Of a DNA stretch of 64,000 nt, positions 1-64,000 are shown piece after piece. This DNA comes from Dehalococcoidia bacterium. GTDB taxonomy: Bacteria; Chloroflexota; Dehalococcoidia; UBA2979. Under the pieces are notes generated by a model. The model was not told the DNA's origin. It saw only the letters and a program-made list of their open reading frames with translations, and ran no database searches. A program made the position numbers and the translations under genes. The DNA is taken from NCBI GenBank assembly GCA_963692775.1, contig OY839116.1, positions 1,701,601 through 1,765,600 on the forward strand, written 5' to 3'. How positions within the stretch are numbered: position 1 is the stretch's first letter; every line of letters begins with the position of its first letter.

Positions 1-169
1 CGAGCATCGCGAGGTCCGCGCCGAACTCGAAGCCGATGCGCACGAGCAGCGCGGCGTAGACCAGCTCCAGCGCGTGCGTGCCCGCGTGCGCCAGCGAGGC
101 GGACACGATCACGCGCCGCTCGAGGCTCGTCCGCTCCTCCGGCGCCAGCGCGCCGGCGATCGTCGCCAT
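1..169 (-). CDS. MFS transporter, N-terminal part (runs off window)
   Basis: Manual translation from ATG at 169: MATIAGALAPEERTSLERRVIVSASLAHAGTHALELVYAALLVRIGFEFGADLAML, resembling MFS TM1 (AHxxxH...Y). Confidence 0.6.
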   Translation of the reverse strand, partial: MATIAGALAPEERTSLERRVIVSASLAHAGTHALELVYAALLVRIGFEFGADLAML

Positions 170-496
170 GCCGCCCGCCGTCCCGCGACCTCGACCGCGC
201 CCGCGAGCATATCGGCGGGTTCGCCCAGCCGCGAGGTTGCGCCCTGACCCGCGCTGCCGTCGCACAAGTTTCGTGCGATTGACTTGCAGTAGCGGAGAGG
301 CGTAGGTTCTCCCTCAGCCTCGACGACAGGGCGATCACCGCCTCCATTTGACAGCGAAAGCAGCGACAAAGCTCAGTTCGGGCCAGCGGTCGGGCAGGCC
401 GGCAAGCAGGCGCCGTCGCGAGCATCGCCGCCCCGGCGAGCCTGAGCGTGACGCCGGACAACGGCCACCTCGACCTGTCCCGGGACGCTGACGGAG

Positions 497-1813
497 GTGA
501 TCATGGCCAAGTCGATCCTGCGTGACTGGGCGATAGCACTGGCGCTTGGGTTCGTCGCGGTCGTCGCGCTGGCTGGCTGTGCCGGCGACGATCCGCCGCC
601 CGAGCCCGAGACCGCCGAATCGCAGACCGTGCCGCCGGCGACAGCAACGACGACCGATGCGCAGACCGAACCTTCCGCTCGCAACACGCCGCAGGCCGCA
701 GACGCAGACGAATCGCCGGAGTGGGCGCTGACGCTCGACCGCAACACGTCGTGGCAGGATGTGTTCGTGACGCTGACGGCCTCCGAGCAGGCTTGCATCC
801 GCGACCTCGGCGACGATGTGACGGCGCTGCTTGCGCGCAATGTCCTGAACGACGAGATGACAGCTTGGGAATCCCACTTCTACGCCTGCCTCGACCCGGA
901 GACCGGCCGCGACCTGCTGCTCGGCTCGGTGCTCCTGGGCATGGAGGAGGAGGGCTGGGAGGCCGACGAGGCGGGAGTGGCCTGCCTTTCGGAGGTCGTG
1001 GCCGACATCGATCCCGCCACCGTTGTGGCAGAGGATGAGGGACCGGAGGTCAACGCATTCGTCGGTGGCGTCTGGCGCTGCCTCCCTGACCTGTTTTTCG
1101 AGTCGTTCGCGGCGGAGATTGGCGTGGACCTCGGCGGGGTCAGTGAGCCGGAATTCGCCTGCATACACGAGTGGTTCCGCGAGTTGGACGTGGTCGCGCT
1201 GCTGAACGCCATAACCGAGGGCGACGACGCGGCGGTGACGGAGCTGGTCTTCCGGCTGTTCCGCTGCTCTCCGGCGTTGCTGACCGCCAGTTTCGGCGAT
1301 GCCGGAGCGGAACTCGACGCCGAGGCAGAAACCTGCGTGCGCCAACTGCTGGATGACGCCGAGGCGTCGGATCTGGTCGACGAAGGTAGCCCGGAGTACG
1401 AGCGCTTCTACGCGGGCCTGCTTGTTTGCGTGCCCGCCCTGCCCGAGCTCACGGACCAGACAAGCGCCCCGAGCGGCGGCCCCGACGACCACGCCGACTT
1501 CCCCGACGGGGCGACCGTGATCGCCATCGGCGTCCAGGCGTCGGGGGAACTAGGCTCGGATGACGACACCGACTACTTTGTCTTCGAGGCGGAGCAGGAC
1601 GGCATCTACCGGATCGACATCGCACTCGTCACGCTGAGTGACTCCGTGCTCACTCTCTACGACGCGGAGTGGCGGGAGCTGGCCTCCAGCGACGACTACT
1701 CCGACACCCTCGCCTCGCGCGTCTTCTGGCAGGCCGAGTACTCCGGCGAGCACTACATCGAGGTCTGGGGCTACGGCCTTGGCGCCTACACCGTGCTCGT
1801 CGAGGCGCGCTGA
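497..1813 (+). CDS. Lipoprotein with four Cys-pair helical repeats and a C-terminal PPC (pre-peptidase C-terminal)-like domain
   Basis: Lipobox LAGC after hydrophobic stretch; GGAGG RBS; C-terminal DDH...GEL..DDTDYFVF...DSVLTLYD...SDD...YIEV PPC-like motif. Confidence 0.7.
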   Translation: MIMAKSILRDWAIALALGFVAVVALAGCAGDDPPPEPETAESQTVPPATATTTDAQTEPSARNTPQAADADESPEWALTLDRNTSWQDVFVTLTASEQACIRDLGDDVTALLARNVLNDEMTAWESHFYACLDPETGRDLLLGSVLLGMEEEGWEADEAGVACLSEVVADIDPATVVAEDEGPEVNAFVGGVWRCLPDLFFESFAAEIGVDLGGVSEPEFACIHEWFRELDVVALLNAITEGDDAAVTELVFRLFRCSPALLTASFGDAGAELDAEAETCVRQLLDDAEASDLVDEGSPEYERFYAGLLVCVPALPELTDQTSAPSGGPDDHADFPDGATVIAIGVQASGELGSDDDTDYFVFEAEQDGIYRIDIALVTLSDSVLTLYDAEWRELASSDDYSDTLASRVFWQAEYSGEHYIEVWGYGLGAYTVLVEAR

Positions 1814-2029
1814 CCCGAGCGTTCCGCCGTGAGGCCGCCGACCCGGAAGGTCACGGCCGGACGGACACTGGAGCGGCAGCCGGACGTTGTGCGCGTCCGG
1901 CTGCCGCTCCCGAAGGCGCTTCGCGGCGTCGAACTCCTCGCTGGCCACGGCCCAGCAGCCACTGTCGACGTCGATGGCGACGTACTCCCCGTCGCCGCTG
2001 CGGTAAGATGGCGTGAGCGGAGGCGGGCG

Positions 2030-2587
2030 ATGACGACCGAGACCTCGACGAAGCTGATGACGGCGGACGAGTTGCTGCGGCTCGGCGATGACGCGCGCGG
2101 CGAACTGATCCGGGGAGTGTTCTGCGAGATGACGCCGACGGGAGCCGAACACGCCGAGATCTCAGCGAGACTGACCATCCGGCTGGGCGTGTTCGTCGAG
2201 CCGCGCCGCCTGGGGCGGCTCGCCGTCGGCGACATGGGCGTCTGGCTCGAGCGCGACCCTGACACCGTGCGGGCGCCCGACATCGCCTTCACCGCGGCGG
2301 AGCGCAGCCCACCCGGCCCCCCGATCACGGGTTACGCGGAGGTCGTCCCCGACCTCGCCGTGGAGGTGCGCTCGCCGAACGACAGCCGCCGCGAGGTCCA
2401 CGACAAGGCGCTGATGTGGCTGAGCCACGGCGTCCGGCTGGTCTGGGTCGTCCACCCCGACACGCGCACCATCGACGTGCACCGCGCGGAGGGCGCGGCG
2501 GCCACGCTGGGGGAGGACGGGGCGCTGGACGGCGGGGACGTGCTGCCCGGCTTCAGTTGCCCCGTCAGCGCCGTCTTCGAGGCGTAG
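2030..2587 (+). CDS. Uma2 family (DUF820) endonuclease
   Basis: MTADELL...GELIRG...H...RAPDIAF...PDLAVEVRSP...GVRLVWVVHP motifs; GGAGG upstream of ATG 2030. Confidence 0.9.
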   Translation: MTTETSTKLMTADELLRLGDDARGELIRGVFCEMTPTGAEHAEISARLTIRLGVFVEPRRLGRLAVGDMGVWLERDPDTVRAPDIAFTAAERSPPGPPITGYAEVVPDLAVEVRSPNDSRREVHDKALMWLSHGVRLVWVVHPDTRTIDVHRAEGAAATLGEDGALDGGDVLPGFSCPVSAVFEA

Positions 2588-2781
2588 CCAGTCCGGTATC
2601 GCCTCCCTCGCTGCCTTCGGACAACGGCCACCAGCCGCTGCGGTAAGCGCGTGCGGGCGCGGCGGGCTGCCCGGCGGCGAGGTTGCGCGCGGCGCGTGCA
2701 TGCGGCGAGGATCAGCGCCGGGCCGCGCGTCACGCCTCGCGGCCCTCGACCCGCCGCCTCCGGAGGGAGAGCCGCCGCGCC

Positions 2782-3516
2782 ATGAGCAAGCTCCGCGACC
2801 GCATCCGCCGCACCTTCCAGCGCCGCCCCGGCCCGCTCGGCTTCGCGCCGCGCAACCGCCAGGCCGACGAGCACCGCTACGTGATCGTGATCGCCGAGGT
2901 CGCCGGCGCCGCCGCCGCCTCCGCAGCCGCCGAAGCGGGCGCCGACGCACTCCTGCACTCAGCGGGCCTCGACGGCATCGCGGCCGTGAGCGAGGCCGCG
3001 GGCGACCTGCCCGTCGGCGCGCGCCTCGAGGCCGCCGCGGGGGGCGACGCCGACGCACTGATCGAGGCGGGGGCGGACTTCCTCGTCTTCGACGACGCAC
3101 AGACCGAGGCCGCCGCGCTGCTGCGCGACGACCTCGGCCACGTCGCGCTGCTGGGCGACGCCGACGCCTCCGAGGAGGAGCTGCGGCTGCTCCAGCCGCT
3201 CGACCTCGACGCGCTGCTCGTGCCGCCGAGCGCGGGGGCGCTCAGCGTGCGCGACCAGCTGCGCACGCGGCGCATCGCCGAGCTGACGCGCAAGCCGCTG
3301 ATCGTTCCCGTCGCGGCGGGCGTCTCCACGGAGGAGCTGCGCATCTGGCGCGACGCCGGAGCGCCGGTCGCCCTCGCCGGCGGCGACGCGGGCGGCCTCG
3401 AGGCCGTCATCGCCGCCGCGCGCGAGGTGCCCGCGCCGCGCGAGCGCCGCGAGGAACGCCCGGACCCGCTGCTCCCCTCGTCCGCCGCCCCCGCCGACGA
3501 CTTCGACGACGACTAG
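2782..3516 (+). CDS. Conserved hypothetical protein, possible aldolase/TIM-barrel-like fold
   Basis: MSKLRDRIRR..PLGF start; alternating beta/alpha pattern with AGADALL and AGADFLVF. Confidence 0.55.
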   Translation: MSKLRDRIRRTFQRRPGPLGFAPRNRQADEHRYVIVIAEVAGAAAASAAAEAGADALLHSAGLDGIAAVSEAAGDLPVGARLEAAAGGDADALIEAGADFLVFDDAQTEAAALLRDDLGHVALLGDADASEEELRLLQPLDLDALLVPPSAGALSVRDQLRTRRIAELTRKPLIVPVAAGVSTEELRIWRDAGAPVALAGGDAGGLEAVIAAAREVPAPRERREERPDPLLPSSAAPADDFDDD

Positions 3517-3576
3517 CGCGAGGTCGCCTCGCGCCTCGCTGACTCCGGGGCGCGGTTGGGGTGGGCTAGAATCTGA

Positions 3577-5784
<2,208 letters not shown>

Positions 5785-5808
5785 TCGCCGCCGAGGGCGC
5801 TCTGGCGC

Positions 5809-6270
5809 CTAACCAGGGTCGGCGATGGCCTTGACCGCCTCGAGGGCGCCGTCGGGGTGGGCCTCCATGTCGCCCTGGTCGTCGATCACCGTGCGCAGCA
5901 CGCCCTCGGCGTCGAAGACGAAGGTGGCGCGCATCGCCGTCGGTCCCTGATCGCGCCCGACGCCGAAGGTCGCGATCGTGCGGTTCGAGGGCCAGTCCGA
6001 GAGCAGCGGGAACTCCGCGCCGATCTCGCGGGCGAACGCGCCTTGGGTGGCCCAGGTGTCGGAGCTGACGCCCACCACGTGGGCGTTCATGGCCTTCAGC
6101 TCGCGGTAGAGCCGCTGAAAGCCCTCCATCTCGCGCGTTCAGCCGCCGGTGAAGGACATCGGGTAGAACGCGATGACCGCGATCGCGCCTCGCAGTTGTT
6201 CGTCGGTGAAGCGCTCGCGATCGGGGTCGCGCAGCGAGAACTCGGGCATCGAATCGCCTGGCTGCAGCAT
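5809..6270 (-). CDS. AhpC/TSA peroxiredoxin, probable selenoprotein (UGA at codon 44)
   Basis: ATG 6270 with AGGAGG RBS; MLQPGDSMPEFSLRD...IAFYPMSFTGG[UGA]TREMEGFQ..., with UGA (6141-6139) exactly at the peroxidatic Cys of PxxxTxxC; frame continues to 5809. Confidence 0.9.
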
Positions 6271-6302
6271 CGTTCCTCCTGCGTCGCCCGCGAGGCGGCG
6301 GG

Positions 6303-6608
6303 CTAGTGCGAGTCTCCGTCGTGGTCGTCGCCGGCGCCCTCACCCTCGGACAGTGCGCCGTGGGGGAGCTGGTAGTCCCAGTGCAGGCCGCGCTGACGCC
6401 GGTAGAGGTAACCGATCGCCGCCAGCACCATCGTCACGGCGAGCCCGAGCCCGACCAGCAGCAGCGCCGTCGCCATGTCTCCGGGCGGATCGAGCGCGGG
6501 GTCGGGATGGTCGGCCGCGGCCAGCGAGGGCGGCAGCGCAGCCAGCACGCCCGCAGCGATTCCGCCCGCCACGCCGCAACTTCGTCGCGTCAGCCGTCGC
6601 ACGCCCAC
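6303..6608 (-). CDS. Small membrane protein, start uncertain
   Basis: Signal-like segment, one TM helix followed by YRRQRG, His/Asp-rich tail. Confidence 0.55.
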
Positions 6609-6718
6609 CTCCGGCTCAGCCTCCGGCCGGACCTCGCGAGCGAGTCCGGCGTACGTTCCCGTCCGTCCGGCAGTCTACCACTGCCTGCCGTTGCGTCCGC
6701 GGCGCGGCGCGCCCTCGA

Positions 6719-6748
6719 TTGCCGCTCCGGTGAACCGGCCCATATACT
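6719..6748 (+). promoter_or_regulatory. Putative sigma70 promoter of the rpmH operon
   Basis: TTGCCG-18 nt-TATACT about 100 nt upstream of rpmH. Confidence 0.5.
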
Positions 6749-6849
6749 CCTCGGACACTCACTTCGGCGGCCACCGACTTGCCGCACCGCACGATCGACC
6801 GTGCGATCGACCTCGCGACCGAGCGCCGCGACACCGGACGGAGTTTCAC

Positions 6850-6987
6850 GTGCCGAAGCGAACCTGGCAGCCCAAGCGGATCCCGAGGAAGCGAAAACAC
6901 GGCTTCCGAGCGCGCATGGCGACCCGCGGCGGTCGCGCGGTGCTGAAGCGCCGCCGCGCCCGCGGCCGCACCCGTCTCGCGGTCTAG
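6850..6987 (+). CDS. rpmH: 50S ribosomal protein L34
   Basis: GTG start; [39 protein letters not shown]. Confidence 0.97.
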
Positions 6988-6998
6988 CGCGAGGCCCC

Positions 6999-7424
6999 GT
7001 GGGCCGGTCCCGCCCACTCGACGCACAGGATGCAGCGCCGTCGCGCGCCCCGGCGCCCCCGGCCGCGCGCCCCTGCGAGCGGCTGCGCCGCCGCCGCGAC
7101 TTCGAGGCGCTGATGGACCGCCGGGACGCGGCCCCCCCGGTGCGGCGCCGCCTGCTCACGCTGCGCTCGAGGCCGAACGGCCTCGACCACTGCCGCGTCG
7201 GTTTCGCGGTGGGGCGGCCGGTGGGCGGCGCGGTGGTGCGCAATCGCGTCAAGCGGCGGCTGCGCGCGATCGTGCGCTCGCTGCCGCTCGCGCCCGGCCA
7301 CGACATCGTGATCGCCGCCCGCCCGGCGAGCCGCGGCGCGACGTTCGAGGAGCTGCGCGACGCCCTCGCCAGCTGCGCGCGGCGCGCCGGGCTGGCTGCC
7401 CGCGTCCGCGGCGGGAGGCGGTGA
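6999..7424 (+). CDS. rnpA: Ribonuclease P protein component (start uncertain)
   Basis: RLRRRRDF...[24 protein letters not shown] (RNR motif); follows rpmH. Confidence 0.92.
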
Positions 7425-7428
7425 GCGC

Positions 7429-7707
7429 GTGCTGAAGCCGTCGAGGCTGCTGCTGCCGCTGATTCGCGGCTACCAGCGGGCGATCTCGCCGCTGCTGCCG
7501 CCCGCCTGCCGCTACGCGCCGACCTGCTCGCAGTACGCCCTCGAGGCGATCGAGGCGCACGGCGCGCTGCGCGGCGTCTGGCTGGCGCTCAGGCGGCTGG
7601 CCCGCTGCCACCCCGGCCGCGAGGGCGGCCATGACCCGGTTCCCGGCCGCGACGGCGACCCCCGCACCGCCCGCACGGACCTCCCGAGGGACGCGAAGGC
7701 GAGTTGA
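7429..7707 (+). CDS. yidD: Membrane protein insertion efficiency factor
   Basis: YQRAISP...[10 protein letters not shown]...RCHP...GGHDPVP. Confidence 0.95.
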
Positions 7708-7720
7708 GAGCGTATAAATC

Positions 7721-7729
7721 TGTGCATAA
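7721..7729 (-). promoter_or_regulatory. Single DnaA-box match
   Basis: TGTGCATAA = TTATGCACA on minus strand, fits TTWTNCACA, within a short AT-rich patch. Confidence 0.4.
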
Positions 7730-7757
7730 CGAACACCACTCAAGAGTTTTAGTTAGA

Positions 7758-8972
7758 ATGACGACTCAAGAGCCTGCGCCCGCTCCCCGCCCTGCTTATG
7801 TTTCACGTGAAACATCTGGCGCCCGGCGGGGGCGCAGCACGGCCTCGCGGGGGCGTTCCGTACCCCTCCCCGCGCTCCTCGCGCTGCTCCTCGCGCTGCC
7901 GCTGCTCGTCGCCTGCACGACCGACGTGAACAGCCCCGATGGCTGGGCGGGGGCCGTGCGGGCGCGCGAATTCACGATTCTGCAGGAGAAGCCCGGCGAG
8001 CTCGTCGCGGTCCGCCTCGGCGGCTCCGACAATCCCGGCACCCCCGACACCGACGAGCGCGTCGCCTGGCGCTTCCCCGGCGACGGCGACGATGTTGACC
8101 TCGACGCCATCTACGCCACCCCGATCCTCGACGGCAATACGCTCTACGTCGTCGGCTACTCGGGCGAGGTCGTCGCCCTCGACCTCTCGTTCGAGCCGCC
8201 GAGCATCATCTGGCTGCGCGATCTCGACGAAACCATCATCGCCACGCCCGCGTTCGACGGCCAGACGCTCTACGTCGGCACCGAGGCGGGCGCGATCGTC
8301 CCGATCACGGTCGCCAGCGGCGCCGTTGGGGCGCCGCTGGCGCAAGCGGACGAGCGGATCTGGTCCAGAGTGCTGCTCGAGGGGGGCGCGCTCTACGTCG
8401 CGGCCCTCGACAAGCGCGTACGGGCGATCAGCCCCGGCGGCGGCGCGATCTGGGCTCAGCCAACGGAGCTGAGCGGCGCCGTGCCCGGCGATACCGTGAT
8501 CGAGGGCGGCCTGCTCGTCGTCGGCTCGTTCGATCGCCGCCTGCACGCCCTCGACGCCGAGACTGGCGCCGAGGAGTGGGCGTTCGACGGCGACGGCTGG
8601 TTCTGGGCGCGGCCCGTGATCGCCGGCGACACCGTCTACGCCGCCTCGACGCGCGGCAGCATCTACGCCCTCAACGCGAGCGGGGGCGACGCCAGCCGCG
8701 TGCGCTGGCGCTTCAACCAGCTCGACAGCGAGATCCGCGCCGCGCCCGTCCTCGCGGGCGGCGTCCTGGTCGTGGCCGCCGAGGAGGCGACGATCTGGGG
8801 CATCGACCCCGCCACCGGCGACCTGCGCTGGAGCGCGCCGCTGCCCGGCCACCGCTTCCTCGCCGACCCGCTCGTGCTCGACTCCAGCCTGATTTATGCA
8901 ACCGCACGAGGCGATCTCGTCGAGATCGACCCGCAATCCGGCCGCGCCGCGATCCTCTACGAGCGGCGGTGA
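7758..8972 (+). CDS. PQQ-like beta-propeller lipoprotein (BamB-like fold; start uncertain)
   Basis: LLVAC lipobox; repeated (LYV/IYA)...ALDA.TG...W propeller blades. Confidence 0.85.
   Translation: MTTQEPAPAPRPAYVSRETSGARRGRSTASRGRSVPLPALLALLLALPLLVACTTDVNSPDGWAGAVRAREFTILQEKPGELVAVRLGGSDNPGTPDTDERVAWRFPGDGDDVDLDAIYATPILDGNTLYVVGYSGEVVALDLSFEPPSIIWLRDLDETIIATPAFDGQTLYVGTEAGAIVPITVASGAVGAPLAQADERIWSRVLLEGGALYVAALDKRVRAISPGGGAIWAQPTELSGAVPGDTVIEGGLLVVGSFDRRLHALDAETGAEEWAFDGDGWFWARPVIAGDTVYAASTRGSIYALNASGGDASRVRWRFNQLDSEIRAAPVLAGGVLVVAAEEATIWGIDPATGDLRWSAPLPGHRFLADPLVLDSSLIYATARGDLVEIDPQSGRAAILYERR
7799..7814. promoter_or_regulatory. parS centromere-like site
   Basis: TGTTTCACGTGAAACA, perfect 16-bp palindromic consensus; parAB lie about 4.3 kb downstream. 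Confidence 0.93.
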
Positions 8973-9003
8973 GGCCGATGACGAGCCGGGAGACGGCGGA
9001 GCG

Positions 9004-10215
9004 ATGACCGACACCTGGCAACTGCTGCTGGAGACGCCGCTCGTCAACCTGATGGTGCTGCTCAGCGTCATCTCGTTCGGCTCCTACGGCGCCGCGATCC
9101 TCGTGTTCACCGTGATCACGCGCGTCGTCACCTTCCCGCTGACCATGCGCACGCTGCGCGCCACCCGCGGACTGCAGGAGCTGCAGCCCGATATGCAGGC
9201 GATCCAGAAGCGCTACTCGGACCCGAAGCGCCGATCCGAGGAGCAGATGAAGCTCTACCGGCGCAAGACACTGGCCTGCGAGGACGGCGGCGTCGCCTCC
9301 GCGGTCCTCGGCTACCCGGTTGAGTGCGACTGGAAGGGCCAGAACTCCGACAAGGGCGAGCTGTTCGAGCAGTACGCGGCGCACCTCGAGCGCATGCACA
9401 GCGTGCGCGTCGCCGACGCCTCGGCGCGGCAGCTCAAGCGCGCCCGCAAGGCGATGAAGGGCGGCATCAACCCGATCGGCTGCCTCGGGCCGCAGCTCGT
9501 CCAACTGCCGATCTTCATCGCGCTCTTCTCGGTGATCCGGCTCACGCTCTCGCAGTCGCCCGAGGACATCCTCGAGCTCTCGGACCGCCTCTACGACTAC
9601 GGGCCGCTGCAGAACGCGTTCCCGCTCGGGACCAGCTTCCTGGGCATGAACCTCTCCGCGAACGGCAGTTTCATCCTCGTCATCGTCATTTTCTGCTCGA
9701 TGTGGCTCACGCAGCGCATCTCCTCGTCGCGCGCGGCGGCGCAGCCGGGGAGCCAGCAGGCGCAGACGCAGCAGATGATGCAGTGGATGCTGCCGCTGAT
9801 GTTCGGCTGGTTCGCGATGTTCGTCCCGGCCGGCCTCGGCCTCTACTGGGCGGCGAGCACGCTGATCGGCCTCGTGCTGCAGTGGGTCTTCGTCGGGCCC
9901 GGCGATTTCACCTGGGGATCGCTGATCCCCGGCTTCGTGCGCAGCCGCATCGGGCTGCCCGTGGAGATCGAGACGCGCACCGAACGCGAACGACGGCTCG
10001 AGCGGGAACGCGCTCGCGCCGCTTCCGGCGAGCCGGAGGACGATACGGACGGCAGTGAGCCGCCGGGCGCGGACGGCGCCGGCGGAGACGAGGGAGGACG
10101 TGATGAGCGTCGAGGAGGTAAGCGGACGGACCGTCGAAGACGCCGTCGAACGGGCTCTCGCCAGGCTCGGGGTGGCTCGCGATCGCGTCGACGTCGAGGT
10201 AATCCGCGAGGGTAA
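9004..10215 (+). CDS. yidC: YidC/Oxa1 membrane protein insertase with inserted domain
   Basis: YGAAILVFTVITR, QELQPDMQAIQKRY, INPIGCL..QLPIFIALF, PAGLGLYW; basic C-terminal tail; operon position. Confidence 0.93.
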   Translation: MTDTWQLLLETPLVNLMVLLSVISFGSYGAAILVFTVITRVVTFPLTMRTLRATRGLQELQPDMQAIQKRYSDPKRRSEEQMKLYRRKTLACEDGGVASAVLGYPVECDWKGQNSDKGELFEQYAAHLERMHSVRVADASARQLKRARKAMKGGINPIGCLGPQLVQLPIFIALFSVIRLTLSQSPEDILELSDRLYDYGPLQNAFPLGTSFLGMNLSANGSFILVIVIFCSMWLTQRISSSRAAAQPGSQQAQTQQMMQWMLPLMFGWFAMFVPAGLGLYWAASTLIGLVLQWVFVGPGDFTWGSLIPGFVRSRIGLPVEIETRTERERRLERERARAASGEPEDDTDGSEPPGADGAGGDEGGRDERRGGKRTDRRRRRRTGSRQARGGSRSRRRRGNPRG

Positions 10216-11218
10216 GCGCGGCCTGCTCGGCTTCGGCGGCGAGGACGCCATCGTCCGCGTCACCACGAAGGGCGACGTGGCCACGCCGGCCCGCGGACGC
10301 CGGGGCCGGCGCGGGGGCGATGGTGGCGGCGGACGCGACGAGGCCCAGCGCGGCGACGCACCGCCTCGCGAGGGCCGCGGCGGCGGCCGGCGAGGACGGC
10401 GCGGCGGGCGCGGGGGACGCGGACGCGGGCGCGGCGGAGATCGCGGCCGCGGAGACGACCGCGGCGGCGGCGCCTCGGCGAGCCGTGACCGCGACCGCGA
10501 GCGCATACCCTTCGAGGGCGAGTTGCCGCTCGTGCCGGGCGCGCCCGACGACCTGCCCATGGCCCCGGCCGCCGACGCCGAGGACGAGATCGACTTCGCG
10601 GGCAGCACGCTGCGCGAGGTGCTCACGCTGCTCGGGCTGCTCGACACGCAGATCGAGGCGCGCGAACCGGAGACTCCCGGCGACGGCGTCGGCCGCACCG
10701 CCCAGGTCTTCGAGATCACGGGCGACACCGAGGACGCCTCGGACGAGCTCGGCCTGCTGATCGGCCGCCGCGGCGAGACGCTGGGCGCGCTGCAGTACCT
10801 GCTCAACGTCATCACCAGGCACCACTACGGCGAGGCCAACCACGTCTTCGCCGTCGATGTGGAGGGCTACAAGCGCCGACGCGAGCACTCGCTCGTCGAG
10901 ATGGCGCGGCGCGTCGCCGCCGAGGTGCGCGACACCGGCGACGTGATCACGCTCGAGCCGATGAAGCCGGCCGAGCGCCGCATCGTGCACCTCGCGCTCA
11001 GCGAGGAGCCCGGAGTCACCACGGAGAGCGTCGGCTCCGGCAACGCACGCCAGGTCGAGGTGCTCCCCACCGACTACGAGAATGACTACGACGATTATGA
11101 TGAGGAGGCGGAGTACGACGGCGACGAACCTGCTGCCGAGCTCGACGAGGACGACGCCGAGCCCGTCGAGGACTACGACGACGAGGACGACGAGGACGAC
11201 GAGGGGCCGAACAGGTAG
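10103..11218 (+). CDS. jag: Jag/EloR (KhpB) RNA-binding protein
   Basis: Jag_N (GRTVEDAV...GLLGFG), KH (LLIGRRGETLGALQY), R3H (ERRIVH); GGAGG RBS. Confidence 0.93.
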   Translation: MSVEEVSGRTVEDAVERALARLGVARDRVDVEVIREGKRGLLGFGGEDAIVRVTTKGDVATPARGRRGRRGGDGGGGRDEAQRGDAPPREGRGGGRRGRRGGRGGRGRGRGGDRGRGDDRGGGASASRDRDRERIPFEGELPLVPGAPDDLPMAPAADAEDEIDFAGSTLREVLTLLGLLDTQIEAREPETPGDGVGRTAQVFEITGDTEDASDELGLLIGRRGETLGALQYLLNVITRHHYGEANHVFAVDVEGYKRRREHSLVEMARRVAAEVRDTGDVITLEPMKPAERRIVHLALSEEPGVTTESVGSGNARQVEVLPTDYENDYDDYDEEAEYDGDEPAAELDEDDAEPVEDYDDEDDEDDEGPNR

Positions 11219-11232
11219 GGAGCGCCTCGAAC

Positions 11233-12138
11233 GTGGGGAAGCGGCAGCCCGGCCACGGCGCGGCGAACGGTGAGCCCGTGCGCGCGCCGTCCGTGCTGAT
11301 CGCGGGCGCCGTTACGTGGGATCACTTCGGAGCGGAGCGGCGTTCGGGCGGCGCCGTCCTCTACGCCGCCCGCGCGGCGGCAGCCCTCGGCCTGCGCGCG
11401 CGGATCCTCGCCCTCGCCGGCCCGGACGCGGACCTCGAGGCGCTCGAGGGGCATGACGTCACCATCGCCGCGTCCCCGCGCACGCTCATGTTCGTACATA
11501 TGTTCTCTCACGGAGCCTCAGACCCTCGTGGGCTGCGCGTCCTCGGCCGGCCGGGGCGCGCACTGGGCGCGTCCGACCTCCCGAACGTGCGCGAGGACAC
11601 CCTCGACCTGCTCGTGCTCGCCCCGCTGCTCCCGGACGACCTCGATCTCGGCTCGTTCGCCGGGGCGCGGACGCGGCGGCGCGCCCTGCTCGCGCAGGGC
11701 CTGCTGCGCGAGCAGGGCGCGGACGGCCTCGTGACCCACGCGAGCGAACCCCCGCCCCGGCTGCTCGACGCGATCAACGGGCGGACCAGCGTCTTCCTCT
11801 CCGAGGACGAGACGGCGGGCTGGGCCACGGGCGCCCTCGCCTCGCTCGCTGCTGCGGCCGAGCGCGTCGTCGTGACGCGCGGCGCGCGCGGCGCCACGAT
11901 CCTTCGAGGAGACACGCGCATCCAGACCTCGGCGCGGTCGGCCGAATCTGTCGATTCCACCGGCTGCGGCGACGTGTTTGCGGTTGCGTGCATGATCGCG
12001 CTGGCCTCGGGAGCGGATGACGCCCGGGCGGCGGCGATCGGGGCGGAGCTCGCCGCGGCGGCCCTCGGGCTGCGGGGCGCGCAGCCGCTGCCCGCGGTCC
12101 GCATCGACCTGCGCAGCGAAGCGCATGCCGGGGTGTGA
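11233..12138 (+). CDS. PfkB family carbohydrate kinase
   Basis: GGAVLY N-terminal motif, VVTRGARG, DSTGCGDVF signature. Confidence 0.85.
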   Translation: MGKRQPGHGAANGEPVRAPSVLIAGAVTWDHFGAERRSGGAVLYAARAAAALGLRARILALAGPDADLEALEGHDVTIAASPRTLMFVHMFSHGASDPRGLRVLGRPGRALGASDLPNVREDTLDLLVLAPLLPDDLDLGSFAGARTRRRALLAQGLLREQGADGLVTHASEPPPRLLDAINGRTSVFLSEDETAGWATGALASLAAAAERVVVTRGARGATILRGDTRIQTSARSAESVDSTGCGDVFAVACMIALASGADDARAAAIGAELAAAALGLRGAQPLPAVRIDLRSEAHAGV

Positions 12139-12139
12139 C

Positions 12140-12917
<778 letters not shown>

Positions 12918-12928
<11 letters not shown>

Positions 12929-13829
12929 TCGAGGACCGGCAAGGGGCCTTGGACGCGGCCTCGGCGCGCTCATCCCCGGCGGCGACGCGCCCGGCGACCG
13001 CGCCGGGCGGCCCGTGACCGAGATCGCCATCGCGGAGATCGAGGCGAATCCGCACCAGCCGCGGCTGATGATGGACGACGAGGCGCTCGACGAGCTGACG
13101 CGGTCGGTGCGCGAGCACGGCGTGATCCAGCCGCTGATCGTCACGGAGCTGCCTCGCGCCGAGCCGGGCGGTCCCCGCTACCGGCTGATCGCGGGCGAGC
13201 GGCGGCTGCGCGCGGCCGCCGCGGCCGGCCTCGCGCGCGTGCCCGTCACCGTGCGCGAGACGACCGACCGCGGCCAGCTCGAGCTGGCGCTGGTCGAGAA
13301 CGTCCAGCGCGAGGATCTGAGCCCGATCGAGGAGGCGCGCGCCTACCGCCGGCTGATCGACGAGTTCGGGCTGACGCAGCAGCAGACCGCGGACCGCGTC
13401 GGCTGCTCGCGGGCGAAGGTGGCGAACCGGCTGCGGTTGCTCGAGCTGCCCCCAGAGGCGATCGAGGCACTGCAGGCCGCCCGCATCAGCGAGGGGCACG
13501 CCCGCGCGCTGCTCGCCGCGCCCTCCATCGAGGCGCGCCTCGCGATCCTCGCGCGCATCGAGCGCGAGGGCCTGAGCGTGCGCCAGACGGAGCGGCTCGC
13601 CCGCCGCGCGCAGGCGACGGGGACCGCGCTCCCCACCGCGAGCGGCGCGCTGCGCGATCCGCAAATCGAGTCGCTCGAGGACGCGCTGCGCATGCAGCTC
13701 GGCACGAAGGTCGGGCTGCGGCGGGGCCGGGGCGGGCGCGGCACGCTCACGATCCACTTCCACAGCGACGAGGAGCTGGACGGCGTGCTCGAGCGGCTGC
13801 TGCCCGAGTGGCTCGCCGAGCAGGCGTGA
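12918..13829 (+). CDS. parB: ParB/Spo0J partition protein
   Basis: GLGRGLGALI, NPHQPR, IAGERRLRA, ENVQREDL, HTH. Confidence 0.96.
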
Positions 13830-13928
13830 CCGCACCCGCCTACGCCTCGCGCCGATCGGCGGCTATCCTCTCCGCTGTTCGGGCCCCGAGGCCGTAGCGT
13901 TCCGCGCGGACTGAACGAGGTCGGGTCG

Positions 13929-16364
13929 ATGGCGCACGCGCTCGATGGCATCCGCATCGTCGAGGTCGGCGAGGGCAAGCAGCTCGCCTACTGCGGCAAG
14001 CTGCTGCGCGACCTCGGCGCCGAGGTGATCAAGGTCGAACCGCCCGGCGGCGACCAGCTGCGGCTGCACGGCCCCTTCCTGAACGACGAGCCCGGCCTCG
14101 AGCAGAGCGGCCTCTTCATCTACTTCAACGGCGGCAAGCAGGGCGCGCGGCTGGACCCCGGACGCGCCGAGGACCGCGCGGCGCTGCAGCGCCTGATCGA
14201 CGGCGCAGACGTGCTGCTGCTGGGCATGCGTCCCTCGCAGGCGCGGGCGGCGGGCCTCGATCCCGATGTGCTGCTCGCCGAGCGGCCCGGACTCGTCGTC
14301 GCGACGGCGACAATTTACGGCTTCACCGGGCCGTACGCCGAGTGGCTCGGCTACCCGATCCACGCCTACGCCGGCTCCAGCGTCGCGCACCGCGTCGGCG
14401 ACCCGGAGCGCGAGCCGCTCAACGCCCCGCTCGACGGCGCCGACATTCACCACGGCGCGGTGCAGCTCGCCGGCGCGATCCTGACCGCGCTGCTGCACAA
14501 GGCGAAGACCGGCGAGGGGCAGCTCGTCGACGTCGGCAGCCTCGAGGCGTCGAACCTCGCGATCTGGGGCCACGGCATCGCGCAGATCGTCTATCTCGGC
14601 TACCTCACGCCGGAGCGCAACGGCTTCCAGATCAGCGGCGGCGTCTGGGGGGCGTGGCCGACCAAGGACGGGCACTTCGCGATCATGACGCAGGTGCCGC
14701 GCCACTGGCAGGACTTCATGATCGGCCTCGGCGACCCCGAGTGGGCGCACCATCCGATCTTCTGGAAGCTCGGCCACGCGGGGATCCGGCGCGACATCAC
14801 GCCCGAGCAGGGTGAGGAGATCCAGCAACTCCTGCGCGGCCCCTTCTCCGAGCTGCTCAGGCAATGGACCAACGCCGAGCTGTGGGAGCTGTGCCGCCGC
14901 GAGCGCATCGCCTGCCAGCCCGTGCTCACCATCCCCGAGGTCTGCGAGGCCGATCACCCCAACGAGCGCGACTGGCTGACGGAGGCCCCGGGCCTGCACC
15001 CGCCGCTGCGCGTGCCCGGCCGCCCCTACCACCTCTCGAAGACGCCGTGGCGCGAGCCGGGCCCGCCGCCCCGCCTCGACGAGCCCTCGGTGGGCGCGTG
15101 GCAGGGCGAGCACCGGCCGCCGTCCCCGCTGCGCACGCGAGCGGACGCGCTGATCGAGCCGCGCAACGCGGGCCAGCCGCTCGCGGGCCTGCGCATCCTC
15201 GACCTTGGCATCGTCTGGGCGGGGCCGCAGACGATCCGCTTCCTCGCCGACTTCGGCGCGGACGTGATCAAGCTCACGACCAACACGCGCCCCTGGATGT
15301 CCGGCGTGCGCGGCGGCTCCGACCCCGCCGACCCGATGTCGTGGGAGTGGATCCTGCGCAACCGCCGCTCCGTCAACATCGACCTGAGCCACCCGGAGGG
15401 CCCGGACCTCGTGCGCCGCCTCGCGACGGTCGCCGACGTGGTGCTCGAGAACTTCGGCTCCGGCACCGCCGAGCGGATCGGCATCGGCTACGAGGCGCTC
15501 TCGAGGGACAACCCCGGCCTCGTGATGATCTCGATGCCGCCCGCGGGCGCCACCGGCCCGTGGTCGGACCTCGTCTCCTACGGCCCGACGCTGACCGGGC
15601 TCAACGGCATGAAGGCGATCAGCGGCTACCCCGAGGACGGCTCGATCTCCGAGGAGGCGGCCGAGCTGGACCCGATCGCCGCCGCCTACGGCGCGCTCGC
15701 GATCCTCGCGGCGGTGATGCACCACTGCCGCACGGGCGAGGGCCAGCACATCGAGCTGGGGCAGGCGCAGGCCGGCTTCACCGGCCTCGCCGAGGGCGTG
15801 ATCGAGTACACCTGGAACGGCCGCGACGTCGGCCCCGTCGGCAACACGCACGCCTTCCTCGCGCCGCACGGGATCTACCGCACGGTCGGAGCGGACGACT
15901 GGATCGCGATCGCCTGCGACGGCGACGAGCAGTGGCGCGCCCTCGCGGGCGTGGCCGGGCGGCCCGACTGGCTCGAGCGCGAGGACTTCGCCTCGCCCGA
16001 GGCGCGGCGCGCGGCGCGGCGCGCGATCGACGCGGAGCTGAACGCCTGGACGCGCGACCAGGACAAGCGCGAGCTGGCCGAGCGCCTGCAGGCGGCGGGC
16101 GTGCCCGCCTTCCCCGTCCTCGAGGGCATGGAGGTCATCGCCGACCCGATGCTGCGCGAGCGGCGGGCGGAGTTCGAGCTGCACCCCGACTTCACGGTCG
16201 ACGAACTGCTGAACGGCATCGCCTGGCACCTCTCGAAGACGCCGCCGCGGCTGCGGCGGCCCGCGCCCGCCTTCGGCGGACACAACGCCGAGGTGCTGGG
16301 CGAGTACCTTGGCCTGACCGAGGCCGAGGTGCGGGCGATGGAGGAGTCGGGCCTGCTCGCGTAG
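13929..16364 (+). CDS. Class III CoA-transferase (CaiB/BaiF), two fused domains
   Basis: Two copies of L.GIRI.E/D...LGA(E/D)VIK and GEGQ.(V/I)(D/E) motifs. Confidence 0.93.
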   Translation: MAHALDGIRIVEVGEGKQLAYCGKLLRDLGAEVIKVEPPGGDQLRLHGPFLNDEPGLEQSGLFIYFNGGKQGARLDPGRAEDRAALQRLIDGADVLLLGMRPSQARAAGLDPDVLLAERPGLVVATATIYGFTGPYAEWLGYPIHAYAGSSVAHRVGDPEREPLNAPLDGADIHHGAVQLAGAILTALLHKAKTGEGQLVDVGSLEASNLAIWGHGIAQIVYLGYLTPERNGFQISGGVWGAWPTKDGHFAIMTQVPRHWQDFMIGLGDPEWAHHPIFWKLGHAGIRRDITPEQGEEIQQLLRGPFSELLRQWTNAELWELCRRERIACQPVLTIPEVCEADHPNERDWLTEAPGLHPPLRVPGRPYHLSKTPWREPGPPPRLDEPSVGAWQGEHRPPSPLRTRADALIEPRNAGQPLAGLRILDLGIVWAGPQTIRFLADFGADVIKLTTNTRPWMSGVRGGSDPADPMSWEWILRNRRSVNIDLSHPEGPDLVRRLATVADVVLENFGSGTAERIGIGYEALSRDNPGLVMISMPPAGATGPWSDLVSYGPTLTGLNGMKAISGYPEDGSISEEAAELDPIAAAYGALAILAAVMHHCRTGEGQHIELGQAQAGFTGLAEGVIEYTWNGRDVGPVGNTHAFLAPHGIYRTVGADDWIAIACDGDEQWRALAGVAGRPDWLEREDFASPEARRAARRAIDAELNAWTRDQDKRELAERLQAAGVPAFPVLEGMEVIADPMLRERRAEFELHPDFTVDELLNGIAWHLSKTPPRLRRPAPAFGGHNAEVLGEYLGLTEAEVRAMEESGLLA

Positions 16365-16389
16365 GCGCGCGGCGACGAAGGAGGACGAG

Positions 16390-17181
16390 ATGAGCGACGA
16401 CGGACAACTGATCATCGAGGAGCGCGACCGCATCGCGTTCGTCACCTTCAACCGGCCCGAGAAGCTCAACGCCTGGACGTTCGAGATGAGCACCGAGCTG
16501 CGCGAGTACCTCTGGGGCCTCAACGAGGGCGACTACCGCATCCGCTGCGTGGTGATGACCGGCTCCGGGCGGGCCTTCTGCTCGGGCGCGGACGTCGGCA
16601 ACCTCGCGGCGCGGCAGGGCGGCGAGCGGCCGCCCTGGCGTCCACCGCACCCGGAGGCGCACATCACCGAGGCGCTGCGCCGCTGCAACGCGCCGGTGAT
16701 CGCCGCGATCAACGGCTACGCGCTGGGCATGGGCCTCGGCATCGCGATGGCCTGCGACATCCGCATCGCCGCGGACGACGCGCGCTTCCAGGTGGCGCAG
16801 ATGAAGCGCGGCCTCACCGCCGACACCGCGCTCGCCCACTCGCTGCCCGCCGCGATCGGCGCCGAGCGCGCGATGGAGCTGATGTTCACCGCGCGCATGA
16901 TCGAGGCGGACGAGGCGGAGCGGATCGGCCTCGTGCTGAAGGTCGTGCCCGCCGACAACCTGCTCGAGGAGGCCGAGGCGCTGGCGCGCGAGATCGCGAA
17001 GAGTGGCCCGCTCGGCGTCGCCGCCGCGAAGCGCACCGTCTACCTCCGCGACGACGACGCCTTCCAGCGCGCGCACGACTTCCTCGGCCTGACGATGGAC
17101 CGCCTCTTCTTCACCGAGGACGCCCGCGAGGGCATCCAGTCCTTCGCCGAGCGCCGCGAGCCGGAGTTCCCCGGCCGCTGA
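16390..17181 (+). CDS. Enoyl-CoA hydratase/isomerase family protein
   Basis: NRPEKLNA, AFCSGAD, IAAINGYALG, ACDIRIA, F.ERR.P.F. Confidence 0.92.
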   Translation: MSDDGQLIIEERDRIAFVTFNRPEKLNAWTFEMSTELREYLWGLNEGDYRIRCVVMTGSGRAFCSGADVGNLAARQGGERPPWRPPHPEAHITEALRRCNAPVIAAINGYALGMGLGIAMACDIRIAADDARFQVAQMKRGLTADTALAHSLPAAIGAERAMELMFTARMIEADEAERIGLVLKVVPADNLLEEAEALAREIAKSGPLGVAAAKRTVYLRDDDAFQRAHDFLGLTMDRLFFTEDAREGIQSFAERREPEFPGR

Positions 17182-17205
17182 CGGCCCGCCTCGCCCCTCC
17201 GGCCC

Positions 17206-17236
17206 CTCCCTTCCGGCCCCCTCTCCTGGGGGAGAG
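17206..17236 (+). repeat. Left part of CCCTCTCC-GGAGAGGG palindromic repeat, split by IS110
   Basis: 31 nt identical to 18910-18940. Confidence 0.9.
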
Positions 17237-17257
17237 ACTCCCCATGGTGCTAAGGCG

Positions 17258-18481
17258 TCAAGCGGCGAGCTGCTCGCGGTCGCGGCGGTGCGCCCAGGCG
17301 GTGGCCTCGTCGTAGGGGCGGCGCGTCCTGAGGCAGCCGTGGAGGTAGCCGACGAGGCGGTTGCCGAGGGCGCGCAGCGCCTGGTGGTGGAGGTCGCCGG
17401 CGGCGCGCCGCCGCAGGTAGAAGTCGTAGCAACCGGGGCTCGCCTGTAGCGCGCAGAGCGCCCAGCGGTCGGCGGCGTCGGCGAGCCGGCGGTTGCGCAC
17501 GAAGCGGGCGCGCACGCTGCGTTTGCGTCCCGATGCTACGGTCAGCGGCGAGGTGCCGGCGTAGTTCCTGCGGGACTTCGCCGACGCGTAGCGTTCGGGG
17601 TCGTCCCCGAACTCGCCGAGCACCCGGGCGCCGAGCACGAGACCGAGTCCGGGCAGGGAGCGGTAGAGCGCGGCGTCCGGGTGCTGCTCAAAATGGTCCG
17701 CCAGTTCGGCCTCGAGTGCGGCGATCTGCTGGTTGATCTCGCTGATCTGCCCGACCGTCGCGCGGGTGCTCGCGGCGAAGGCCCGGCTCACCACCTCCGA
17801 CACCTCGAGCTGCGGGGAGCGCAGCGCCTCGCGGACCGCGGCGGCGCGCCGCTCGAGGTTGCGCCGGCGGCCGCCGCGGCGGAGCGCGGCGCGCAGCCGG
17901 GTGCTGCTCAGCCGCGCCGCCTCGCGCGGGCCGGGCGCCGTGGCCAGCACGCCGAGGGCGTCGCCGTGGGCGAGCTTGGGAAACGCCCGCAGGGCGGCGG
18001 GAAAGTACTCCCTGAGGGCGTTGCGCAGGCGGTTGGTCTGGCGCGTGCGGTCCCAGATCAACTGCTGGTGCGCACGGGCGAGGATGCGCAGCGCGGCGGC
18101 CTCGTCAGTGTCGCCGGCGACCGGCCGGTGGTTGTGGCGGTCGGTGCGGACGAGGTCGGCGAGCAGCTTCGCGTCGGCGGCGTCGGACTTGGCGCCGCCG
18201 AGGTGGTGGCGCTCGCGGTAGCGCGCCGCCGAGCGCGGGTTGATCGCGTAGACGCGGTAGCCGGCGGCGAGCAGCGCCGCGACCCAGGGCCCGCGGTCGG
18301 TCTCGATGCCGACCACGACGTCGCCCGGGTCCGCGGCGTGCCGGGCGACCAGCTCGTGCAGCGCGGCGACGCCCGCGACGCCCTCGGGCAGCCGCTTGGC
18401 GGCGAGCCGCGCGCCGGCCTCGTTCATGAAATGGACGTCGTGGTGGTCCTCGGACCAGTCGTCGCCCACGTAGAGGGTCAT
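17258..18481 (-). CDS. IS110 family DEDD transposase/recombinase
   Basis: YVGDDWSEDHHD, GIET, KSDAAD (DEDD RuvC-like); SLPGLG...GEFGD..RY...YAGTSP..ASG Tnp domain; AAGGAGG RBS. Confidence 0.96.
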   Translation of the reverse strand: MTLYVGDDWSEDHHDVHFMNEAGARLAAKRLPEGVAGVAALHELVARHAADPGDVVVGIETDRGPWVAALLAAGYRVYAINPRSAARYRERHHLGGAKSDAADAKLLADLVRTDRHNHRPVAGDTDEAAALRILARAHQQLIWDRTRQTNRLRNALREYFPAALRAFPKLAHGDALGVLATAPGPREAARLSSTRLRAALRRGGRRRNLERRAAAVREALRSPQLEVSEVVSRAFAASTRATVGQISEINQQIAALEAELADHFEQHPDAALYRSLPGLGLVLGARVLGEFGDDPERYASAKSRRNYAGTSPLTVASGRKRSVRARFVRNRRLADAADRWALCALQASPGCYDFYLRRRAAGDLHHQALRALGNRLVGYLHGCLRTRRPYDEATAWAHRRDREQLAA

Positions 18482-18524
18482 CGTCTCAGTGCCTCCTTCG
18501 CTTCGTGCTGCCGGCTGCGACCCG

Positions 18525-18722
18525 CCGGGCTGGTCCCGCGACGGCCTAATGGAACAGTGCTCGCGGGCACGACACCCCATGAGTGCTGCGGACCACCCGG
18601 ACGCACCGGCCGGGGCGCGGTCTCTCCCGAGAGATCCAGAGGTCTCAGGGCGAGGAAGTGCTCACCGGCCGGCGGGCCCCGGACCAGTCTCCCAGATCGC
18701 TCCGGGGTTCTGGTCGAACCCC
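18525..18722 (-). ncRNA. Putative bridge RNA of the IS110 element
   Basis: 5' hairpin plus two internal loops with segments matching target (18647-55, 18622-28) and donor junction (18571-81, 18546-52). Confidence 0.82.
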
Positions 18723-18839
18723 ATTAGGGCGGGGGTGAGGGGGCTCGCCATTCGCTGCTACGAGCATCGATCGGTTGTTGCGCCCCCGGCGGCTCGTGCC
18801 CTGCGGGCGTCGGACGAGCAGGCGCTGCGCGCCGCTCGG

Positions 18840-18868
18840 CTGGATTCCGGCTTTCGCCGGAATGACGG
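18840..18868 (+). repeat. REP-like palindrome CTGGATTCCGGCTTTCGCCGGAATGACGG, copy 1
   Basis: 29 nt identical to 50981-51009; hairpin ATTCCGGC/GCCGGAAT. Confidence 0.9.
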
Positions 18869-18909
18869 AGGGGGAGGCGGAAGGACGGGGAGGGAGAGAC
18901 CGGCCGCCG

Positions 18910-18957
18910 CTCCCTTCCGGCCCCCTCTCCTGGGGGAGAGGGTTGGGGTGAGGGGGC
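18910..18957 (+). repeat. Intact CCCTCTCC-GGAGAGGG-GGGGTGAGGG repeat
   Basis: Matches the reconstructed IS target; related copies at 50871-50903 and 25746-25783. Confidence 0.88.
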
Positions 18958-19042
18958 ACGCCGGACTCCCGAGGACGCACGCACGCCCATTGGCTGCCCT
19001 GCCCCTCGCGCCCCAATGGCCTTGAGGTGAGCGAGGGCCGCG

Positions 19043-19840
19043 TCAGTAGTAGATCGCAGTGCCGGGGCCGCCGCCCGTGGCGATCGCGTCCCCGTTGATC
19101 GAGATTGACTTCGGGGAGGCGAGGAAGGCGACGACCCAGGCGACCTCGCGCGCGTCGACGAGGTGGTGGATCGAGTTGCCCTCGGCGAGTCGGCGCTCGA
19201 CCTCCTCCTCCGCCTCGCCCGCCTCGACGCGCGCGGCGATCATCTCCGCCGTGCGCTCGGTGCGGGTGCCGCCGGGGTGGACGACGGTGACGTTGATCCC
19301 GTCGGGCCCGAGCTCGTTCGCGAGGTTCTTCGTCAGCGCGGCGACGCCGACGTTGCGGATGCTGCCCGAGGTGTTGCCGGCGCGGCGCGCGCCGAGGCCG
19401 GAGACGTTGACGATCCGCCCCCAGCCCTGCTCCCGCATGATCGGCGCGACCGCCCGCGCGGTCCGCAGGTAGCCCAGCACCTTCACCTCGATGTCCGCGC
19501 GCACGTGATCGTCGCTCAGCTCCGCCAGCGGGACGGGCGGCAGCGCGCTGCCCGGCGAGGCGGCGTTGTTGACGAGGATGTCGATCCGTCCGAACGCCTC
19601 GTGCGCCGCCCGCACCATCGCCCGCACCGAGGCGTCGTCCGAGGTGTCGGCGGTCAGCGCCAGCACGCGGCGCCCGCTTTCCCCGGCGATCCCGGCGGCG
19701 GTCGCCTCCAGCGCCTCGCGCCCGCGCGCGACGGCCGCGACGTCGGCGCCCTCGAGGGCCAGTTCGCGCGCCACCGCCTTGCCGATGCCGCGGCTCGCGC
19801 CGGTCACGATCGCCACCTTCCCCGTCAGCTCCAGGTCCAT
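19043..19840 (-). CDS. SDR family oxidoreductase
   Basis: TGASRGIG, DILVNNA, GRIVNVSG; lacks canonical YxxxK. Confidence 0.92.
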   Translation of the reverse strand: MDLELTGKVAIVTGASRGIGKAVARELALEGADVAAVARGREALEATAAGIAGESGRRVLALTADTSDDASVRAMVRAAHEAFGRIDILVNNAASPGSALPPVPLAELSDDHVRADIEVKVLGYLRTARAVAPIMREQGWGRIVNVSGLGARRAGNTSGSIRNVGVAALTKNLANELGPDGINVTVVHPGGTRTERTAEMIAARVEAGEAEEEVERRLAEGNSIHHLVDAREVAWVVAFLASPKSISINGDAIATGGGPGTAIYY

Positions 19841-19961
19841 GCCGTGCCTCCCGCCTCGCGGCGCGCTCGCGCCGCCGCGCATCGTACGCCGCGGGGCGAG
19901 GGCCGGTGTATCCTCGCCGCGCGGCGGGCGCTCGCCCGCGCGGCCGGGGAGGGCGGGGCGC

Positions 19962-21164
19962 ATGACGACGCAGACACGCGGGCGGGACGCCGTCTTCCTC
20001 TCGGGCGTGCGCAGCGGCTTCGGCAGCTTCGGCGGCTCGCTCAAGGAGCTCAGCGCCACGCAGCTCGGCGCCGCCGTCTCGCGCGACGCGATCGCCGCCT
20101 CGGGCGCGTCCGCCGAGGAGTTCGACCACGTCGTCTTCGGGAACGTGCAGCAAACCTCGTCGGACGCGATCTACCTCGCGCGCCACATCGGCCTCGATGC
20201 CGGGCTGCCTATCGAGACGCCGGCGCTGACCGTGAACCGGCTCTGCGGCTCGGGCTTCGAGGCGATCACGCAGGGCGCGCAGCAGATCATGCTCGGCCGC
20301 TCCGAGCTGGTGCTCGCCGGCGGGACCGAGTCGATGAGCCAGGCGCCGCACGTCGTGCGCGGCGCGCGCTGGGGCCTGCGCCTCGCCGCGCAGGCGGAGC
20401 TGGAGGACTCGCTCTGGGAGTGCCTCAGCGACCGCTACTGCGGCCTCTCGATGGGCGAGACCGCGGACAACCTCGCGCAGCGCTACGAGCTCGACCGCGA
20501 CGAGGTCGACGAGTACGCCCTCGGCTCCCAGCAGCGCGCACGGCAGGCCTGGGAGGACGGCGTCTTCGAGGACGAGGTGACGCCGATCAGCGTCGGGCGG
20601 CGCGGCCGCGAGACCGAGTTCCGCGCCGACGAGCACATCCGCAGCGACACCACCCTCGAGACCCTCGGCGGGCTACCGACAGTCTTCCGCGACGGCGGCG
20701 TCACCACCGCCGGCAACGCCTCCGGCATCTGCGACGGCGCGGCGGCTCTGGTCGTGGCCAGCGAGGAGTACGCCGCGGCGAACGACCTGGAGCCGATCGG
20801 CCGGCTGATCGGCTGGGCCGTGGCGGGAGTCGACCCGGCGCACATGGGCATCGGGCCCGCGCCCGCGATCCGCGACGTGCTGGAGCAGACCGGCCTCGGC
20901 CTGGACGAGCTGGACCTGATCGAGGTCAACGAGGCGTTCGCGGCTCAGTACCTCGCGGTTGAGCGCGAGCTGGGGCTGGACCGTGAACGGACGAACGTGC
21001 ACGGCGGCGCGATCGCGATCGGGCACCCGGTCGGCGCGAGCGGCGCGCGCATCACGGCGCACCTGCTGCACGCGCTGCGCCGCGAGGGCAAGCGCTACGG
21101 CCTCGGCTCGGCCTGCATCGGCGGCGGCCAGGGCGCGGCGCTGATTGTCGAGGCGTTCAACTAG
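19962..21164 (+). CDS. Acetyl-CoA acetyltransferase (thiolase)
   Basis: NRLCGSG, EVNEAFA, GGAIAIGHP, ACIGGGQG. Confidence 0.96.
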   Translation: MTTQTRGRDAVFLSGVRSGFGSFGGSLKELSATQLGAAVSRDAIAASGASAEEFDHVVFGNVQQTSSDAIYLARHIGLDAGLPIETPALTVNRLCGSGFEAITQGAQQIMLGRSELVLAGGTESMSQAPHVVRGARWGLRLAAQAELEDSLWECLSDRYCGLSMGETADNLAQRYELDRDEVDEYALGSQQRARQAWEDGVFEDEVTPISVGRRGRETEFRADEHIRSDTTLETLGGLPTVFRDGGVTTAGNASGICDGAAALVVASEEYAAANDLEPIGRLIGWAVAGVDPAHMGIGPAPAIRDVLEQTGLGLDELDLIEVNEAFAAQYLAVERELGLDRERTNVHGGAIAIGHPVGASGARITAHLLHALRREGKRYGLGSACIGGGQGAALIVEAFN

Positions 21165-21265
21165 CCGGCGCACCCCCCAACCCGCTCCCTGACGAGACCT
21201 TTCGCATCGTCGGCTGAGACCGTGTATAAACTGTGTATTGTCGTCCTTGCGGTGGGCGGAGGGCC

Positions 21266-24200
21266 ATGGGAGATCGAGTGGATCGCGGCTGGCTGGCGCG
21301 AATGCCGATGCGGCGCGTCGCCGTCGCGGGCCTGCTGGCCGCGCTGTTCGCCGCCGCGCTGATCGCGGCGCCCGGCGCCGAGGCGAACGCGCCGCCCGCC
21401 GCTCCCGGCAGCGTCAGCGTGACGCGCGGCGCCTGGGGGAGCGGGACGCTCGATGTCAGCTGGGACGCCGTCTCCGGCGCGACGAGCTATAACGTCAACT
21501 ACACCGCCGACGGCGGCCAGAGCTGGACGCGCGCGGCCAGCGGCGTCACGGGCACGCGCACCGCGATCGGCGGCGCCAAGGACGCCCTGCCCTACATCGT
21601 CGCCGTGCAGGCGGTCAACAAGCACGGCCTGAGCAACTGGACCAACTCCGCGCCCGCGCCGCCCCAGTGCCCCGACGGGCGCGCCTGCGGCGGCCCCCCG
21701 AATGTCCCGCCCGACGCGCCCGCCATCGTGACCGTCTCGCGCGGCGACGGGACGCTGACCGCGAGCTGGCCGGCCGTCCAGGGCGCGGACACGTACCACG
21801 TCAGCTACAGCTCGGACGGCGGGACGACCTGGGCGTCGGCCAGCTACGAGCACACCACGACCCGGATCACCATCAAGGGCCTCGACAACAGCGCGACGTA
21901 CATCGTCGGGGTGAGCGCGGCGAACGAGGCGGGCGAGGGCGAATGGCGCTACTCCGCGCCGCTTTCGCCCGCGATCCCCCCGCCCTTCAAGATCGTGCCG
22001 GGCGAGGCCCTGCCCGTCATGCCCACGCCCACGCCCACGCCCACACCCGCCGCGCCCGACCCGCCCGAGAGCGTGACCGTCACGAACCGCGACGACGGCT
22101 CCGCCGAGATCGAGTGGAGCCCCGTGGAGGGCGCGACCAGCTACGCCATCGCCCAGAGCGCGGACAACGGGCAGACCTGGGCCAACTCCCAGACGACCGG
22201 CGGCGCGGGCGGCGCAAGCGAGGGCGGCGGCGCGGGCGCGGCGGGCGGCGCGAACGCCGGGGGCGGCGCCACCACCGCCACGCTCGGCGGCCTCGACAAC
22301 AGCGCGACCTACATCTTCGGCGTGAGCGCGCTCAACGCGGGCGGGGCGAGCGCCCAGACGAACTCGGCCCCCGCCCCGCCCGTCGAGCCCGGCCCCGCCA
22401 CCGTGACCGTCACGCGCGCGACGGGAGGAACCCTCACCGCCAGCTGGGACGCCCTCCCCAGCCTCTGGAACTACTTCGTGAAGTACTCCGGCGACGGCGT
22501 CAACTGGGCGTATTCCGGGCTCATCGGCAAGGGCACGAGCCATACCTTCACCGGCCTCGACGACACGCAGACCTACACCGTGGCCGTGCGCGGGCTGGTG
22601 GACTACGGCTGGACGGCGTGGACCTACGCCGCGCCCGCAGGCGGCCCCTCGGCCGCCCCCGCCGCGCCCCGCAACCTCACCACCACCCGCACGGAAGTCC
22701 TCGCCAACTATTGGACGCTGCGCGTGGACTGGGACGACGTCCCCTTCGCCACCCTCTACGACGTCGAACTCAGCACGGACAACGGCGCGACCTGGACGCG
22801 CGAATCGACCGGTCTCTCGTCCTCCACCTTCACTGAGCACCTCTTCAGTGGCGACGACGACTACAAGGCCCGCGTGCGCGCGACGAACACGAACGGAACC
22901 AGCGGCTGGGCCGTGTCGGGCGTCGACCTGGCCCCGAACGGGCCGCCCGCGGCCCCCGCCTCCGTGACCGTCTCGCGCAGCGGCAAGACGCTCACGGTCA
23001 GCTGGACCGCGGTCCCCTTCGCCGCGAAGTACAACCTCAACACGAGCGACAACGGGCAGGTGAGCTGGTCGCGCGCCGCGAGCGACGTGACCGGCACGAC
23101 GACGACGCTGACGGTCGCGTCCGCCACGAAGGACTATTACGTCTCCGTGCAGGCCGAGAACGCCGCCGGGACGGCCGGCCCCTGGCGCGACTCCGCCGTC
23201 AGCCGCGCGACGGCCCTGCCGCCCGCCCCCACCGGCCTGACGACCGTGCGCGACGCCGCCGGCGAGATCGATGTCTCGTGGACCGCCGTGAGCGGGGCGG
23301 TCGGCTACGACCTCTCCTGCTCCGATTCCGGGTACTACTGGGGCACCTGCGGCAACGTGAGCACGACGGCGACGAGCGCCACCTTCACGCACGCCTCGAT
23401 CGCCGAATCGCGCACGTACACCATCGCCGTGCGCGCCCGCAACGCCAGCGGCGGCGGCCCCTGGGCGAAGGCCTGGGTCGCCGGCGTGTTCGTTCCCCAT
23501 TATGTGTGGAAACCCGCGGTCCTCAGGCGGGACAGCGGCACGGCCGTCCTCTCCTGGGAACCCACCTACATGGAGCATCACCCGATCACGCACTACCGCG
23601 TCTACTGCGCGGAGGGCCTCACCGGAACCCCGGCGTGGACGAAGTGCCTCGATAACATGGCCGCGCCCAGCGGCCAGCCCGTCACCGTCACCGGCACGGT
23701 GAGCGGGCTCGACGACACGAAGGCCTACCGCTTCGGCATCCTCAGCGTGAACTTCGTCGGCGACAGCGGGCGGCGCATCCAGACCTCCGCAGTGGTCGCG
23801 CCCGGCGCGCCCGTGATGAGGCAGAAGGCGCCGACGTTCTTCACCATCAACGCGCCCGCGCGCACGGGCGGCGGCGGGGAGACGCTCACCTACAACATCC
23901 ATTGCCGCCTCGCGGGCGGGGAGTACACGCTGGCCAAGGAGAAGTGGGATCCGGGCATCAACCCCGCGACGGTCACCCTCGCCACCGTGCGCACCTACAC
24001 CGGCTGCGCCAACTTCGAGGGGCTCATCATCGAGTCCGTCAACGGCATCCCCGGCGGGCGGCTCTACTACCCCACGGCGTCGGCCATCTCGGCCATCACG
24101 GGCGCGCGCGGGAACGGCTCGCTCACCCTCACCTGGCCGCCCCCCAGCGCCAACGTGAACGCCCCCATCACCAGCTACGACGTGGAGTGCAGCACCGACG

Positions 24201-25609
24201 GCGGGGCCACCTGGGCGGACTGCGGCGGGAGCGGCTCTCTCTCCGGCTCGACCTACACCTACACCGTCAGCAGCGGCGTCCCCAACGGCGCGATCCACAT
24301 CGCCCGCGCGCGGGCGCGCACGAGCATCGGCCCCGCCCCCTGGACGGAGTCCGCCGAGATCGCGGGCTGGAACACGCCCAGCCGCATCGCCTCCATCACC
24401 GTCGCGCGCGGGAGCGGCTCCATCACCCTCAGCTGGACCGTGCCCAGCTTGCCCAACAGCGGCGGCGCGATCAGCGGCTACGACGTGCAGTGCGCGATGA
24501 AGGTCGGCTCGACGTGGCGCGCCTGGGCGGATTGCGGCGGGAGCGGCTCCGCCACCAGCGGGACGTACACCTACACCAAGAGCGACGCCGTGGACGCGAA
24601 CGTCTACAAGGCGCGTGCGCGCGCCCGCAACTCGTCCGGCGTGGGCATCTGGCGCGAGTCCGGCGACATCCACACCGTCCCCGGCGCGCCCAGCATCGTC
24701 AACTACAACACAACCCTCGGCACCCTCTTCTGGAATCTGCCCGCCTCCGCCGACCGCGGCAGCGGGACGGCGGGCTACCAATACAACGTCTACTGCCGCT
24801 CCAGCTCCACGGACGCCTGGTCGAAGGTGATTAACGGCGTGACCGTGCCGGTGGGGACCTACGACCAAACGCAGCTCACGTCTCTCATCCTCCACTCGCA
24901 GTGCGCGCAGACCGTCTCGCAGGTCGAGGTCGGGTTCGTGAACGTGTACGAGGGGCCGCGCGCCCGCTACGGGCCGCCCGTGCAGATCGCGAGCGTGACC
25001 CTGAGCCGCAACACGGACGGCGACAGCCTCACCCTCTCCTGGGCGGTGCCCGCCAGCGGCAGCTTCAACCCCATCACCGGCTACGAGGCCGAGTGCAGCA
25101 CCGACGCGGGGACCACCTGGGCGAGCTGCGGGGGCACGATCGCCGCCTCCGGCGCGGCCGGCTCGGCGCGCACGCACAGCTTCACCGTGAGCAAGTACAA
25201 GTCCTACCTCGTGCGCCTGCGCGCCACCAGCAGCCACCCCGCCGACGCCGCCTGGCGCCAGTCCGCCTCCAGCGCCGGCCAGACGCTGGGCGCGCCCGTC
25301 AGCGTCTCCGTGGGCAACTCCAGCTACGACGGGCAAGTGCGAACCTATCCGGTGAGCTGGAGCAAGCCCGCCAACACGGGCGCGAACGAGACGTTCGCCT
25401 ACCAGGTGCAGTGCACCAGCTCCAGCAACCCGACCTCGAACTCGTGGGGCGGCTGCGGGACGCACAACGTCGCCGCGACGGCGAACGCGACCGTCAGCAT
25501 GAACGTGACGCACGGCTGGCAAGGCGGCACGTTCAAACAGGTGCGCGTGCGCACGTCCAAGGACGGCGTCCATAGCGCCTGGGTGACCGGCGACACGCAG
25601 TACAAGTAA
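21266..25609 (+). CDS. Large secreted fibronectin type III repeat protein
   Basis: Signal peptide (AEA-N); about a dozen P.AP..V.V.R...L..SW......Y...V.A.N units; GGAGG RBS before ATG 21266. Confidence 0.88.
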   Translation: MGDRVDRGWLARMPMRRVAVAGLLAALFAAALIAAPGAEANAPPAAPGSVSVTRGAWGSGTLDVSWDAVSGATSYNVNYTADGGQSWTRAASGVTGTRTAIGGAKDALPYIVAVQAVNKHGLSNWTNSAPAPPQCPDGRACGGPPNVPPDAPAIVTVSRGDGTLTASWPAVQGADTYHVSYSSDGGTTWASASYEHTTTRITIKGLDNSATYIVGVSAANEAGEGEWRYSAPLSPAIPPPFKIVPGEALPVMPTPTPTPTPAAPDPPESVTVTNRDDGSAEIEWSPVEGATSYAIAQSADNGQTWANSQTTGGAGGASEGGGAGAAGGANAGGGATTATLGGLDNSATYIFGVSALNAGGASAQTNSAPAPPVEPGPATVTVTRATGGTLTASWDALPSLWNYFVKYSGDGVNWAYSGLIGKGTSHTFTGLDDTQTYTVAVRGLVDYGWTAWTYAAPAGGPSAAPAAPRNLTTTRTEVLANYWTLRVDWDDVPFATLYDVELSTDNGATWTRESTGLSSSTFTEHLFSGDDDYKARVRATNTNGTSGWAVSGVDLAPNGPPAAPASVTVSRSGKTLTVSWTAVPFAAKYNLNTSDNGQVSWSRAASDVTGTTTTLTVASATKDYYVSVQAENAAGTAGPWRDSAVSRATALPPAPTGLTTVRDAAGEIDVSWTAVSGAVGYDLSCSDSGYYWGTCGNVSTTATSATFTHASIAESRTYTIAVRARNASGGGPWAKAWVAGVFVPHYVWKPAVLRRDSGTAVLSWEPTYMEHHPITHYRVYCAEGLTGTPAWTKCLDNMAAPSGQPVTVTGTVSGLDDTKAYRFGILSVNFVGDSGRRIQTSAVVAPGAPVMRQKAPTFFTINAPARTGGGGETLTYNIHCRLAGGEYTLAKEKWDPGINPATVTLATVRTYTGCANFEGLIIESVNGIPGGRLYYPTASAISAITGARGNGSLTLTWPPPSANVNAPITSYDVECSTDGGATWADCGGSGSLSGSTYTYTVSSGVPNGAIHIARARARTSIGPAPWTESAEIAGWNTPSRIASITVARGSGSITLSWTVPSLPNSGGAISGYDVQCAMKVGSTWRAWADCGGSGSATSGTYTYTKSDAVDANVYKARARARNSSGVGIWRESGDIHTVPGAPSIVNYNTTLGTLFWNLPASADRGSGTAGYQYNVYCRSSSTDAWSKVINGVTVPVGTYDQTQLTSLILHSQCAQTVSQVEVGFVNVYEGPRARYGPPVQIASVTLSRNTDGDSLTLSWAVPASGSFNPITGYEAECSTDAGTTWASCGGTIAASGAAGSARTHSFTVSKYKSYLVRLRATSSHPADAAWRQSASSAGQTLGAPVSVSVGNSSYDGQVRTYPVSWSKPANTGANETFAYQVQCTSSSNPTSNSWGGCGTHNVAATANATVSMNVTHGWQGGTFKQVRVRTSKDGVHSAWVTGDTQYK

Positions 25610-25745
25610 CGCCCCGCCGCCGCGCCCCCCTCTCCCTCCGGGGGACCTTTGCGTAGCCCTGCGTGAGCGGTCCGCCCCCCTCACCCTGGGCAGCGAGCGC
25701 CTCCCCCGAAAGCCCCGATGGCGCAACGAAACCCCGGCGCGGCGT

Positions 25746-25783
25746 CCTCACCCCGACCCGCTCCCTCCGGTGGTGGGAGCGGG
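25746..25783 (-). repeat. Divergent inverted copy of the palindromic repeat family
   Basis: CCTCACCCCGACCCGCTCCC-TCCGGTGGT-GGGAGCGGG hairpin. Confidence 0.6.
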
Positions 25784-25842
25784 CCGGAGCCGGGTGCCCG
25801 GCTCGCGTATCATCGGTCCGGCGCACATCACACGGCGGGAGG

Positions 25843-26742
25843 ATGAGCATGGCGGAGAGCGGCGTTCGCAGCGTCGGAGTGCTCGGCTGCGGGCAGATGG
25901 GCGGCGGCATCGCCCAGGTCTGCGCCACGGCCGGCTTCGAGACCCACGTCCGCGAGGCAGGCGCCGAGCCGCTGGAGCGCGGCATGGCCTCGATCCTGCG
26001 CGCGCTCGACTCGGCCGCCGGGCGCGGACGCCTGTCCGCCGAGGACCGCGCCGCGATCGAGGAGCGGCTCCACCCGACGACGGACTTCGCCGACCTCGCC
26101 GGCTGCGACATCGTGATCGAGGCGGTCACCGAGGATCTCGACCTGAAGTGCGCGGTCTGGCGCGAGGCGGACGCCGCCGTGCGGGCGGACGCGGTCTTTG
26201 CCTCGAACACCTCGAGCCTGACGATCGCGGCGATGGCCGGGTCCACCGGCCGGGCGGACCGCTTCGTGGGGATGCACTTCTTCTTCCCCGTGCCGGCGAT
26301 GCGGCTCGTCGAGGTGGTGCGGACCGTCACCACCTCGGACGAGACGTTCGAGCGCGCCGCGGCCTTCGCGAGCGAGATCGGCAAGGAGCCGATCGCGGCG
26401 AAGGACCAGTCCGGCTTCACGGTGAACCTGCTGCTGGTGCCCTACCTGCTGGACGCGATCCGCGCGCTCGAGCGCGGTGTGGCTGGCGCCGAGGACATCG
26501 ACCGCGGGATGCAGCTCGGCTGCGGCCATCCGATGGGGCCGCTCACGCTCTGCGACCTCGTGGGGCTGGACGTGCTGCGCCAGGTGGCGGAGTACATGTA
26601 CGCGGAGCACCGCGAGGCGCGCTACGCGCCGCCGCCGCTGCTGACGCGGATGACGCTGGTGGGGCTGCACGGCCGCAAGACGGGCCGCGGCTTCTACGAC
26701 TACTCGGCGGACCCGCCCGCGCCGCTCGGGCTCGGGGTGTAA
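25843..26742 (+). CDS. 3-hydroxybutyryl-CoA / 3-hydroxyacyl-CoA dehydrogenase
   Basis: GCGQMGGGIA, IEAVTEDL..K, ASNTSSL, GMHFF, HPMGPL, GRKTGRGFY. Confidence 0.95.
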   Translation: MSMAESGVRSVGVLGCGQMGGGIAQVCATAGFETHVREAGAEPLERGMASILRALDSAAGRGRLSAEDRAAIEERLHPTTDFADLAGCDIVIEAVTEDLDLKCAVWREADAAVRADAVFASNTSSLTIAAMAGSTGRADRFVGMHFFFPVPAMRLVEVVRTVTTSDETFERAAAFASEIGKEPIAAKDQSGFTVNLLLVPYLLDAIRALERGVAGAEDIDRGMQLGCGHPMGPLTLCDLVGLDVLRQVAEYMYAEHREARYAPPPLLTRMTLVGLHGRKTGRGFYDYSADPPAPLGLGV

Positions 26743-26746
26743 GCGT

Positions 26747-27457
26747 CTACGAGGAGTCCGGCCGCGCTTCGCCTTCCGCCTCCTCCAGCAGCGCGCGCAG
26801 CCTGGGCGCGAGTTCGGGGATGTCGTCGCGGACGATGCCCCAGACCCTGTCGTCGTCGACCCCGATGTAGGCGTGGATGATGACGTTCCGCGTGGCGATG
26901 ATCTTGCCCCAGGGGACGTCCGCGTTCCCCTTGCGCACCTGATCCGGGATGTGCGTCGCCGCCTCGCCCACGAGCGCGATGTTGTGCAGCACCGCGTAGT
27001 ACGTGCGCCGGTCGTCGAGGAAGGCCGCCTTGTCCATGTCCGCCGCGTACTCCACGACGCGCTCGCAAGCCTCGATCATGTCGCGCACGTAGAAGTCCCA
27101 GCGGCGCGGCGAGGGGCGGTCGGGCATGGGCGGCCTCCGTTCCGGGGCCGCGAAGACGTCGACGGCCTCGGCCTCGATATGGGGGCGCAACTCGGTCCGC
27201 AGCGCCTTGCGCGTCACGAGGTCGACTGGTCGGCCGAGCAGGTCTTCGATGTAGCACTGGACGCCGAAGTAGCCCTTCGAGTCGGCTTGTTCCTCGAAGC
27301 TGACGAGGATGTCGATGTCGCTGTCGGGGCGCGCCTCGTCGCGCAGGGTGGAGCCGAAGAGCGCGAGTTCGGTGACGCCGAAGCGCTCGCGCAGCACGTC
27401 CTTGTGCTCGCGCAGCACCGCCAGCGTCTCGTTGCTGCCAATCGCTTGCTCGACCAT
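26747..27457 (-). CDS. Fused MNT nucleotidyltransferase + HEPN (DUF86) ribonuclease
   Basis: FGSTLRDEARPDSDID (GSx10DxD) followed in frame by GEAA...W......RNVIIHAY (RX4H). Confidence 0.9.
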   Translation of the reverse strand: MVEQAIGSNETLAVLREHKDVLRERFGVTELALFGSTLRDEARPDSDIDILVSFEEQADSKGYFGVQCYIEDLLGRPVDLVTRKALRTELRPHIEAEAVDVFAAPERRPPMPDRPSPRRWDFYVRDMIEACERVVEYAADMDKAAFLDDRRTYYAVLHNIALVGEAATHIPDQVRKGNADVPWGKIIATRNVIIHAYIGVDDDRVWGIVRDDIPELAPRLRALLEEAEGEARPDSS

Positions 27458-27521
27458 CGAATCCCTCAGCAACCAGACTACTCCGTCGCGCCGCAGTCGC
27501 GGAACCGCCCTCGCCGCGCGC

Positions 27522-28808
27522 TCAGCCCGCGCGCGCAGGCCCGAACCGCAGCTGCGGCAGCCGCGAGACGATGGCGAAGAGCAGCGCGCTGAGTCCGAAC
27601 GAGCAGACGAACATCACCAGCGCGAGGTCGTAGCTGCCCGTCACGTCGAAGATCCAGCCGGCGACCACCGGGCTGACCACCAGGCCGAACTCCTCGACCA
27701 CCAGCATCGCGCCAAGCAGCGTGGCGAAGTGGGCGAGGCCGAACATCCTCGTCAGCAGCATCGCCTCGATGATCGGGCCGCCGCCCGTGCCGCAGACCCA
27801 GAGCAGCACGAAGACGGCGATGCCGGCGGCGCCCGAGTCCAGCAGCAGCGCCACCAGCGCACCCGAGAGGCAGGCGCACATCGCGATCACCAGGTGCTCG
27901 AAGCGCCTCCAGCGGTCCGCGATCAGCCCGAAGGCCAGCCGCGTGCCCATCCCCAGCGCCGCCATGGCCGAGACGATCAGCGCCGCCGTCCCGCGCGGCA
28001 GCCCGAGCGAGACGTAGAGCGGGATCTGGTGCACCAGCATCCCGAACATCCCGAAGAACAGGAACGTGAACCCGAACGCTACGAGCCAGAAGTGCGGGGT
28101 CGCCAGCGCGGCGCGCAGCGACAGCCCGCTCAGCCGCGATGCGGCCTCGCCCGGATCGACGGGCGCGCCCGCGGGGGCCGGAGCGCCGTCCGGCCGCGCC
28201 CCCACGTCCGAGGGGTGGTTGCGCACCAGCAACGCGCCGAGCGGCAGGTAGAGCAGCACGATCACGACGCCGGAGAAGATGAACGACGGCCCCCAGCCCA
28301 GCGTGTCGATCACCAGCCGCATCGAGGGCACGACGACGACGCCACCGAGCGCGAACCCCGTCCCGAGGATGCTGAGCGCGATCCCGCGCCGGCGATCGAA
28401 CCACCTCGAGATCAGCACCTGGAAGGGGATGAAGAACATCATCTGGCGGAAGACGCCGTTGACCGCCGAGTAGACGTACCACTGCCACAGCTCGCTCGTC
28501 GTTGCGAGCAGGCCGTAGCTCAGCGCCGTGGTCACGGCTCCGATCAGGATCGCCTCGCGCGGTCCGCGCATGTCGATCCAGCGCCCGACCAGCGGACCGG
28601 CGAGGCCGCCGCTGAACACCCCCACCGAGAGCCCGCCGGACACCTCGCCGCGGGACCAGCCGAACTCGTCCTCGAGCGGGGAGATGTAGAGCCCGAACGC
28701 CCAGAAGGAGACGCCGCTGCCGAGCGCCATCGCGGCGATCGAGCCGGCGAGCAGCCACCAGCCGTAGTAGACCTGCTGCGGCCGGCGCAGCCACAAGGGG
28801 AGACTCAT
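27522..28808 (-). CDS. MFS transporter
   Basis: YYGWW, GRWIDMRGPR, ISRWFDRRRG, G.IADR; about 12 TM. Confidence 0.93.
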   Translation of the reverse strand: MSLPLWLRRPQQVYYGWWLLAGSIAAMALGSGVSFWAFGLYISPLEDEFGWSRGEVSGGLSVGVFSGGLAGPLVGRWIDMRGPREAILIGAVTTALSYGLLATTSELWQWYVYSAVNGVFRQMMFFIPFQVLISRWFDRRRGIALSILGTGFALGGVVVVPSMRLVIDTLGWGPSFIFSGVVIVLLYLPLGALLVRNHPSDVGARPDGAPAPAGAPVDPGEAASRLSGLSLRAALATPHFWLVAFGFTFLFFGMFGMLVHQIPLYVSLGLPRGTAALIVSAMAALGMGTRLAFGLIADRWRRFEHLVIAMCACLSGALVALLLDSGAAGIAVFVLLWVCGTGGGPIIEAMLLTRMFGLAHFATLLGAMLVVEEFGLVVSPVVAGWIFDVTGSYDLALVMFVCSFGLSALLFAIVSRLPQLRFGPARAG

Positions 28809-28915
28809 CGCGATCGCGATCGGCGCCGCATGAGCCGCCTCCGTGCTCTTCGCGAAGGCCATGGTAGCGGCTGGTGGCGGGACGGGACGCCGTCGGTGGC
28901 GGCACGCAAGGCATC

Positions 28916-28945
28916 TTGACATCACCTGAGTCGAGCATCATGATG
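28916..28945 (+). promoter_or_regulatory. vapBC promoter with palindromic operator
   Basis: TTGACA-17 nt-CATGAT; CATCATGATG palindrome over the -10. Confidence 0.7.
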
Positions 28946-28950
28946 TCTCT

Positions 28951-29229
28951 ATGCGAACAACGCTCACGCTGGACGACGATGTCGGCGAGTTCCTGCGCGA
29001 GCAGGCGCGGTTGCACGACAAGCCATTCAAGCAGGTGGTGAACGAGACGCTTCGACGCGGCATGTCTCCAACGGCCAGCGAAAAGCCGCGCCGCCGGTAC
29101 TGCGTCAACCCAATCCACGGCGAGCTCGCCCCCGGCTTCGATCCGCTGAAGGTGAAGGAGTTCCTCGACGACCTTGACATGGAGCACTTCTTCGAGGTCC
29201 AGCGCAGTAACAGCCACAGCAACCAGTGA
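28951..29229 (+). CDS. VapB-like antitoxin (RHH)
   Basis: MRTTLTLDDDV...FKQVVNETLRRG; overlaps the PIN gene by GTGA. Confidence 0.88.
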   Translation: MRTTLTLDDDVGEFLREQARLHDKPFKQVVNETLRRGMSPTASEKPRRRYCVNPIHGELAPGFDPLKVKEFLDDLDMEHFFEVQRSNSHSNQ

Positions 29230-29651
29230 TCGTCCCCGACACCAACCTCTTGCTCTACGCCCACTACGACGGCTTCGCCGAGCACGACGCCGCCCGACTC
29301 TGGTGGGAAGACCTGGTGAACGGCTTTGAGCGAGTCGGGATCGCATGGGCAGTCTCGGCCGGATTCGTGCGGGTGATCACCAATCCCCGGGCGGTCCGAC
29401 GGCCACCGGCCCCAGCGCAGGCGGTCGACTTCGTACGCGGGTGGTTCGAGTTCCCGCACATCACGCCGCTCAACCCCGGCGCCGAACACCTGACGCTGAT
29501 GCGAGAGCACCTGGTCGCCGTCGGAGTCGGTGGGAACCTCGTGACCGACGCGCACATCGCGGCGCTTGCGATGGAGTACCAGGCCGAAGTCCACTCGGCC
29601 GACACGGACTTCGGGCGCTTCCCCGGACTGCGCTGGCGCAACCCCCTCTGA
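29226..29651 (+). CDS. VapC PIN-domain toxin
   Basis: PDTNLLLYA...DAHIAALA.E...SADTDFGRF.GL.W.NPL. Confidence 0.93.
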   Translation: MIVPDTNLLLYAHYDGFAEHDAARLWWEDLVNGFERVGIAWAVSAGFVRVITNPRAVRRPPAPAQAVDFVRGWFEFPHITPLNPGAEHLTLMREHLVAVGVGGNLVTDAHIAALAMEYQAEVHSADTDFGRFPGLRWRNPL

Positions 29652-29657
29652 CCGCGG

Positions 29658-30905
29658 CTAGATCACCCCGTCGCGGGCCAGCGCCTCGAGCTCGTCGGCG
29701 CCGAGGCCGAGCGCGCCGTAGACCTCGGCGTTGTGCTCGCCGGTGAGCGGGGCGCGGCGGGTCGTGCCGAGCGGGGTCTCGGACCAGATGCCCCAGGCGC
29801 CGGAGTAGCGGAAGCGCTCGCCCAGCTCGGGGTGCTCGATCTCCTGCCAGTAGCCGCGGTCCTCCCAGTGCGGGTCGGGGAGGATCTCGTCGAGGCTGCG
29901 CACCGCGCCCCAGGCGTGGCCGCGCTCCTGCGCGCCCCGGTAGGCCTCCTCGGCGGGCACGTCCGGGAAGAAGTCGCGCAGCACGTCGCTGATGTGGTTC
30001 TGCTCCTCCACGATCTGGTCCTGCTCGGCGAAGCGCTCGTCCAGCAGGTCGTCCGCGGCGTCGTACTCGTCCAGCCACTCGCCGATGCTGCGCAGCTGCG
30101 GAGGCGAGAGCCGCTGGTTGAACATCGCGTTCACGTACTTGCCGTCCGCGCACTCGAACTGCGTATGGGGCCGAGGCAGCGACCACGCGGCGTGGCGGCC
30201 CGTCTGCCGCCGCAGCTCGCGCCCGGTGGCGAAGTAGATCGGCACCGCCATCTCCGTCGTCAGCGCGCAGGCGTCGTGGATCGAGACATCGAGGAACTGC
30301 CCCTCGCCCGTGAACTCGCGATCGAGCAGCGCGGTGGCGATCGCCAGCAGCGCGTAGTGGCCGCCGATGTGCCAGGCGTTGCCTCCGCCCGGCGCGATCG
30401 GCGGGGCGTCGGGCGCCTCGTCCTCGTCGTAGCCGGACGACGCCATCTGCCCGCCCGCGGCCATGTGCACGAGGTCCGTCGCGATGTAGTCGCGCCACGG
30501 CCCGTCCTGCCCGAACGGCGAGAGCGAGCAGTAGACCAGTCGCGGGTCCGCGCCTCGCAGCTCCTCCGGCCCGAGCCCGATCGCCGGTAGCGTGCCGGGC
30601 CGCGTGGTCTCCAGCAGCACGTCGGCCCCGCCGACGAGCGCGCGGAACAGCTCGGCGCCGCGCGGATCATCGAGGCCCAGCGTGACGCCGCGCTTGCCGC
30701 AGTTGTAGTGCCAGAAGGAGAGCGAGCGCTCGCGGTGCGGCTCGTCGCGGTAGTACGGGCCCACCTCGCGCTCGTCCGAGCCGCCGGGCGGCTCGACCTT
30801 GATCACGTCGGCGCCCATCTCCGCGAGCAGCCGGGCGCACCAGCGACTCGCCTCGCCTCCCAGCTCGACGACGCGCAGGTCGGCGAAGGGCAGGTCTCCG
30901 CTCAC
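29658..30905 (-). CDS. Class III CoA-transferase subunit (BbsE-like)
   Basis: MGADVIKVEPPGG, YNCGKR, FGQDGP, GEGQFLDVS. Confidence 0.9.
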   Translation of the reverse strand: MSGDLPFADLRVVELGGEASRWCARLLAEMGADVIKVEPPGGSDEREVGPYYRDEPHRERSLSFWHYNCGKRGVTLGLDDPRGAELFRALVGGADVLLETTRPGTLPAIGLGPEELRGADPRLVYCSLSPFGQDGPWRDYIATDLVHMAAGGQMASSGYDEDEAPDAPPIAPGGGNAWHIGGHYALLAIATALLDREFTGEGQFLDVSIHDACALTTEMAVPIYFATGRELRRQTGRHAAWSLPRPHTQFECADGKYVNAMFNQRLSPPQLRSIGEWLDEYDAADDLLDERFAEQDQIVEEQNHISDVLRDFFPDVPAEEAYRGAQERGHAWGAVRSLDEILPDPHWEDRGYWQEIEHPELGERFRYSGAWGIWSETPLGTTRRAPLTGEHNAEVYGALGLGADELEALARDGVI

Positions 30906-32263
30906 GACGCCCCCTCCGTCCCGGCCTCTTGGGCGTCTTCGAGCAGGTAGGGCTCGAGCGGCTCGCTCGGCGGCCAGAGCCAGCCGTCGTCGTAGCCGGC
31001 GCGCAGCTCCGCCTCGCTGAGGCCGAGCATGCCGCACAGCACTTCGCGGTTGTGCTCGCCGGCGAAGGGCGCGATGCGCCGCGCCGTGGTCTCGTTCACG
31101 GCGGACTGCCACGGCAGGTTCTGGTAGCCCCGCTCGCCCAGCACCGGGTGCGGGTGGTGCGAGAAGAGGCCGCGCTCGCGGAGCTGCGGGTCGTGCTCGA
31201 CGCGATTCTCGTTGCTCTGCACGGGCATCGCCGGGACGCCCGCCGCCTGGCAGCGCTCGGCCAGCTCGTACTTGCCGAGCGTCAGCGTCCACGCCTCGAT
31301 CCGCTCGTCGAGCTCCTCCTGGTGCTCAAGCCGGCCCTCGAGGCTGTCGAAGCGCGCCTCGGCGGCCCACTGCGGCGAACCCATCACGCCCTGCAATGCC
31401 TGCCAGTCGGCGTCATCGCGGCAGACGATGGCGCACCAGTCGTTGTAGCCGCCGCCCGCCGTGCGGTAGGCGTTGTGCGGGGCGGCGATGGCGCCGCGGT
31501 AGTTGTGCAGCAGCGGCGCGCCGGGCCAGTGCGCGCGGTTGCCGGGCGGGAAGCCCTCGCGGCGCGCGGGCCGCCCGTTCACCGTCGCATCGAGGATCGC
31601 CGAGCCCGCGAGGCCGATGCCGAGCCCGGCCTGCGAGACGTCGATGTGCTGACCGCGACCGGTGCGTTTGCGCTGCCGCAGCGCGCTGAGGATCGCGATC
31701 GCGCCGAAGATGCCTCCCGTGTCGTCGAGGTAGGACCAGCCCCAGCCCGCGGGCGGGCGGTCCGGCAGTCCGGAGAGGAACGTCAGCCCGGAGAGCGCCT
31801 GCGCGCTCGGCCCGAAGGTGCGGTAGGGGTGATCGCGGCCGCTGTGGCCGAGGCCGGACATCGAGACGTAGACGAGGCCGGGGTTCAGCTCGCGCATTTG
31901 CTCGTAGCCGAGGCCCCAGCGCTGCATCACGCGCGAGGTGAAGTTCTCCAGCACCGCGTCGGAGGCGGCGAGCAGGCGCCTCAACAGCTCGCGCGCGCGC
32001 TCGTCGCGCAGGTTCAGCGTGACGCTGCGCTTGTCCATGTGTTTCTCGACGAACCAGTGATTGCCCTCCAGGCCCGGTACGGCGTCCTCCGGCATCCCGA
32101 CGGTGGTGAAGCGGTCCTGGTGGTGGACCGTCCCGCGCTGCGGCCACTCCACCTTGATCACGTCCGCGCCGAGCGTCGCGAGGATGCGCGTCGCCCACGG
32201 CCCGGCGCGCACCCAGCTGAGGTCGACGACGCGGATGCCCTCGAGCGCGAGCCGCTTCGTCAT
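30902..32263 (-). CDS. Class III CoA-transferase subunit (BbsF-like)
   Basis: LEGIRVVDLS..RAGP, LGADVIKVE, ENF, SYLD, GRGQHIDVS. Confidence 0.92.
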   Translation of the reverse strand: MTKRLALEGIRVVDLSWVRAGPWATRILATLGADVIKVEWPQRGTVHHQDRFTTVGMPEDAVPGLEGNHWFVEKHMDKRSVTLNLRDERARELLRRLLAASDAVLENFTSRVMQRWGLGYEQMRELNPGLVYVSMSGLGHSGRDHPYRTFGPSAQALSGLTFLSGLPDRPPAGWGWSYLDDTGGIFGAIAILSALRQRKRTGRGQHIDVSQAGLGIGLAGSAILDATVNGRPARREGFPPGNRAHWPGAPLLHNYRGAIAAPHNAYRTAGGGYNDWCAIVCRDDADWQALQGVMGSPQWAAEARFDSLEGRLEHQEELDERIEAWTLTLGKYELAERCQAAGVPAMPVQSNENRVEHDPQLRERGLFSHHPHPVLGERGYQNLPWQSAVNETTARRIAPFAGEHNREVLCGMLGLSEAELRAGYDDGWLWPPSEPLEPYLLEDAQEAGTEGAS

Positions 32264-32775
32264 GCCGTCGCCTCCGATCGCGCCAGCTCCGCGTCGAGCC
32301 GCCACACCGTAGCGCCCTGGGGTGTTTCAAGGGCGCGCCAGGCCGGGACGGTGTAGGCGCCGTCTGGCGCCTCCTCCCACGCGACCTCGACGGCGACGCC
32401 CACGCCGGCCGCGTCCTCGCCGTCGAGCAGCAGGCCGGCGAGGCGCACGGGCTCGCCGTCCTCGTTCGCGCAGTCCGGCAGCTCGACGAGGGCGACGACG
32501 TAGGGGGCGGCGGGGCGGAAGGCGGGCAGCACGGAGTGCGCGACGACCACGTAGCTGGCGATCACGCCCCGGCCCTCGGCCTCGCGCCATTCGAGGTCGA
32601 AGGAGCGGCAGCGCGGACAGAGCGGCGCGGGCGGGTACCAGCGCCGGCCGCACTCGGCGCAGGCGCGCACGACGAGACGGTGCTCGCGGGCCGCCGCCCA
32701 GAACCCTTCCGAGTCCGGGTCTGGCTGCAACGCGATCAGCGAGTAGTCGACGGCTCCCTGCATCTCGCTCCCCAT
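32260..32775 (-). CDS. DUF35/ChsH2-like Zn-ribbon OB-fold protein
   Basis: FWAAAREHRL...CAECG..YPP...CPRC...G.G...SY. Confidence 0.9.
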   Translation of the reverse strand: MGSEMQGAVDYSLIALQPDPDSEGFWAAAREHRLVVRACAECGRRWYPPAPLCPRCRSFDLEWREAEGRGVIASYVVVAHSVLPAFRPAAPYVVALVELPDCANEDGEPVRLAGLLLDGEDAAGVGVAVEVAWEEAPDGAYTVPAWRALETPQGATVWRLDAELARSEATA

Positions 32776-32791
32776 CCTGTCCTGACCGTCC

Positions 32792-34099
32792 CTAGCGCCG
32801 CAGCACCGCGGTCCAGCCCTGTTGCGCGCCGCCGCCGCCCGCACAGAAGGCGACGGCAGGCGGGCTTGGGTGCTCGACCGGCTCGCCGCGCGCGCGGCGG
32901 CGGCGATCCTCGCGCGCGAGGGCTTGGCGGCAGCCCCGCGCGCGATCGTACGTGTGCTCGCCCTGCCGCCAGCCCTCGCAGAGGTCGTCGGTGCGGCCGC
33001 GCAGCTGGCGCGCGCTCTCGATCAGGTAGCCGATGCCGTGCGCGTAGCCCTCGGAGAGCTGGCCGCCGTTGGTGTTCTGCGGCAACTCGCCGTCGAGGTG
33101 GATGCGCCCGCCTCCGACGAAGTCGCCGCCCTCGCCCTCGCCGCAGAAGCCGAAGGCTTCGAGGTACATCATCGGCGTGGTCGTGAAGTTGTCGTACATC
33201 GTGACGATGTCGACGTCCTCGGGGCCGATGCCGGCGCTGCTGAAGGAGCGCTCGCGCACGAACGCGCCCCAGCCCTCGGTCATGTCGGGGCGGCCCCAGG
33301 TCCAGCTCGGATTGTGCGTCGAGGCGCGCGCAGAGCCGCCCATGATGTAGACCGGCGGCTGCGCGAGGTCGGCCGCGCGCTCCGCCGAGGTGACGATCAG
33401 CGCCCCCGCCACGTCGTTCTCCTGGCAGCAGTCGAGCAGCCGGAACGGCTTGGCGATCCAGCGCGAGTTCTGGTGGTCGTCGATGCTGATCGCCTCGCGG
33501 CGCGTCGCCTTCGGGTTGAGCGTCGCCGCGAAGCGCTGCGTCACCGCGAGGTCGGCCATGTGCAGCGTGTTGTAGCCGTAGCGCTGGAGGTAGGACATCG
33601 CCTCGAAGGCGTAGATCGTCGGCGCGCCGCGGATGCCGAACGGGACCTGGTACTGCCCGCGCCCGGCCGCGGCGACCGGCTGCGGCCTCGGCGCCTCGCC
33701 GCCGCGCGTCGCGGCGCCGCCGCCCATGCGCAGCCCGGAGCGCCCGTTCATCGAGCGCCAGACCGCCACCGTCTCGCAGTAGCCCGCCTCGATCAGCGCG
33801 ATCGACTGCGCGACGAGCTGGCCGATGCTGTTGCCGCCCCCGAGGATGTCGACGCCCATGTTGGTGCGGATGCCGAGCGCCGAGGCGACCTCGGCGTTGC
33901 CGCAGGAGTCGCCCGCCGTCGCCTGGTGGCTGGCCAGCCCGTCGATCTCATCGACGGCGATGCCGGCGTCGGCTGCGGCGGTGACGATCGCCTCGCAGGC
34001 CATCGAGAGCGTCGTGCGGCCGGACCAGCGGGAGTACTCCGTCTCGCCGACGCCGACGATGCAGTAGCGGTCGCGCAGGCCGGACCCGGATCGCGCCAC
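32792..34099 (-). CDS. Thiolase-like (SCP-x/Ltp2-type) protein
   Basis: IVGVGET, PFRLLDCCQEND, YDNF, NTNGGQLSEGY.HG. Confidence 0.9.
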   Translation of the reverse strand: MARSGSGLRDRYCIVGVGETEYSRWSGRTTLSMACEAIVTAAADAGIAVDEIDGLASHQATAGDSCGNAEVASALGIRTNMGVDILGGGNSIGQLVAQSIALIEAGYCETVAVWRSMNGRSGLRMGGGAATRGGEAPRPQPVAAAGRGQYQVPFGIRGAPTIYAFEAMSYLQRYGYNTLHMADLAVTQRFAATLNPKATRREAISIDDHQNSRWIAKPFRLLDCCQENDVAGALIVTSAERAADLAQPPVYIMGGSARASTHNPSWTWGRPDMTEGWGAFVRERSFSSAGIGPEDVDIVTMYDNFTTTPMMYLEAFGFCGEGEGGDFVGGGRIHLDGELPQNTNGGQLSEGYAHGIGYLIESARQLRGRTDDLCEGWRQGEHTYDRARGCRQALAREDRRRRARGEPVEHPSPPAVAFCAGGGGAQQGWTAVLRR

Positions 34100-34130
34100 C
34101 GCCGCTGCCCTTCCCCGTGCCCCGAGGGCG

Positions 34131-34988
34131 CTACGGCGCGTCCGCGCTCCCGGCGACCGCGAGCGGGAGCACCTCGTTCAGCGAGCCGGAACGGAAGCCC
34201 TCGAGGTCCACGGCCACGTAGGCGAAGCCCGCGCTCTTCACGGCGGCGACGATCTCCGAGCGCAGCGGCTCGGCGAGGGCGCTCGCCAGCTCCTCGGGGC
34301 CGAGCTCGACGCGGGCGACGCGGTCGTGGTGGCGGACGCGCAGCTCGCGCAGGCCGAGCTTGCGCAGCGCCAGCTCCGCCTCGGCGATCTGGCGCAGCTT
34401 CTCCGGCGTCACCTCGCTGCCGTAGGGAATGCGCGAGGCGAGGCAGGCCATCGCCGGCTTGTCCCAGGTGGGCACGCCGAGGCGCTTCGCGAGCGCGCGC
34501 ACGTCGGCCTTCGTGAAGCCCGCCTCGGCGAGCGGGCTGCGCACGCCGTGCTCGCGCGCGGCGCGGCGGCCGGGCCGGAAGTCGCCGCTGTCGTCCGCGT
34601 TCGCGCCGTCGAGCACCACGGCGTCGCCGAGGTCCTCGCGGGCCAGCGCGTCGAGCAGCGAGTACAGCTCGTCCTTGCACTCGAAGCAGCGCTCCGGCGA
34701 GTTCTCGACGTAGCCCGGCCGGTCGATCTCGTGCGTATCGATCTCGCGGTGCGCGATGCCGATCGCCGCGGCGACGCGGCGCGCCTCCTCGCGCTCGCTG
34801 GGGGCGAGCGAGGGCGAGACGCCCGTCACGGCGAGCGCGCGATCGCCCAACGCCTCGACGGCGGCGGCGGCGAGCAGGCTGGAGTCAACGCCGCCGGAGA
34901 AGGCGACGACGGCCCTCGGCAGCTCGGCGAGCAGGCGGCGCAGCTCGCCCGCCCGGGCGTCGAGGTCGCGTGTGTCCGGATCGCTCAT
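34131..34988 (-). CDS. larE: ATP-dependent sulfur transferase LarE
   Basis: AFSGGVDS PP-loop, RCFECK, DFRPG, WDKPAMACLASRIPYG, RVRHH, GFRSGSLN. Confidence 0.95.
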   Translation of the reverse strand: MSDPDTRDLDARAGELRRLLAELPRAVVAFSGGVDSSLLAAAAVEALGDRALAVTGVSPSLAPSEREEARRVAAAIGIAHREIDTHEIDRPGYVENSPERCFECKDELYSLLDALAREDLGDAVVLDGANADDSGDFRPGRRAAREHGVRSPLAEAGFTKADVRALAKRLGVPTWDKPAMACLASRIPYGSEVTPEKLRQIAEAELALRKLGLRELRVRHHDRVARVELGPEELASALAEPLRSEIVAAVKSAGFAYVAVDLEGFRSGSLNEVLPLAVAGSADAP

Positions 34989-35103
34989 CGCTCGCCCTCG
35001 CGCAGCGGCGGTCCGCCATGGCCGCCGCCGCTGTAGTCTAGCGCAGCGGCGGCTGACCGCCCGTGACCGTGGAGTCGCGGGCGGACGCAAGCGGGGGTGC
35101 GAC

Positions 35104-35889
35104 CTGGGCGACGACGGGACTCAACTGGAGGCGCTGCTGGAGCGGGTCGCGCGGGGCGAGCTGAGCCCGAGCGACGCCGCCGAGCGGCTGCGCGTGCTGC
35201 CCGTCGAGGATATCGGCTTTGCCCGCCTCGATCACCACCGCGCGATCCGCGACGTGCTGCCGGAGGTCGTGCTCGCCGAAGGCAAGACCGCGCAACAGGC
35301 CGTCGCCGCGGGCTGCGCGATCCTCGAGCGCGCCGGCTGCCTGCTCGTCACCCGCGCCTCCGAGGAGATTGCGCAGGCCCTCGAGGCCGCGATCCCGGAC
35401 CTGCGCCGCCATCCGCCCTCGACGACGCTGAGCGTGGACCGCCGCCCGCCGCGCACCCTCCGCAGCGGTGTCGTGATCGCCAGCGGCGGCACCGCCGACC
35501 TCCCCGTCGTCGAGGAGGCGGCGGCGACCTGCGCGCTGATGGGCCACGAGGCGTCGCGGATGGTTGATGTCGGCGTGGCCGGCATCCACCGCGTGCTCGC
35601 GGAGACGGAGGCGCTGCGCGAGGCGAACGTGATCGTCGTCGTCGCGGGCATGGACGGCGCGCTGCCGAGCGTCGTCGCCGGCCTCACCGCCGCGCCCGTG
35701 ATCGCCGTGCCGACGAGCAACGGCTACGGCGCGGCCTTCGAGGGCCTCGCGCCGCTGCTGACGATGCTCAACGCCTGCGCGACCGGCGTCTCCGTGGTGA
35801 ACATCGACAACGGCTTCGGCGCGGGCTACATCGCCGCGCTGATCAACGAGCAGGCGTGGTCCGGGCCGCCGGACCGCGACGCCGGGTAG
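35104..35889 (+). CDS. larB: NPN cofactor biosynthesis carboxylase/hydrolase LarB (start uncertain)
   Basis: FARLDHHR, GTADLPV.EEA, DVGVAGIHR, AGMDGALPSV, VVNIDNGFGA. Confidence 0.95.
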   Translation: MGDDGTQLEALLERVARGELSPSDAAERLRVLPVEDIGFARLDHHRAIRDVLPEVVLAEGKTAQQAVAAGCAILERAGCLLVTRASEEIAQALEAAIPDLRRHPPSTTLSVDRRPPRTLRSGVVIASGGTADLPVVEEAAATCALMGHEASRMVDVGVAGIHRVLAETEALREANVIVVVAGMDGALPSVVAGLTAAPVIAVPTSNGYGAAFEGLAPLLTMLNACATGVSVVNIDNGFGAGYIAALINEQAWSGPPDRDAG

Positions 35890-35902
35890 CGGGCGCACGG
35901 CG

Positions 35903-37090
35903 ATGCGGGTCGCGTACGTCGATGCGCGCTTCGGGGCGGCGGGTGACATGCTGCTCGGCGCCGCCCTCGACGCGGGCGCGGACATCGAGGCCGTGCGCGA
36001 GGCGCTGGGCGCCCTGCCGGTCGAGGGCTGGTCGCTCGACGCGCACGCCGTGCGCCGCGCGGGCTTCGCCGCCACGAAGGCCGACGTCACGGTCGAGACG
36101 CCGCAGCCGCCGCGGACCGCGAGCGAGATCGTCACAATGATCGACGCCGCCGCGCTTCCCCCGCGCGTGCGCGAGCGCGCCGTCGCTACCTTCGAACTGC
36201 TCGGCAGCGCCGAGCGTGCCGTCCACGGCACGCCCGAGGGCGAGGACGCGCACCTGCACGAGGTCGGCGGCGTCGACGCGATCGTGGACGTGGTCGGGAC
36301 GTTCGCCGCCCTCGAGACGCTCGGCGTCGAGCGGATCTGCGCGAGCGGGCTGCCCGCGGGCGGGGGCACGGCGCGGGCGGCGCACGGGTGCCTGCCGGTG
36401 CCCGCGCCGGCCGTGCTGGAGATGGCCGCGCGCAGCGGCGCGACGCTGCTGGAGGCGCAACCGGGCGAGCCGCCCTCGGAGCTGGTCACGCCGACGGCGA
36501 TGGCGATCCTCGGCGCGGTCGCGGAGTTCGAGCGGCCCGCGCTGCGTCTCGAGCGCATCGGCATCGGCGCCGGGACTCGCGACCCCGAGGGCTGGCCGAA
36601 CGTCGTGCGCCTCTGGATCGGCGAGGCCGAGGAGCGCGCGACAGGCCTGCGCCCGATCGCGCTGCTGGAGACGAACGTCGACGACATGCCGGGCGAGCAC
36701 CTGCCCTTCCTCGAGGCGCGGCTGCGCGAGGCGGGCGCGCTCGACGTCTGGTGGACGGCGGTGCAGATGAAGAAGGGTCGGCCGGGCCTGCAAATCACGG
36801 CGGTCGCCGCCCGCGAGGACGCCGACGCGGTCGCCGCCTCGCTGCTGGAGCACTCGCCGACGCTCGGGGTGCGCGCAACGGAGCTGCTGCGTTACGAGGC
36901 GGAGCGCGAGGTCTTCGAGTTCGAGAGTTCGCTCGGCCCGGCGGCGGTGAAGGTCAAGCGCCTGCCCGGCGAGCCGCCGCGCGCCGCCCCGGAGTACGAG
37001 CACGCGCGCGCCCTCGCCGAGCGCGGCGGCCTGCCAATCGCCGAGGTCTACGCGCTGCTGACGCGCGAGGCCCTCGCGCTGCTGGAGTAG
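35903..37090 (+). CDS. larC: Nickel insertase LarC
   Basis: GAAGDMLLGA, HLHEVG..DAIVD, PVPAPA, ELVTPT, ETNVDD, MKKGRPG, PEYE. Confidence 0.95.
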   Translation: MRVAYVDARFGAAGDMLLGAALDAGADIEAVREALGALPVEGWSLDAHAVRRAGFAATKADVTVETPQPPRTASEIVTMIDAAALPPRVRERAVATFELLGSAERAVHGTPEGEDAHLHEVGGVDAIVDVVGTFAALETLGVERICASGLPAGGGTARAAHGCLPVPAPAVLEMAARSGATLLEAQPGEPPSELVTPTAMAILGAVAEFERPALRLERIGIGAGTRDPEGWPNVVRLWIGEAEERATGLRPIALLETNVDDMPGEHLPFLEARLREAGALDVWWTAVQMKKGRPGLQITAVAAREDADAVAASLLEHSPTLGVRATELLRYEAEREVFEFESSLGPAAVKVKRLPGEPPRAAPEYEHARALAERGGLPIAEVYALLTREALALLE

Positions 37091-37098
37091 GGCGGGCG

Positions 37099-38130
37099 AT
37101 GGCGCGGGAGCCGCTCGGGGTGGTGCTCACGGCGGGGCTGGGGACGCGGCTGCGGCCGATCACGCCACACACGCCGAAGCCGCTCGTCCCGCTGCTCAAC
37201 CGGCCGCTCATCGGCTACGCCCTCGACCTGCTCGCCTCGCTCGGCCTGCGCGAGATCGCCGTCGTCGTCGGACCCGAGGACGCGACGACCGCCGAGGTCG
37301 CGCGGACGCACGCGCCGCCCGGCGTCACGGTCTCCGAGGCCGTGCAGCACGAGCCGAACGGACCCGGCGACGCCGTCGCCTCGGTCGGCGACGCGCTCGA
37401 GGACCGCACGGTCGCCGTGCTCGCGGTCGATACGGTGCTGAGCGGGGCCGACCCGGCGCTGCTGCGGCGCTTCGAGGAGTCGGACGCGACCGCCGGGTTG
37501 CTACTCCAGGCCGTCGAGGATCCGCGCGCCTTTGGCGTCGCGCTGCTCGAGGGCGATCGGATCGTGGACCTCGAGGAGAAGCCGGAGCAGCCGCGCTCGA
37601 ACCTCGCGCTGGTGGGGCTCTGGCTGCTCGCGCCGGAGGCCGTCGAGCGGGTGCGCACCAACCCCTTCATCAACGCGAAGGGCGAGTCCGACCTCACGGC
37701 GACGGTCGCGGTGCTGCTCGAGGAGGGCCGCGACCTGCGCGGCTGGACGCTCGACGGCGAGTGGCTCGACGGCGGCACGCTGGAGGGACTGCTGCACGCC
37801 CAGTCGCGCCTCCTCCCGGACATCGAGGGTAGCGACGCCTCGGCCCTCGCCGGCGCGGGCAACGAGGTCGCCGGTGCGGTCGTCGTTGCCGAGGGCGCGC
37901 GCGTGCGCGAATCGCGGATCGCCGGCCCGGCGCTGATCGGCGCTGGCGCGACTGTCGAGGGCTGCCGCCTCTCGGAGACGGTCGTCGGCGCGAACGCCGT
38001 GATCGAGGACGCCGAGCTGACGCGCGCCCTCGTCGAGCCGGGCGCGCGCCTCAGCGGCGGCAGCTATGCCGACGTGGTGGTGACCGCGGCTGGCGAGGTG
38101 GCCGGGCCGGCGAGCCCCCTCACCGTGTGA
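37099..38130 (+). CDS. Sugar-phosphate nucleotidyltransferase with C-terminal left-handed beta-helix
   Basis: AGLGTRLRPIT..PKPL, FGV, EEKP, WLDGG. Confidence 0.88.
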   Translation: MAREPLGVVLTAGLGTRLRPITPHTPKPLVPLLNRPLIGYALDLLASLGLREIAVVVGPEDATTAEVARTHAPPGVTVSEAVQHEPNGPGDAVASVGDALEDRTVAVLAVDTVLSGADPALLRRFEESDATAGLLLQAVEDPRAFGVALLEGDRIVDLEEKPEQPRSNLALVGLWLLAPEAVERVRTNPFINAKGESDLTATVAVLLEEGRDLRGWTLDGEWLDGGTLEGLLHAQSRLLPDIEGSDASALAGAGNEVAGAVVVAEGARVRESRIAGPALIGAGATVEGCRLSETVVGANAVIEDAELTRALVEPGARLSGGSYADVVVTAAGEVAGPASPLTV

Positions 38131-38165
38131 GAGGGCGCAACGGCGTCCGGTGCTAGACTCGCTGC

Positions 38166-39611
38166 ATGGCGAAAGAGGCGCTGATCCGCGAGCTGCAGGA
38201 CGCCCTCGGCGAGGCGCACGTGCTGCACCTGCCCGAGGATCTGATCGGCTACGAGTACGACGCGACGATCGAGCGCGCGCGGCCGGACGCCGTCGTGCTG
38301 CCCGGCAGCGCCGAGGAGGTCGCGGCGGCGGTCGAGATCGCGAGCCGGCACCGCGTGCCGGTCGTGCCTCGAGGCTCCGGGACGGGGCTGGCGGGCGGCG
38401 CCGTGCCGGTCCTCGGCGGCGTGGCGCTCGTGCTGACGCGCATGAACCGCATCCTCGAGCTGGACCCGGTCAACCGCGTCGCCGTGCTCGAGCCGGGGGT
38501 GATCAACCTCGACTTGCAGGACCGCTGCGCCGAGCACGGGCTGCGCTATGCGCCCGACCCCTCCTCGCAGCGCATCTGCACGATCGGCGGGAACGTCGGG
38601 ACGAACGCCGGCGGGCCGCACACGCTCGCGCACGGCAGCACGGTCAACCACGTGCTCGGCATCGAGGTGGTCCTGCCGGACGGGCGGCTGACCTGGCTCG
38701 GCGGGCGGCAGCCGGACGCGCCGGGGCCGGACCTGCGCGGCGTCCTCTGCGGCTCCGAGGGCACGCTCGGCATCGTCACCAAGGTCTGCGTCGCGCTCGT
38801 CAGCCTGCCGCCCGACGTGCGCACGATGCTCGCGATCTTCGACAGCATCGACGACGCCTCGGAGGCGGTCTCGGCGGTGATCCGCGGCGGCGTGCTGCCC
38901 GTGGCGATGGAGATGCTGGACCAGGCGATCATCCGCATCGTCGAGCCGCAGATGCACGTCGGCTACCCGCTCGACGCCGGCGCGGTGCTGCTGATCGAGG
39001 TCGAGGGCGTCCCGGAGTCGGTCGCCGCCGACGTCGAGCGCGTCGAGGCGGCGTGCCGCGGCGCTGGCGCGCGCGAGATCCGCGTCGCCGAGTCGGAGCA
39101 GGAGCGGGCGCGGCTTTGGGAGGGGCGCAAGGGCGGGATCGGCGCGATCGGCGCCAGCTCGCCGAACTTCTACATCCTCGACGGCGTCGTGCCGCGCACG
39201 AAGCTGCCGGAGGTGATGGCGGCGGTGAACGGGCTGGCCGACGAGTACGGCTTCCGCTGCGCCAACATCTTCCACGCCGGCGACGGCAACCTGCACCCCA
39301 ACATCATGTTCGACGAGCTCGACGAGGGCGCGACGGAGCGCGTGCTCGACCTCGGCGGCGAGATCATGCGCGTCTGCGTCGAGGCCGGCGGCTCGATCAC
39401 CGGCGAGCACGGCATCGGCTTCGAGAAGCGCTCCTACATGGAGTGGATCTTCGCCCCGCAGGACCTCGAGGCGATGGAGCGCCTGCGCGTCGCGTTCGGC
39501 ACGGGCGACACCTTCAACCCCTGCAAGGTGATGCCCTCCGGGCACGGCTGCGCCTCCGGGCACGCCGCCGAGCTGCGCCAGCACATCGCGACGCCCGGCG
39601 TCTACATCTAG
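38166..39611 (+). CDS. glcD: Glycolate/lactate oxidase FAD subunit
   Basis: PDPSS...CTIGGN, GSEGTLG, HAGDGNLH, GEHGIG. Confidence 0.92.
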   Translation: MAKEALIRELQDALGEAHVLHLPEDLIGYEYDATIERARPDAVVLPGSAEEVAAAVEIASRHRVPVVPRGSGTGLAGGAVPVLGGVALVLTRMNRILELDPVNRVAVLEPGVINLDLQDRCAEHGLRYAPDPSSQRICTIGGNVGTNAGGPHTLAHGSTVNHVLGIEVVLPDGRLTWLGGRQPDAPGPDLRGVLCGSEGTLGIVTKVCVALVSLPPDVRTMLAIFDSIDDASEAVSAVIRGGVLPVAMEMLDQAIIRIVEPQMHVGYPLDAGAVLLIEVEGVPESVAADVERVEAACRGAGAREIRVAESEQERARLWEGRKGGIGAIGASSPNFYILDGVVPRTKLPEVMAAVNGLADEYGFRCANIFHAGDGNLHPNIMFDELDEGATERVLDLGGEIMRVCVEAGGSITGEHGIGFEKRSYMEWIFAPQDLEAMERLRVAFGTGDTFNPCKVMPSGHGCASGHAAELRQHIATPGVYI

Positions 39612-39621
39612 GCCGCGCGCC

Positions 39622-40844
39622 ATGAGCAACGAGGCAGCGCCGGACCCGGCGGCGTACGCGATCGACGGCGTGACGCCCGACCGCGCCTGGCGGCCCGGCA
39701 GCGCCGGGGAGGTCGCGGAGCTGCTCGCCTCGGCCGCCGCCGAGGGGCAGGTGGTCGCGCCGCAGGGCGGGCGCACGGCGCTCGCGCTCGGCCGTCCGCT
39801 CGAGCGCTACGACGTGGCGCTGGACCTCACTGGCCTCGATAGCACGGTCGCCTACGAGCCGGACGACCTGACCGTGACCGTCGGCGCGGGGATGAGTCTG
39901 CGCGCGTTGCAGTCGATGCTCGCCGAGTACGGCCAGTACCTTCCGATCGACCCGCCGCCCGACGGCAGCGTCTCGATCGGCGGGCTGCTGGCGACAGCGC
40001 GGCCGGGCGCCTGGCGCGGGCAACTGCCCGCGGCGCGCGACCTGCTGCTCGGCGCGACGGTCGCGACGCCCTCGGGCGAGCTCGTGACCACGGGCGGGCG
40101 CGTCGTCAAGAACGTCAGCGGCTACGACCTGCACCGCCTGCACACCGGCGCGCTCGGCGTCTTCGGCGTGATCGTCGAGGCCTCGTTCAAGCTCGCCACG
40201 CTGCCCCCCGGCACGCGCTCGCTGGCCGTGCCGCGCGAGAGCGCCGAGGAAGCCGCCGCGCTCGCCTTCGAGCTGCGCGAGCTGGCGCTGCCGCTGCGCG
40301 CGCTCTCCGTGCTCTCGCCTCAGGCGTCCGCCGTCGCCGGCCTCGACGAGCGCCCGCACGTGCTGATCGAGGCGATGGGCGACGAGGCGACGCTCGACCG
40401 CTGCGCGGCGGCGATCGACGAGCGGGCCGAGGGCGCGGCGAGCGAGCCGCCCGCCGGGGCGTGGGACCGCCTGCGCGTCCTCGCGGGCAGCGACCAGGGC
40501 GTCGTGCTGCGCCTCGGCGTCCCGGCGAGCGAGCTTGCCGCGACGCTGGACGCGATCGAGGACGGCGCGGGCGCTTCCGGGGGCACGGGAGGCCTCGTGG
40601 CCTGGGGACACCTCACGGCGGGCAGCGTGATCGCGGGGGGCGCGGCCGTCGAGGCCGCGGACGTGCTCGCGCTGCGCGCCCGCGCCGAGCAGCGCGGCGG
40701 CTTCCTGCATATCGAGGCCGGCCCGCCCGAGCTGCGCGCGCAGGCCGACCCCTTCGGCGAGGCCGAGCGCACGCTGGTGCGCGCGCTGCGGCGTCAGTTC
40801 GATCCGGGGCGTACCATCAACCGCGGACGCTGGGAGGCGGAATC

Positions 40845-40848
<4 letters not shown>
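39622..40848 (+). CDS. glcE: Glycolate oxidase FAD-binding subunit
   Basis: YEPDDLTVTV, GGRVVKNVSGYDL, FDP...N.GR. Confidence 0.92.
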
Positions 40849-42161
<1,313 letters not shown>

Positions 42162-42295
42162 CCGAGTCTCTCAGATCTGACTGCTCCCGACTCTGTCACG
42201 TCCTCGACATATATGGTGACACGTCATATTATCTATGCGGACACGTCAGCGCTTCTTGGACCTTTACGGGCAGCGAGCGTGCGAAGGAGGTTCTC

Positions 42296-43225
42296 GTGTC
42301 GAACGACCAGACCATTGGAAGAGAAACATGTGCAAGCGGATGGGTGATCGTCCGCGGCTCCGACCAAGCGAGAGAAATGGCACGCGCGGCTGTCGGCGAG
42401 ACTTGGCGTACAGCGTGGGAGTTATCGGTCCTGACGTTGGCCACGGATGCGCCGGTGTGGGCCGAATACCCCCACAACGCCGCTTGGGGCTGGCTCGCGA
42501 GTGCACGCGGACGTGAGCGAGTCCACCCCATCGCCGTTGAGGCTCGTAAGCGCGATGGCGAGTGGGAATACCGCGCGAGTGGACCCGCGAAGCCCCTGCC
42601 GCGCGGCCGAGCGCTCGTAGCGGCTGTCAGGCGCAGGCTCGACTTTGCCATCGATTGTCTTGAAGCCAGATGCGAAGGCGGCGCGCATCCAGGTGGTCAT
42701 ACAAGGGCCGCGATCAAAGCCGTACCCACCATTGAGGCGGCTCGCACATGGCTGGCCGAGAACGAAGGAGACTCGCTCGACCAGCAGGACGACGATTCCG
42801 CCTCGGGTGAGCACGGCCCGCCGCGACAGCACGATCAAGCGCGGAAGGACGCGGTCGAGGATTGGGCGATGGATGAGGCTGTCCGGTACTTCGCAGCGCA
42901 AGGTTGGCGCCCTGATGATGTTTCAGATCAAGGGTTGGGCTACGACATCCGATTCGCCCGTGGCGGAGTGGAGCGCCATGTTGAGGTAAAGGGCACTACC
43001 GCCAGCGGTGCTCAAGTGCACCTCTTTCACACCCAAGTCGAGCATGCCCGCGAGTGCGCCGATGCAGCGCTCTTTGTGCAGGCTCGCATCGAGGTGTCGT
43101 ATGACGACGATGGAATCCCTGTCGCCGCTGGTGGGGTGAGCATGGTTTTCGATCCCTGGATCATCGACGATGGCGAACTGGCTTCCCTCGCCTACTCGTA
43201 CCGTCTGCCGCAGCGAGAGAGCTGA
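42296..43225 (+). CDS. DUF3883-domain PD-(D/E)XK nuclease-like protein (lower GC)
   Basis: AAGGAGG RBS + GTG; VE..AM...DVS...GYDI...HVEVKGT. Confidence 0.8.
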   Translation: MSNDQTIGRETCASGWVIVRGSDQAREMARAAVGETWRTAWELSVLTLATDAPVWAEYPHNAAWGWLASARGRERVHPIAVEARKRDGEWEYRASGPAKPLPRGRALVAAVRRRLDFAIDCLEARCEGGAHPGGHTRAAIKAVPTIEAARTWLAENEGDSLDQQDDDSASGEHGPPRQHDQARKDAVEDWAMDEAVRYFAAQGWRPDDVSDQGLGYDIRFARGGVERHVEVKGTTASGAQVHLFHTQVEHARECADAALFVQARIEVSYDDDGIPVAAGGVSMVFDPWIIDDGELASLAYSYRLPQRES

Positions 43226-43330
43226 CCGGCGGTAGCCGCAGCCGTACGAGGTGAACTCCATCGCGGATCGGCATTACTGTTCAGTGGGGGCGAATCGAAG
43301 ATGCTGCCCGCAGTTATCACTCGTTGCCGC

Positions 43331-43510
43331 TCATAGCAGCTCGTCCCAAGGCGTGCCAATGCGCATGCCTCGCAACGACGCGTATAGGGTGTCGTACGCC
43401 TGCGCTTGGTCGTTTGCGTCTTCCCCTTCGCCAGAGCATGAAGCTGTGAGCGTCACTGCCAACGCAACGGCGACGGTACCGACTAGAAGTCGTATAGCCT
43501 GCACGGCCAT
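43331..43510 (-). pseudogene. Short or truncated lipoprotein
   Basis: MAVQAIRLLVGTVAVALAVTLTASC lipobox, stop after 59 aa, further stops downstream. Confidence 0.45.
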
Positions 43511-43563
43511 CCTAGGGCTTCTCCGTCAAAAGGGTCAGCATAAACGCGGGGGCTCCCGGAACC

Positions 43564-44067
43564 TTACAACAGGCGCGGCGCCCTCGGCGCGTCTTCGATG
43601 AGGGAGCCGTCCTTGAGCAGGTGGCGGATGCGGGCGCCGCGCGCGAGCAGGGCGGGGGCGAGGAGCAGCGTGCGGTGGCAGCGCTCGGGCGCGCCCTCGG
43701 AGCACATGATCGCCGTCGGCGTCGCCCTGGCGGCGGCGATCAGGCGCTCGATCGCTTCGAGGAAGGGCGGGTGCTGGGCCATCCGCTCGTAGTCGGGCCC
43801 ACCGTCCGCCGTACGCAGGGCCGGGTCCTCGGGGCGTCCGCCGAGCGCGGGCTCCCACTGGTAGGGGATGCCCGCCGCCTCGGAGGCGGCCTCGATGCTC
43901 TTGCGGTTGAACTGCGGGTGCCAGCGGCTGTAAGGCGTCGAGCGCACGTCGACGAGCCGCCCGACACCCGCGACCCGCAGGTTGCCGATCAGCGTGTCGA
44001 GCGCGAGGTTGCCGTGGCCGACCGTCAGGATCTGTGGTGCGGCGTGTGGCATCGGCTCGCGCGTCAC
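43564..44067 (-). CDS. DUF488 family protein
   Basis: TVGHG, LVDVRSTPYSR..PQFN, LGGRP, MCSE..P..CHR. Confidence 0.9.
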   Translation of the reverse strand: MTREPMPHAAPQILTVGHGNLALDTLIGNLRVAGVGRLVDVRSTPYSRWHPQFNRKSIEAASEAAGIPYQWEPALGGRPEDPALRTADGGPDYERMAQHPPFLEAIERLIAAARATPTAIMCSEGAPERCHRTLLLAPALLARGARIRHLLKDGSLIEDAPRAPRLL

Positions 44068-45965
44068 CCGGCCCGGATCTGGCGCACCAGCGTGGCGGCC
44101 ACCTCGTAGCGACCGAACGAGGGCATGACGTAGACGCCGGAGACCCAGTCGAGGGCGCGCGCCTCCTCGATCTGCTCGGTCGCGATCTCCAGGCCGGCGT
44201 CGGCGCCCGCCTCGCCCGCCGCGCGCATCCGCTCGCGGATGGCGTCGGGGATGATCACGCCCTCCAGCTCGTTGTGGATGAACTCCGTGTGGCGCGAGGA
44301 CATCAGCGGCAGGATGCCGAGCAGCACCGGCGCCTCGACCGCGCCGAGGCGCTCGAAGAACTGCTCGAGCGTCGCGAGGTCGTAGACGGGCTGCGTCATC
44401 AGCAGGTCCGTGCCCGCGTCCAGCTTCGCGCGCACGCGGCCCAGCTCGACGGGGATGTCGCCCGCCGTCGGGTTTGCCGCGCTGGCGATCAGGAAGTCGG
44501 TGGGGCGGCCGAGCGAGTTGCCGGCGACGTCGACGCCCTCGTTGAGGCGCTTGAGGATGCGGATGAAGCCGATCGCGTCCACGTCCCAGACCGCCGAGGA
44601 CTGCGAGGCCTCGGGCGGCGGGTCGCCGGTGAGCGCGATCACGTTGCGCACGCCCAGCGCGTGCGCGCCCAACAGGTCGGCCTGCAGCGCCATCAGGTTC
44701 CGGTCGCGCGTGGTCTGGTGGATGATCGTCTCGATCCCCGCCGCGCGCTGGATCTCGACCGCGAGGGCGAGCGCGCTCATCCGTACGCGCGCCATGGGCG
44801 AGTCGCCGATGTTGATCGCGTCGGCCCCCGCCTCGCGCAGCAGGCGCGCGCCCTCGACGGCCTTGCGCGGGTTGATGCCGCGCGGCGGGTCGATCTCGAC
44901 CGAGACGACGTAGGCGCCGGCGGCGAGCTTGTCGCGCAGCCGCACTGTCTCGCCGTCCGGCTCCGCGTCCGCCCCGTCGGCGGGCTCGTCGGCTGCGGGG
45001 AGCCCGGTGTCGAGGCCGCCGCCGCGCGTGTCGGTGACGGCGAGGGGTACGGCCCCGCCCTCGGAAGCGCCGTCCGCGGCGTCGGCGCCCGCGCCGTCGA
45101 GCGCCGCGCGCATCGCGCGGATGTGCTCCGGCGTGGCGCCGCAGCAGCCGCCGATGACGGCGGCGCTGAGATCCTTGGCGCGCAGCGCGAAGTTCGCGAG
45201 GTAGTCGGGCGAGGATGGGTAGATCGGCCGCCCGCCGGTGATGCGCGGCAGCCCGGCGTTGGGCTTGACGAACAGCGGCGCCTCGATGCCCGCGGCCGCC
45301 AGCTCCTGCAGGATGTCGAGCGTCGCGCGCGGCCCGACGCCGCAGTTGACGCCGACCACGTCCGCGCCGCCCCCGGCCGCGAGCAGCTCGGCGACCTCGC
45401 GAGGCGACTCGCCCGCCGGCGTCGTCAGCGCCGCGACGAAGTCGAGCGCGGCGATCACCGGCAGGTCCGTGACGGCGCGCACCGCCTCGAGGGCGATCCG
45501 CACCTCCTCGAGCGAGGGGTAGGTCTCCAGCACGATCAGGTCGACGCCGCCCTCGACGAGCGCGCCGACCTGCTCGCGCACGGCCTCGCCCGCCGCCCGC
45601 GGCGTGACGCTACCGACGGCGAGATCGCGCCCGAAGGGGCTGACGGAGCCGCCGATGAAGGCGGGCGCGCCGATGATCTCGCGGGCGTCGCGGGCGATCC
45701 GCGCGGCCTGGAAGTTCACGTCGCGCACGCGCTCGCCGTAGCCGTGGCGCGCCAGCTGGATGCGCGTCGCCTCGAAGGTGGCGGTGAGGATCAGGTCGGC
45801 GCCGGCGCGCAGGTACTCCTCGTGCAGCGCGCGCACGCGGTCCGGGTCCTCGAGTACGGCGAGCGGGCCGTGGCCGCGCCAGCCGCGCTCGTGCAGCACC
45901 GTGCCGGTCGCCCCGTCGGCGAGCAGCACGCGCTCACGAATCGCCTCGATGAAGGGATGGGCCAC
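44064..45965 (-). CDS. yitJ: Bifunctional homocysteine S-methyltransferase / methylenetetrahydrofolate reductase
   Basis: DGATGT, GVNCG.GP, PNAGLP, GGCCG; then DSPMARVRMS, RDRNL.ALQ, TGDPP, TQPVYD. Confidence 0.92.
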   Translation of the reverse strand: MAHPFIEAIRERVLLADGATGTVLHERGWRGHGPLAVLEDPDRVRALHEEYLRAGADLILTATFEATRIQLARHGYGERVRDVNFQAARIARDAREIIGAPAFIGGSVSPFGRDLAVGSVTPRAAGEAVREQVGALVEGGVDLIVLETYPSLEEVRIALEAVRAVTDLPVIAALDFVAALTTPAGESPREVAELLAAGGGADVVGVNCGVGPRATLDILQELAAAGIEAPLFVKPNAGLPRITGGRPIYPSSPDYLANFALRAKDLSAAVIGGCCGATPEHIRAMRAALDGAGADAADGASEGGAVPLAVTDTRGGGLDTGLPAADEPADGADAEPDGETVRLRDKLAAGAYVVSVEIDPPRGINPRKAVEGARLLREAGADAINIGDSPMARVRMSALALAVEIQRAAGIETIIHQTTRDRNLMALQADLLGAHALGVRNVIALTGDPPPEASQSSAVWDVDAIGFIRILKRLNEGVDVAGNSLGRPTDFLIASAANPTAGDIPVELGRVRAKLDAGTDLLMTQPVYDLATLEQFFERLGAVEAPVLLGILPLMSSRHTEFIHNELEGVIIPDAIRERMRAAGEAGADAGLEIATEQIEEARALDWVSGVYVMPSFGRYEVAATLVRQIRAG

Positions 45966-46038
45966 GGGAAGTCCTGTCCGCCGTCCTGTCCGCGGTCCGC
46001 TCAGCCGCCGCGCCCGCCCGCGGTCGCCGGGCGGCGGC

Positions 46039-46494
46039 TCAGCTGACGGCCGCCCGCTCCTCGAGCAGGCTCTCGATCTGCCGATAGTCGGCGTCCGAGA
46101 TCTTGTGCAGGTTGCCGCGGAAGGCCATGCCGAGCTTCTTCGGGCCGAAGTTGCGCGTCTTGTCGAGCAGGTCCGTGATCTCGCGCACCTCCACGTAGTC
46201 GCCCGGCTCCGGGATCACGAGCGGCTTCGTCTGCACGCGGTAGGGGAAGCTCTCGACCTCGCCCTTCGACTCCGAGTGCAGCCCGATGTCCGTCTCGTCC
46301 TCGAAGGCTTGCGAGGTGATCTCGGCGATGCCGCCGAACTGCACGACCTTCGTGAGGTAGAAGACGAGCTTGTCGCCGGGTTGCATCTCCGAGCTCTGCT
46401 TGCGGCGCGAGGACTTGAAGGCTGCGAGGTCGAAGCCGCGCTCGCGCAGCAGCTCGAAGTTCTCGGCGGAGCCGACGGCGATCCATGCCTGCAT
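46039..46494 (-). CDS. EVE domain protein
   Basis: WI....NF...MQPGDKLVFY...FGG...FPYRV...IS..DY. Confidence 0.85.
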   Translation of the reverse strand: MQAWIAVGSAENFELLRERGFDLAAFKSSRRKQSSEMQPGDKLVFYLTKVVQFGGIAEITSQAFEDETDIGLHSESKGEVESFPYRVQTKPLVIPEPGDYVEVREITDLLDKTRNFGPKKLGMAFRGNLHKISDADYRQIESLLEERAAVS

Positions 46495-46644
46495 CTGTTG
46501 CTCCTTCGCTGGTCACGCCCTCGACAGGCGGTCCTGGGCTGTGGGTCTCAGGATAGCGCGCGACGGCGCGCACACGCCCGCAGTGGCGTTGCCGATCGCT
46601 CGATGCGTGTCCCGAGGCCCCCGCCTGGGCGCCCGGCGTCGCGC

Positions 46645-47040
46645 CTAGCTGCAGGCGCGGGGCGTGCCCTGCGGCTGGCCGGACGCGGCCTGGAAGGACG
46701 AGCCGCAGGCGCAGGCCGCGGTGGCGTTCGGGTTGTAGATCGTGAACCCGGACTTCATCAGGTCCTCGACGTAGTCGACCTCGGCGCCGTGCAGCATCGG
46801 GACCGACTCCTCGTCGACGAGGATGCGCACGCCCTCGGCGGCGTGGATCTCGGTGTCGTCCGGCTCGACCTCCTTCGCGAGGGCCATGCCGTACTGCCAG
46901 CCGGAGCAGCCGCCGCCGACGACGAAGACGCGCAGCGCGGCGTCCGGCAGCTCCTTCTCGACGAGCAGGTCGCGCGCCTTCTCGGCGGCGCGGTCGGTGA
47001 TCGTCACGAGGCTGCTGATCGGTTCGAACGTGGTGGTCAT
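46645..47040 (-). CDS. HesB/IscA Fe-S cluster assembly accessory protein
   Basis: GGGCSG.QY, NPNA...CACGSSF. Confidence 0.93.
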   Translation of the reverse strand: MTTTFEPISSLVTITDRAAEKARDLLVEKELPDAALRVFVVGGGCSGWQYGMALAKEVEPDDTEIHAAEGVRILVDEESVPMLHGAEVDYVEDLMKSGFTIYNPNATAACACGSSFQAASGQPQGTPRACS

Positions 47041-47261
47041 CACATCCCCCGGATCTTCCTGAGGAACATGATAGCACCTCCGCTCCATCTCCCCTCGCGG
47101 GAGGAGAAGGAGGCGCTCCCGTGCGGTCCGGCGGCGGGCGTGCGATAATCCGGCTGAACAACGACGCGTGACGTCCATACCTCGCGCGCGCTCCCCAGGC
47201 TCCGGCCGGAGCGCCGCCCGCGAGGACGAATACGACGACACCGCGGGAACGCGGGACCACT

Positions 47262-48602
47262 GTGGCAACCTCCGCGACGGCAACGCTGCCGCTGGCGCAT
47301 CTCTTGCCAGTCACCGCCGCCCTCGGCGAGTCCGGCGCGCTCGCCGTCGGCGGCTGCGACCTGCCCGCCCTCGCGCGCGAGTACGGCACCCCGCTCTACG
47401 TCTACGACCTCGCGACGCTGCAACGGCAGGCGCGCGGCTTCCTCGAGGCGTTCCGCGAGGAGCACGAGGAGACGACCGCGCTCTACGCGGCCAAGGCGTT
47501 CCTCAACCGCCCCTTCGCCCGCCTGATCGCCGCCGAGGGCTACGGCTTCGACGCCGTCTCCGGCGGCGAGCTGGCGGTGATGCTCGCAGCCGGCGTCAAC
47601 CCCGCGACGATCTACCTGCACGGCAACAACAAGTCGCGCGAGGAGTTGCGCGCCGCCGTCGAGGCGGGGGTGGGCCGCGTCGTGATCGACAACCTCGGCG
47701 AGATCGAGTTGCTCGAGGCGGCGGCGGCCGGGGCGGGCGTGCGCCAGCCCGTGCTGCTGCGCGTCTCGCCCGGCGTCGACGCCTACACGCACGAGAAGAC
47801 GACGACCGGCATCCTCGACAGCAAGTTCGGCGTGGCGATCGCCACCGGCGACGCCGAGGAGGCGGTGCGCCGCATCGCGGCTTCGGAACACCTCGACCTG
47901 CGCGGGCTGCACATGCACCTTGGCAGCCCGATCTTCGAGCTGACGCCGTACGAGCGCGGCATCGAGGTGGTCGCCGCCTTCCAGGCGGAGGTCTGCCGCG
48001 ACCGGCTCGGTCTCGACTTCGACGAGCTGTCGGTGGGGGGTGGCTTCGCCATCGGCTACCACGGCGAGCAGGAGCCGCCGCCGCCCGCCGCCTACGCGCG
48101 CGTGGTTTGCGGCACCGTGCGGCGCGAGGCGGACGCGCGCGGCCTGCCGCTGCCGCGGCTGGTGATCGAGCCGGGGCGCTCGCTCGTCGGGCGCGCGGGG
48201 CTCGCCCTCTACAGCGTGGGCGCGCGCAAGGAGATCGAGGGCGTGCGCACCTACGTCTCGGTCGACGGCGGGATGGCGGACAACGTCCGCCCGGCGATGT
48301 ACGGCTCGCGCTACGAGCTGATCTCCGCCGAGCGCCCGACGGCGCCCGCCGAGGAGACCGTGACGATCGCCGGCAAGTACTGCGAGTCCGGCGACCTGCT
48401 GGCGCGCGACATCGAGACGCCGCGGCTGCGCGCCGGCGAGGTCGTCGCGATGCCCGCCGCCGGCGCCTACCAGGTGGCGATGGAGTCGAACTACAACCTC
48501 GCGCTGCGGCCCGCCGTCGTGCTGATCGCGGACGGCGAGGCGCGCCTGCTGCGCCGCCGCCAGACCTTCGAGGATCTGATGGTGCTGGACGTGGACCCAT
48601 GA
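47262..48602 (+). CDS. lysA: Diaminopimelate decarboxylase
   Basis: YGTPLY, YAAKAF, HGNNKS, SKFG, HLGS, EPGRS, GKYCESGD, SNYN. Confidence 0.96.
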   Translation: MATSATATLPLAHLLPVTAALGESGALAVGGCDLPALAREYGTPLYVYDLATLQRQARGFLEAFREEHEETTALYAAKAFLNRPFARLIAAEGYGFDAVSGGELAVMLAAGVNPATIYLHGNNKSREELRAAVEAGVGRVVIDNLGEIELLEAAAAGAGVRQPVLLRVSPGVDAYTHEKTTTGILDSKFGVAIATGDAEEAVRRIAASEHLDLRGLHMHLGSPIFELTPYERGIEVVAAFQAEVCRDRLGLDFDELSVGGGFAIGYHGEQEPPPPAAYARVVCGTVRREADARGLPLPRLVIEPGRSLVGRAGLALYSVGARKEIEGVRTYVSVDGGMADNVRPAMYGSRYELISAERPTAPAEETVTIAGKYCESGDLLARDIETPRLRAGEVVAMPAAGAYQVAMESNYNLALRPAVVLIADGEARLLRRRQTFEDLMVLDVDP

Positions 48603-49723
48603 CAGCCCAGGCTGACGGCGAGGCCGGCGGCGGCGAGGCGCGCTGGGGCGTACGCGGGCTGGAGCAGCCCGTCGCCGAGCTGCGCGCCGCCCTCGCGGCG
48701 GGCCGGCTCGGGCACGCCTGGCTGTTCAGCGGCCCCGACGGCGTGGGCAAGGCGACGCTGGCGCGGCGGCTCGTGCAGGCGCTGCACTGCGAGCAGCGCG
48801 ACGAGGCGGACACCGCGGGCGTCGGTCCCTGCCTCGAATGCCGCGCCTGCACCCGCATCGAGTCCGGCGAGGCGCCCGACGTGGAGCGCATCACGATCGG
48901 CGGGCCCTGCGACGAGGAGGGGCACCGCGACCACGTGGCGGACGGCTCGACGCGGATCCGCATCTGCCAGGCGCGCCGCCTCTCGAAGCTCGCGAACCTC
49001 GCTCCGTTCCACGCCTCGCGCCGCATCTTCATCATCGACACCGCCAACGACCTGCAGACCGAGGCGGCGCAGTCGCTGCTCAAGACGCTGGAGGAGCCGC
49101 CGGGCAGCGCGCTGCTGATCCTGCTGGCCGTCGACCCCGACGAGCTGCTGCCCACGATCCGCTCGCGCTGCCGCGAGCTGACGCTGCGCCCGCTGCCGCG
49201 CGCCGCCCTCGCCGAGGCGCTCGCCGAGGACGTCGACGGCCTCGGCGCGGACGAGGCGCGCGAGCTGGCCGCGCAGGGCCGCGGGCGCTACGGGCTCGCG
49301 TTGCGGCTGCACCGCGATCCCGCACAGCGCCAGCTGCGCGAGACGGCGATCGCCGATCTGCGGAGGCTCTGCGCGGCCTCGCGCAACGAGCGCTTCGACC
49401 ACGCCGGGCGGCTCGCCGGCTCGTGGCGGCGCGAGCGGCAGGCGGTCCTCGAGACGCTCGATGTCTGGCGCTGGTTGTGGCGCGACACGCTGGCGTCCGT
49501 CGCGGACGCGGAGGGCCGCGGCGAGGCCGCGCCGGCCGGGTGCTCGCCTCGCGAGGCGGTGCTGGCGCTGCGCGCCACGGAGCGGACCCGTCGCCATCTG
49601 ATCGAGAACACCAACCCGCAGCTGGCGCTGGAGGTGCTGATGCTGGACCTCCCGCAGCTGCGCTTCGACGAACCGGAGTCAAGCCGAGAGGAGGCCCGTC
49701 CGGCCGCCGCGCCTCCCGCCTGA
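48599..49723 (+). CDS. holB: DNA polymerase III subunit delta'
   Basis: HAWLFSGPDGVGK, Zn Cys cluster, LLKTLEEPP, LPTIRSRC. Confidence 0.92.
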   Translation: MTAQADGEAGGGEARWGVRGLEQPVAELRAALAAGRLGHAWLFSGPDGVGKATLARRLVQALHCEQRDEADTAGVGPCLECRACTRIESGEAPDVERITIGGPCDEEGHRDHVADGSTRIRICQARRLSKLANLAPFHASRRIFIIDTANDLQTEAAQSLLKTLEEPPGSALLILLAVDPDELLPTIRSRCRELTLRPLPRAALAEALAEDVDGLGADEARELAAQGRGRYGLALRLHRDPAQRQLRETAIADLRRLCAASRNERFDHAGRLAGSWRRERQAVLETLDVWRWLWRDTLASVADAEGRGEAAPAGCSPREAVLALRATERTRRHLIENTNPQLALEVLMLDLPQLRFDEPESSREEARPAAAPPA

Positions 49724-49774
49724 GCAGGCTCTCGCCCGCGAGGCAGGGGCCGGCGTCGCGACCGCCGGGACCGC

Positions 49775-50863
49775 ATGGAAGGCATTGTCGGGATCCGTTT
49801 CACCGAGGCGGGGCCGCTGACGTGGTGCAGCGCGGACGACATCGAGCCGGCGCTGGGCGACTACGTGGTCGTCAACCTCGGGCAGGGCGAGCAGCTGGGC
49901 TGGGTGGTGGTCACGCCGGACCAGACGCTGGCCGCCGAGCCCGAGGGCCCGCTGCGCGTCATCGAGCGCCTCGCCACTGGCGAGGACGTGGACGCGTGGC
50001 GCGACAACAAGGAGCGCGCGCTGGAGGACTTACGCCGCGCGCAGGAGCTCGCGACGCGCAATGACCCGCGGGTGCGCGTCGCGAGCCTGACCTACAACCT
50101 CGCGGGCTCGCACTGCCGCATCACCTTCTCCGCGCCGGAGCGCATCCAGCACCGCTGGTTCACGAACATGTGCCGCGATCTGTTCGGCGTCGAGGTCGAG
50201 GTGCGGCAGGTCGGGGACCGCGACCGCGCGAAGTCGCTCGGCGACGTCGGCGTGTGCGGCCTCGCGCTCTGCTGCCGCACCTGGCAGACGACCTTCCCCG
50301 CGATCTCGATGCGGATGGCGAAGGAGCAGGACCTGCCGCCCAACCCGACCAAGATCTCGGGCGTGTGCGGCCGCCTGCTTTGCTGCCTCTCCTACGAGGT
50401 GGACGAGTACCGCCGCCTGCGCGGCACGCTGCCGAAGGTCGGCAAGCGCGTCACCACGCCGGTCGGCCGTGCGCGCGTGATCGCCCATAACACGCTCAAG
50501 GGCCAGGTGCGGATGCGCCTCGACGACAGCGGCGAGGTGATCGAGATGACCGCCGAGGAGCTGTCGAGCCAGTACGGCAACGCCGTCCGCCCCGAGGAGC
50601 TCGAGGGCCAGATCGAGGAGCCGCTGCGGCGGCAAGCTCAACGCCGCAGCGAGGGCCTGGTCGCCACCCTCGAGGCGGTCGACGCACCCGCCCCCGCCCC
50701 CGCCGAGGGCGGGCGGACCGCGGAGCAGCGCCCCGAGCGCGCCGAGGGCGAGGGTGAGAAGCCGACGCGTCGGCGCCGGCGCGGGCGTCGCGGCGGTCGC
50801 AGGCGCAGGCGCGGGTCTGGCGGCGGCGGCCAGAGCGGCTCCGGCGGCGGCGGCCAGAACTAG
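49775..50863 (+). CDS. ricT: PSP1/RicT (YaaT) family protein
   Basis: RQVGDRD.AK..G..GVCG..LCC...MAKEQ...KISGVCGRLLCCLSYE. Confidence 0.9.
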   Translation: MEGIVGIRFTEAGPLTWCSADDIEPALGDYVVVNLGQGEQLGWVVVTPDQTLAAEPEGPLRVIERLATGEDVDAWRDNKERALEDLRRAQELATRNDPRVRVASLTYNLAGSHCRITFSAPERIQHRWFTNMCRDLFGVEVEVRQVGDRDRAKSLGDVGVCGLALCCRTWQTTFPAISMRMAKEQDLPPNPTKISGVCGRLLCCLSYEVDEYRRLRGTLPKVGKRVTTPVGRARVIAHNTLKGQVRMRLDDSGEVIEMTAEELSSQYGNAVRPEELEGQIEEPLRRQAQRRSEGLVATLEAVDAPAPAPAEGGRTAEQRPERAEGEGEKPTRRRRRGRRGGRRRRRGSGGGGQSGSGGGGQN

Positions 50864-50870
50864 CCTCCGC

Positions 50871-50903
50871 CCCCTCTCGCCGAGGGAGAGGGAGGGGGTG
50901 AGG
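50871..50903 (+). repeat. CCCTCTC-GAGAGGG-GGGGTGAGGG repeat copy
   Basis: CCCCTCTCGCCGAGGGAGAGGGAGGGGGTGAGG. Confidence 0.8.
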
Positions 50904-50980
50904 GAGTCCGGGCCACGGTGCGCCAGCGGAGCCTGTTGCGCCATCGGCGCTCTTGGGGGTTCAGCGGTGGGCGGGCGTGC

Positions 50981-51009
50981 CTGGATTCCGGCTTTCGCCG
51001 GAATGACGG
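50981..51009 (+). repeat. REP-like palindrome, copy 2
   Basis: Identical to 18840-18868. Confidence 0.9.
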
Positions 51010-51046
51010 GAAGGGGCCGGGATGGCTTCGACGGGGAGGTGGCTCC

Positions 51047-51892
51047 GTGAGCGGACCGCGTGACGACTCCGTGCCCGCGCTCGTCGATGGCGCGTGGCTG
51101 GCGGAGCACCTCGACGACCCGGACGTGCGGGTGCTGCACATCGCCAACGACCGCGCCGAGTACGACGCGGCGCACGTCCGCGGCGCGGTGTACGCCCACG
51201 GCTACGGCGACTTCACCGAGGACCGCGACGGCGTCCGCGCGCTGGTCCCGACCCCGCAGCGCATGGCGGAGAACCTCTCGCGCCTCGGCGTCTCGCCGGA
51301 GCAGCGCATCGTCTGCACGGCGGGCGCGCGCTCGGCGTGGCCGGCGCGGGCCTACTGGGCGCTGCGCTACTACCGCTTCCCGCGCGTGCACCTCGCCGAC
51401 GGCGCGGTGCCGGCGCTGCGCGAGGCAGGCGTGCCGGTCGACGCCGAGGTTCCCGCCGTCAGCCCGACCGACGTCACGCTGCCAGAGCCGGACGCCTCGA
51501 TCCTCGCGCTCGCGGGCGATGTGCTCGAAGCCGCCGAGGGCGGCCCCGCCCGCATCGTCGACTGCCGCTCGGACGGCGAGTGGCTGGGCGAGGCGCACGG
51601 CCACGCCGAGGCGCCGCGCATGGGGCGCATCCCGCGCGCGGTGCACCTCGAGTGGGAGCGCCTGGTGCGCGAGGACGGGCGGCTGCTCCCGCTGGAGCAG
51701 CTGCGCGCGCTGTTCTCGGCGGCGGGCGTCGACGGCTCGGCTGCTGCCTATCCCTACTGCGGCGGCGGCGTGCGCTCCGCGGTCGCCTGGTTCGTGATGT
51801 CCGAGCTGCTCGGCCACGAGCAGGCGCGCAACTACGACGGCTCCTGGTCCGAGTGGGCGGTCCGCGAGGAGCTGCCGATCGAGCGCGGGTAG
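51047..51892 (+). CDS. Tandem rhodanese sulfurtransferase
   Basis: WLAEHLDDP, GRIPRA, YCGGGVRS, YDGSWSEW. Confidence 0.93.
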   Translation: MSGPRDDSVPALVDGAWLAEHLDDPDVRVLHIANDRAEYDAAHVRGAVYAHGYGDFTEDRDGVRALVPTPQRMAENLSRLGVSPEQRIVCTAGARSAWPARAYWALRYYRFPRVHLADGAVPALREAGVPVDAEVPAVSPTDVTLPEPDASILALAGDVLEAAEGGPARIVDCRSDGEWLGEAHGHAEAPRMGRIPRAVHLEWERLVREDGRLLPLEQLRALFSAAGVDGSAAAYPYCGGGVRSAVAWFVMSELLGHEQARNYDGSWSEWAVREELPIERG

Positions 51893-51901
51893 CGCGGGCG
51901 G

Positions 51902-52426
51902 CTACGCCGAGGCGACAGTCGCCTCGATCTGCTCGACGTGGCTGCGCAGGTGCGCGCTCGCGCCGCGCACCTGCTGGACGATCGAGCGCCGCCCCATCAG
52001 CGGGTGCAGCCCGGCCCGGCCCCACGAGGAGTCCGGGACGTGCTTCAGCAGCTCCACCGTCCCGCCGATCGCGTCCGCGAACAGCGTGCTCAACTCCTCG
52101 GGATCCCGTGACTCCCAGTCCTCCTGCTCGGCGACGGCGGCGTCGTCCGTCATGGGCAGCACGGGATCCGTCATGTGCGCCATGCGGTCGAGCTGGTCGT
52201 GGAGGACGCGCGCGTAGGCGATCATGTGGCCGAGCGTGCGCAGCGCGGACCACTCGCCCTCGGCGGGCGCGTTGCGCAGCGAGGCGCCGTTACGGTCGGC
52301 GATCAGCGCCTGGACCTCGCCGGCGATCTGGGTGAGGGCGTCGGCGTCCGGCAGGTAGCGGCGCACCGCCCCCGTGACGAAGTCGATGCGGTTCTGCACC
52401 AGGATGCGGTCGTCGCCCGTCGTCAT
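51902..52426 (-). CDS. DinB family protein
   Basis: EGEWS....GHM...W.R.G.H...H...H. Confidence 0.8.
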   Translation of the reverse strand: MTTGDDRILVQNRIDFVTGAVRRYLPDADALTQIAGEVQALIADRNGASLRNAPAEGEWSALRTLGHMIAYARVLHDQLDRMAHMTDPVLPMTDDAAVAEQEDWESRDPEELSTLFADAIGGTVELLKHVPDSSWGRAGLHPLMGRRSIVQQVRGASAHLRSHVEQIEATVASA

Positions 52427-52893
52427 GCCGCTGCCTCCGTGTCCTCGAGGATCAGGTCGATCTCGACGGCCGCGCCGAGCGGCAGCGCGGCGACGCCCAT
52501 CGCGAGCCGCGTGCCCAGCCCGGCGTCCTCGCCGAACAGGTCGAGCAGCAGCTCGCTCGCGCCGTTGACCACCGCCGGGTGGGCCGCGAAGTCCGGGGCG
52601 CTGGCGACGTAGCCGACGAGCCGCACGACGCGCAGGCCCTCGAGGCTGCCGTGCAGCGCCTGCACGGCGGCGAGCGCGTTGAGCGTGGCGACGCGCGCCG
52701 CCTCCTGGCCCGTCGCGATGTCGTCCTCGCCCGAGATGTGTCCGGGGTTGACCAGCTCGCCGTCGCGCATCGGGAGCTGGCCGGAGACCATCAGCCAGTT
52801 CCCGCTGCGCAGCGCGGCGCGGTACATGCCGACCGGCGGCGGAGGCGGCGGGATCTCGATCCCCAGCTCCTTGAGTCGCTGCGCGACGCTCAC
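52423..52893 (-). CDS. RidA/YjgF family protein
   Basis: VSGQLP, VVNGASELL, LPLGAAVEI. Confidence 0.9.
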   Translation of the reverse strand: MSVAQRLKELGIEIPPPPPPVGMYRAALRSGNWLMVSGQLPMRDGELVNPGHISGEDDIATGQEAARVATLNALAAVQALHGSLEGLRVVRLVGYVASAPDFAAHPAVVNGASELLLDLFGEDAGLGTRLAMGVAALPLGAAVEIDLILEDTEAAA

Positions 52894-52990
52894 GGGCGCT
52901 CCCTTTCGTGGTCCTGCGGCGTCCGGCGCCGCGGGAGAGCATACGCCCTCGCGCGCTCACGCCCCATCGCGCGGGGCGAGCCGGCCGCGG

Positions 52991-53554
52991 TCAGATCGCG
53001 AGCGCGCGCTGCGTCTCCCGGTCGAGCCAGCCGAGGAAGAACGGCCGCCATTCCTCGTAGCGCTGGAGGTGCTCCGCGAGCTGCTGCGCGACGGAGAGGC
53101 GGGGCCGCACCGGCTGCGTGAGCAGCCGCATCCGCGCCTCGCGCGGGGTGCGTCCGCCCTTGCGGTGATTGCAGGGCTGGCAGGCGGTGACGATGTTCTC
53201 CCAGACGTGGGAGCCGCCGCGGCGGCGCGGCACGACGTGGTCGAGCGTGAGGTTCTGGTGCCCGTTCCCGCAGTACTGGCAGCGCTGGCGGTCGCGGGCG
53301 AAGACCTCGCGGCGGGTGAGCCGCACCTGCGGGCGCGGCCGGCGCACGCGGCGGCGCAGCCGGATCACCGAGGGCGAGGGATAGTCGCGGTCCACGCCGC
53401 GGATCGGCTCCGCGCCCTCCTCCAGCAGCTCCGCCCGGCCGCCGAAGACGAGCGCGAAGGCGCGCCTGACGCCGCAGACGTTCAGCGGTTCGTAGTCCTG
53501 GTTGAGCACCAGCGCGTGCCGGTCGAGCAACGCTTCCGCCTCTCTATCCCGCAC
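52991..53554 (-). CDS. HNH endonuclease
   Basis: LVLNQDYEPL, PSVIRL, RD..RCQYCG, LTLDHVVP..GG...WEN...CQPCN..K. Confidence 0.93.
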   Translation of the reverse strand: MRDREAEALLDRHALVLNQDYEPLNVCGVRRAFALVFGGRAELLEEGAEPIRGVDRDYPSPSVIRLRRRVRRPRPQVRLTRREVFARDRQRCQYCGNGHQNLTLDHVVPRRRGGSHVWENIVTACQPCNHRKGGRTPREARMRLLTQPVRPRLSVAQQLAEHLQRYEEWRPFFLGWLDRETQRALAI

Positions 53555-53621
53555 GCCAGTGTAGTGGATTGGGACGGCAGGGCCAGCAGCCGGGCCGCCC
53601 GCGGCGCGCTTCGAGGCGGGC

Positions 53622-54170
53622 TCAGGGGTTCGGCGTCAGCGTCTTGCCGAGCTCCACGATCTCGGACCACTGCTCCGCGGCCGCCTCGAACTCTTGCGGG
53701 AGCAGCCGCTGGATCACCGGCAGGCCCTCGAGGAAGGCGGGCGCGAGCGTGGAGTCCTCGATCGCCGCATCGAGGTGACCGGAGACCGGGAAGGTAATGG
53801 CCGCGAGCAGCAGCACCTCGACGACGATCAGGCCCGTGATGAACCCGAACACCGCCCCGCCGACGCGGTCCGCAGCGCCGAGCAGCAGCATCCGCGCGGC
53901 GCGGCGCAGCAGCAGCGCCGCGATCTGGCCGACCACGATCGCGCCCGCGAAGATCGCCGCGAACGCGACGAACTCGCGCCAGGTCTCGTCCTCGATCGCG
54001 AACGCGATGTCGTCGGCCAGTTCGGCGTAGAAGTGGCCGGCGAGGAGCGCGCCGCCGATCACGGAGACGGCCGTGACGGCCTCGCGAATCAGGCCGATCG
54101 AGATCGCCCGGAAGGTGAGCCAGGCGATGATGGCGACGATGACCAGGTCCAGCCAGTGCAAGGCTTGCAT
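53622..54170 (-). CDS. CvpA family membrane protein
   Basis: WLD...GLIRE...DRVGGAVFG...S.LAP. Confidence 0.88.
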   Translation of the reverse strand: MQALHWLDLVIVAIIAWLTFRAISIGLIREAVTAVSVIGGALLAGHFYAELADDIAFAIEDETWREFVAFAAIFAGAIVVGQIAALLLRRAARMLLLGAADRVGGAVFGFITGLIVVEVLLLAAITFPVSGHLDAAIEDSTLAPAFLEGLPVIQRLLPQEFEAAAEQWSEIVELGKTLTPNP

Positions 54171-54258
54171 GACGTCCCGCTGCGCCGCCCGCCCCGGCGT
54201 AACGCGATCTTAGCACGGGCCGATGTTCCGGCCACGGGGCGGGCGAGGCCGTGCGCGC

Positions 54259-54987
54259 CTACTCGGACGTGAAGCCGAGGCCGCTCTGGCGCATCGAGAT
54301 CCAGCGGCCGTGGCCGATCACGACGTGGTCCAGCACCTCGATCCCGAGCAGCGTCCCGGCCTCCTCGAGGGCGCGCGTCGTTTCCACGTCGTCGGGGCTC
54401 GGCGCGGGGTCGCCGCTCGGGTGATTGTGGGCGACGGCGATGGCGGCGGCGTTGAGGCGGACGGCCTCGCGGAACGCCTCGGCGACACGCACCGGGGCGC
54501 TGTTCACGGAGCCGCGGCTCAGCATGCGGCTGGCGAGCACGCGGTGCCGGGTATCCAGCGCCAGCAGGCGGAACTCCTCCTGCGGCAGCAGTTCGAGTTC
54601 CGATTGCAGCAGCCTGGCGATGTCCTCCGGCGATCCGATCAGCGGGCGCTCGTCGTCGCCCTCCAGGCTGCGCCGCCGTCCCAGCTCGAAGGCGGCGGCG
54701 ATCGTCGCCGCCTTGGCCGGGCCGAGGCCGCGGATCGCGGACAGCTCGGTGATGTCCGCCCCGGCGAGGCCGCGCAGGCCGCGGTGCTCCCGCTGCAGCC
54801 GCTCCGCGAGTTGCAGCACGCCCTCCTCGCGGGTGCCGGTGCGCAGCAGGATGGCGAGCAGCTCCGAGGTGGTGAGCGCCTGCGCGCCGAGCTGTTCGAG
54901 GCGCTCGCGGGGGCGGTCGCCGGAGGCCATCTCGGAGACGCGCAGCCGGTAGGCGGGCGCCCCCGGTTCCGGTTCGGAGACCGTCAC
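54259..54987 (-). CDS. radC: RadC/JAB domain protein
   Basis: RPRERL, ELLAILLRTG, G.GPAKA, HNHPSGDP.PS.DD, LDHVVIG. Confidence 0.93.
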   Translation of the reverse strand: MTVSEPEPGAPAYRLRVSEMASGDRPRERLEQLGAQALTTSELLAILLRTGTREEGVLQLAERLQREHRGLRGLAGADITELSAIRGLGPAKAATIAAAFELGRRRSLEGDDERPLIGSPEDIARLLQSELELLPQEEFRLLALDTRHRVLASRMLSRGSVNSAPVRVAEAFREAVRLNAAAIAVAHNHPSGDPAPSPDDVETTRALEEAGTLLGIEVLDHVVIGHGRWISMRQSGLGFTSE

Positions 54988-55478
54988 GTCAAGGAGTCCT
55001 CGAGGGGCGCTACGGGCTCGCCCTCCACGAGCTCGCCGGTGTCGCCGCTGATCAGCACGACGCGGATCAGCGTCCGCGTGTGCGGCCAGTGGTGGCACTC
55101 GATGGTGTTGCCCTCGGTGAGCTGGACCCACACGTCGGGGGACATCACGAAGACCTGGCGGTTGAGCATCGTGTAGTGCGAGCGGAAGAACCAGAACAGG
55201 CCGCCCTTCGTCCAGAGTCGGGTGACCTCCCCGCGCGTGAAGGTCGGCTCCGCGCGCAGGTCGAGCAGCGCCGTGATCAGCTGGAAGAGCGAGGCGCCGC
55301 TGACGAGCAGCAGGATCGTGAGCGGGATGAGCGCCCCGTAGGAGCCTCCGAGGACGGCGCCCAGCGAGACGAGCGAGATGCTCCCGCCGACGGCCGTCAG
55401 CAGCGAGTACATGAAGACCATGCGCAGCAGCGTCATGCGGTGCCCGGGCATCTCGCCGATGATCTCGTGGCGCATCAT
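54984..55478 (-). CDS. Hypothetical two-TM membrane protein
   Basis: Two hydrophobic helices then a beta-rich domain; coupled to neighbours. Confidence 0.7.
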   Translation of the reverse strand: MMRHEIIGEMPGHRMTLLRMVFMYSLLTAVGGSISLVSLGAVLGGSYGALIPLTILLLVSGASLFQLITALLDLRAEPTFTRGEVTRLWTKGGLFWFFRSHYTMLNRQVFVMSPDVWVQLTEGNTIECHHWPHTRTLIRVVLISGDTGELVEGEPVAPLEDSLT

Positions 55479-55491
55479 CGTCCGGCGCTCC

Positions 55492-56250
55492 CTACGGTGC
55501 TTCGTCCGAAAGATACTCGTTGAGTATCCAGGAATCCCGTCCGTCATCGTTGCTGACGATGAAGGACCAGCCCTCACACCTGCCGGAGCCCTCCTCCTCG
55601 ACCGTCACCTCGTCGCCGTCGAACCAGCCGCTCCCGACCACGCGGGACTGGTCGATGCAGTCGGTGCGCTCCAGTACGCCCCCGGACCCCGCGTTCACGA
55701 TGTACGCGGTTCGCGGCACGCGGGGGGTGGGCTCGGGGGTCGGCGTGGGAGTCGGCGTCGCCGTGGGGGTGGGAGTCGGCGTCGGCGTCGCCGTCGGGCT
55801 CGGCGTGGCGGTCGGAGTCGCTGTCGGCGTGGGTGAGGCTGTTGGAGTGGTGGTGGGGCTCGGCGCTGCCGTCGGCGCGGCGGTTGGCGAGGGCGTCGCG
55901 GCCGGGCTCGGCGTGGCGGTCGGTGTCGCGTCGGTGGCGGGCGTGGGCGGCGGGGTCGGGCTGGGCGTGGGCGCGGTGGTTGGCAGCACCGCGCTCTGCG
56001 AGGGGCGTTCGGGGCTGGTGGCGCCCTGACCCTCGTCGCCGCTTCCCGCGGGCCAGAGCAGCAGCCAGAGCGCGAGGATGCTGGCCGCGACCAGGACGAT
56101 CAGGGCGCCGCGGTAGACGCGAGGCGAGGGCGTCGCGAGCGCCGGATCCATGCAGCGCTCGCAGACCACGTCGCCGTGCTCCAGGCAGTACAGCAGGCCG
56201 CAGCGCGGGCACTCGCGCGCCGCCTGGCGCTCGCAGCGGAAGCACTCCAC
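55492..56250 (-). CDS. Zn-finger / TM / Thr-Pro linker / SH3-like protein
   Basis: CxxC...CxxC...CxxH...CxxC N-terminus; TM; long TP repeat; short beta domain ending WI..EYL. Confidence 0.75.
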   Translation of the reverse strand: MECFRCERQAARECPRCGLLYCLEHGDVVCERCMDPALATPSPRVYRGALIVLVAASILALWLLLWPAGSGDEGQGATSPERPSQSAVLPTTAPTPSPTPPPTPATDATPTATPSPAATPSPTAAPTAAPSPTTTPTASPTPTATPTATPSPTATPTPTPTPTATPTPTPTPEPTPRVPRTAYIVNAGSGGVLERTDCIDQSRVVGSGWFDGDEVTVEEEGSGRCEGWSFIVSNDDGRDSWILNEYLSDEAP

Positions 56251-56311
56251 AAGGCAAGCCTCACACCCAGCCGCCGCCGGTCACGGCGCCCGAGCGGCTG
56301 ACGCGGCGCCG

Positions 56312-56698
56312 TTACTTGACCTCGACGGTGGCGCCGGCCTCCTCGAGCTTGGTCTTGGCGGCCTCCGCCTCTTCCTTGGTCACGGCCTCGCGGATCGGCT
56401 TCGGGGCGGACTCGACCACGTCCTTGGCGTCCTTCAGGCCGAGCGAGGTGAGTTCGCGCACCGCCTTGATCACGTTGATCTTGTTGGCGCCGAAGTCCGT
56501 GAGGACCACGTCGAACTCGAACTGCTCCTCGGCCGCGGCCGCGCCGTTGTCGCCGCCGTCCGCCGCGGGCATCGCGGCCATCGCGACGGGCGCCGCGGCG
56601 GTCACGCCGAACTCTTCCTCGATCGCCTTGTTGAGATCCCTCAGCTCGAGCAGCGTCATGCCCTTGATGATCTCGAGGGCTTCCTCGACCTTCGCCAT
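56312..56698 (-). CDS. rplL: 50S ribosomal protein L7/L12
   Basis: [37 protein letters not shown]. Confidence 0.98.
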
Positions 56699-56759
56699 TT
56701 TCGTGCTCCCTCCGAACCGCCCCCCGGGGCGGCAGTGCTCCGTTGGCGCGCGCTCGCGC

Positions 56760-57293
56760 CTATGCTTCCGTTCCTTCGAGCTGCTCCGCACGCGCGTCGA
56801 TCAGCCCCGCGAACTCGCGGGTCGACGCCTCGAGCAGCCCCATCAGCTCGACGATCTTGCCGGTCAGCCCGCCCGCGATGCGCGCGATCAACACCTCGCG
56901 AGGCGGCACGGTCGCCAGATCGGCGATGTACGCGGCGTCGACGAGCTGGCCGTCGACGACGGCGTTGCGGACCTCGAACGGCGTCTGCGGGTTGTCCCGC
57001 CGGTAGTTCTGAATCGCACGCGCCGCGGCGACGGGGTCGTCGGGGTGCGTGACGAGGGCGGTCGGGCCCTGCGCCAGTTCGGCGAACAACGGCTGCCCGC
57101 TCTCGGTGGCGGCGCGCTGCAGCAGCGTGTTCTTGATGATGCGCAGGGTGGCGCCCTCGGCCAGCAGCGCGCGCCGCAGCTGCGTCTGGTCCGGCACCGG
57201 GATGCCCTGGTAGGCCGTGCCGATGGCGATGTTGACGCCCTCGATCAGCTCCTTGAGCTCGGCGACCTGCGCGATCTTGCGCTCCGTAGGCAC
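56760..57293 (-). CDS. rplJ: 50S ribosomal protein L10
   Basis: PTERK...V.EL, KNTLL, GPTA, LA..P.RE.L. Confidence 0.95.
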
Positions 57294-57320
57294 CGCGCCT
57301 CCTCTCCTGCTGCGTTCGAG

Positions 57321-57478
57321 GGCGAACAAAACGCCCTCCGGCGGGAGGGCGTTCGCGCCGCGCCGTCCGGCCCTCGGCCGGGGGTGCGTCGCCGTGTCGC
57401 CTGATCCCACCTGCACGGGCGGCCTGCGGCCATTCTTCCGTCCGGGCAGCGCCCGTCTGGAACCCGTGGTCTCCGGTG
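57321..57478 (-). promoter_or_regulatory. L10 leader cis-regulatory RNA
   Basis: CCGGAGACCACGGG...CCCGTGCAGG motif upstream of rplJ, plus hairpin AACGCCCTCC/GGAGGGCGTT near the RBS. Confidence 0.7.
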
Positions 57479-57566
57479 TCCGCGCCCGTTGGGCACCCGT
57501 ACAGTCTCCACCGCGCCCGCGCTTACGCGCGAGCGCCCGTGTCTCCGGGTTGTGCTCCGAGCGGCC

Positions 57567-58283
57567 TTACCCCTCCGCGCCGAGCGCCATGAGCGGCGCC
57601 AGCTCGACGTGCACGCCCGGCCCCATCGTCGAGGTCAGCGTGGCGGAGCGGATGTACTGGCCCTTCAGGTCGCTGGGCCGCGACTTCACGATCTCGCCGA
57701 GCAGCGCACTGAGGTTCTCCATCAGCTGTTCGTCGCTGAAGGAGACCTTCCCGATCGGCGCGTGCACGTAGTTGGTCTTGTCCAGCCGGTACTCGACGCG
57801 GCCGGACTTCGCCTCCTTGACGGCGCGCGGGATGTCGTCGGCCTCGAGCACGGTGTTGTTGCGTGGGTTCGGCATCAGGCCGCGCGGGCCCAGGACGCGG
57901 CCGAGCCGCCCCACCTTGCCCATCAACTCCCGCTGCGCGAGCGCGACGTCGAAGTCCGTGAACCCGTCGGCCACGCGCGCGATCAGCTCGTCGGCTCCGA
58001 CGAGATCGGCGCCGGCCTCGTTGGCGAGCATCGCCCCCTCGCCCTCGGCGAAGACGGCGATGCGCTGCTCCTTGCCGAGGCCGTGCGGCAGCGTGATTGC
58101 GCCGCGGATCTGCTGCTCGGCGTGGCGACCGTCGAGGCCGGTGCGGAGGTGCAGCTCGACGGTCTCGTCGAACTTCGCGGTGGCGGTTTCCTTCACGGCG
58201 GCGACCGCCGCATCCGGCTGGTAGAAGGCGTGGCGGTCCACCTTGGCGGCGGCCTCGCGGTAGCGCTTGCCTCGCTTGCCCAT
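57567..58283 (-). CDS. rplA: 50S ribosomal protein L1
   Basis: AKFDETVE, LPHG.GK, LGPRGLMPNP, STMGPG. Confidence 0.98.
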   Translation of the reverse strand: MGKRGKRYREAAAKVDRHAFYQPDAAVAAVKETATAKFDETVELHLRTGLDGRHAEQQIRGAITLPHGLGKEQRIAVFAEGEGAMLANEAGADLVGADELIARVADGFTDFDVALAQRELMGKVGRLGRVLGPRGLMPNPRNNTVLEADDIPRAVKEAKSGRVEYRLDKTNYVHAPIGKVSFSDEQLMENLSALLGEIVKSRPSDLKGQYIRSATLTSTMGPGVHVELAPLMALGAEG

Positions 58284-58708
58284 TACGGCATCACCTCGAT
58301 TCCCATCGAGCGCGCGGTGCCCTCGATGATCCGCATGGCGGCGTCCATGTCGTCGGTGTTGAGGTCGACGAGCTTGGTTTCGGCGATGGTGCGCACCTGG
58401 TCCTGCGTGACGGAGCCGACGACCTCGGTGAGCTGGTTGGCCGCGCCGCTCTCCACGCCCGCGGCCTTGCGCAGCAGGTCCGAGGCGGGCGGCGTGCGCA
58501 GCTCGAAGCTGAACGAGCGGTCCTCGTAGATCGTGATCACGGCGGGGATGATCTGTCCCTGCTGCGCCTGGGTGCGTGCGTTGTAGGACTTGCAGAAGTC
58601 CATGATGTTGATGCCGTGCGGGCCCAGCGCGGTGCCCACCGGCGGCGCGGGGTTCGCCCGCCCCGCCTGGATCTGCAACTTGACCAGCGCGCGTACTCGT
58701 TTCGCCAT
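58283..58708 (-). CDS. rplK: 50S ribosomal protein L11
   Basis: [29 protein letters not shown]. Confidence 0.98.
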
Positions 58709-58711
58709 CGG

Positions 58712-59356
58712 TTACTGCTTCTCCACTTGCAGGAAGTCCAGCTCGACCGGCGTCTCCCGGCCGAACATCGAGACCATGACCCGCACCTTGCCCTTGTCGA
58801 GGTTGATCTCGTCGACCTGGCCGACGAAGTCGACGAACGGACCGTCGATCACGCGCACCGCCTCGCCGACGGCGAAGCCGACATTGATCCTCGGCGTTCC
58901 GGTGTCCATCTGCCGCAGGATCCGCGCGACTTCCTCGTCCTCGAGGGCGGGCGGCCGCGCGCGCTCGTCGGAGCTGGCGCCGGCGAAGCCGGTGACGCCC
59001 GGGGTGTTGCGGACCACGTACCAGGAGTCGTCGCCCATCAGCATCTGGACCAGGATGTAGCCGGGGAAGAGCTTGCGGGAGACGGTCTTGCGCTGGCCGT
59101 CGCGGATCTCGATCTCGTCCTCGGTGGGGATCACCACCTCGAAGACGCGGTCGCCCATGTCCATCTGCTGGATGCGCTGCTCCAGGCTCTTCTTCACCTT
59201 GTTCTCGTAGCCGGAGTAGGTCTGGACGATGTACCAGGCGCGGCCGTCGTCCTCGGCCACGGCGGGGCCCGCGGCCTGGCCGGCGCGCTCCTCCAGCTCC
59301 GCGGTGAACGGATTGGGCGGCGCGGGGGACGGTTGCGGTTGCGTGTCGCTGGTCAT
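58712..59356 (-). CDS. nusG: Transcription factor NusG
   Basis: [39 protein letters not shown]. Confidence 0.98.
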
Positions 59357-59372
59357 GCTGCCTCCACGAACA

Positions 59373-59702
59373 TTAGCGCAGCACCGTGTTCTCGATCAGC
59401 CAGTTGAAGCCGAGATCGGCGACGCCGAGGATCGCCCCGAAGAAGATCGAGACGATCACGACCACCAGCGTCAGGTAGCCGACCTCCTGGCGGCTGGGCC
59501 AGGTGACCTTGCGCAGCTCGCTGACGATGTCGGCGATCCAGCGCGGCACGAAGCGCCTGCCGCGGCGCACCTCCGTGCCTGCCGGGGCGGAGACGCTCAT
59601 CGAGGGCCCGCGTCCGCCGCCGCCCTGGGCCGCGGCGCGGCGCTGCTGCCGCTGCTGGCGGCGCTGGGCGCGCTCCTGCTGCCTGCGCAGCGCTCGACCC
59701 AT
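59373..59702 (-). CDS. secE: Preprotein translocase SecE
   Basis: [11 protein letters not shown] followed by a single TM. Confidence 0.95.
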
Positions 59703-59744
59703 CGACGGCTCCGTTCGGCTCTCTGTCCCGCTCCGGGCGCCAGC

Positions 59745-59906
59745 CTACCGCGTTTCGCGGTGTGGCTGGTGGGCGCGGCAGCGGCGGCAGAACTTGCGCA
59801 GCTCCAGCCGCTCCGGATCGTTCCGGCGGTTCTTCCTCGTGTGGTAGTTGCGGGAGCGGCACTGCGTGCACGCCAGCGTGATGTGCTCCCGGTCGCCCTT
59901 GGCCAT
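59745..59906 (-). CDS. rpmG: 50S ribosomal protein L33 (Zn-binding form; absent from ORF track)
   Basis: [53 protein letters not shown]. Confidence 0.97.
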
Positions 59907-59942
59907 GGTCTCCGCTCCTCGAGCGCCCCGCCCGGGTCCGCG

Positions 59943-61142
<1,200 letters not shown>

Positions 61143-61215
61143 CCTCCGGCTCCCTCTCCTTCGCCTCCCCCGGCTCTCCTGCCGCGGGCGGCGCTGCTGT
61201 GGCTGATCGTTGTGG

Positions 61216-61291
61216 TGGAGCCCTCAAGCGGATTTGAACCGCTGACCTCGTTCTTACCAAGAACGCGCTCTACCGACTGAGCTATGAGGGC
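61216..61291 (-). tRNA. tRNA-Thr(GGT)
   Basis: GCCCTCA...TTGGTAA...GGTTCAAATCC...TGAGGGCTCCA cloverleaf. Confidence 0.96.
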
Positions 61292-61357
61292 ATATCTCCG
61301 TTTCTGGCGCCACTGCTCGGCGGCGCCCTGGTTACCAGCCTCGGTGGCGCGGGCGAC

Positions 61358-61443
61358 TGGTGCAGGGGGCAGGATTCGAACCTGCGTAGCCGTAAGGCGG
61401 CGGTTTTACAGACCGCTGGAATTAACCACTCTCCCACCCCTGC
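61358..61443 (-). tRNA. tRNA-Tyr(GTA)
   Basis: GCAGGGG...CTGTAAA, long variable arm, GGTTCGAATCC, ACCA. Confidence 0.96.
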
Positions 61444-61502
61444 GGGCGTCGCTGGCCGGCATCCTCGCCCCGCGCGCCTCCACGCAACCCCGCGGGAGCG
61501 GG

Positions 61503-61578
61503 TGGAGCCCGAGAGGGGATTCGAACCCGCTAACCTGCCGATTACAAATCGGCTGCGCTGCCATTGCGCCACTCGGGC
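61503..61578 (-). tRNA. tRNA-Thr(TGT)
   Basis: GCCCGAG...GCCGA-TTTGTAA-TCGGC...GTTCGAAT...CTCGGGCTCCA. Confidence 0.94.
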
Positions 61579-61641
61579 CCGAACAGTGCCGGCGCACATG
61601 AAACAATCACACCCGGCCAACCGGCCAAGTGCGATCGGTTA

Positions 61642-61671
61642 AGTATAGAAACGGCCTCCGAGGAGGGTCAA
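61642..61671 (-). promoter_or_regulatory. Sigma70 promoter of the tRNA-tuf operon
   Basis: TTGACC-18 nt-TATACT about 65 nt upstream of the first tRNA. Confidence 0.75.
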
Positions 61672-62185
61672 CGCGACGCATGGCATCATTAGTATTGCTA
61701 CCGATACGAAGGCGCGTACATCACAACCCTGTTGCCGAAGCTGGGGGTCCGCAGGCAGGTGAGCGCATGGCGCCGCCTCGCAACCTCCGGTCCGCGCGCC
61801 GCAGGTTGGCTCCTCGCGTTCCGCCAGCGGCCAGCGGACGGGCGTCTTCCGCCGCGTCGAGCTCGTCGTCGGCGCGGAGCCGCGCGTTCATGGTCTTCAC
61901 GGTGCCAGGTGCGCGTTGTTCCGGCGATCCATGCGACGCGCAGGACACTGCGCCCTATAGTCGTAGGACCGGGTGGCGTGGGAGGAGCGGGATGGTTCGT
62001 GGTGACTAATCCAAGGGCCGCCGGATGGGTGAGCCCAGAATCAGAAGTCGTGTCGCTGACAGCGCGGCGAGGCAAGCGAGCCTCAGACACCAGTCGCCAG
62101 CGCACGGGTGGATCTCTTGCACCACAAGTGTCGCCGCGCGACCACAACGGGACACGAGCCCGCTCACGCAGGCGATCGACAGCAG

Positions 62186-64000
62186 TTAGGGTTCAACGGC
62201 AGGTTGATGCACGTGGCGCTCCGCTGAGACTGGCTCTACTTCGATCCCGTCGTCGCGACCCCTCCGCGTCAACTCAAAGTGACGGGTGAGTTCGCCGAAG
62301 GTAGCTGTCACCTCCGCGAGCCCTGAAGCCGTGAGTACCACCGCGTAGCCATCGGCCTGCGTGTCGTCGAACACTGGACCGGAGCGGCCCCACCACCCAT
62401 CGACCCAATAGATGGTCTCGACCGCGAGTTCGCCGCCGGCTGTGTGCCAGCGCCCGGGAGCATTCGAGTCCGCCACCCATTCGAGTGAAGCCGCGAACTC
62501 GGGGCGGAAAGCTAGCCAATCCCCGCGAACGTCGTGGGACCACCAGACTCCTTCGTTCTCGAGAACCAACGGCTCTCCGCTCTTTGGCCGGACCATCACC
62601 GAGGGCGTCATGAGATCTCGGAGAACCATCGGGCGACCGAGGGAAAAAACCCGGTCGTCGATAGGTTGAGCACTCCCAACCGTCGTGCCGCACGTCAAGT
62701 GCTCCGTGAGATGCTCCCAATTCAGGATCTCGAGCCGGCTCTTGGCGCCGACGACGATCCGGTCCTCACGCGTGGACGCCCCGACGTACTCGTCAATTCG
62801 AGCCTCGACTCCACCTAACCATCCGTCGAGTCCCTTATCGACTCTGGCGGCTGGCGGCCTAGGCACCACGTCAGGACGCTCCGCGGGTGTCCTGCACAGG
62901 ATGTCGACATCGACCGAACGGAGAAGGTGGCGAATGTGCTGCGGGGCCCTGTCGAGCAGACCGGCATCACTGAGGTCCGACACGACTCGCCCGAACGCGG
63001 CGCGCGACGCAGCGAAGCCCTCGAGCGTGTATAGGTGCTGGGCGCGCGAGGCTTGAAGGGCCTTCACGACGGCCTCCTGGTCAGGGAGCACATCCAGCGC
63101 CTCCTGCCGATAGTTGGTCGCGACAGCGAGCAACGCATCGAGCGCTAGGCCGATACGGGCCGCAAGTATCTCGTAGAGCCATTCGTACGGCGCCAGGACG
63201 TCGGGATCGGGCCCCTCGATACTCGGCAGATCGAGGCCGTAGCCAGCATGCAAAGCCCGGTATAGCCTCGCTGGCTTTTCAGCAGCGAGGTCGCGGATGA
63301 CGTGACTGGGGTGTCCCGCCAACGTGCGCTCGAGTGGCTCGAGCGTCGCGGGGGTCACGAATCCGTCCGTGAATCTCGCTCCTGCGAGGCAACGGCCAGC
63401 GCGCTCAAGGATGTCGTCACTGGCGCCGGGCTGCGCGAATCGGCCGAGCGCCTCCGCAGTCTCGGTGTTTCCGGCCACGAGGGCTCGGATGACCACCGTA
63501 GTCGCCGCGTCGCGAATGAGCGTGGCCGGGTGCGAGAGGTGTCCGACCGCGAGTTCGGCCAGTGCTGCCGCAGGGCCAATCTCAATGCCGGGCGCGCGGC
63601 GATCGGAGGTCGGCGGCAGTAGCCACCAACGACAACCATGATCCGTTAGGACATCCGGGTTGCCCAACTCGAGAGGCTCCGCCATCCCGTCGAGGTAGGC
63701 CCGAATTTCGGGCCAGACGGAGCTGGCGGTAAGAGAGGGATCGAGTGCCTCCGCGATGTCTTGGAAATCCGACAGGAGTAGCCCCGGAACCCATCTGTTG
63801 CTGATGGCCTGACGGACAAGATCTTGACAGGCAGCCACCTGCTCCTCCGGGCCGCCCAGTCGCACAGCAATGGCTGCGGCTCGGCGCCTGGCGCCGCCCC
63901 CGTAGTACCCCCAAGCGTCACCCGGAGCTCCCTCAAAGGCCCCGGTCGCGAGTCGGCGTGCCGTGTCGCGATCACCGTTGTGCTCCGCGGCCTCGGCGAG
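62186..64000 (-). CDS. C-terminal part of a large lower-GC protein, possibly STAND/NACHT ATPase-associated
   Basis: Frame open to the window edge (LAEAAEH...WGYYGGGARR); helical repeat-like region then WLAFRP...W...GRW...VET..W.DG. Confidence 0.6.
   Translation of the reverse strand, partial: LAEAAEHNGDRDTARRLATGAFEGAPGDAWGYYGGGARRRAAAIAVRLGGPEEQVAACQDLVRQAISNRWVPGLLLSDFQDIAEALDPSLTASSVWPEIRAYLDGMAEPLELGNPDVLTDHGCRWWLLPPTSDRRAPGIEIGPAAALAELAVGHLSHPATLIRDAATTVVIRALVAGNTETAEALGRFAQPGASDDILERAGRCLAGARFTDGFVTPATLEPLERTLAGHPSHVIRDLAAEKPARLYRALHAGYGLDLPSIEGPDPDVLAPYEWLYEILAARIGLALDALLAVATNYRQEALDVLPDQEAVVKALQASRAQHLYTLEGFAASRAAFGRVVSDLSDAGLLDRAPQHIRHLLRSVDVDILCRTPAERPDVVPRPPAARVDKGLDGWLGGVEARIDEYVGASTREDRIVVGAKSRLEILNWEHLTEHLTCGTTVGSAQPIDDRVFSLGRPMVLRDLMTPSVMVRPKSGEPLVLENEGVWWSHDVRGDWLAFRPEFAASLEWVADSNAPGRWHTAGGELAVETIYWVDGWWGRSGPVFDDTQADGYAVVLTASGLAEVTATFGELTRHFELTRRGRDDGIEVEPVSAERHVHQPAVEP

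Follow-up and report, generated by a model that had tools for sequence, protein, structure and literature searches.

IS621 of Escherichia coli and its bridge RNA are, within the IS110 group, among the closest systems known (Durrant et al. 2024, PMC11208160; Hiraizumi et al. 2024, PMC11208158; PDB 8wt6). In IS621 the bottom strand is described as the partner of the left guide and the top strand as that of the right guide (PMC11208160); the handshake bases leave the cognate DNA unpaired before strand exchange and pair with the non-cognate DNA once the exchange has taken place (PMC11208158). The REP-targeting IS110-family elements ISPpu10 and ISPpu9 of Pseudomonas putida are a second point of comparison (bioRxiv 10.64898/2026.03.19.712850; PMC12288879), and wobble tolerance with a left/right asymmetry has already been reported for ISPpu10 in the preprint (10.64898/2026.03.19.712850). 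The IS1111 group, as portrayed in the work on its downstream seekRNA, also joins RNA guidance in the choice of site to a transposase of the DEDD family (Siddiquee et al. 2024, PMC11187229). In the collection of papers that we searched, none joined IS110 with Dehalococcoidia.

The window, a stretch of 64,000 nucleotides from a Dehalococcoidia genome, holds a complete IS110-group insertion sequence of 1491 bp at 17237..18727, with its transposase on the minus strand. The 3.22-Mb genome has 12 full-length copies of it that are 99.46-100% identical (blastn), with the same ends and boundaries in all 12. The insertion point is in every copy the same CT dinucleotide within a single family of hairpin repeats, reading CC[C/T]C[A/G]CC, then CT, the body of the element, CT and CTCCC, and none of the copies lies in an unrelated target. 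In the window the inserted block is bordered by AG (CT on the minus strand) at 17235-17236 and again at 18726-18727. The first-pass annotation had read this as an IS110 element inserted into a hairpin repeat at its CT core, next to a sister copy that is empty, and the letters, the family profiles and the ends of the 12 copies agree with that. It had also predicted that deletion of 17237-18727 would restore the repeat, and had suggested a search for the empty site in related genomes. Such a site exists in two genomes of the same genus, G009 (locus L082) and G001 (L085), where the window's left and right flanks abut in an uninterrupted repeat that equals the window sequence minus the element, exactly as predicted. 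These empty orthologous sites have a single CT, the core dinucleotide being found on both sides once the site is occupied, and they fix the limits of the element independently. The only public sequencing runs that hold this DNA are kept as contigs, in which neither a circle junction nor an RNA end could show. A contig joint that skips 17236-18726, found in one contig each of X1 and X4 (among the runs X1, X2, X4 and X5), was rejected as a further empty allele, its shorter side being only 24 nt; since any empty repeat copy could yield such a joint, it is not counted.

The ends of the 12 copies lack terminal inverted repeats and run from CTAATGGGG to CCATGGGGTGT, followed by CT. The left end CTAATGGG is invariant in all 31 aligned relatives. 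The right end reads CCATGGGGTGT in 11 of the 12 copies, and the window's copy has a private substitution in the left donor at 17239 (minus strand; column 1489 of the 12-copy comparison), giving GGGGAGT versus GGGGTGT in the others and a mismatch to the left donor guide.

The transposase, a putative bridge recombinase of 407 aa plus stop, is encoded at 17258..18481 on the minus strand behind the ribosome-binding site GAAGGAGG, and its reading frame is intact in 12/12 copies. Pfam finds the N-terminal RuvC-like DEDD domain at residues 6-162 (PF01548, DEDD_Tnp_IS110, 5e-39) and the C-terminal Tnp domain at residues 274-356 (PF02371, Transposase_20, 6.4e-10), and the NCBIfam model for IS110 family RNA-guided transposases (NF033542) scores 198.6 bits against a cut-off of 140. 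Its distance from the IS621 protein is too great for a single-sequence match: used alone as a query, the transposase found nothing in the PDB even at E up to 10. A profile built from 13 relatives (L060, which has a stop codon in frame, was left out of the protein alignment) matches the IS621 transposase (8wt6, E 2.1e-12) and that of ISCro4 (9t56, E 2.3e-12), a second solved IS110-group recombinase, compared here by sequence. In the alignment to 8wt6, the Asp of GDD corresponds to that of GID, the two Asp of KSDAADA to the pair of KTDTVDA and the Ser of ASG to that of ESG; all four are invariant in the 13 relatives, and the catalytic residues of IS621 are taken as given in PMC11208158. There is also an invariant Glu in GIETD, but HMMER places the catalytic Glu of IS621 as an insert 2-3 columns off, so that the motif context fits and the column does not.

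Upstream of the gene lie 243 nt of non-coding DNA versus 21 nt downstream, an arrangement that identifies the IS110-group layout and not that of IS1111. ISPpu9 belongs to the group with its RNA downstream. Compared with the IS1111 group as described with its seekRNA (PMC11187229), the RNA region is upstream, only 21 nt follow the stop codon and no subterminal inverted repeats were noticed. The bridge RNA is predicted to come, as in IS621, from the left end that precedes the gene, here 18482..18727 on the minus strand. The first 245 nt of the element are identical in 12/12 copies, and no position below IS position 654 varies. A consensus fold of the left ends of 31 relatives has 42 pairs, 12 of them with compensatory changes, and these are concentrated in the stems of the target-binding loop (18605..18673, minus strand). 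Its outer closing stem joins IS positions 55-70 with 110-123, and RNAalifold reports compensatory pairs at columns 82/153, 83/152, 94/143 and 95/142. Between the two target guides lies a small hairpin (GAGA...UCUC; 18631..18646, minus strand) of four pairs, three of which show 9-13 double-sided compensatory changes in the 31 sequences (columns 110-113/125-128). The donor-loop hairpin is invariant in the alignment and is for that reason uninformative on compensatory change. A single-sequence fold of the left end was no better than shuffles (z -0.77), which is uninformative at 72% G+C, and an Rfam search at E up to 1 over 16500-19500 gave eight matches, none of them in 18482-18727. A bridge RNA is probably made from this left end.

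Four guides can be read in this region, all on the minus strand. The left target guide CCUCGCC with the core-binding CU (18647..18655) has the polarity of the left target's top strand and would thus pair with the bottom strand; compared with the left flanks of all 12 copies it has no true mismatch and one or two wobbles, and among relatives the same stretch is hypervariable and follows their left flanks. The right target guide GGGAG with the core-binding AG and the handshake AC (18620..18628) corresponds, as reverse complement, to the right junction of the inserted element, GT-CT-CTCCC, and the right flank is CTCCC in all 12 copies. Over the 7+2+5 positions of both target guides, wobbles allowed, none of the 12 sites has a true mismatch. 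The left donor guide CAUGGGGUGUC (18571..18581) repeats the final 10 nt of the right end and adds the first core base (C); in relatives both this guide and the right end are conserved. The right donor guide CCAUU, with the core-binding AG and one handshake G (18545..18552), is the reverse complement of C-CT-AATGG, the sequence of the left junction in the inserted state, and the invariance of the left end accords with this. The handshake bases follow the rule described for IS621: the AC that follows the right target guide pairs with GT at donor positions 6-7 but not with CC at target positions 6-7, and of the bases behind the right donor guide the first, G, pairs with the C at target position 7, the second being unpaired.

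These features suggest how the element would move. The left end would be transcribed into a bridge RNA with two loops, of which the donor loop (CAUGGGGUGUC ... CCAUUAG) would grip the joined right and left ends of an excised circle and the target loop (CCUCGCC-CU ... GGGAG-AG) a 14-bp site, CC[C/T]C[A/G]CC-CT-CTCCC, made of the left flank and the 5' arm of a GC-rich hairpin repeat with more than 100 copies. The DEDD/Ser recombinase would swap strands at the shared CT core, and an exchange there would leave a CT on either side of the element and duplicate nothing else. The U and the G of the left guide would wobble-pair with the two polymorphic positions of the repeat, so that one RNA could address at least three sequence variants, and repeat copies with a true mismatch would be left unused. 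We put the probability that this is an intact IS110-group element moving by bridge-RNA-guided recombination in a Dehalococcoidia genome at roughly 0.9.

The ends would also fit a circular intermediate. The box TTGACG, -35-like, overlaps the stop codon in the right end (17256..17261, minus strand), and in the joined ends of a typical copy TTGAC(G) is followed by an 18-nt spacer and then by a -10-like TCTAAT across the junction, a pair that faces only when the two ends are joined in a circle. TTGAC also occurs in the right ends of the listed relatives. The circle probably forms and carries this junction promoter, which is predicted across joined ends only, as in IS621.

The target repeat is a short GC-rich imperfect palindrome with 252 profile hits genome-wide, 124 of them spanning the site; as this profile derives from the 12 occupied sites, the set of empty copies that it counts is biased. 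The window has three matches to its 21-nt core pattern versus none expected (100 shuffles), and its copies lie between two convergent genes. The right part of the split copy (17206..17236, minus strand) comprises the core CT at 17236-17235, the right target CTCCC at 17234-17230 and the rest of the hairpin, and the left part (18728..18750, minus strand) the left target CCCCGCC at 18734-18728, preceded by CCCCCTCAC. The adjoining empty sister copy (18910..18957, minus strand; left target CCCAACC) shares 31 identical nt with it (17206-17236 and 18910-18940), and after the inserted block the repeat resumes at 18728 as in the sister, except for two letters. The sister forms a hairpin of 8 bp, CCCTCTCC/GGAGAGGG, and its letters 18939-18947, CCCAACCCT on the minus strand, have one C·T mismatch and two wobbles with the left guide. 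A second empty copy (50884..50904, minus strand; left target CCCCTCC) reads CCCCTCCCT on the minus strand at 50889-50897 and has one G·A mismatch; the letters of both empty copies are as the first-pass annotation quoted them. Three empty sites with an extra CT (left target-CT-CT-CTCCC) were considered as excision footprints, an idea that was set aside because relatives, too, have (CT)3 variants of the repeat and slippage is the simpler explanation.

The annotation had further proposed a best fit of the occupied copy to the left guide as a possible reason for the choice of site, together with a check of occupancy against guide match over all copies. Part of this stands. Copies with a true guide mismatch are never occupied (0/87), compatible ones are in 12 of 48 cases, and the 123 empty full-length copies divide into 36 without and 87 with at least one mismatch (Fisher 1.5e-6, a figure that, like the other Fisher and shuffle values given here, overstates independence, repeat copies and IS copies being related). 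The stronger form, in which the pairing strength of the left guide sets site choice quantitatively and the best-pairing copies fill first, would account for the true mismatches in both empty copies of the window and for the absence of the element from all 87 mismatched copies genome-wide. We nevertheless think it unlikely. The window's occupied site, CCCCGCC-CT against the guide CCUCGCC-CU, is no perfect match and has one G·U wobble; the only two copies with a fully Watson-Crick left match are both empty; and there are those 36 compatible copies that stand empty. Copies with A at the third base before the core, where the guide G makes a wobble (two wobbles in all, one for CCTCACC), are occupied in 10 cases and empty in 10, and so 10 of the 12 occupied copies carry this wobble, whereas the better-pairing G-type copies, with one wobble, are occupied in 2 cases and empty in 21 (Fisher 0.005; 0.011 with a tandem pair of elements counted once). 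The bias is reversed in the relative G031, which has the same left guide: none of its 12 elements is at an A-type site, and its empty copies are 9 A-type and 25 G-type. Since this trend is opposite (p 0.087), A at the third base before the core was also rejected as a mechanistically preferred rule. Guide compatibility sets which copies can be hit, and the degree of fit does not predict which copies are hit. The wobble pairs in the left guide are probably functional.

It could also be that the transposase reads the repeat directly, through protein-DNA contacts or the shape of the hairpin, and that the complementarity of the left end is incidental. The target is after all a hairpin with an 8-bp stem, right guide and hairpin arm are unchanged in all relatives that use this repeat, and the ISPpu10 preprint describes a target stem-loop that raises insertion efficiency (10.64898/2026.03.19.712850). 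What makes direct reading very improbable is the behaviour of relatives whose transposases are 64-88% identical and yet have unrelated, non-hairpin flanks that match their own changed guides, such as CACGA-AG with CT-TCGTG or GTTGT-AG with CT-ACAAC. Out of 80 related loci, 66 could be parsed, giving 20 guide types, in which cognate guides pair at 10.05 of 12 positions versus 5.50 for non-cognate ones; the total of 201/240 paired positions was reached by 0 of 10,000 shuffles. Right-guide positions 1-4 are Watson-Crick paired in 19-20 of the 20 types, and wobbles occur only on the left-guide side (15/140 positions versus 0/100 on the right). Misfits do exist: L006 and L008 have the right flank AACCC against the guide GGGAG, and L017 and L049 match poorly on the left. 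Target structure may assist RNA guidance but is no substitute for it.

A spread of the 12 copies chiefly through duplication or recombination of repeat-plus-element blocks, with the shared site inherited and not chosen, is scarcely credible: a tandem pair (genome positions 2373548-2375038 and 2375183-2376673, 144 bp apart, flanks 96-98% identical) and about 100 nt of left flank common to three copies at 88-93% identity are of this kind, but outside the tandem pair the sequences that border the repeat core are unique or no more than ~78-93% alike versus 99.5-100% for the copies themselves, most right flanks are single-copy and the window's site is empty in two sister genomes, so that the copies, that pair excepted, are separate insertions.

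RNA-guided insertion is the reading in which we compare the element with those already described. Its parallel with IS621 and REP elements, drawn in the first-pass annotation, holds mechanistically in the target and donor guides, the handshake bases and the guide-flank covariation. Both have a recombinase with a DEDD domain and an aligned Ser, target and donor loops each with a left guide for the bottom strand and a right guide for the top strand, handshake bases behind the right guides, a CT core and a genomic repeat as natural target. The present element differs in belonging to another phylum (Chloroflexota, class Dehalococcoidia), in a site of 14 bp (7+2+5) versus 11 bp in IS621 and in a left guide that relies on wobble pairs. 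Its repeat is also, as had been suggested, of another family than the E. coli-type REP, and no RAYT gene accompanies it: a search for PF01797 (Y1_Tnp) gave 0 matches in the genome, a single contig with 94.9% completeness, with the control positive in 6 of 14 reference genomes. With ISPpu10 and ISPpu9, as their reports portray them, it shares multiple copies that all sit in one stem-loop-forming intergenic repeat family (the extragenic position being seen here for the window's copies), a natural G·U wobble at the left guide, a tolerant left and a strict right guide (here, wobbles on the left only) and a junction promoter with the -35 in the right end and the -10 across the junction, which here is predicted. 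In ISPpu10 the stem-loop is described as lying 5' of the site and involving the left target, whereas here the core and right target form the 5' arm of the hairpin, and, unlike the Pseudomonas elements, the present one is known from sequence alone.

Three related lineages have the left guides CCUCGCC, CCUUGCC and CCCCUCC, and their common target is the commonest one, CCCCGCC, of which none of the three guides is the perfect complement. It is possible, though on balance we doubt it, that the U and G of the left target guide are an adaptation rather than drift, keeping the guide degenerate at the repeat's two polymorphic positions and several subfamilies open to one RNA. If so, natural bridge RNAs would tune their target breadth through wobble on the bottom-strand guide only.

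The element resembles IS621 and ISPpu10 in kind, and, with the mechanism known since 2024, it reveals no new one. Its value is that of a well-resolved natural case of bridge-RNA targeting outside Proteobacteria with a non-REP repeat as target, offering an active-looking element in 12 copies, a full guide set, an empty orthologous site and relatives with drifted or reprogrammed guides. Such series teach the natural rules of targeting, that is, guide lengths, the positions at which wobbles and mismatches are tolerated and the role of the target hairpin, and these rules feed the engineering of bridge recombinases. For the organisms themselves, the element accounts in part for the repeat-rich architecture that these Dehalococcoidia genomes show.

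The 1491-bp IS110-group element at window 17237-18727 contains a 407-codon transposase gene on the minus strand (17258-18481), with 243 nt of non-coding DNA upstream of the gene and 21 nt downstream of it. The encoded protein has both IS110-family transposase domains, PF01548 (5e-39) and PF02371 (6.4e-10), and scores 198.6 bits against the NCBI model NF033542 (“IS110 family RNA-guided transposase”; cut-off 140). The single transposase sequence found no match in the PDB; a profile from 13 relatives found the transposases of IS621 (8wt6, E 2.1e-12) and ISCro4 (9t56). In this profile alignment, three Asp and one Ser matching IS621 catalytic residues are present and invariant, and the candidate fourth acidic residue is the Glu of an invariant GIETD motif, two to three columns off the IS621 position. 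The Rfam family Ms_AS-4 (“Actinobacteria sRNA”) has a hit antisense within the gene (17576-17657, +; 72.2 bits, gathering score 50), and may just model a conserved segment of IS110-family transposase genes.

The source genome, a single contig of 3.22 Mb with 71.6% G+C, has 12 full-length copies that are 99.46-100% identical by blastn, each with an intact transposase gene. The first-pass annotation placed the insertion at a CT core within a repeat, which is a GC-rich hairpin, and the letters it quoted are borne out: the 31 nt preceding the block recur at 18910-18940, AG (CT on the element’s strand) lies at both edges, and the two empty repeat copies in the window (18910-18957 and 50884-50904) read as quoted. 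When the other genomic copies were checked for differing targets or boundaries, all 12 shared both ends and the same place in the same repeat, reading on the element’s strand ...CCCTCACC[C/T]C[A/G]CC, then CT-AATGGGG...CCATGGGGTGT, then CT-CTCCC.... The limits of the IS are confirmed from outside by empty orthologous sites in two congeneric genomes (G009 and G001), where the window’s left and right flanks abut in an uninterrupted repeat with a single CT, next to a left-hand gene that is 93-95% identical. Since flanks outside the repeat core are unique or just 78-93% alike, the copies are, by sequence, the product of separate insertions. The exception is a tandem pair with flanks 96-98% identical, found outside the window (C1:2373548-2376823, on the source contig) in an array that runs repeat unit, IS, 144-bp unit, IS, and unit with an empty compatible site. 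This array could have arisen by two insertions into tandemly repeated units or by duplication of an IS together with its unit. The window’s copy alone carries a T-to-A change at 17239, the third-last base of the right end, which creates a mismatch to the donor guide and may impede excision of this copy. At C1:1397500-1397539, a lone 40-nt sequence exactly matches the first 40 nt of the IS left end but is not followed by an element.

Across all 12 copies, the first 245 nt do not vary. On the element’s strand, this left end has four guide-like stretches in the order reported for IS621 (PMC11208160). The left target guide, CCUCGCC-CU, runs in the same sense as the left target and core and would pair with the bottom strand; the right target guide, GGGAG-AG, follows a small hairpin and is the reverse complement of the core and right target CTCCC. 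The left donor guide, CAUGGGGUGUC, likewise runs in the sense of the right end’s last 10 nt plus C, and the right donor guide, CCAUU-AG, which follows another hairpin, is the reverse complement of CT and the left end’s first five bases. The bases after both right guides act like the IS621 “handshake” bases of PMC11208158: AC after the right target guide would pair with the right end’s last two bases after exchange, not with the target before it, and the G that follows the right donor guide would pair with the base of the left target nearest the core.

Scanning one genome per species gave 80 related loci, whose transposase identity is 76-88% in MAGs titled Dehalococcoidia and 64-70% in Actinomycetota. 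Their left ends give a good alignment, in which CTAATGGG never varies, the donor guides hardly vary, and both target guides are hypervariable. Of the 42 pairs in the consensus fold, 12 show compensatory changes, which concentrate in the target-loop closing stem and the hairpin between guides. The 66 loci (of 80) for which both flanks could be parsed carry 20 distinct guide pairs. Pairing of guides with their own commonest flank averages 10.05 of 12 positions, versus 5.50 with flanks taken from other types, and the observed total (201/240) was matched by none of 10,000 shuffles. In the right guide, positions 1-4 form Watson-Crick pairs in 19-20 of 20 types and position 5 does so in 10; the left guide pairs best at the three positions adjoining the core, and all 15 wobble pairs are on the left side. 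Loci L017 and L049 have a poor left fit, and in L006 and L008 the right flank AACCC misfits the guide. The same misfit, against a GGGAG right guide, is seen in a related IS of another same-genus genome (L088 in G011, 2560-3844; 89.6% identical over 1248 nt), which lies in the intergenic region corresponding to that of the window copy, ~250 nt further on, adjoining an oppositely oriented repeat copy. Three element lineages in sister genomes (L001-L007, L014-L023 versus L024-L038) have the left guides CCCCUCC, CCUUGCC and CCUCGCC, and all sit mostly at CCCCGCC-CT-CTCCC. The fifth left-guide position seems tolerant of mismatch, because 4 of 7 parsed insertions of the CCCCUCC lineage have U·C there.

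A profile made from the 12 sites after restoration gave 252 repeat matches in the genome, 124 of them spanning the site; leaving out one beside an IS, 123 empty copies remained. With wobble allowed, 36 of these are free of true mismatches to the guides and the other 87 carry one or more, whereas none of the 12 occupied sites carries any (Fisher 1.5e-6). These counts and those given below are small, involve related copies and depend on a profile built from occupied sites. Compatibility with the guides thus delimits the usable copies. The subfamily with CT-CCCCC instead of CT-CTCCC (~19 copies, A·C mismatch) has none occupied, and the window’s two empty copies have one true mismatch each. The earlier proposal that guide fit could explain site choice holds to this extent, but its “best fit” form fails within the compatible set. 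In ten of the 12 occupied sites the third base before the core is A, opposite guide G (a G·T wobble), whereas better-pairing sites with G there are occupied twice and empty 21 times (Fisher 0.005; 0.011 with the tandem pair counted once), and neither of the two sites that match perfectly on the left is occupied. We take the A-type bias to reflect history or local context rather than a pairing rule, because G031, a genome with the same left guide, has 0 of 12 elements at an A-type site though nine such sites are free. Three empty copies, all with A-type left targets and flanks as in the most often occupied subfamily, contain one additional CT where insertion would occur, as left target-CT-CT-CTCCC (C1:1879446, +; 919714, -; 1200423, -), which could reflect slippage or a scar.

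Between the occupied and empty target copies, at 18841-18872, is a different hairpin repeat (GGATTCCGGC...GCCGGAATGAC type), with 9 exact matches genome-wide and 79 when up to four mismatches are allowed. In metagenome contigs, summed word depths in its bin are 9,500 to 243,000 versus tens elsewhere, so very many organisms of the sampled metagenomes share it.

By analogy, and with motifs as support, the element would be excised as a circle, whose joined ends would place right-end TTGAC(G) 18 nt from a TCTAAT that spans right end, core and left end. This candidate junction promoter would drive the bridge RNA, the predicted guide RNA, and the transposase; the donor loop would hold the junction and the target loop a compatible repeat copy, and the recombinase would exchange strands at CT.

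The element is predicted to work like IS621, with the testable family features present, although the candidate catalytic Glu lies off the IS621 column. ISPpu10, as reported in 10.64898/2026.03.19.712850, shares a repeat target folding into a stem-loop, natural wobble on the left guide, and a tolerant left and strict right side. It differs in phylum and repeat family; here, core and right target form the 5' arm of the hairpin, and the site is 7+2+5. The source genome has no RAYT gene, and our literature search found no paper naming both IS110 and Dehalococcoidia. The mechanism is already known and its occurrence here is not surprising; what is useful is a well-documented natural series of reprogrammed guides.

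Follow-up and report, generated by a model that had tools for sequence, protein, structure and literature searches.

An IS110-group element of a high-GC Dehalococcoidia bacterium with a putative IS621-type bridge RNA directed at a REP-like palindrome

The window, by which we mean the whole 64,000-nt stretch of DNA that was analysed, carries an IS110-group element on its minus strand that runs from 18727 to 17235 and measures 1,493 bp when one CT core dinucleotide is counted per end. It is one of 12 full-length, intact copies in the 3.22-Mb genome, with identities of 99.46–100%. Its gene, its ends and the DNA beside them are as follows.

17235 to 18727, minus strand: whole IS110-group element (12 genome copies, ends and flanks read)
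17258 to 18481, minus strand: gene of the 407-aa recombinase, stop codon included, encoding a RuvC-like DEDD domain and a Tnp domain (intact in 12/12 copies)
18492 to 18498, minus strand: Shine-Dalgarno-like AAGGAGG, 10 nt upstream of the ATG (sequence reading)
17256 to 17261, minus strand: TTGACG, candidate −35 overlapping the stop codon, of a promoter that would be complete only in the excised circle
17239, minus strand: T-to-A change private to the window copy, in its left donor half (1/12 copies)
18728 to 18734, minus strand: CCCCGCC, the left half of the target (LT), within the left portion of a REP-like repeat (flank reading)
17230 to 17234, minus strand: CTCCC, the right half of the target (RT), which belongs to the 5' arm of REP hairpin CCCTCTCCC..GGGAGAGGG (flank reading)

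When the ends and flanks were read copy by copy, CT was present at both ends in 12/12 copies, the window copy having the flanks ...CCCCGCC/CT[IS]CT/CTCCC. There are no terminal inverted repeats, and the left non-coding end is 246 nt long while the right end extends only about 23 nt past the stop codon. This is the layout of the IS110 group, with a long left end, a short right end and a 2-nt core at both junctions; with a right end of about 23 nt and all of its guides in the left end, the element does not have the organization of the IS1111 group. The description of the element as intact in the first-pass annotation holds for the window copy and its 11 siblings, in all of which the ORF is uninterrupted and the 5' 246 nt are identical. 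Eleven of the 12 copies end in ...CATGGGGTGTCT, from which the window copy differs by the T-to-A change at 17239. Because this creates a mismatch in its own donor half, the window copy probably donates less well than the other 11, yet it encodes both the putative RNA and the protein intact. Two of the copies are in tandem, 142 bp apart, with duplicated flanks, and a long left flank is common to three copies whose right flanks differ.

Searches of plasmid sequences by tblastn gave best matches of 68% identity on Mycobacterium and Rhodococcus plasmids, where the proteins are named generically as "IS110 family transposase"; no ISfinder name was obtained from this search. The element is also contained in public sequencing runs X1–X4 at 0.99–1.00 of its words, and since these may derive from the source sample they offer no independent support.

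The recombinase has the two domains expected of the family in the expected order, a DEDD RuvC-like domain (PF01548, 5e-39, residues 5–161) followed by a Tnp (Transposase_20) domain (PF02371, 6.4e-10, residues 273–355), and it scores 198.7 bits against a cut-off of 140 with the NCBIfam model NF033542, "IS110 family RNA-guided transposase". A single-sequence phmmer search of the PDB found no relative even at E values up to 10, and a profile of 12 homologues was needed to match IS621 (8wt6_A, 2.7e-11) and ISCro4 (9t56_A, 3.5e-11). In the profile alignment D8, D100, D103 and S317-G318 align with IS621 D11, D102, D105 and S241-G242, respectively (the chain numbering of 8wt6_A is that of the paper plus 2). 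HMMER sets E60 two columns off IS621 E60, so the equivalence of this residue rests on the GIE/CIE motif. The catalytic residues are all invariant in the 12/12 homologues of protein alignment A3, from which L090, L108 and L109 were excluded. Foldseek ranked ISCro4 or IS621 chains in all of places 1–10 for the predicted model, with TM scores of 0.64–0.70 normalised to the target, the best being ISCro4 chain 9t56_B (E 1.7e-09, TM 0.70), and Nop5 and TIGR-TasR ranked after them. The predicted fold is thus that of the solved bridge recombinases, on an AlphaFold model of moderate quality (pLDDT 70.9, and below 50 for residues 284–333 around the catalytic Ser).

Within the left non-coding end we assign the following features to a putative bridge RNA.

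18682 to 18715, minus strand: 5' stem-loop, GACCAG (IS 13–18) with CUGGUC (IS 41–46) (helix 1, covarying)
18605 to 18673, minus strand: target-binding loop module, with a 14-bp closing stem, an internal loop and a terminal hairpin (helix 2)
18647 to 18655, minus strand: left target guide CCUCGCCCU (guide-target covariation, shuffles)
18631 to 18646, minus strand: hairpin within the target loop, GAGA...UCUC (helix 3)
18622 to 18628, minus strand: right target guide GGGAGAG, the complement of CTCTCCC, which is core plus RT (guide-target covariation)
18620 to 18621, minus strand: candidate handshake guide of the target loop, AC, complementary to donor positions 6–7 (GT)
18527 to 18598, minus strand: donor-binding loop module, closed by a stem in three parts (GGGU/GCCC, UCC/GGA, GCAC/GUxGC) and containing an internal loop and a terminal hairpin (covariation)
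18571 to 18581, minus strand: left donor guide CAUGGGGUGUC (matches the right end of 11/12 genome copies)
18557 to 18570, minus strand: hairpin within the donor loop, GUGC...GCAC (stem invariant, loop variable)
18546 to 18552, minus strand: right donor guide CCAUUAG, the complement of CTAATGG, which is core plus left end (shuffles, homologues)
18544 to 18545, minus strand: candidate handshake guide of the donor loop, GC, first base complementary to target position 7

The guide motifs proposed in the first-pass annotation all lie on the minus strand where it had placed them, and the letters of GGGGUUC..GAACCCC (18704–18722), GAGA/UCUC, GUGC/GCAC and CUGGUCC/GGACCAG are present as well; CCGGCCGG occurs twice, at IS 56–63 and IS 115–122. 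Since the left target guide reads like LT plus core, it would pair with the bottom strand. For the left donor guide a match of 10/11 had been given. The guide does match the right end of the element, but the family figure is 11/11, the window copy having its private T-to-A change.

To estimate chance levels, the 5' end of the element was shuffled 20,000 times with its dinucleotide composition preserved. The score of the left target guide was equalled in 519 of these and that of the right target guide in 2,107, compared with 2 for the left donor guide (11/11 against the consensus end) and 20 for the right donor guide (7/7). In view of these counts, the GC-rich target guides are weak evidence in the window alone and the donor guides are strong evidence. 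All four matches were never reached jointly (0/20,000).

All 12 copies are inserted within one repeat family, in the 5' arm of a REP-like palindrome and flanked by CT, as expected from the claim that the guides are aimed at a palindromic genomic repeat. The 14-nt target site falls inside this arm. LT occurs in three variants, CCCCACC in seven copies, CCTCACC in three and CCCCGCC in two, and CTCCC follows the element directly in 12/12. A further 33 compatible sites in the same REP-like repeat are empty, and in 32 of them the inverted arm is no more than 28 nt away. Joints 17234->18726 in runs X1 and X5 (two contigs each) were considered as possible excision products and rejected. Their shorter side is only 23–24 nt, they lie in a repeat, and they are most simply other, empty REP copies.

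The first-pass annotation called for covariation of guides with targets in homologues, and this was found. The homologues come from Dehalococcoidia and Actinomycetota, and both ends of the element were located in 62 of 80 loci, to which the window was added. The 18 loci left out, in which the end patterns missed an end, are L039, L048, L085, L089, L093–L099, L101, L102, L104–L107 and L110; L100, with a flank shorter than 7 nt, was left out of the permutation test. The sample comprises 17 guide classes and 13 distinct modal targets, and the cognate target ranks first for 17/17 classes. The summed guide-target score was 237, whereas permutations averaged 181.7 (sd 6.3) and none of 20,000 was as high; the same count, 0/20,000, was obtained for the left and the right target guide taken separately. 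The target loop thus contains guides that are complementary to both target halves and change with them, and many copies with reprogrammed guides are present in the relatives. The position of the right target guide is the same in all classes, namely the last 7 nt before a conserved AC[C/U]G. For the left target guide, 170 of 231 non-core cells are Watson-Crick pairs, 25 are wobble pairs and 36 are mismatched. Individual misfits are found at L037 and L038, where the right flank AACCC does not suit the right guide, and at L047, L056 and L063, where the left flanks fit the left guide poorly.

The minimum-free-energy fold of the window sequence by itself was no better than that of shuffled sequences (z = −0.18, 87/200 as good). 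Since single-sequence fold energy is uninformative at 72% G+C, the secondary structure was derived from homologues, using 39 sequences in alignment A1 and 38 in alignment A2 for the consensus folds and pair counts. In A1, 98.3% of cells were paired and covariation was 0.302 compared with 0.175 in shuffles, and when the partners were slid at most 45% of cells paired; in A2, on which the donor-binding loop module is based, the values were 97.2% paired and 0.266 compared with 0.173. Neither covariation value was attained in 500 shuffles. Helix 1, the 5' stem-loop, is 95.4% paired, and its pair 16:65 occurs as CG in 27 homologues, AU in four, UA in four and UG in three. Helix 2, of which CCGGCCGG forms part of both arms, is 98.4% paired with 6/14 pairs changing on both sides, and in the family of the window one of its pairs (95:142) is an A-C mismatch. 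Helix 3 is 100% paired and 3/4 of its pairs change on both sides. The donor-loop hairpin is also 100% paired, with no informative variation. At the level of secondary structure, covariation therefore describes a putative RNA in which a 5' stem-loop precedes two modules, each with an internal loop. [quoted passage not shown] The 5' hairpin GGGGUUC/GAACCCC has no support in homologues: tested together with the outer helix CUGGUCC/GGACCAG on 39 homologous 5' ends, the two paired in 65.8% of cells compared with 65.7% in shuffles, with a covariation of 0.155 compared with 0.159 (319/500 shuffles did as well). Nor is there support for closure of both loops by CUGGUCC/GGACCAG; CUGGUC pairs with GACCAG in the 5' stem-loop and GGGACC pairs with GGUCC (IS 134–138) in the donor-loop stem instead. 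Rfam 15, which may have no bridge-RNA model, contains no family that matched 18482–18727 at E values up to 10, and in a scan of 17000–19200 the sole real match was Ms_AS-4, antisense to the ORF.

The donor guides match the joined consensus ends at 11/11 and 7/7 positions. They hardly vary among homologues, CCAUUAG being invariant in the 39/39 aligned sequences and the 9-nt part UGGGGUGUC of the left donor guide (18571–18579) being kept, so that a covariation test is thin. At the one variable donor position the guide/donor pairs are mostly G/G, with four A/A, six G/A (wobble) and no A/G. The two bases 5' of UGGGG agree with the donor in only 43/67 elements, and L109 has one mismatch in its donor guide. 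L048, considered as a candidate for natural reprogramming of the donor loop, was rejected because it proved to be the same element, interrupted directly after CCAUUAGG by about 1.18 kb of foreign sequence.

The bases that follow each right guide on its 3' side are complementary to the other DNA partner, which corresponds to the handshake-guide logic described for IS621 in PMC11208158. In the target loop, AC is not complementary to target positions 6–7 (CC), and A followed by C or U was found at this position in 71/71 elements tallied. In the donor loop, the base after CAUUAG varies with the target: a G there goes with C at target position 7 in 62/65 elements and with T in three, and a C goes with G at that target position in 6/6.

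A scan of the integrated element found no promoter-like and no terminator-like sites. Joining the ends around one CT would place TTGACG 18 nt from TCTAAT, which spans the joint (17235–17237 plus 18723–18725), giving 10/12 matches to a promoter consensus that may not be that of the host, with a −35 that overlaps the stop codon. The 22 distinct right-end variants listed, which represent 64 sequences, all have TTGAC at this distance. Two RNA runs, X19 and X20 (0.07 of words), yielded 2 and 52 contigs, respectively, that are 88–99% alike and lie mostly over the ORF, with slight cover at 18516–18633 in X20. As these are contigs of relatives, without transcript ends or strand, they permit no conclusion on expression or habitat.

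From these comparisons we consider it well supported that the left end encodes a putative two-loop guide RNA that would specify both a palindromic insertion site and the element's own ends, and the element is very probably active, or was until recently, moving by bridge-RNA-guided recombination like IS621. It is quite unlikely that the guides are real and the element is an immobile relic whose copy number reflects segmental duplication, as the tandem pair, the left flank common to three copies and the donor mismatch of the window copy might suggest. The ORFs are intact and the guide regions identical in all 12 copies, the copies with the common left flank differ on the right, and relatives carry many copies with reprogrammed guides. 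We think it very improbable that the matching segments act as DNA, as subterminal copies of the ends and target that the protein reads directly without a guide RNA. The donor guides are internal copies of the element ends, as such a mechanism would have it, and no transcript was observed in the contigs from RNA runs, but within two internal loops the segments occupy the strands left unpaired, and the stems of these loops covary in the manner of RNA helices, with G-U pairs among the changes. Also counting against direct DNA reading are the enrichment of the non-Watson-Crick guide positions for rU opposite dG (19/61), the match of the protein to the NCBIfam RNA-guided model and the solved complexes of the family, which PMC11208158 describes as RNA-guided. 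Finally, we give almost no credence to the possibility that the structured 5' region is a mere leader controlling transposase translation or transcription, with chance resemblances to target and ends in a 72% G+C genome: the unremarkable fold energy, the shuffle counts of the two target guides taken alone and a preprint statement that the IS621 5' stem-loop dampens downstream expression would agree with it, but the four matches never arose jointly in shuffles, one loop base tracks target position 7, and the guides change with the targets in 17/17 classes, whereas a pure leader would not track flanking DNA.

An IS621-type bispecific bridge RNA in the left non-coding end, as originally proposed, is therefore supported by target covariation, covarying stems, handshake bases, catalytic residues and the structural match. 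By analogy with IS621, whose layout and life cycle are described in PMC11208160, PMC11208158 and PMC13626964, excision would close the element into a circle, its right end joined to its left around one CT, and this junction would assemble the candidate promoter. Transcription from there would yield a non-coding RNA covering approximately the first 200 nt of the left end, and probably also the mRNA of the recombinase. The RNA is predicted to fold into the 5' stem-loop and two internal-loop modules, and the donor loop would pair with the joined ends of the element through (CA)UGGGGUGUC and CCAUUAG. The AC and GC that follow the 3' guides would act as handshake guides that favor strand exchange toward insertion. 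Based on the conserved residues and the IS621 structures, we expect that a tetramer of the 407-aa DEDD/Ser recombinase cuts beside CT and swaps strands.

The element resembles IS621 of E. coli, as described by Durrant et al. (2024) and Hiraizumi et al. (2024), in having its bridge RNA in a long left end opposite a short right end, a CT core, the order 5' stem-loop, target loop and donor loop, handshake dinucleotides after each 3' guide, REP targeting and a promoter at the circle junction (here a candidate, by consensus match only). Both recombinases have a DEDD plus Ser-Gly active site. However, they are only 17–19% identical in structural alignment, a similarity invisible to single-sequence phmmer, and the present protein has 407 aa compared with 326, with about 80 extra residues between the RuvC and Tnp domains (residues ~156–250 are without an IS621 counterpart in the HMMER alignment). 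The host, a high-GC Dehalococcoidia, also differs. According to the accounts of IS621 cited here, its right donor guide is discontiguous, whereas here it is a contiguous 7-mer, and four nucleotides of its right target guide are paired in the structure of PMC11208158, compared with a guide of 7 nt here. ISCro4/IS622, reported for human genome rearrangement, is the best structural match at about 18% identity; the present element is known from its sequence alone.

Like ISPpu10 and ISPpu9 of Pseudomonas putida, as these are reported, the element inserts into one multi-copy REP family with its target in or beside a genomic hairpin, but the cut site here is inside the 5' arm of the hairpin and not beside an upstream stem-loop. 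A preprint reports G-U wobble at the left target of ISPpu10; here the guide has U and G at two polymorphic positions. The ISPpu10 bridge RNA is reported without a 5' stem-loop, unlike the covarying one found here. With elements of the IS1111 group (seekRNA, or right-end bridge RNA) it has in common the DEDD transposase family and the RNA-guided principle; in the published descriptions those elements have their RNA in a long right end and carry subterminal inverted repeats of 7–17 bp, whereas here the RNA is assigned to the 246-nt left end. The first-pass view of an uncharacterised orthologue agrees with the identity of about 18% to solved recombinases and with the lack of a description in searchable main texts. 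No bridge RNA from Mycobacterium or Chloroflexota is described in detail in these main texts, although supplementary tables may list the clade, and the sole preprint found to name both "bridge RNA" and "Chloroflex" is, from the text available, a general mining study. Published work already covers how such elements operate, how general this is in the IS110 family and the large-scale mining of bridge RNAs (PMC11208160 and the mining preprint). The element is thus a previously uncharacterised relative of the IS621 bridge-RNA recombinases, and it leaves the concept unchanged.

The occupied and empty sites differ at target position 5, which is A in 10/12 occupied sites compared with 10/33 empty ones (Fisher p = 0.0023). 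The other 23 empty sites have G at this position, a G:C match to the guide, while 10/12 resident copies occupy wobble sites, which weighs against the bridge-RNA reading. The only non-core U and G of the left target guide fall at both polymorphic positions of the REP-like repeat (C/T and A/G). A tentative and rather doubtful explanation is that the left target guide is deliberately degenerate, one RNA being able to read all four REP variants via rU:dG and rG:dT, and that wobble sites are one-way traps; the excess of residents at wobble sites would then arise because insertion tolerates the wobble and excision from such sites is disfavored. If true, the clade would offer a rule, found in nature, by which bridge RNAs can be targeted to several sites or irreversibly.

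Bridge recombinases are under development as tools that can be programmed to insert, excise or invert DNA, and to our knowledge those that have been characterised (IS621, ISCro4/IS622 and ISPpu10) are all from Proteobacteria. The present element is a clean and evidently recently active example from a high-GC Dehalococcoidia, with 12 identical guide regions and 33 spare target sites. In its close relatives the target loop has been naturally reprogrammed in at least 13 ways while the donor loop was held fixed, which provides a natural data set on the guide positions, wobble pairs and handshake bases that can be tolerated by a recombinase with only about 18% identity to those of solved structure.

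The putative bridge RNA lies in the non-coding left end of an IS110-group insertion sequence, close to an intact copy of its REP-like target:

18727 to 17235, minus strand: IS110-group element, 1,493 bp, with CT at either end
246 nt upstream of the recombinase ORF, minus strand: non-coding left end
18481 to 17261, minus strand: recombinase ORF, 407 aa, preceded by AAGGAGG
18910 to 18942: uninterrupted copy of the repeat, 190 bp from the element

The right end of the element is short, reaching ~23 nt past the stop codon. The genome, a single contig of 3.22 Mb (71.6% G+C), contains 12 full-length copies with identities of 99.46-100%; the ORF is intact and the 5' 246 nt are identical in all 12, and in 8 of the 12 the recombinase protein is the same as that of the window copy. 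All 12 have flanks of the form ...CCCTCACC[C/T]C[A/G]CC, CT, element, CT, CTCCC..., the left 7 bases being CCCCACC (7 copies), CCTCACC (3) or CCCCGCC (2) and the right flank beginning CTCCC in every case. When rejoined, the flanks form the 5' arm of the palindrome CCCTCTCCC-loop-GGGAGAGGG. Empty sites with the pattern CC[CT]C[AG]CCCTCTCCC number 33 in the genome, with CCCTCAC just upstream in 33/33 and an inverted arm within 28 nt in 32/33. The palindromic genomic repeat proposed in the first-pass annotation is therefore real and the element is REP-targeted.

Two tandem copies (G000:C1:2373548-2375040 and 2375183-2376675, on the same contig) are separated by 142 bp and share near-identical flanks at both ends, and an empty third copy of their REP is situated at ~2376809; either the IS was duplicated together with its spacer, or an array of REPs received insertions serially. 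A solo remnant, L013 (G000:C1:1397484-1397539), has the REP left half and the element's first 40 nt (100% identical) joined directly to the REP right-arm-like GGGAGTCGGA, and resembles the trace left by an imprecise deletion, or by aberrant excision between the left-end GGGAGA and the REP arm. Upstream of the element, the intergenic DNA at 18800-18960 (minus strand) has the intact REP-like repeat and further GC-rich palindromes, which gave spurious Rfam microRNA-model matches (17-24 bits, far under gathering scores).

Every guide motif previously described is present at its assigned position. Among 20,000 dinucleotide-preserving shuffles, the observed score was reached by 519 for the left target guide (8.5/9) and by 2,107 for the right target guide (7/7), so that in this GC-rich sequence the target guides alone are weak evidence and not compelling by themselves. 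The left and right donor guides were matched by only 2 and 20 shuffles, respectively, and the four guides jointly by none. The 10/11 donor match reported earlier understates the family match, as CATGGGGTGTCT, the terminus of 11 of the 12 copies, agrees with CAUGGGGUGUC at 11/11 bases; the mismatch is private to the window copy, whose T-to-A change at 17239 is found in no other copy.

The covariation check proposed with the first-pass annotation was made on relatives from a scan with one genome per species, which gave 296, the best 80 being kept. These 80 include Dehalococcoidia metagenome-assembled genomes (protein identity 76-88%) and Actinomycetota (Mycobacterium, Smaragdicoccus, and others; 64-70%). 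Of these loci, 62 had both element ends identified (the 18 left out include truncated and interrupted copies); with the window copy added, the resulting 63 elements comprise 31 different 5' ends and 21 different target-loop inserts. All keep the order GGUGAGC[A/U]CU, left guide, small hairpin, right guide with final AG, AC[C/U]G.GCCC, while both guide segments vary together with the flanking target, as in these homologous loci:

L060: left guide CUGAUCCCU, right guide CACGAAG, target CCGACCC-CT-TCGTG
L084: left guide CAACAACCU, right guide GACGUAG, target CAACAAC-CT-ACGTG
L108: left guide CCCUCACCU, left part of target CCCTCAC-CT
L090: right guide GGCCUAG, right part of target CT-AGGCC
L040-L043: left guide changed to GGCUCCCU and left target half changed too, right guide GGGAGAG and CTCCC kept

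When 17 guide classes were compared with 13 distinct modal targets at equal register freedom (L100 was left out for its short flank), the own target ranked first for all 17 classes. Own-target scores summed to 237, where permutations averaged 181.7 (sd 6.3), with left guides alone at 126 against 99.0 and right guides alone at 111 against 82.7; none of 20,000 permutations was as high in any of the three comparisons. Against this, the right flank AACCC of L037 and L038 mismatches their own right guide, the left flanks of L047, L056, and L063 fit the left guide poorly, and the best left-guide matches of L079, L081, and L109 are in a shifted register. L086, which has the same guide as L037 and L038, sits at CTCCCC, and L039, a 5'-truncated copy without the target loop, has the same odd right flank as those two; the odd flanks of all three may result from recombination between copies.

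The sole non-core U and G of the left target guide fall at the two target positions that are polymorphic. Of the 61 left-guide cells in the clade that are not Watson-Crick, 25 are compatible with a wobble, 19 of them as rU opposite top-strand C, a count that register scanning tilts slightly toward wobble. At left-target position 5, A is present in 10/12 occupied sites versus 10/33 empty compatible sites (Fisher p = 0.0023, the independence of the 12 insertions not being certain); since the guide base there is G, most resident copies are at rG:dT wobble sites.

The IS621 papers describe handshake guides, a dinucleotide lying 3' of each right guide that base-pairs, once strands have been exchanged, with the other DNA partner (PMC11208158, PMC13626964). 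In the target loop here the right guide is followed by AC, or by AU in some relatives; this dinucleotide complements GT at donor positions 6-7, not CC at target positions 6-7, a pattern seen in 71/71 elements tallied. In the donor loop the base after the right guide is G, facing a target position 7 that is C in 62/65 elements and T in 3; in six elements (L094-L097, L106, and L107) the donor-loop base is C and target position 7 is G in 6/6. This is independent, position-specific covariation, as the IS621 mechanism predicts.

The element ends (CTAATGG... and ...TGGGGTGTCT) and the donor guides are almost invariant in the clade, which leaves little for a donor covariation test. The 9-nt UGGGGUGUC shows complete Watson-Crick pairing in 60 of 67 elements, a single rG:dT wobble in 6, and a single mismatch in L109; at the only donor position that varies, guide and donor read A/A four times, G/A six times and never A/G. 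All bases of the 11-nt left donor guide first proposed match in the window's genome, but the conserved guide is 9 nt because agreement with the donor at the two positions preceding UGGGG is limited to 43/67 elements.

Single-sequence folding was uninformative (z = -0.18), and structure was assessed on 39 aligned 5' ends by RNAalifold and explicit pair counts. These support a 5' stem-loop (GACCAG/CUGGUC), a 14-bp target-loop closing stem (6 pairs changed on both sides), a 4-bp hairpin within the target loop (3 pairs changed on both sides) and an invariant GUGC/GCAC hairpin within the donor loop. In these four helices 98.3% of cells are paired versus 92.3% in shuffles, with covariation of 0.302 versus 0.175 (0/500 shuffles as high), and sliding their 3' partners leaves at most 45% of cells paired. 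A donor-loop closing stem (GGGU/GCCC, UCC/GGA, GCAC/GUxGC) is supported in 38 sequences (97.2% paired; covariation 0.266 versus 0.173, 0/500 shuffles), although its five pairs changed on both sides are not above shuffles (151/500 reach 5). The first-pass annotation, largely right in its motifs, was wrong in two structural details, the GGGGUUC/GAACCCC hairpin and the CUGGUCC/GGACCAG outer helix, which are 65.8% paired versus 65.7% when shuffled and whose covariation score is reached by 319/500 shuffles. RNAalifold also pairs element positions 1-7 with the right donor guide; this is trivially the donor site itself, and these positions would be absent from the RNA if transcription begins downstream of the junction -10. 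The window element has an A-C mismatch in the target-loop closing stem (18613-18672, alignment columns 95:142), a pair that is A-U in 26, U-A in 8 and G-C in 4 of the other 38 homologs. In L048 (257-1436) a foreign insertion of ~1.18 kb, flanked on each side by TTAGG, is nested in the IS110 element directly after the right donor guide and splits the bridge-RNA region.

TTGACG overlaps the stop codon at the right end. In a circle with one CT, TTGACG, an 18-nt spacer and TCTAAT across the joint would form a candidate junction promoter by consensus match (10/12). All 22 right-end variants listed, from 64 sequences, have TTGAC at the matching distance. Neither promoter-like nor terminator-like sites were found in the integrated element, and no transcript was seen.

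The ORF matches Pfam DEDD_Tnp_IS110 (5e-39), Transposase_20 (6.4e-10) and NCBIfam NF033542, "IS110 family RNA-guided transposase" (198.7 bits, cut-off 140). Single-sequence phmmer found no PDB match at E up to 10; a 12-homolog profile matched the transposases of IS621 (8wt6_A, 2.7e-11) and ISCro4 (9t56_A, 3.5e-11). D8, D100, D103, and S317-G318 align with IS621 D11, D102, D105, and S241-G242, E60 (in GIE) lies two columns off the IS621 CIE in the HMMER alignment, and all of these residues are invariant in 12/12 sequences. With an AlphaFold model (pLDDT 70.9, residues 284-333 low), the best 10 Foldseek matches were ISCro4 and IS621 chains (TM 0.64-0.70 on target, 17-19% identity), followed by Nop5 and TIGR-TasR. 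The recombinase is ~80 residues longer than that of IS621, the extra length lying between the two aligned blocks. On the plus strand, 17576-17657 is a full-length match to Rfam RF02464 (Ms_AS-4, "Actinobacteria sRNA"; E 1.3e-10, 72.2 bits against a gathering score of 50) and runs antisense to the conserved part of the recombinase gene that encodes GEFGDDP. This Rfam family seems to represent IS110 transposase genes read in antisense, not a free-standing sRNA.

The element matches the IS621 bridge system in layout, strand rules, CT core, handshake logic and catalytic residues, and its candidate junction promoter would parallel that of IS621. It differs in its low identity, its longer recombinase, a right donor guide of 7 contiguous nt, a right target guide of 7 nt and the host lineage. 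Literature searches found no main-text account of a bridge RNA from Chloroflexota or Mycobacterium; supplements may list one. Published work does report bridge RNAs predicted in 85.7% of ISfinder IS110 elements and thousands of orthologues (Durrant et al., PMC11208160), the clustering of 181,180 IS110-adjacent sequences (a 2026 preprint) and REP-targeting by ISPpu10, whose left target involves a G-U wobble (preprint). As IS110 bridge RNAs, their mining and REP wobble are thus already published, the novelty first claimed was overstated. The reading as an IS621-type bispecific bridge RNA is right, given the covariation of target guides, stems and handshake bases in homologs, and the element joins the established IS110-group bridge type as a well-documented member and not a new type of system.
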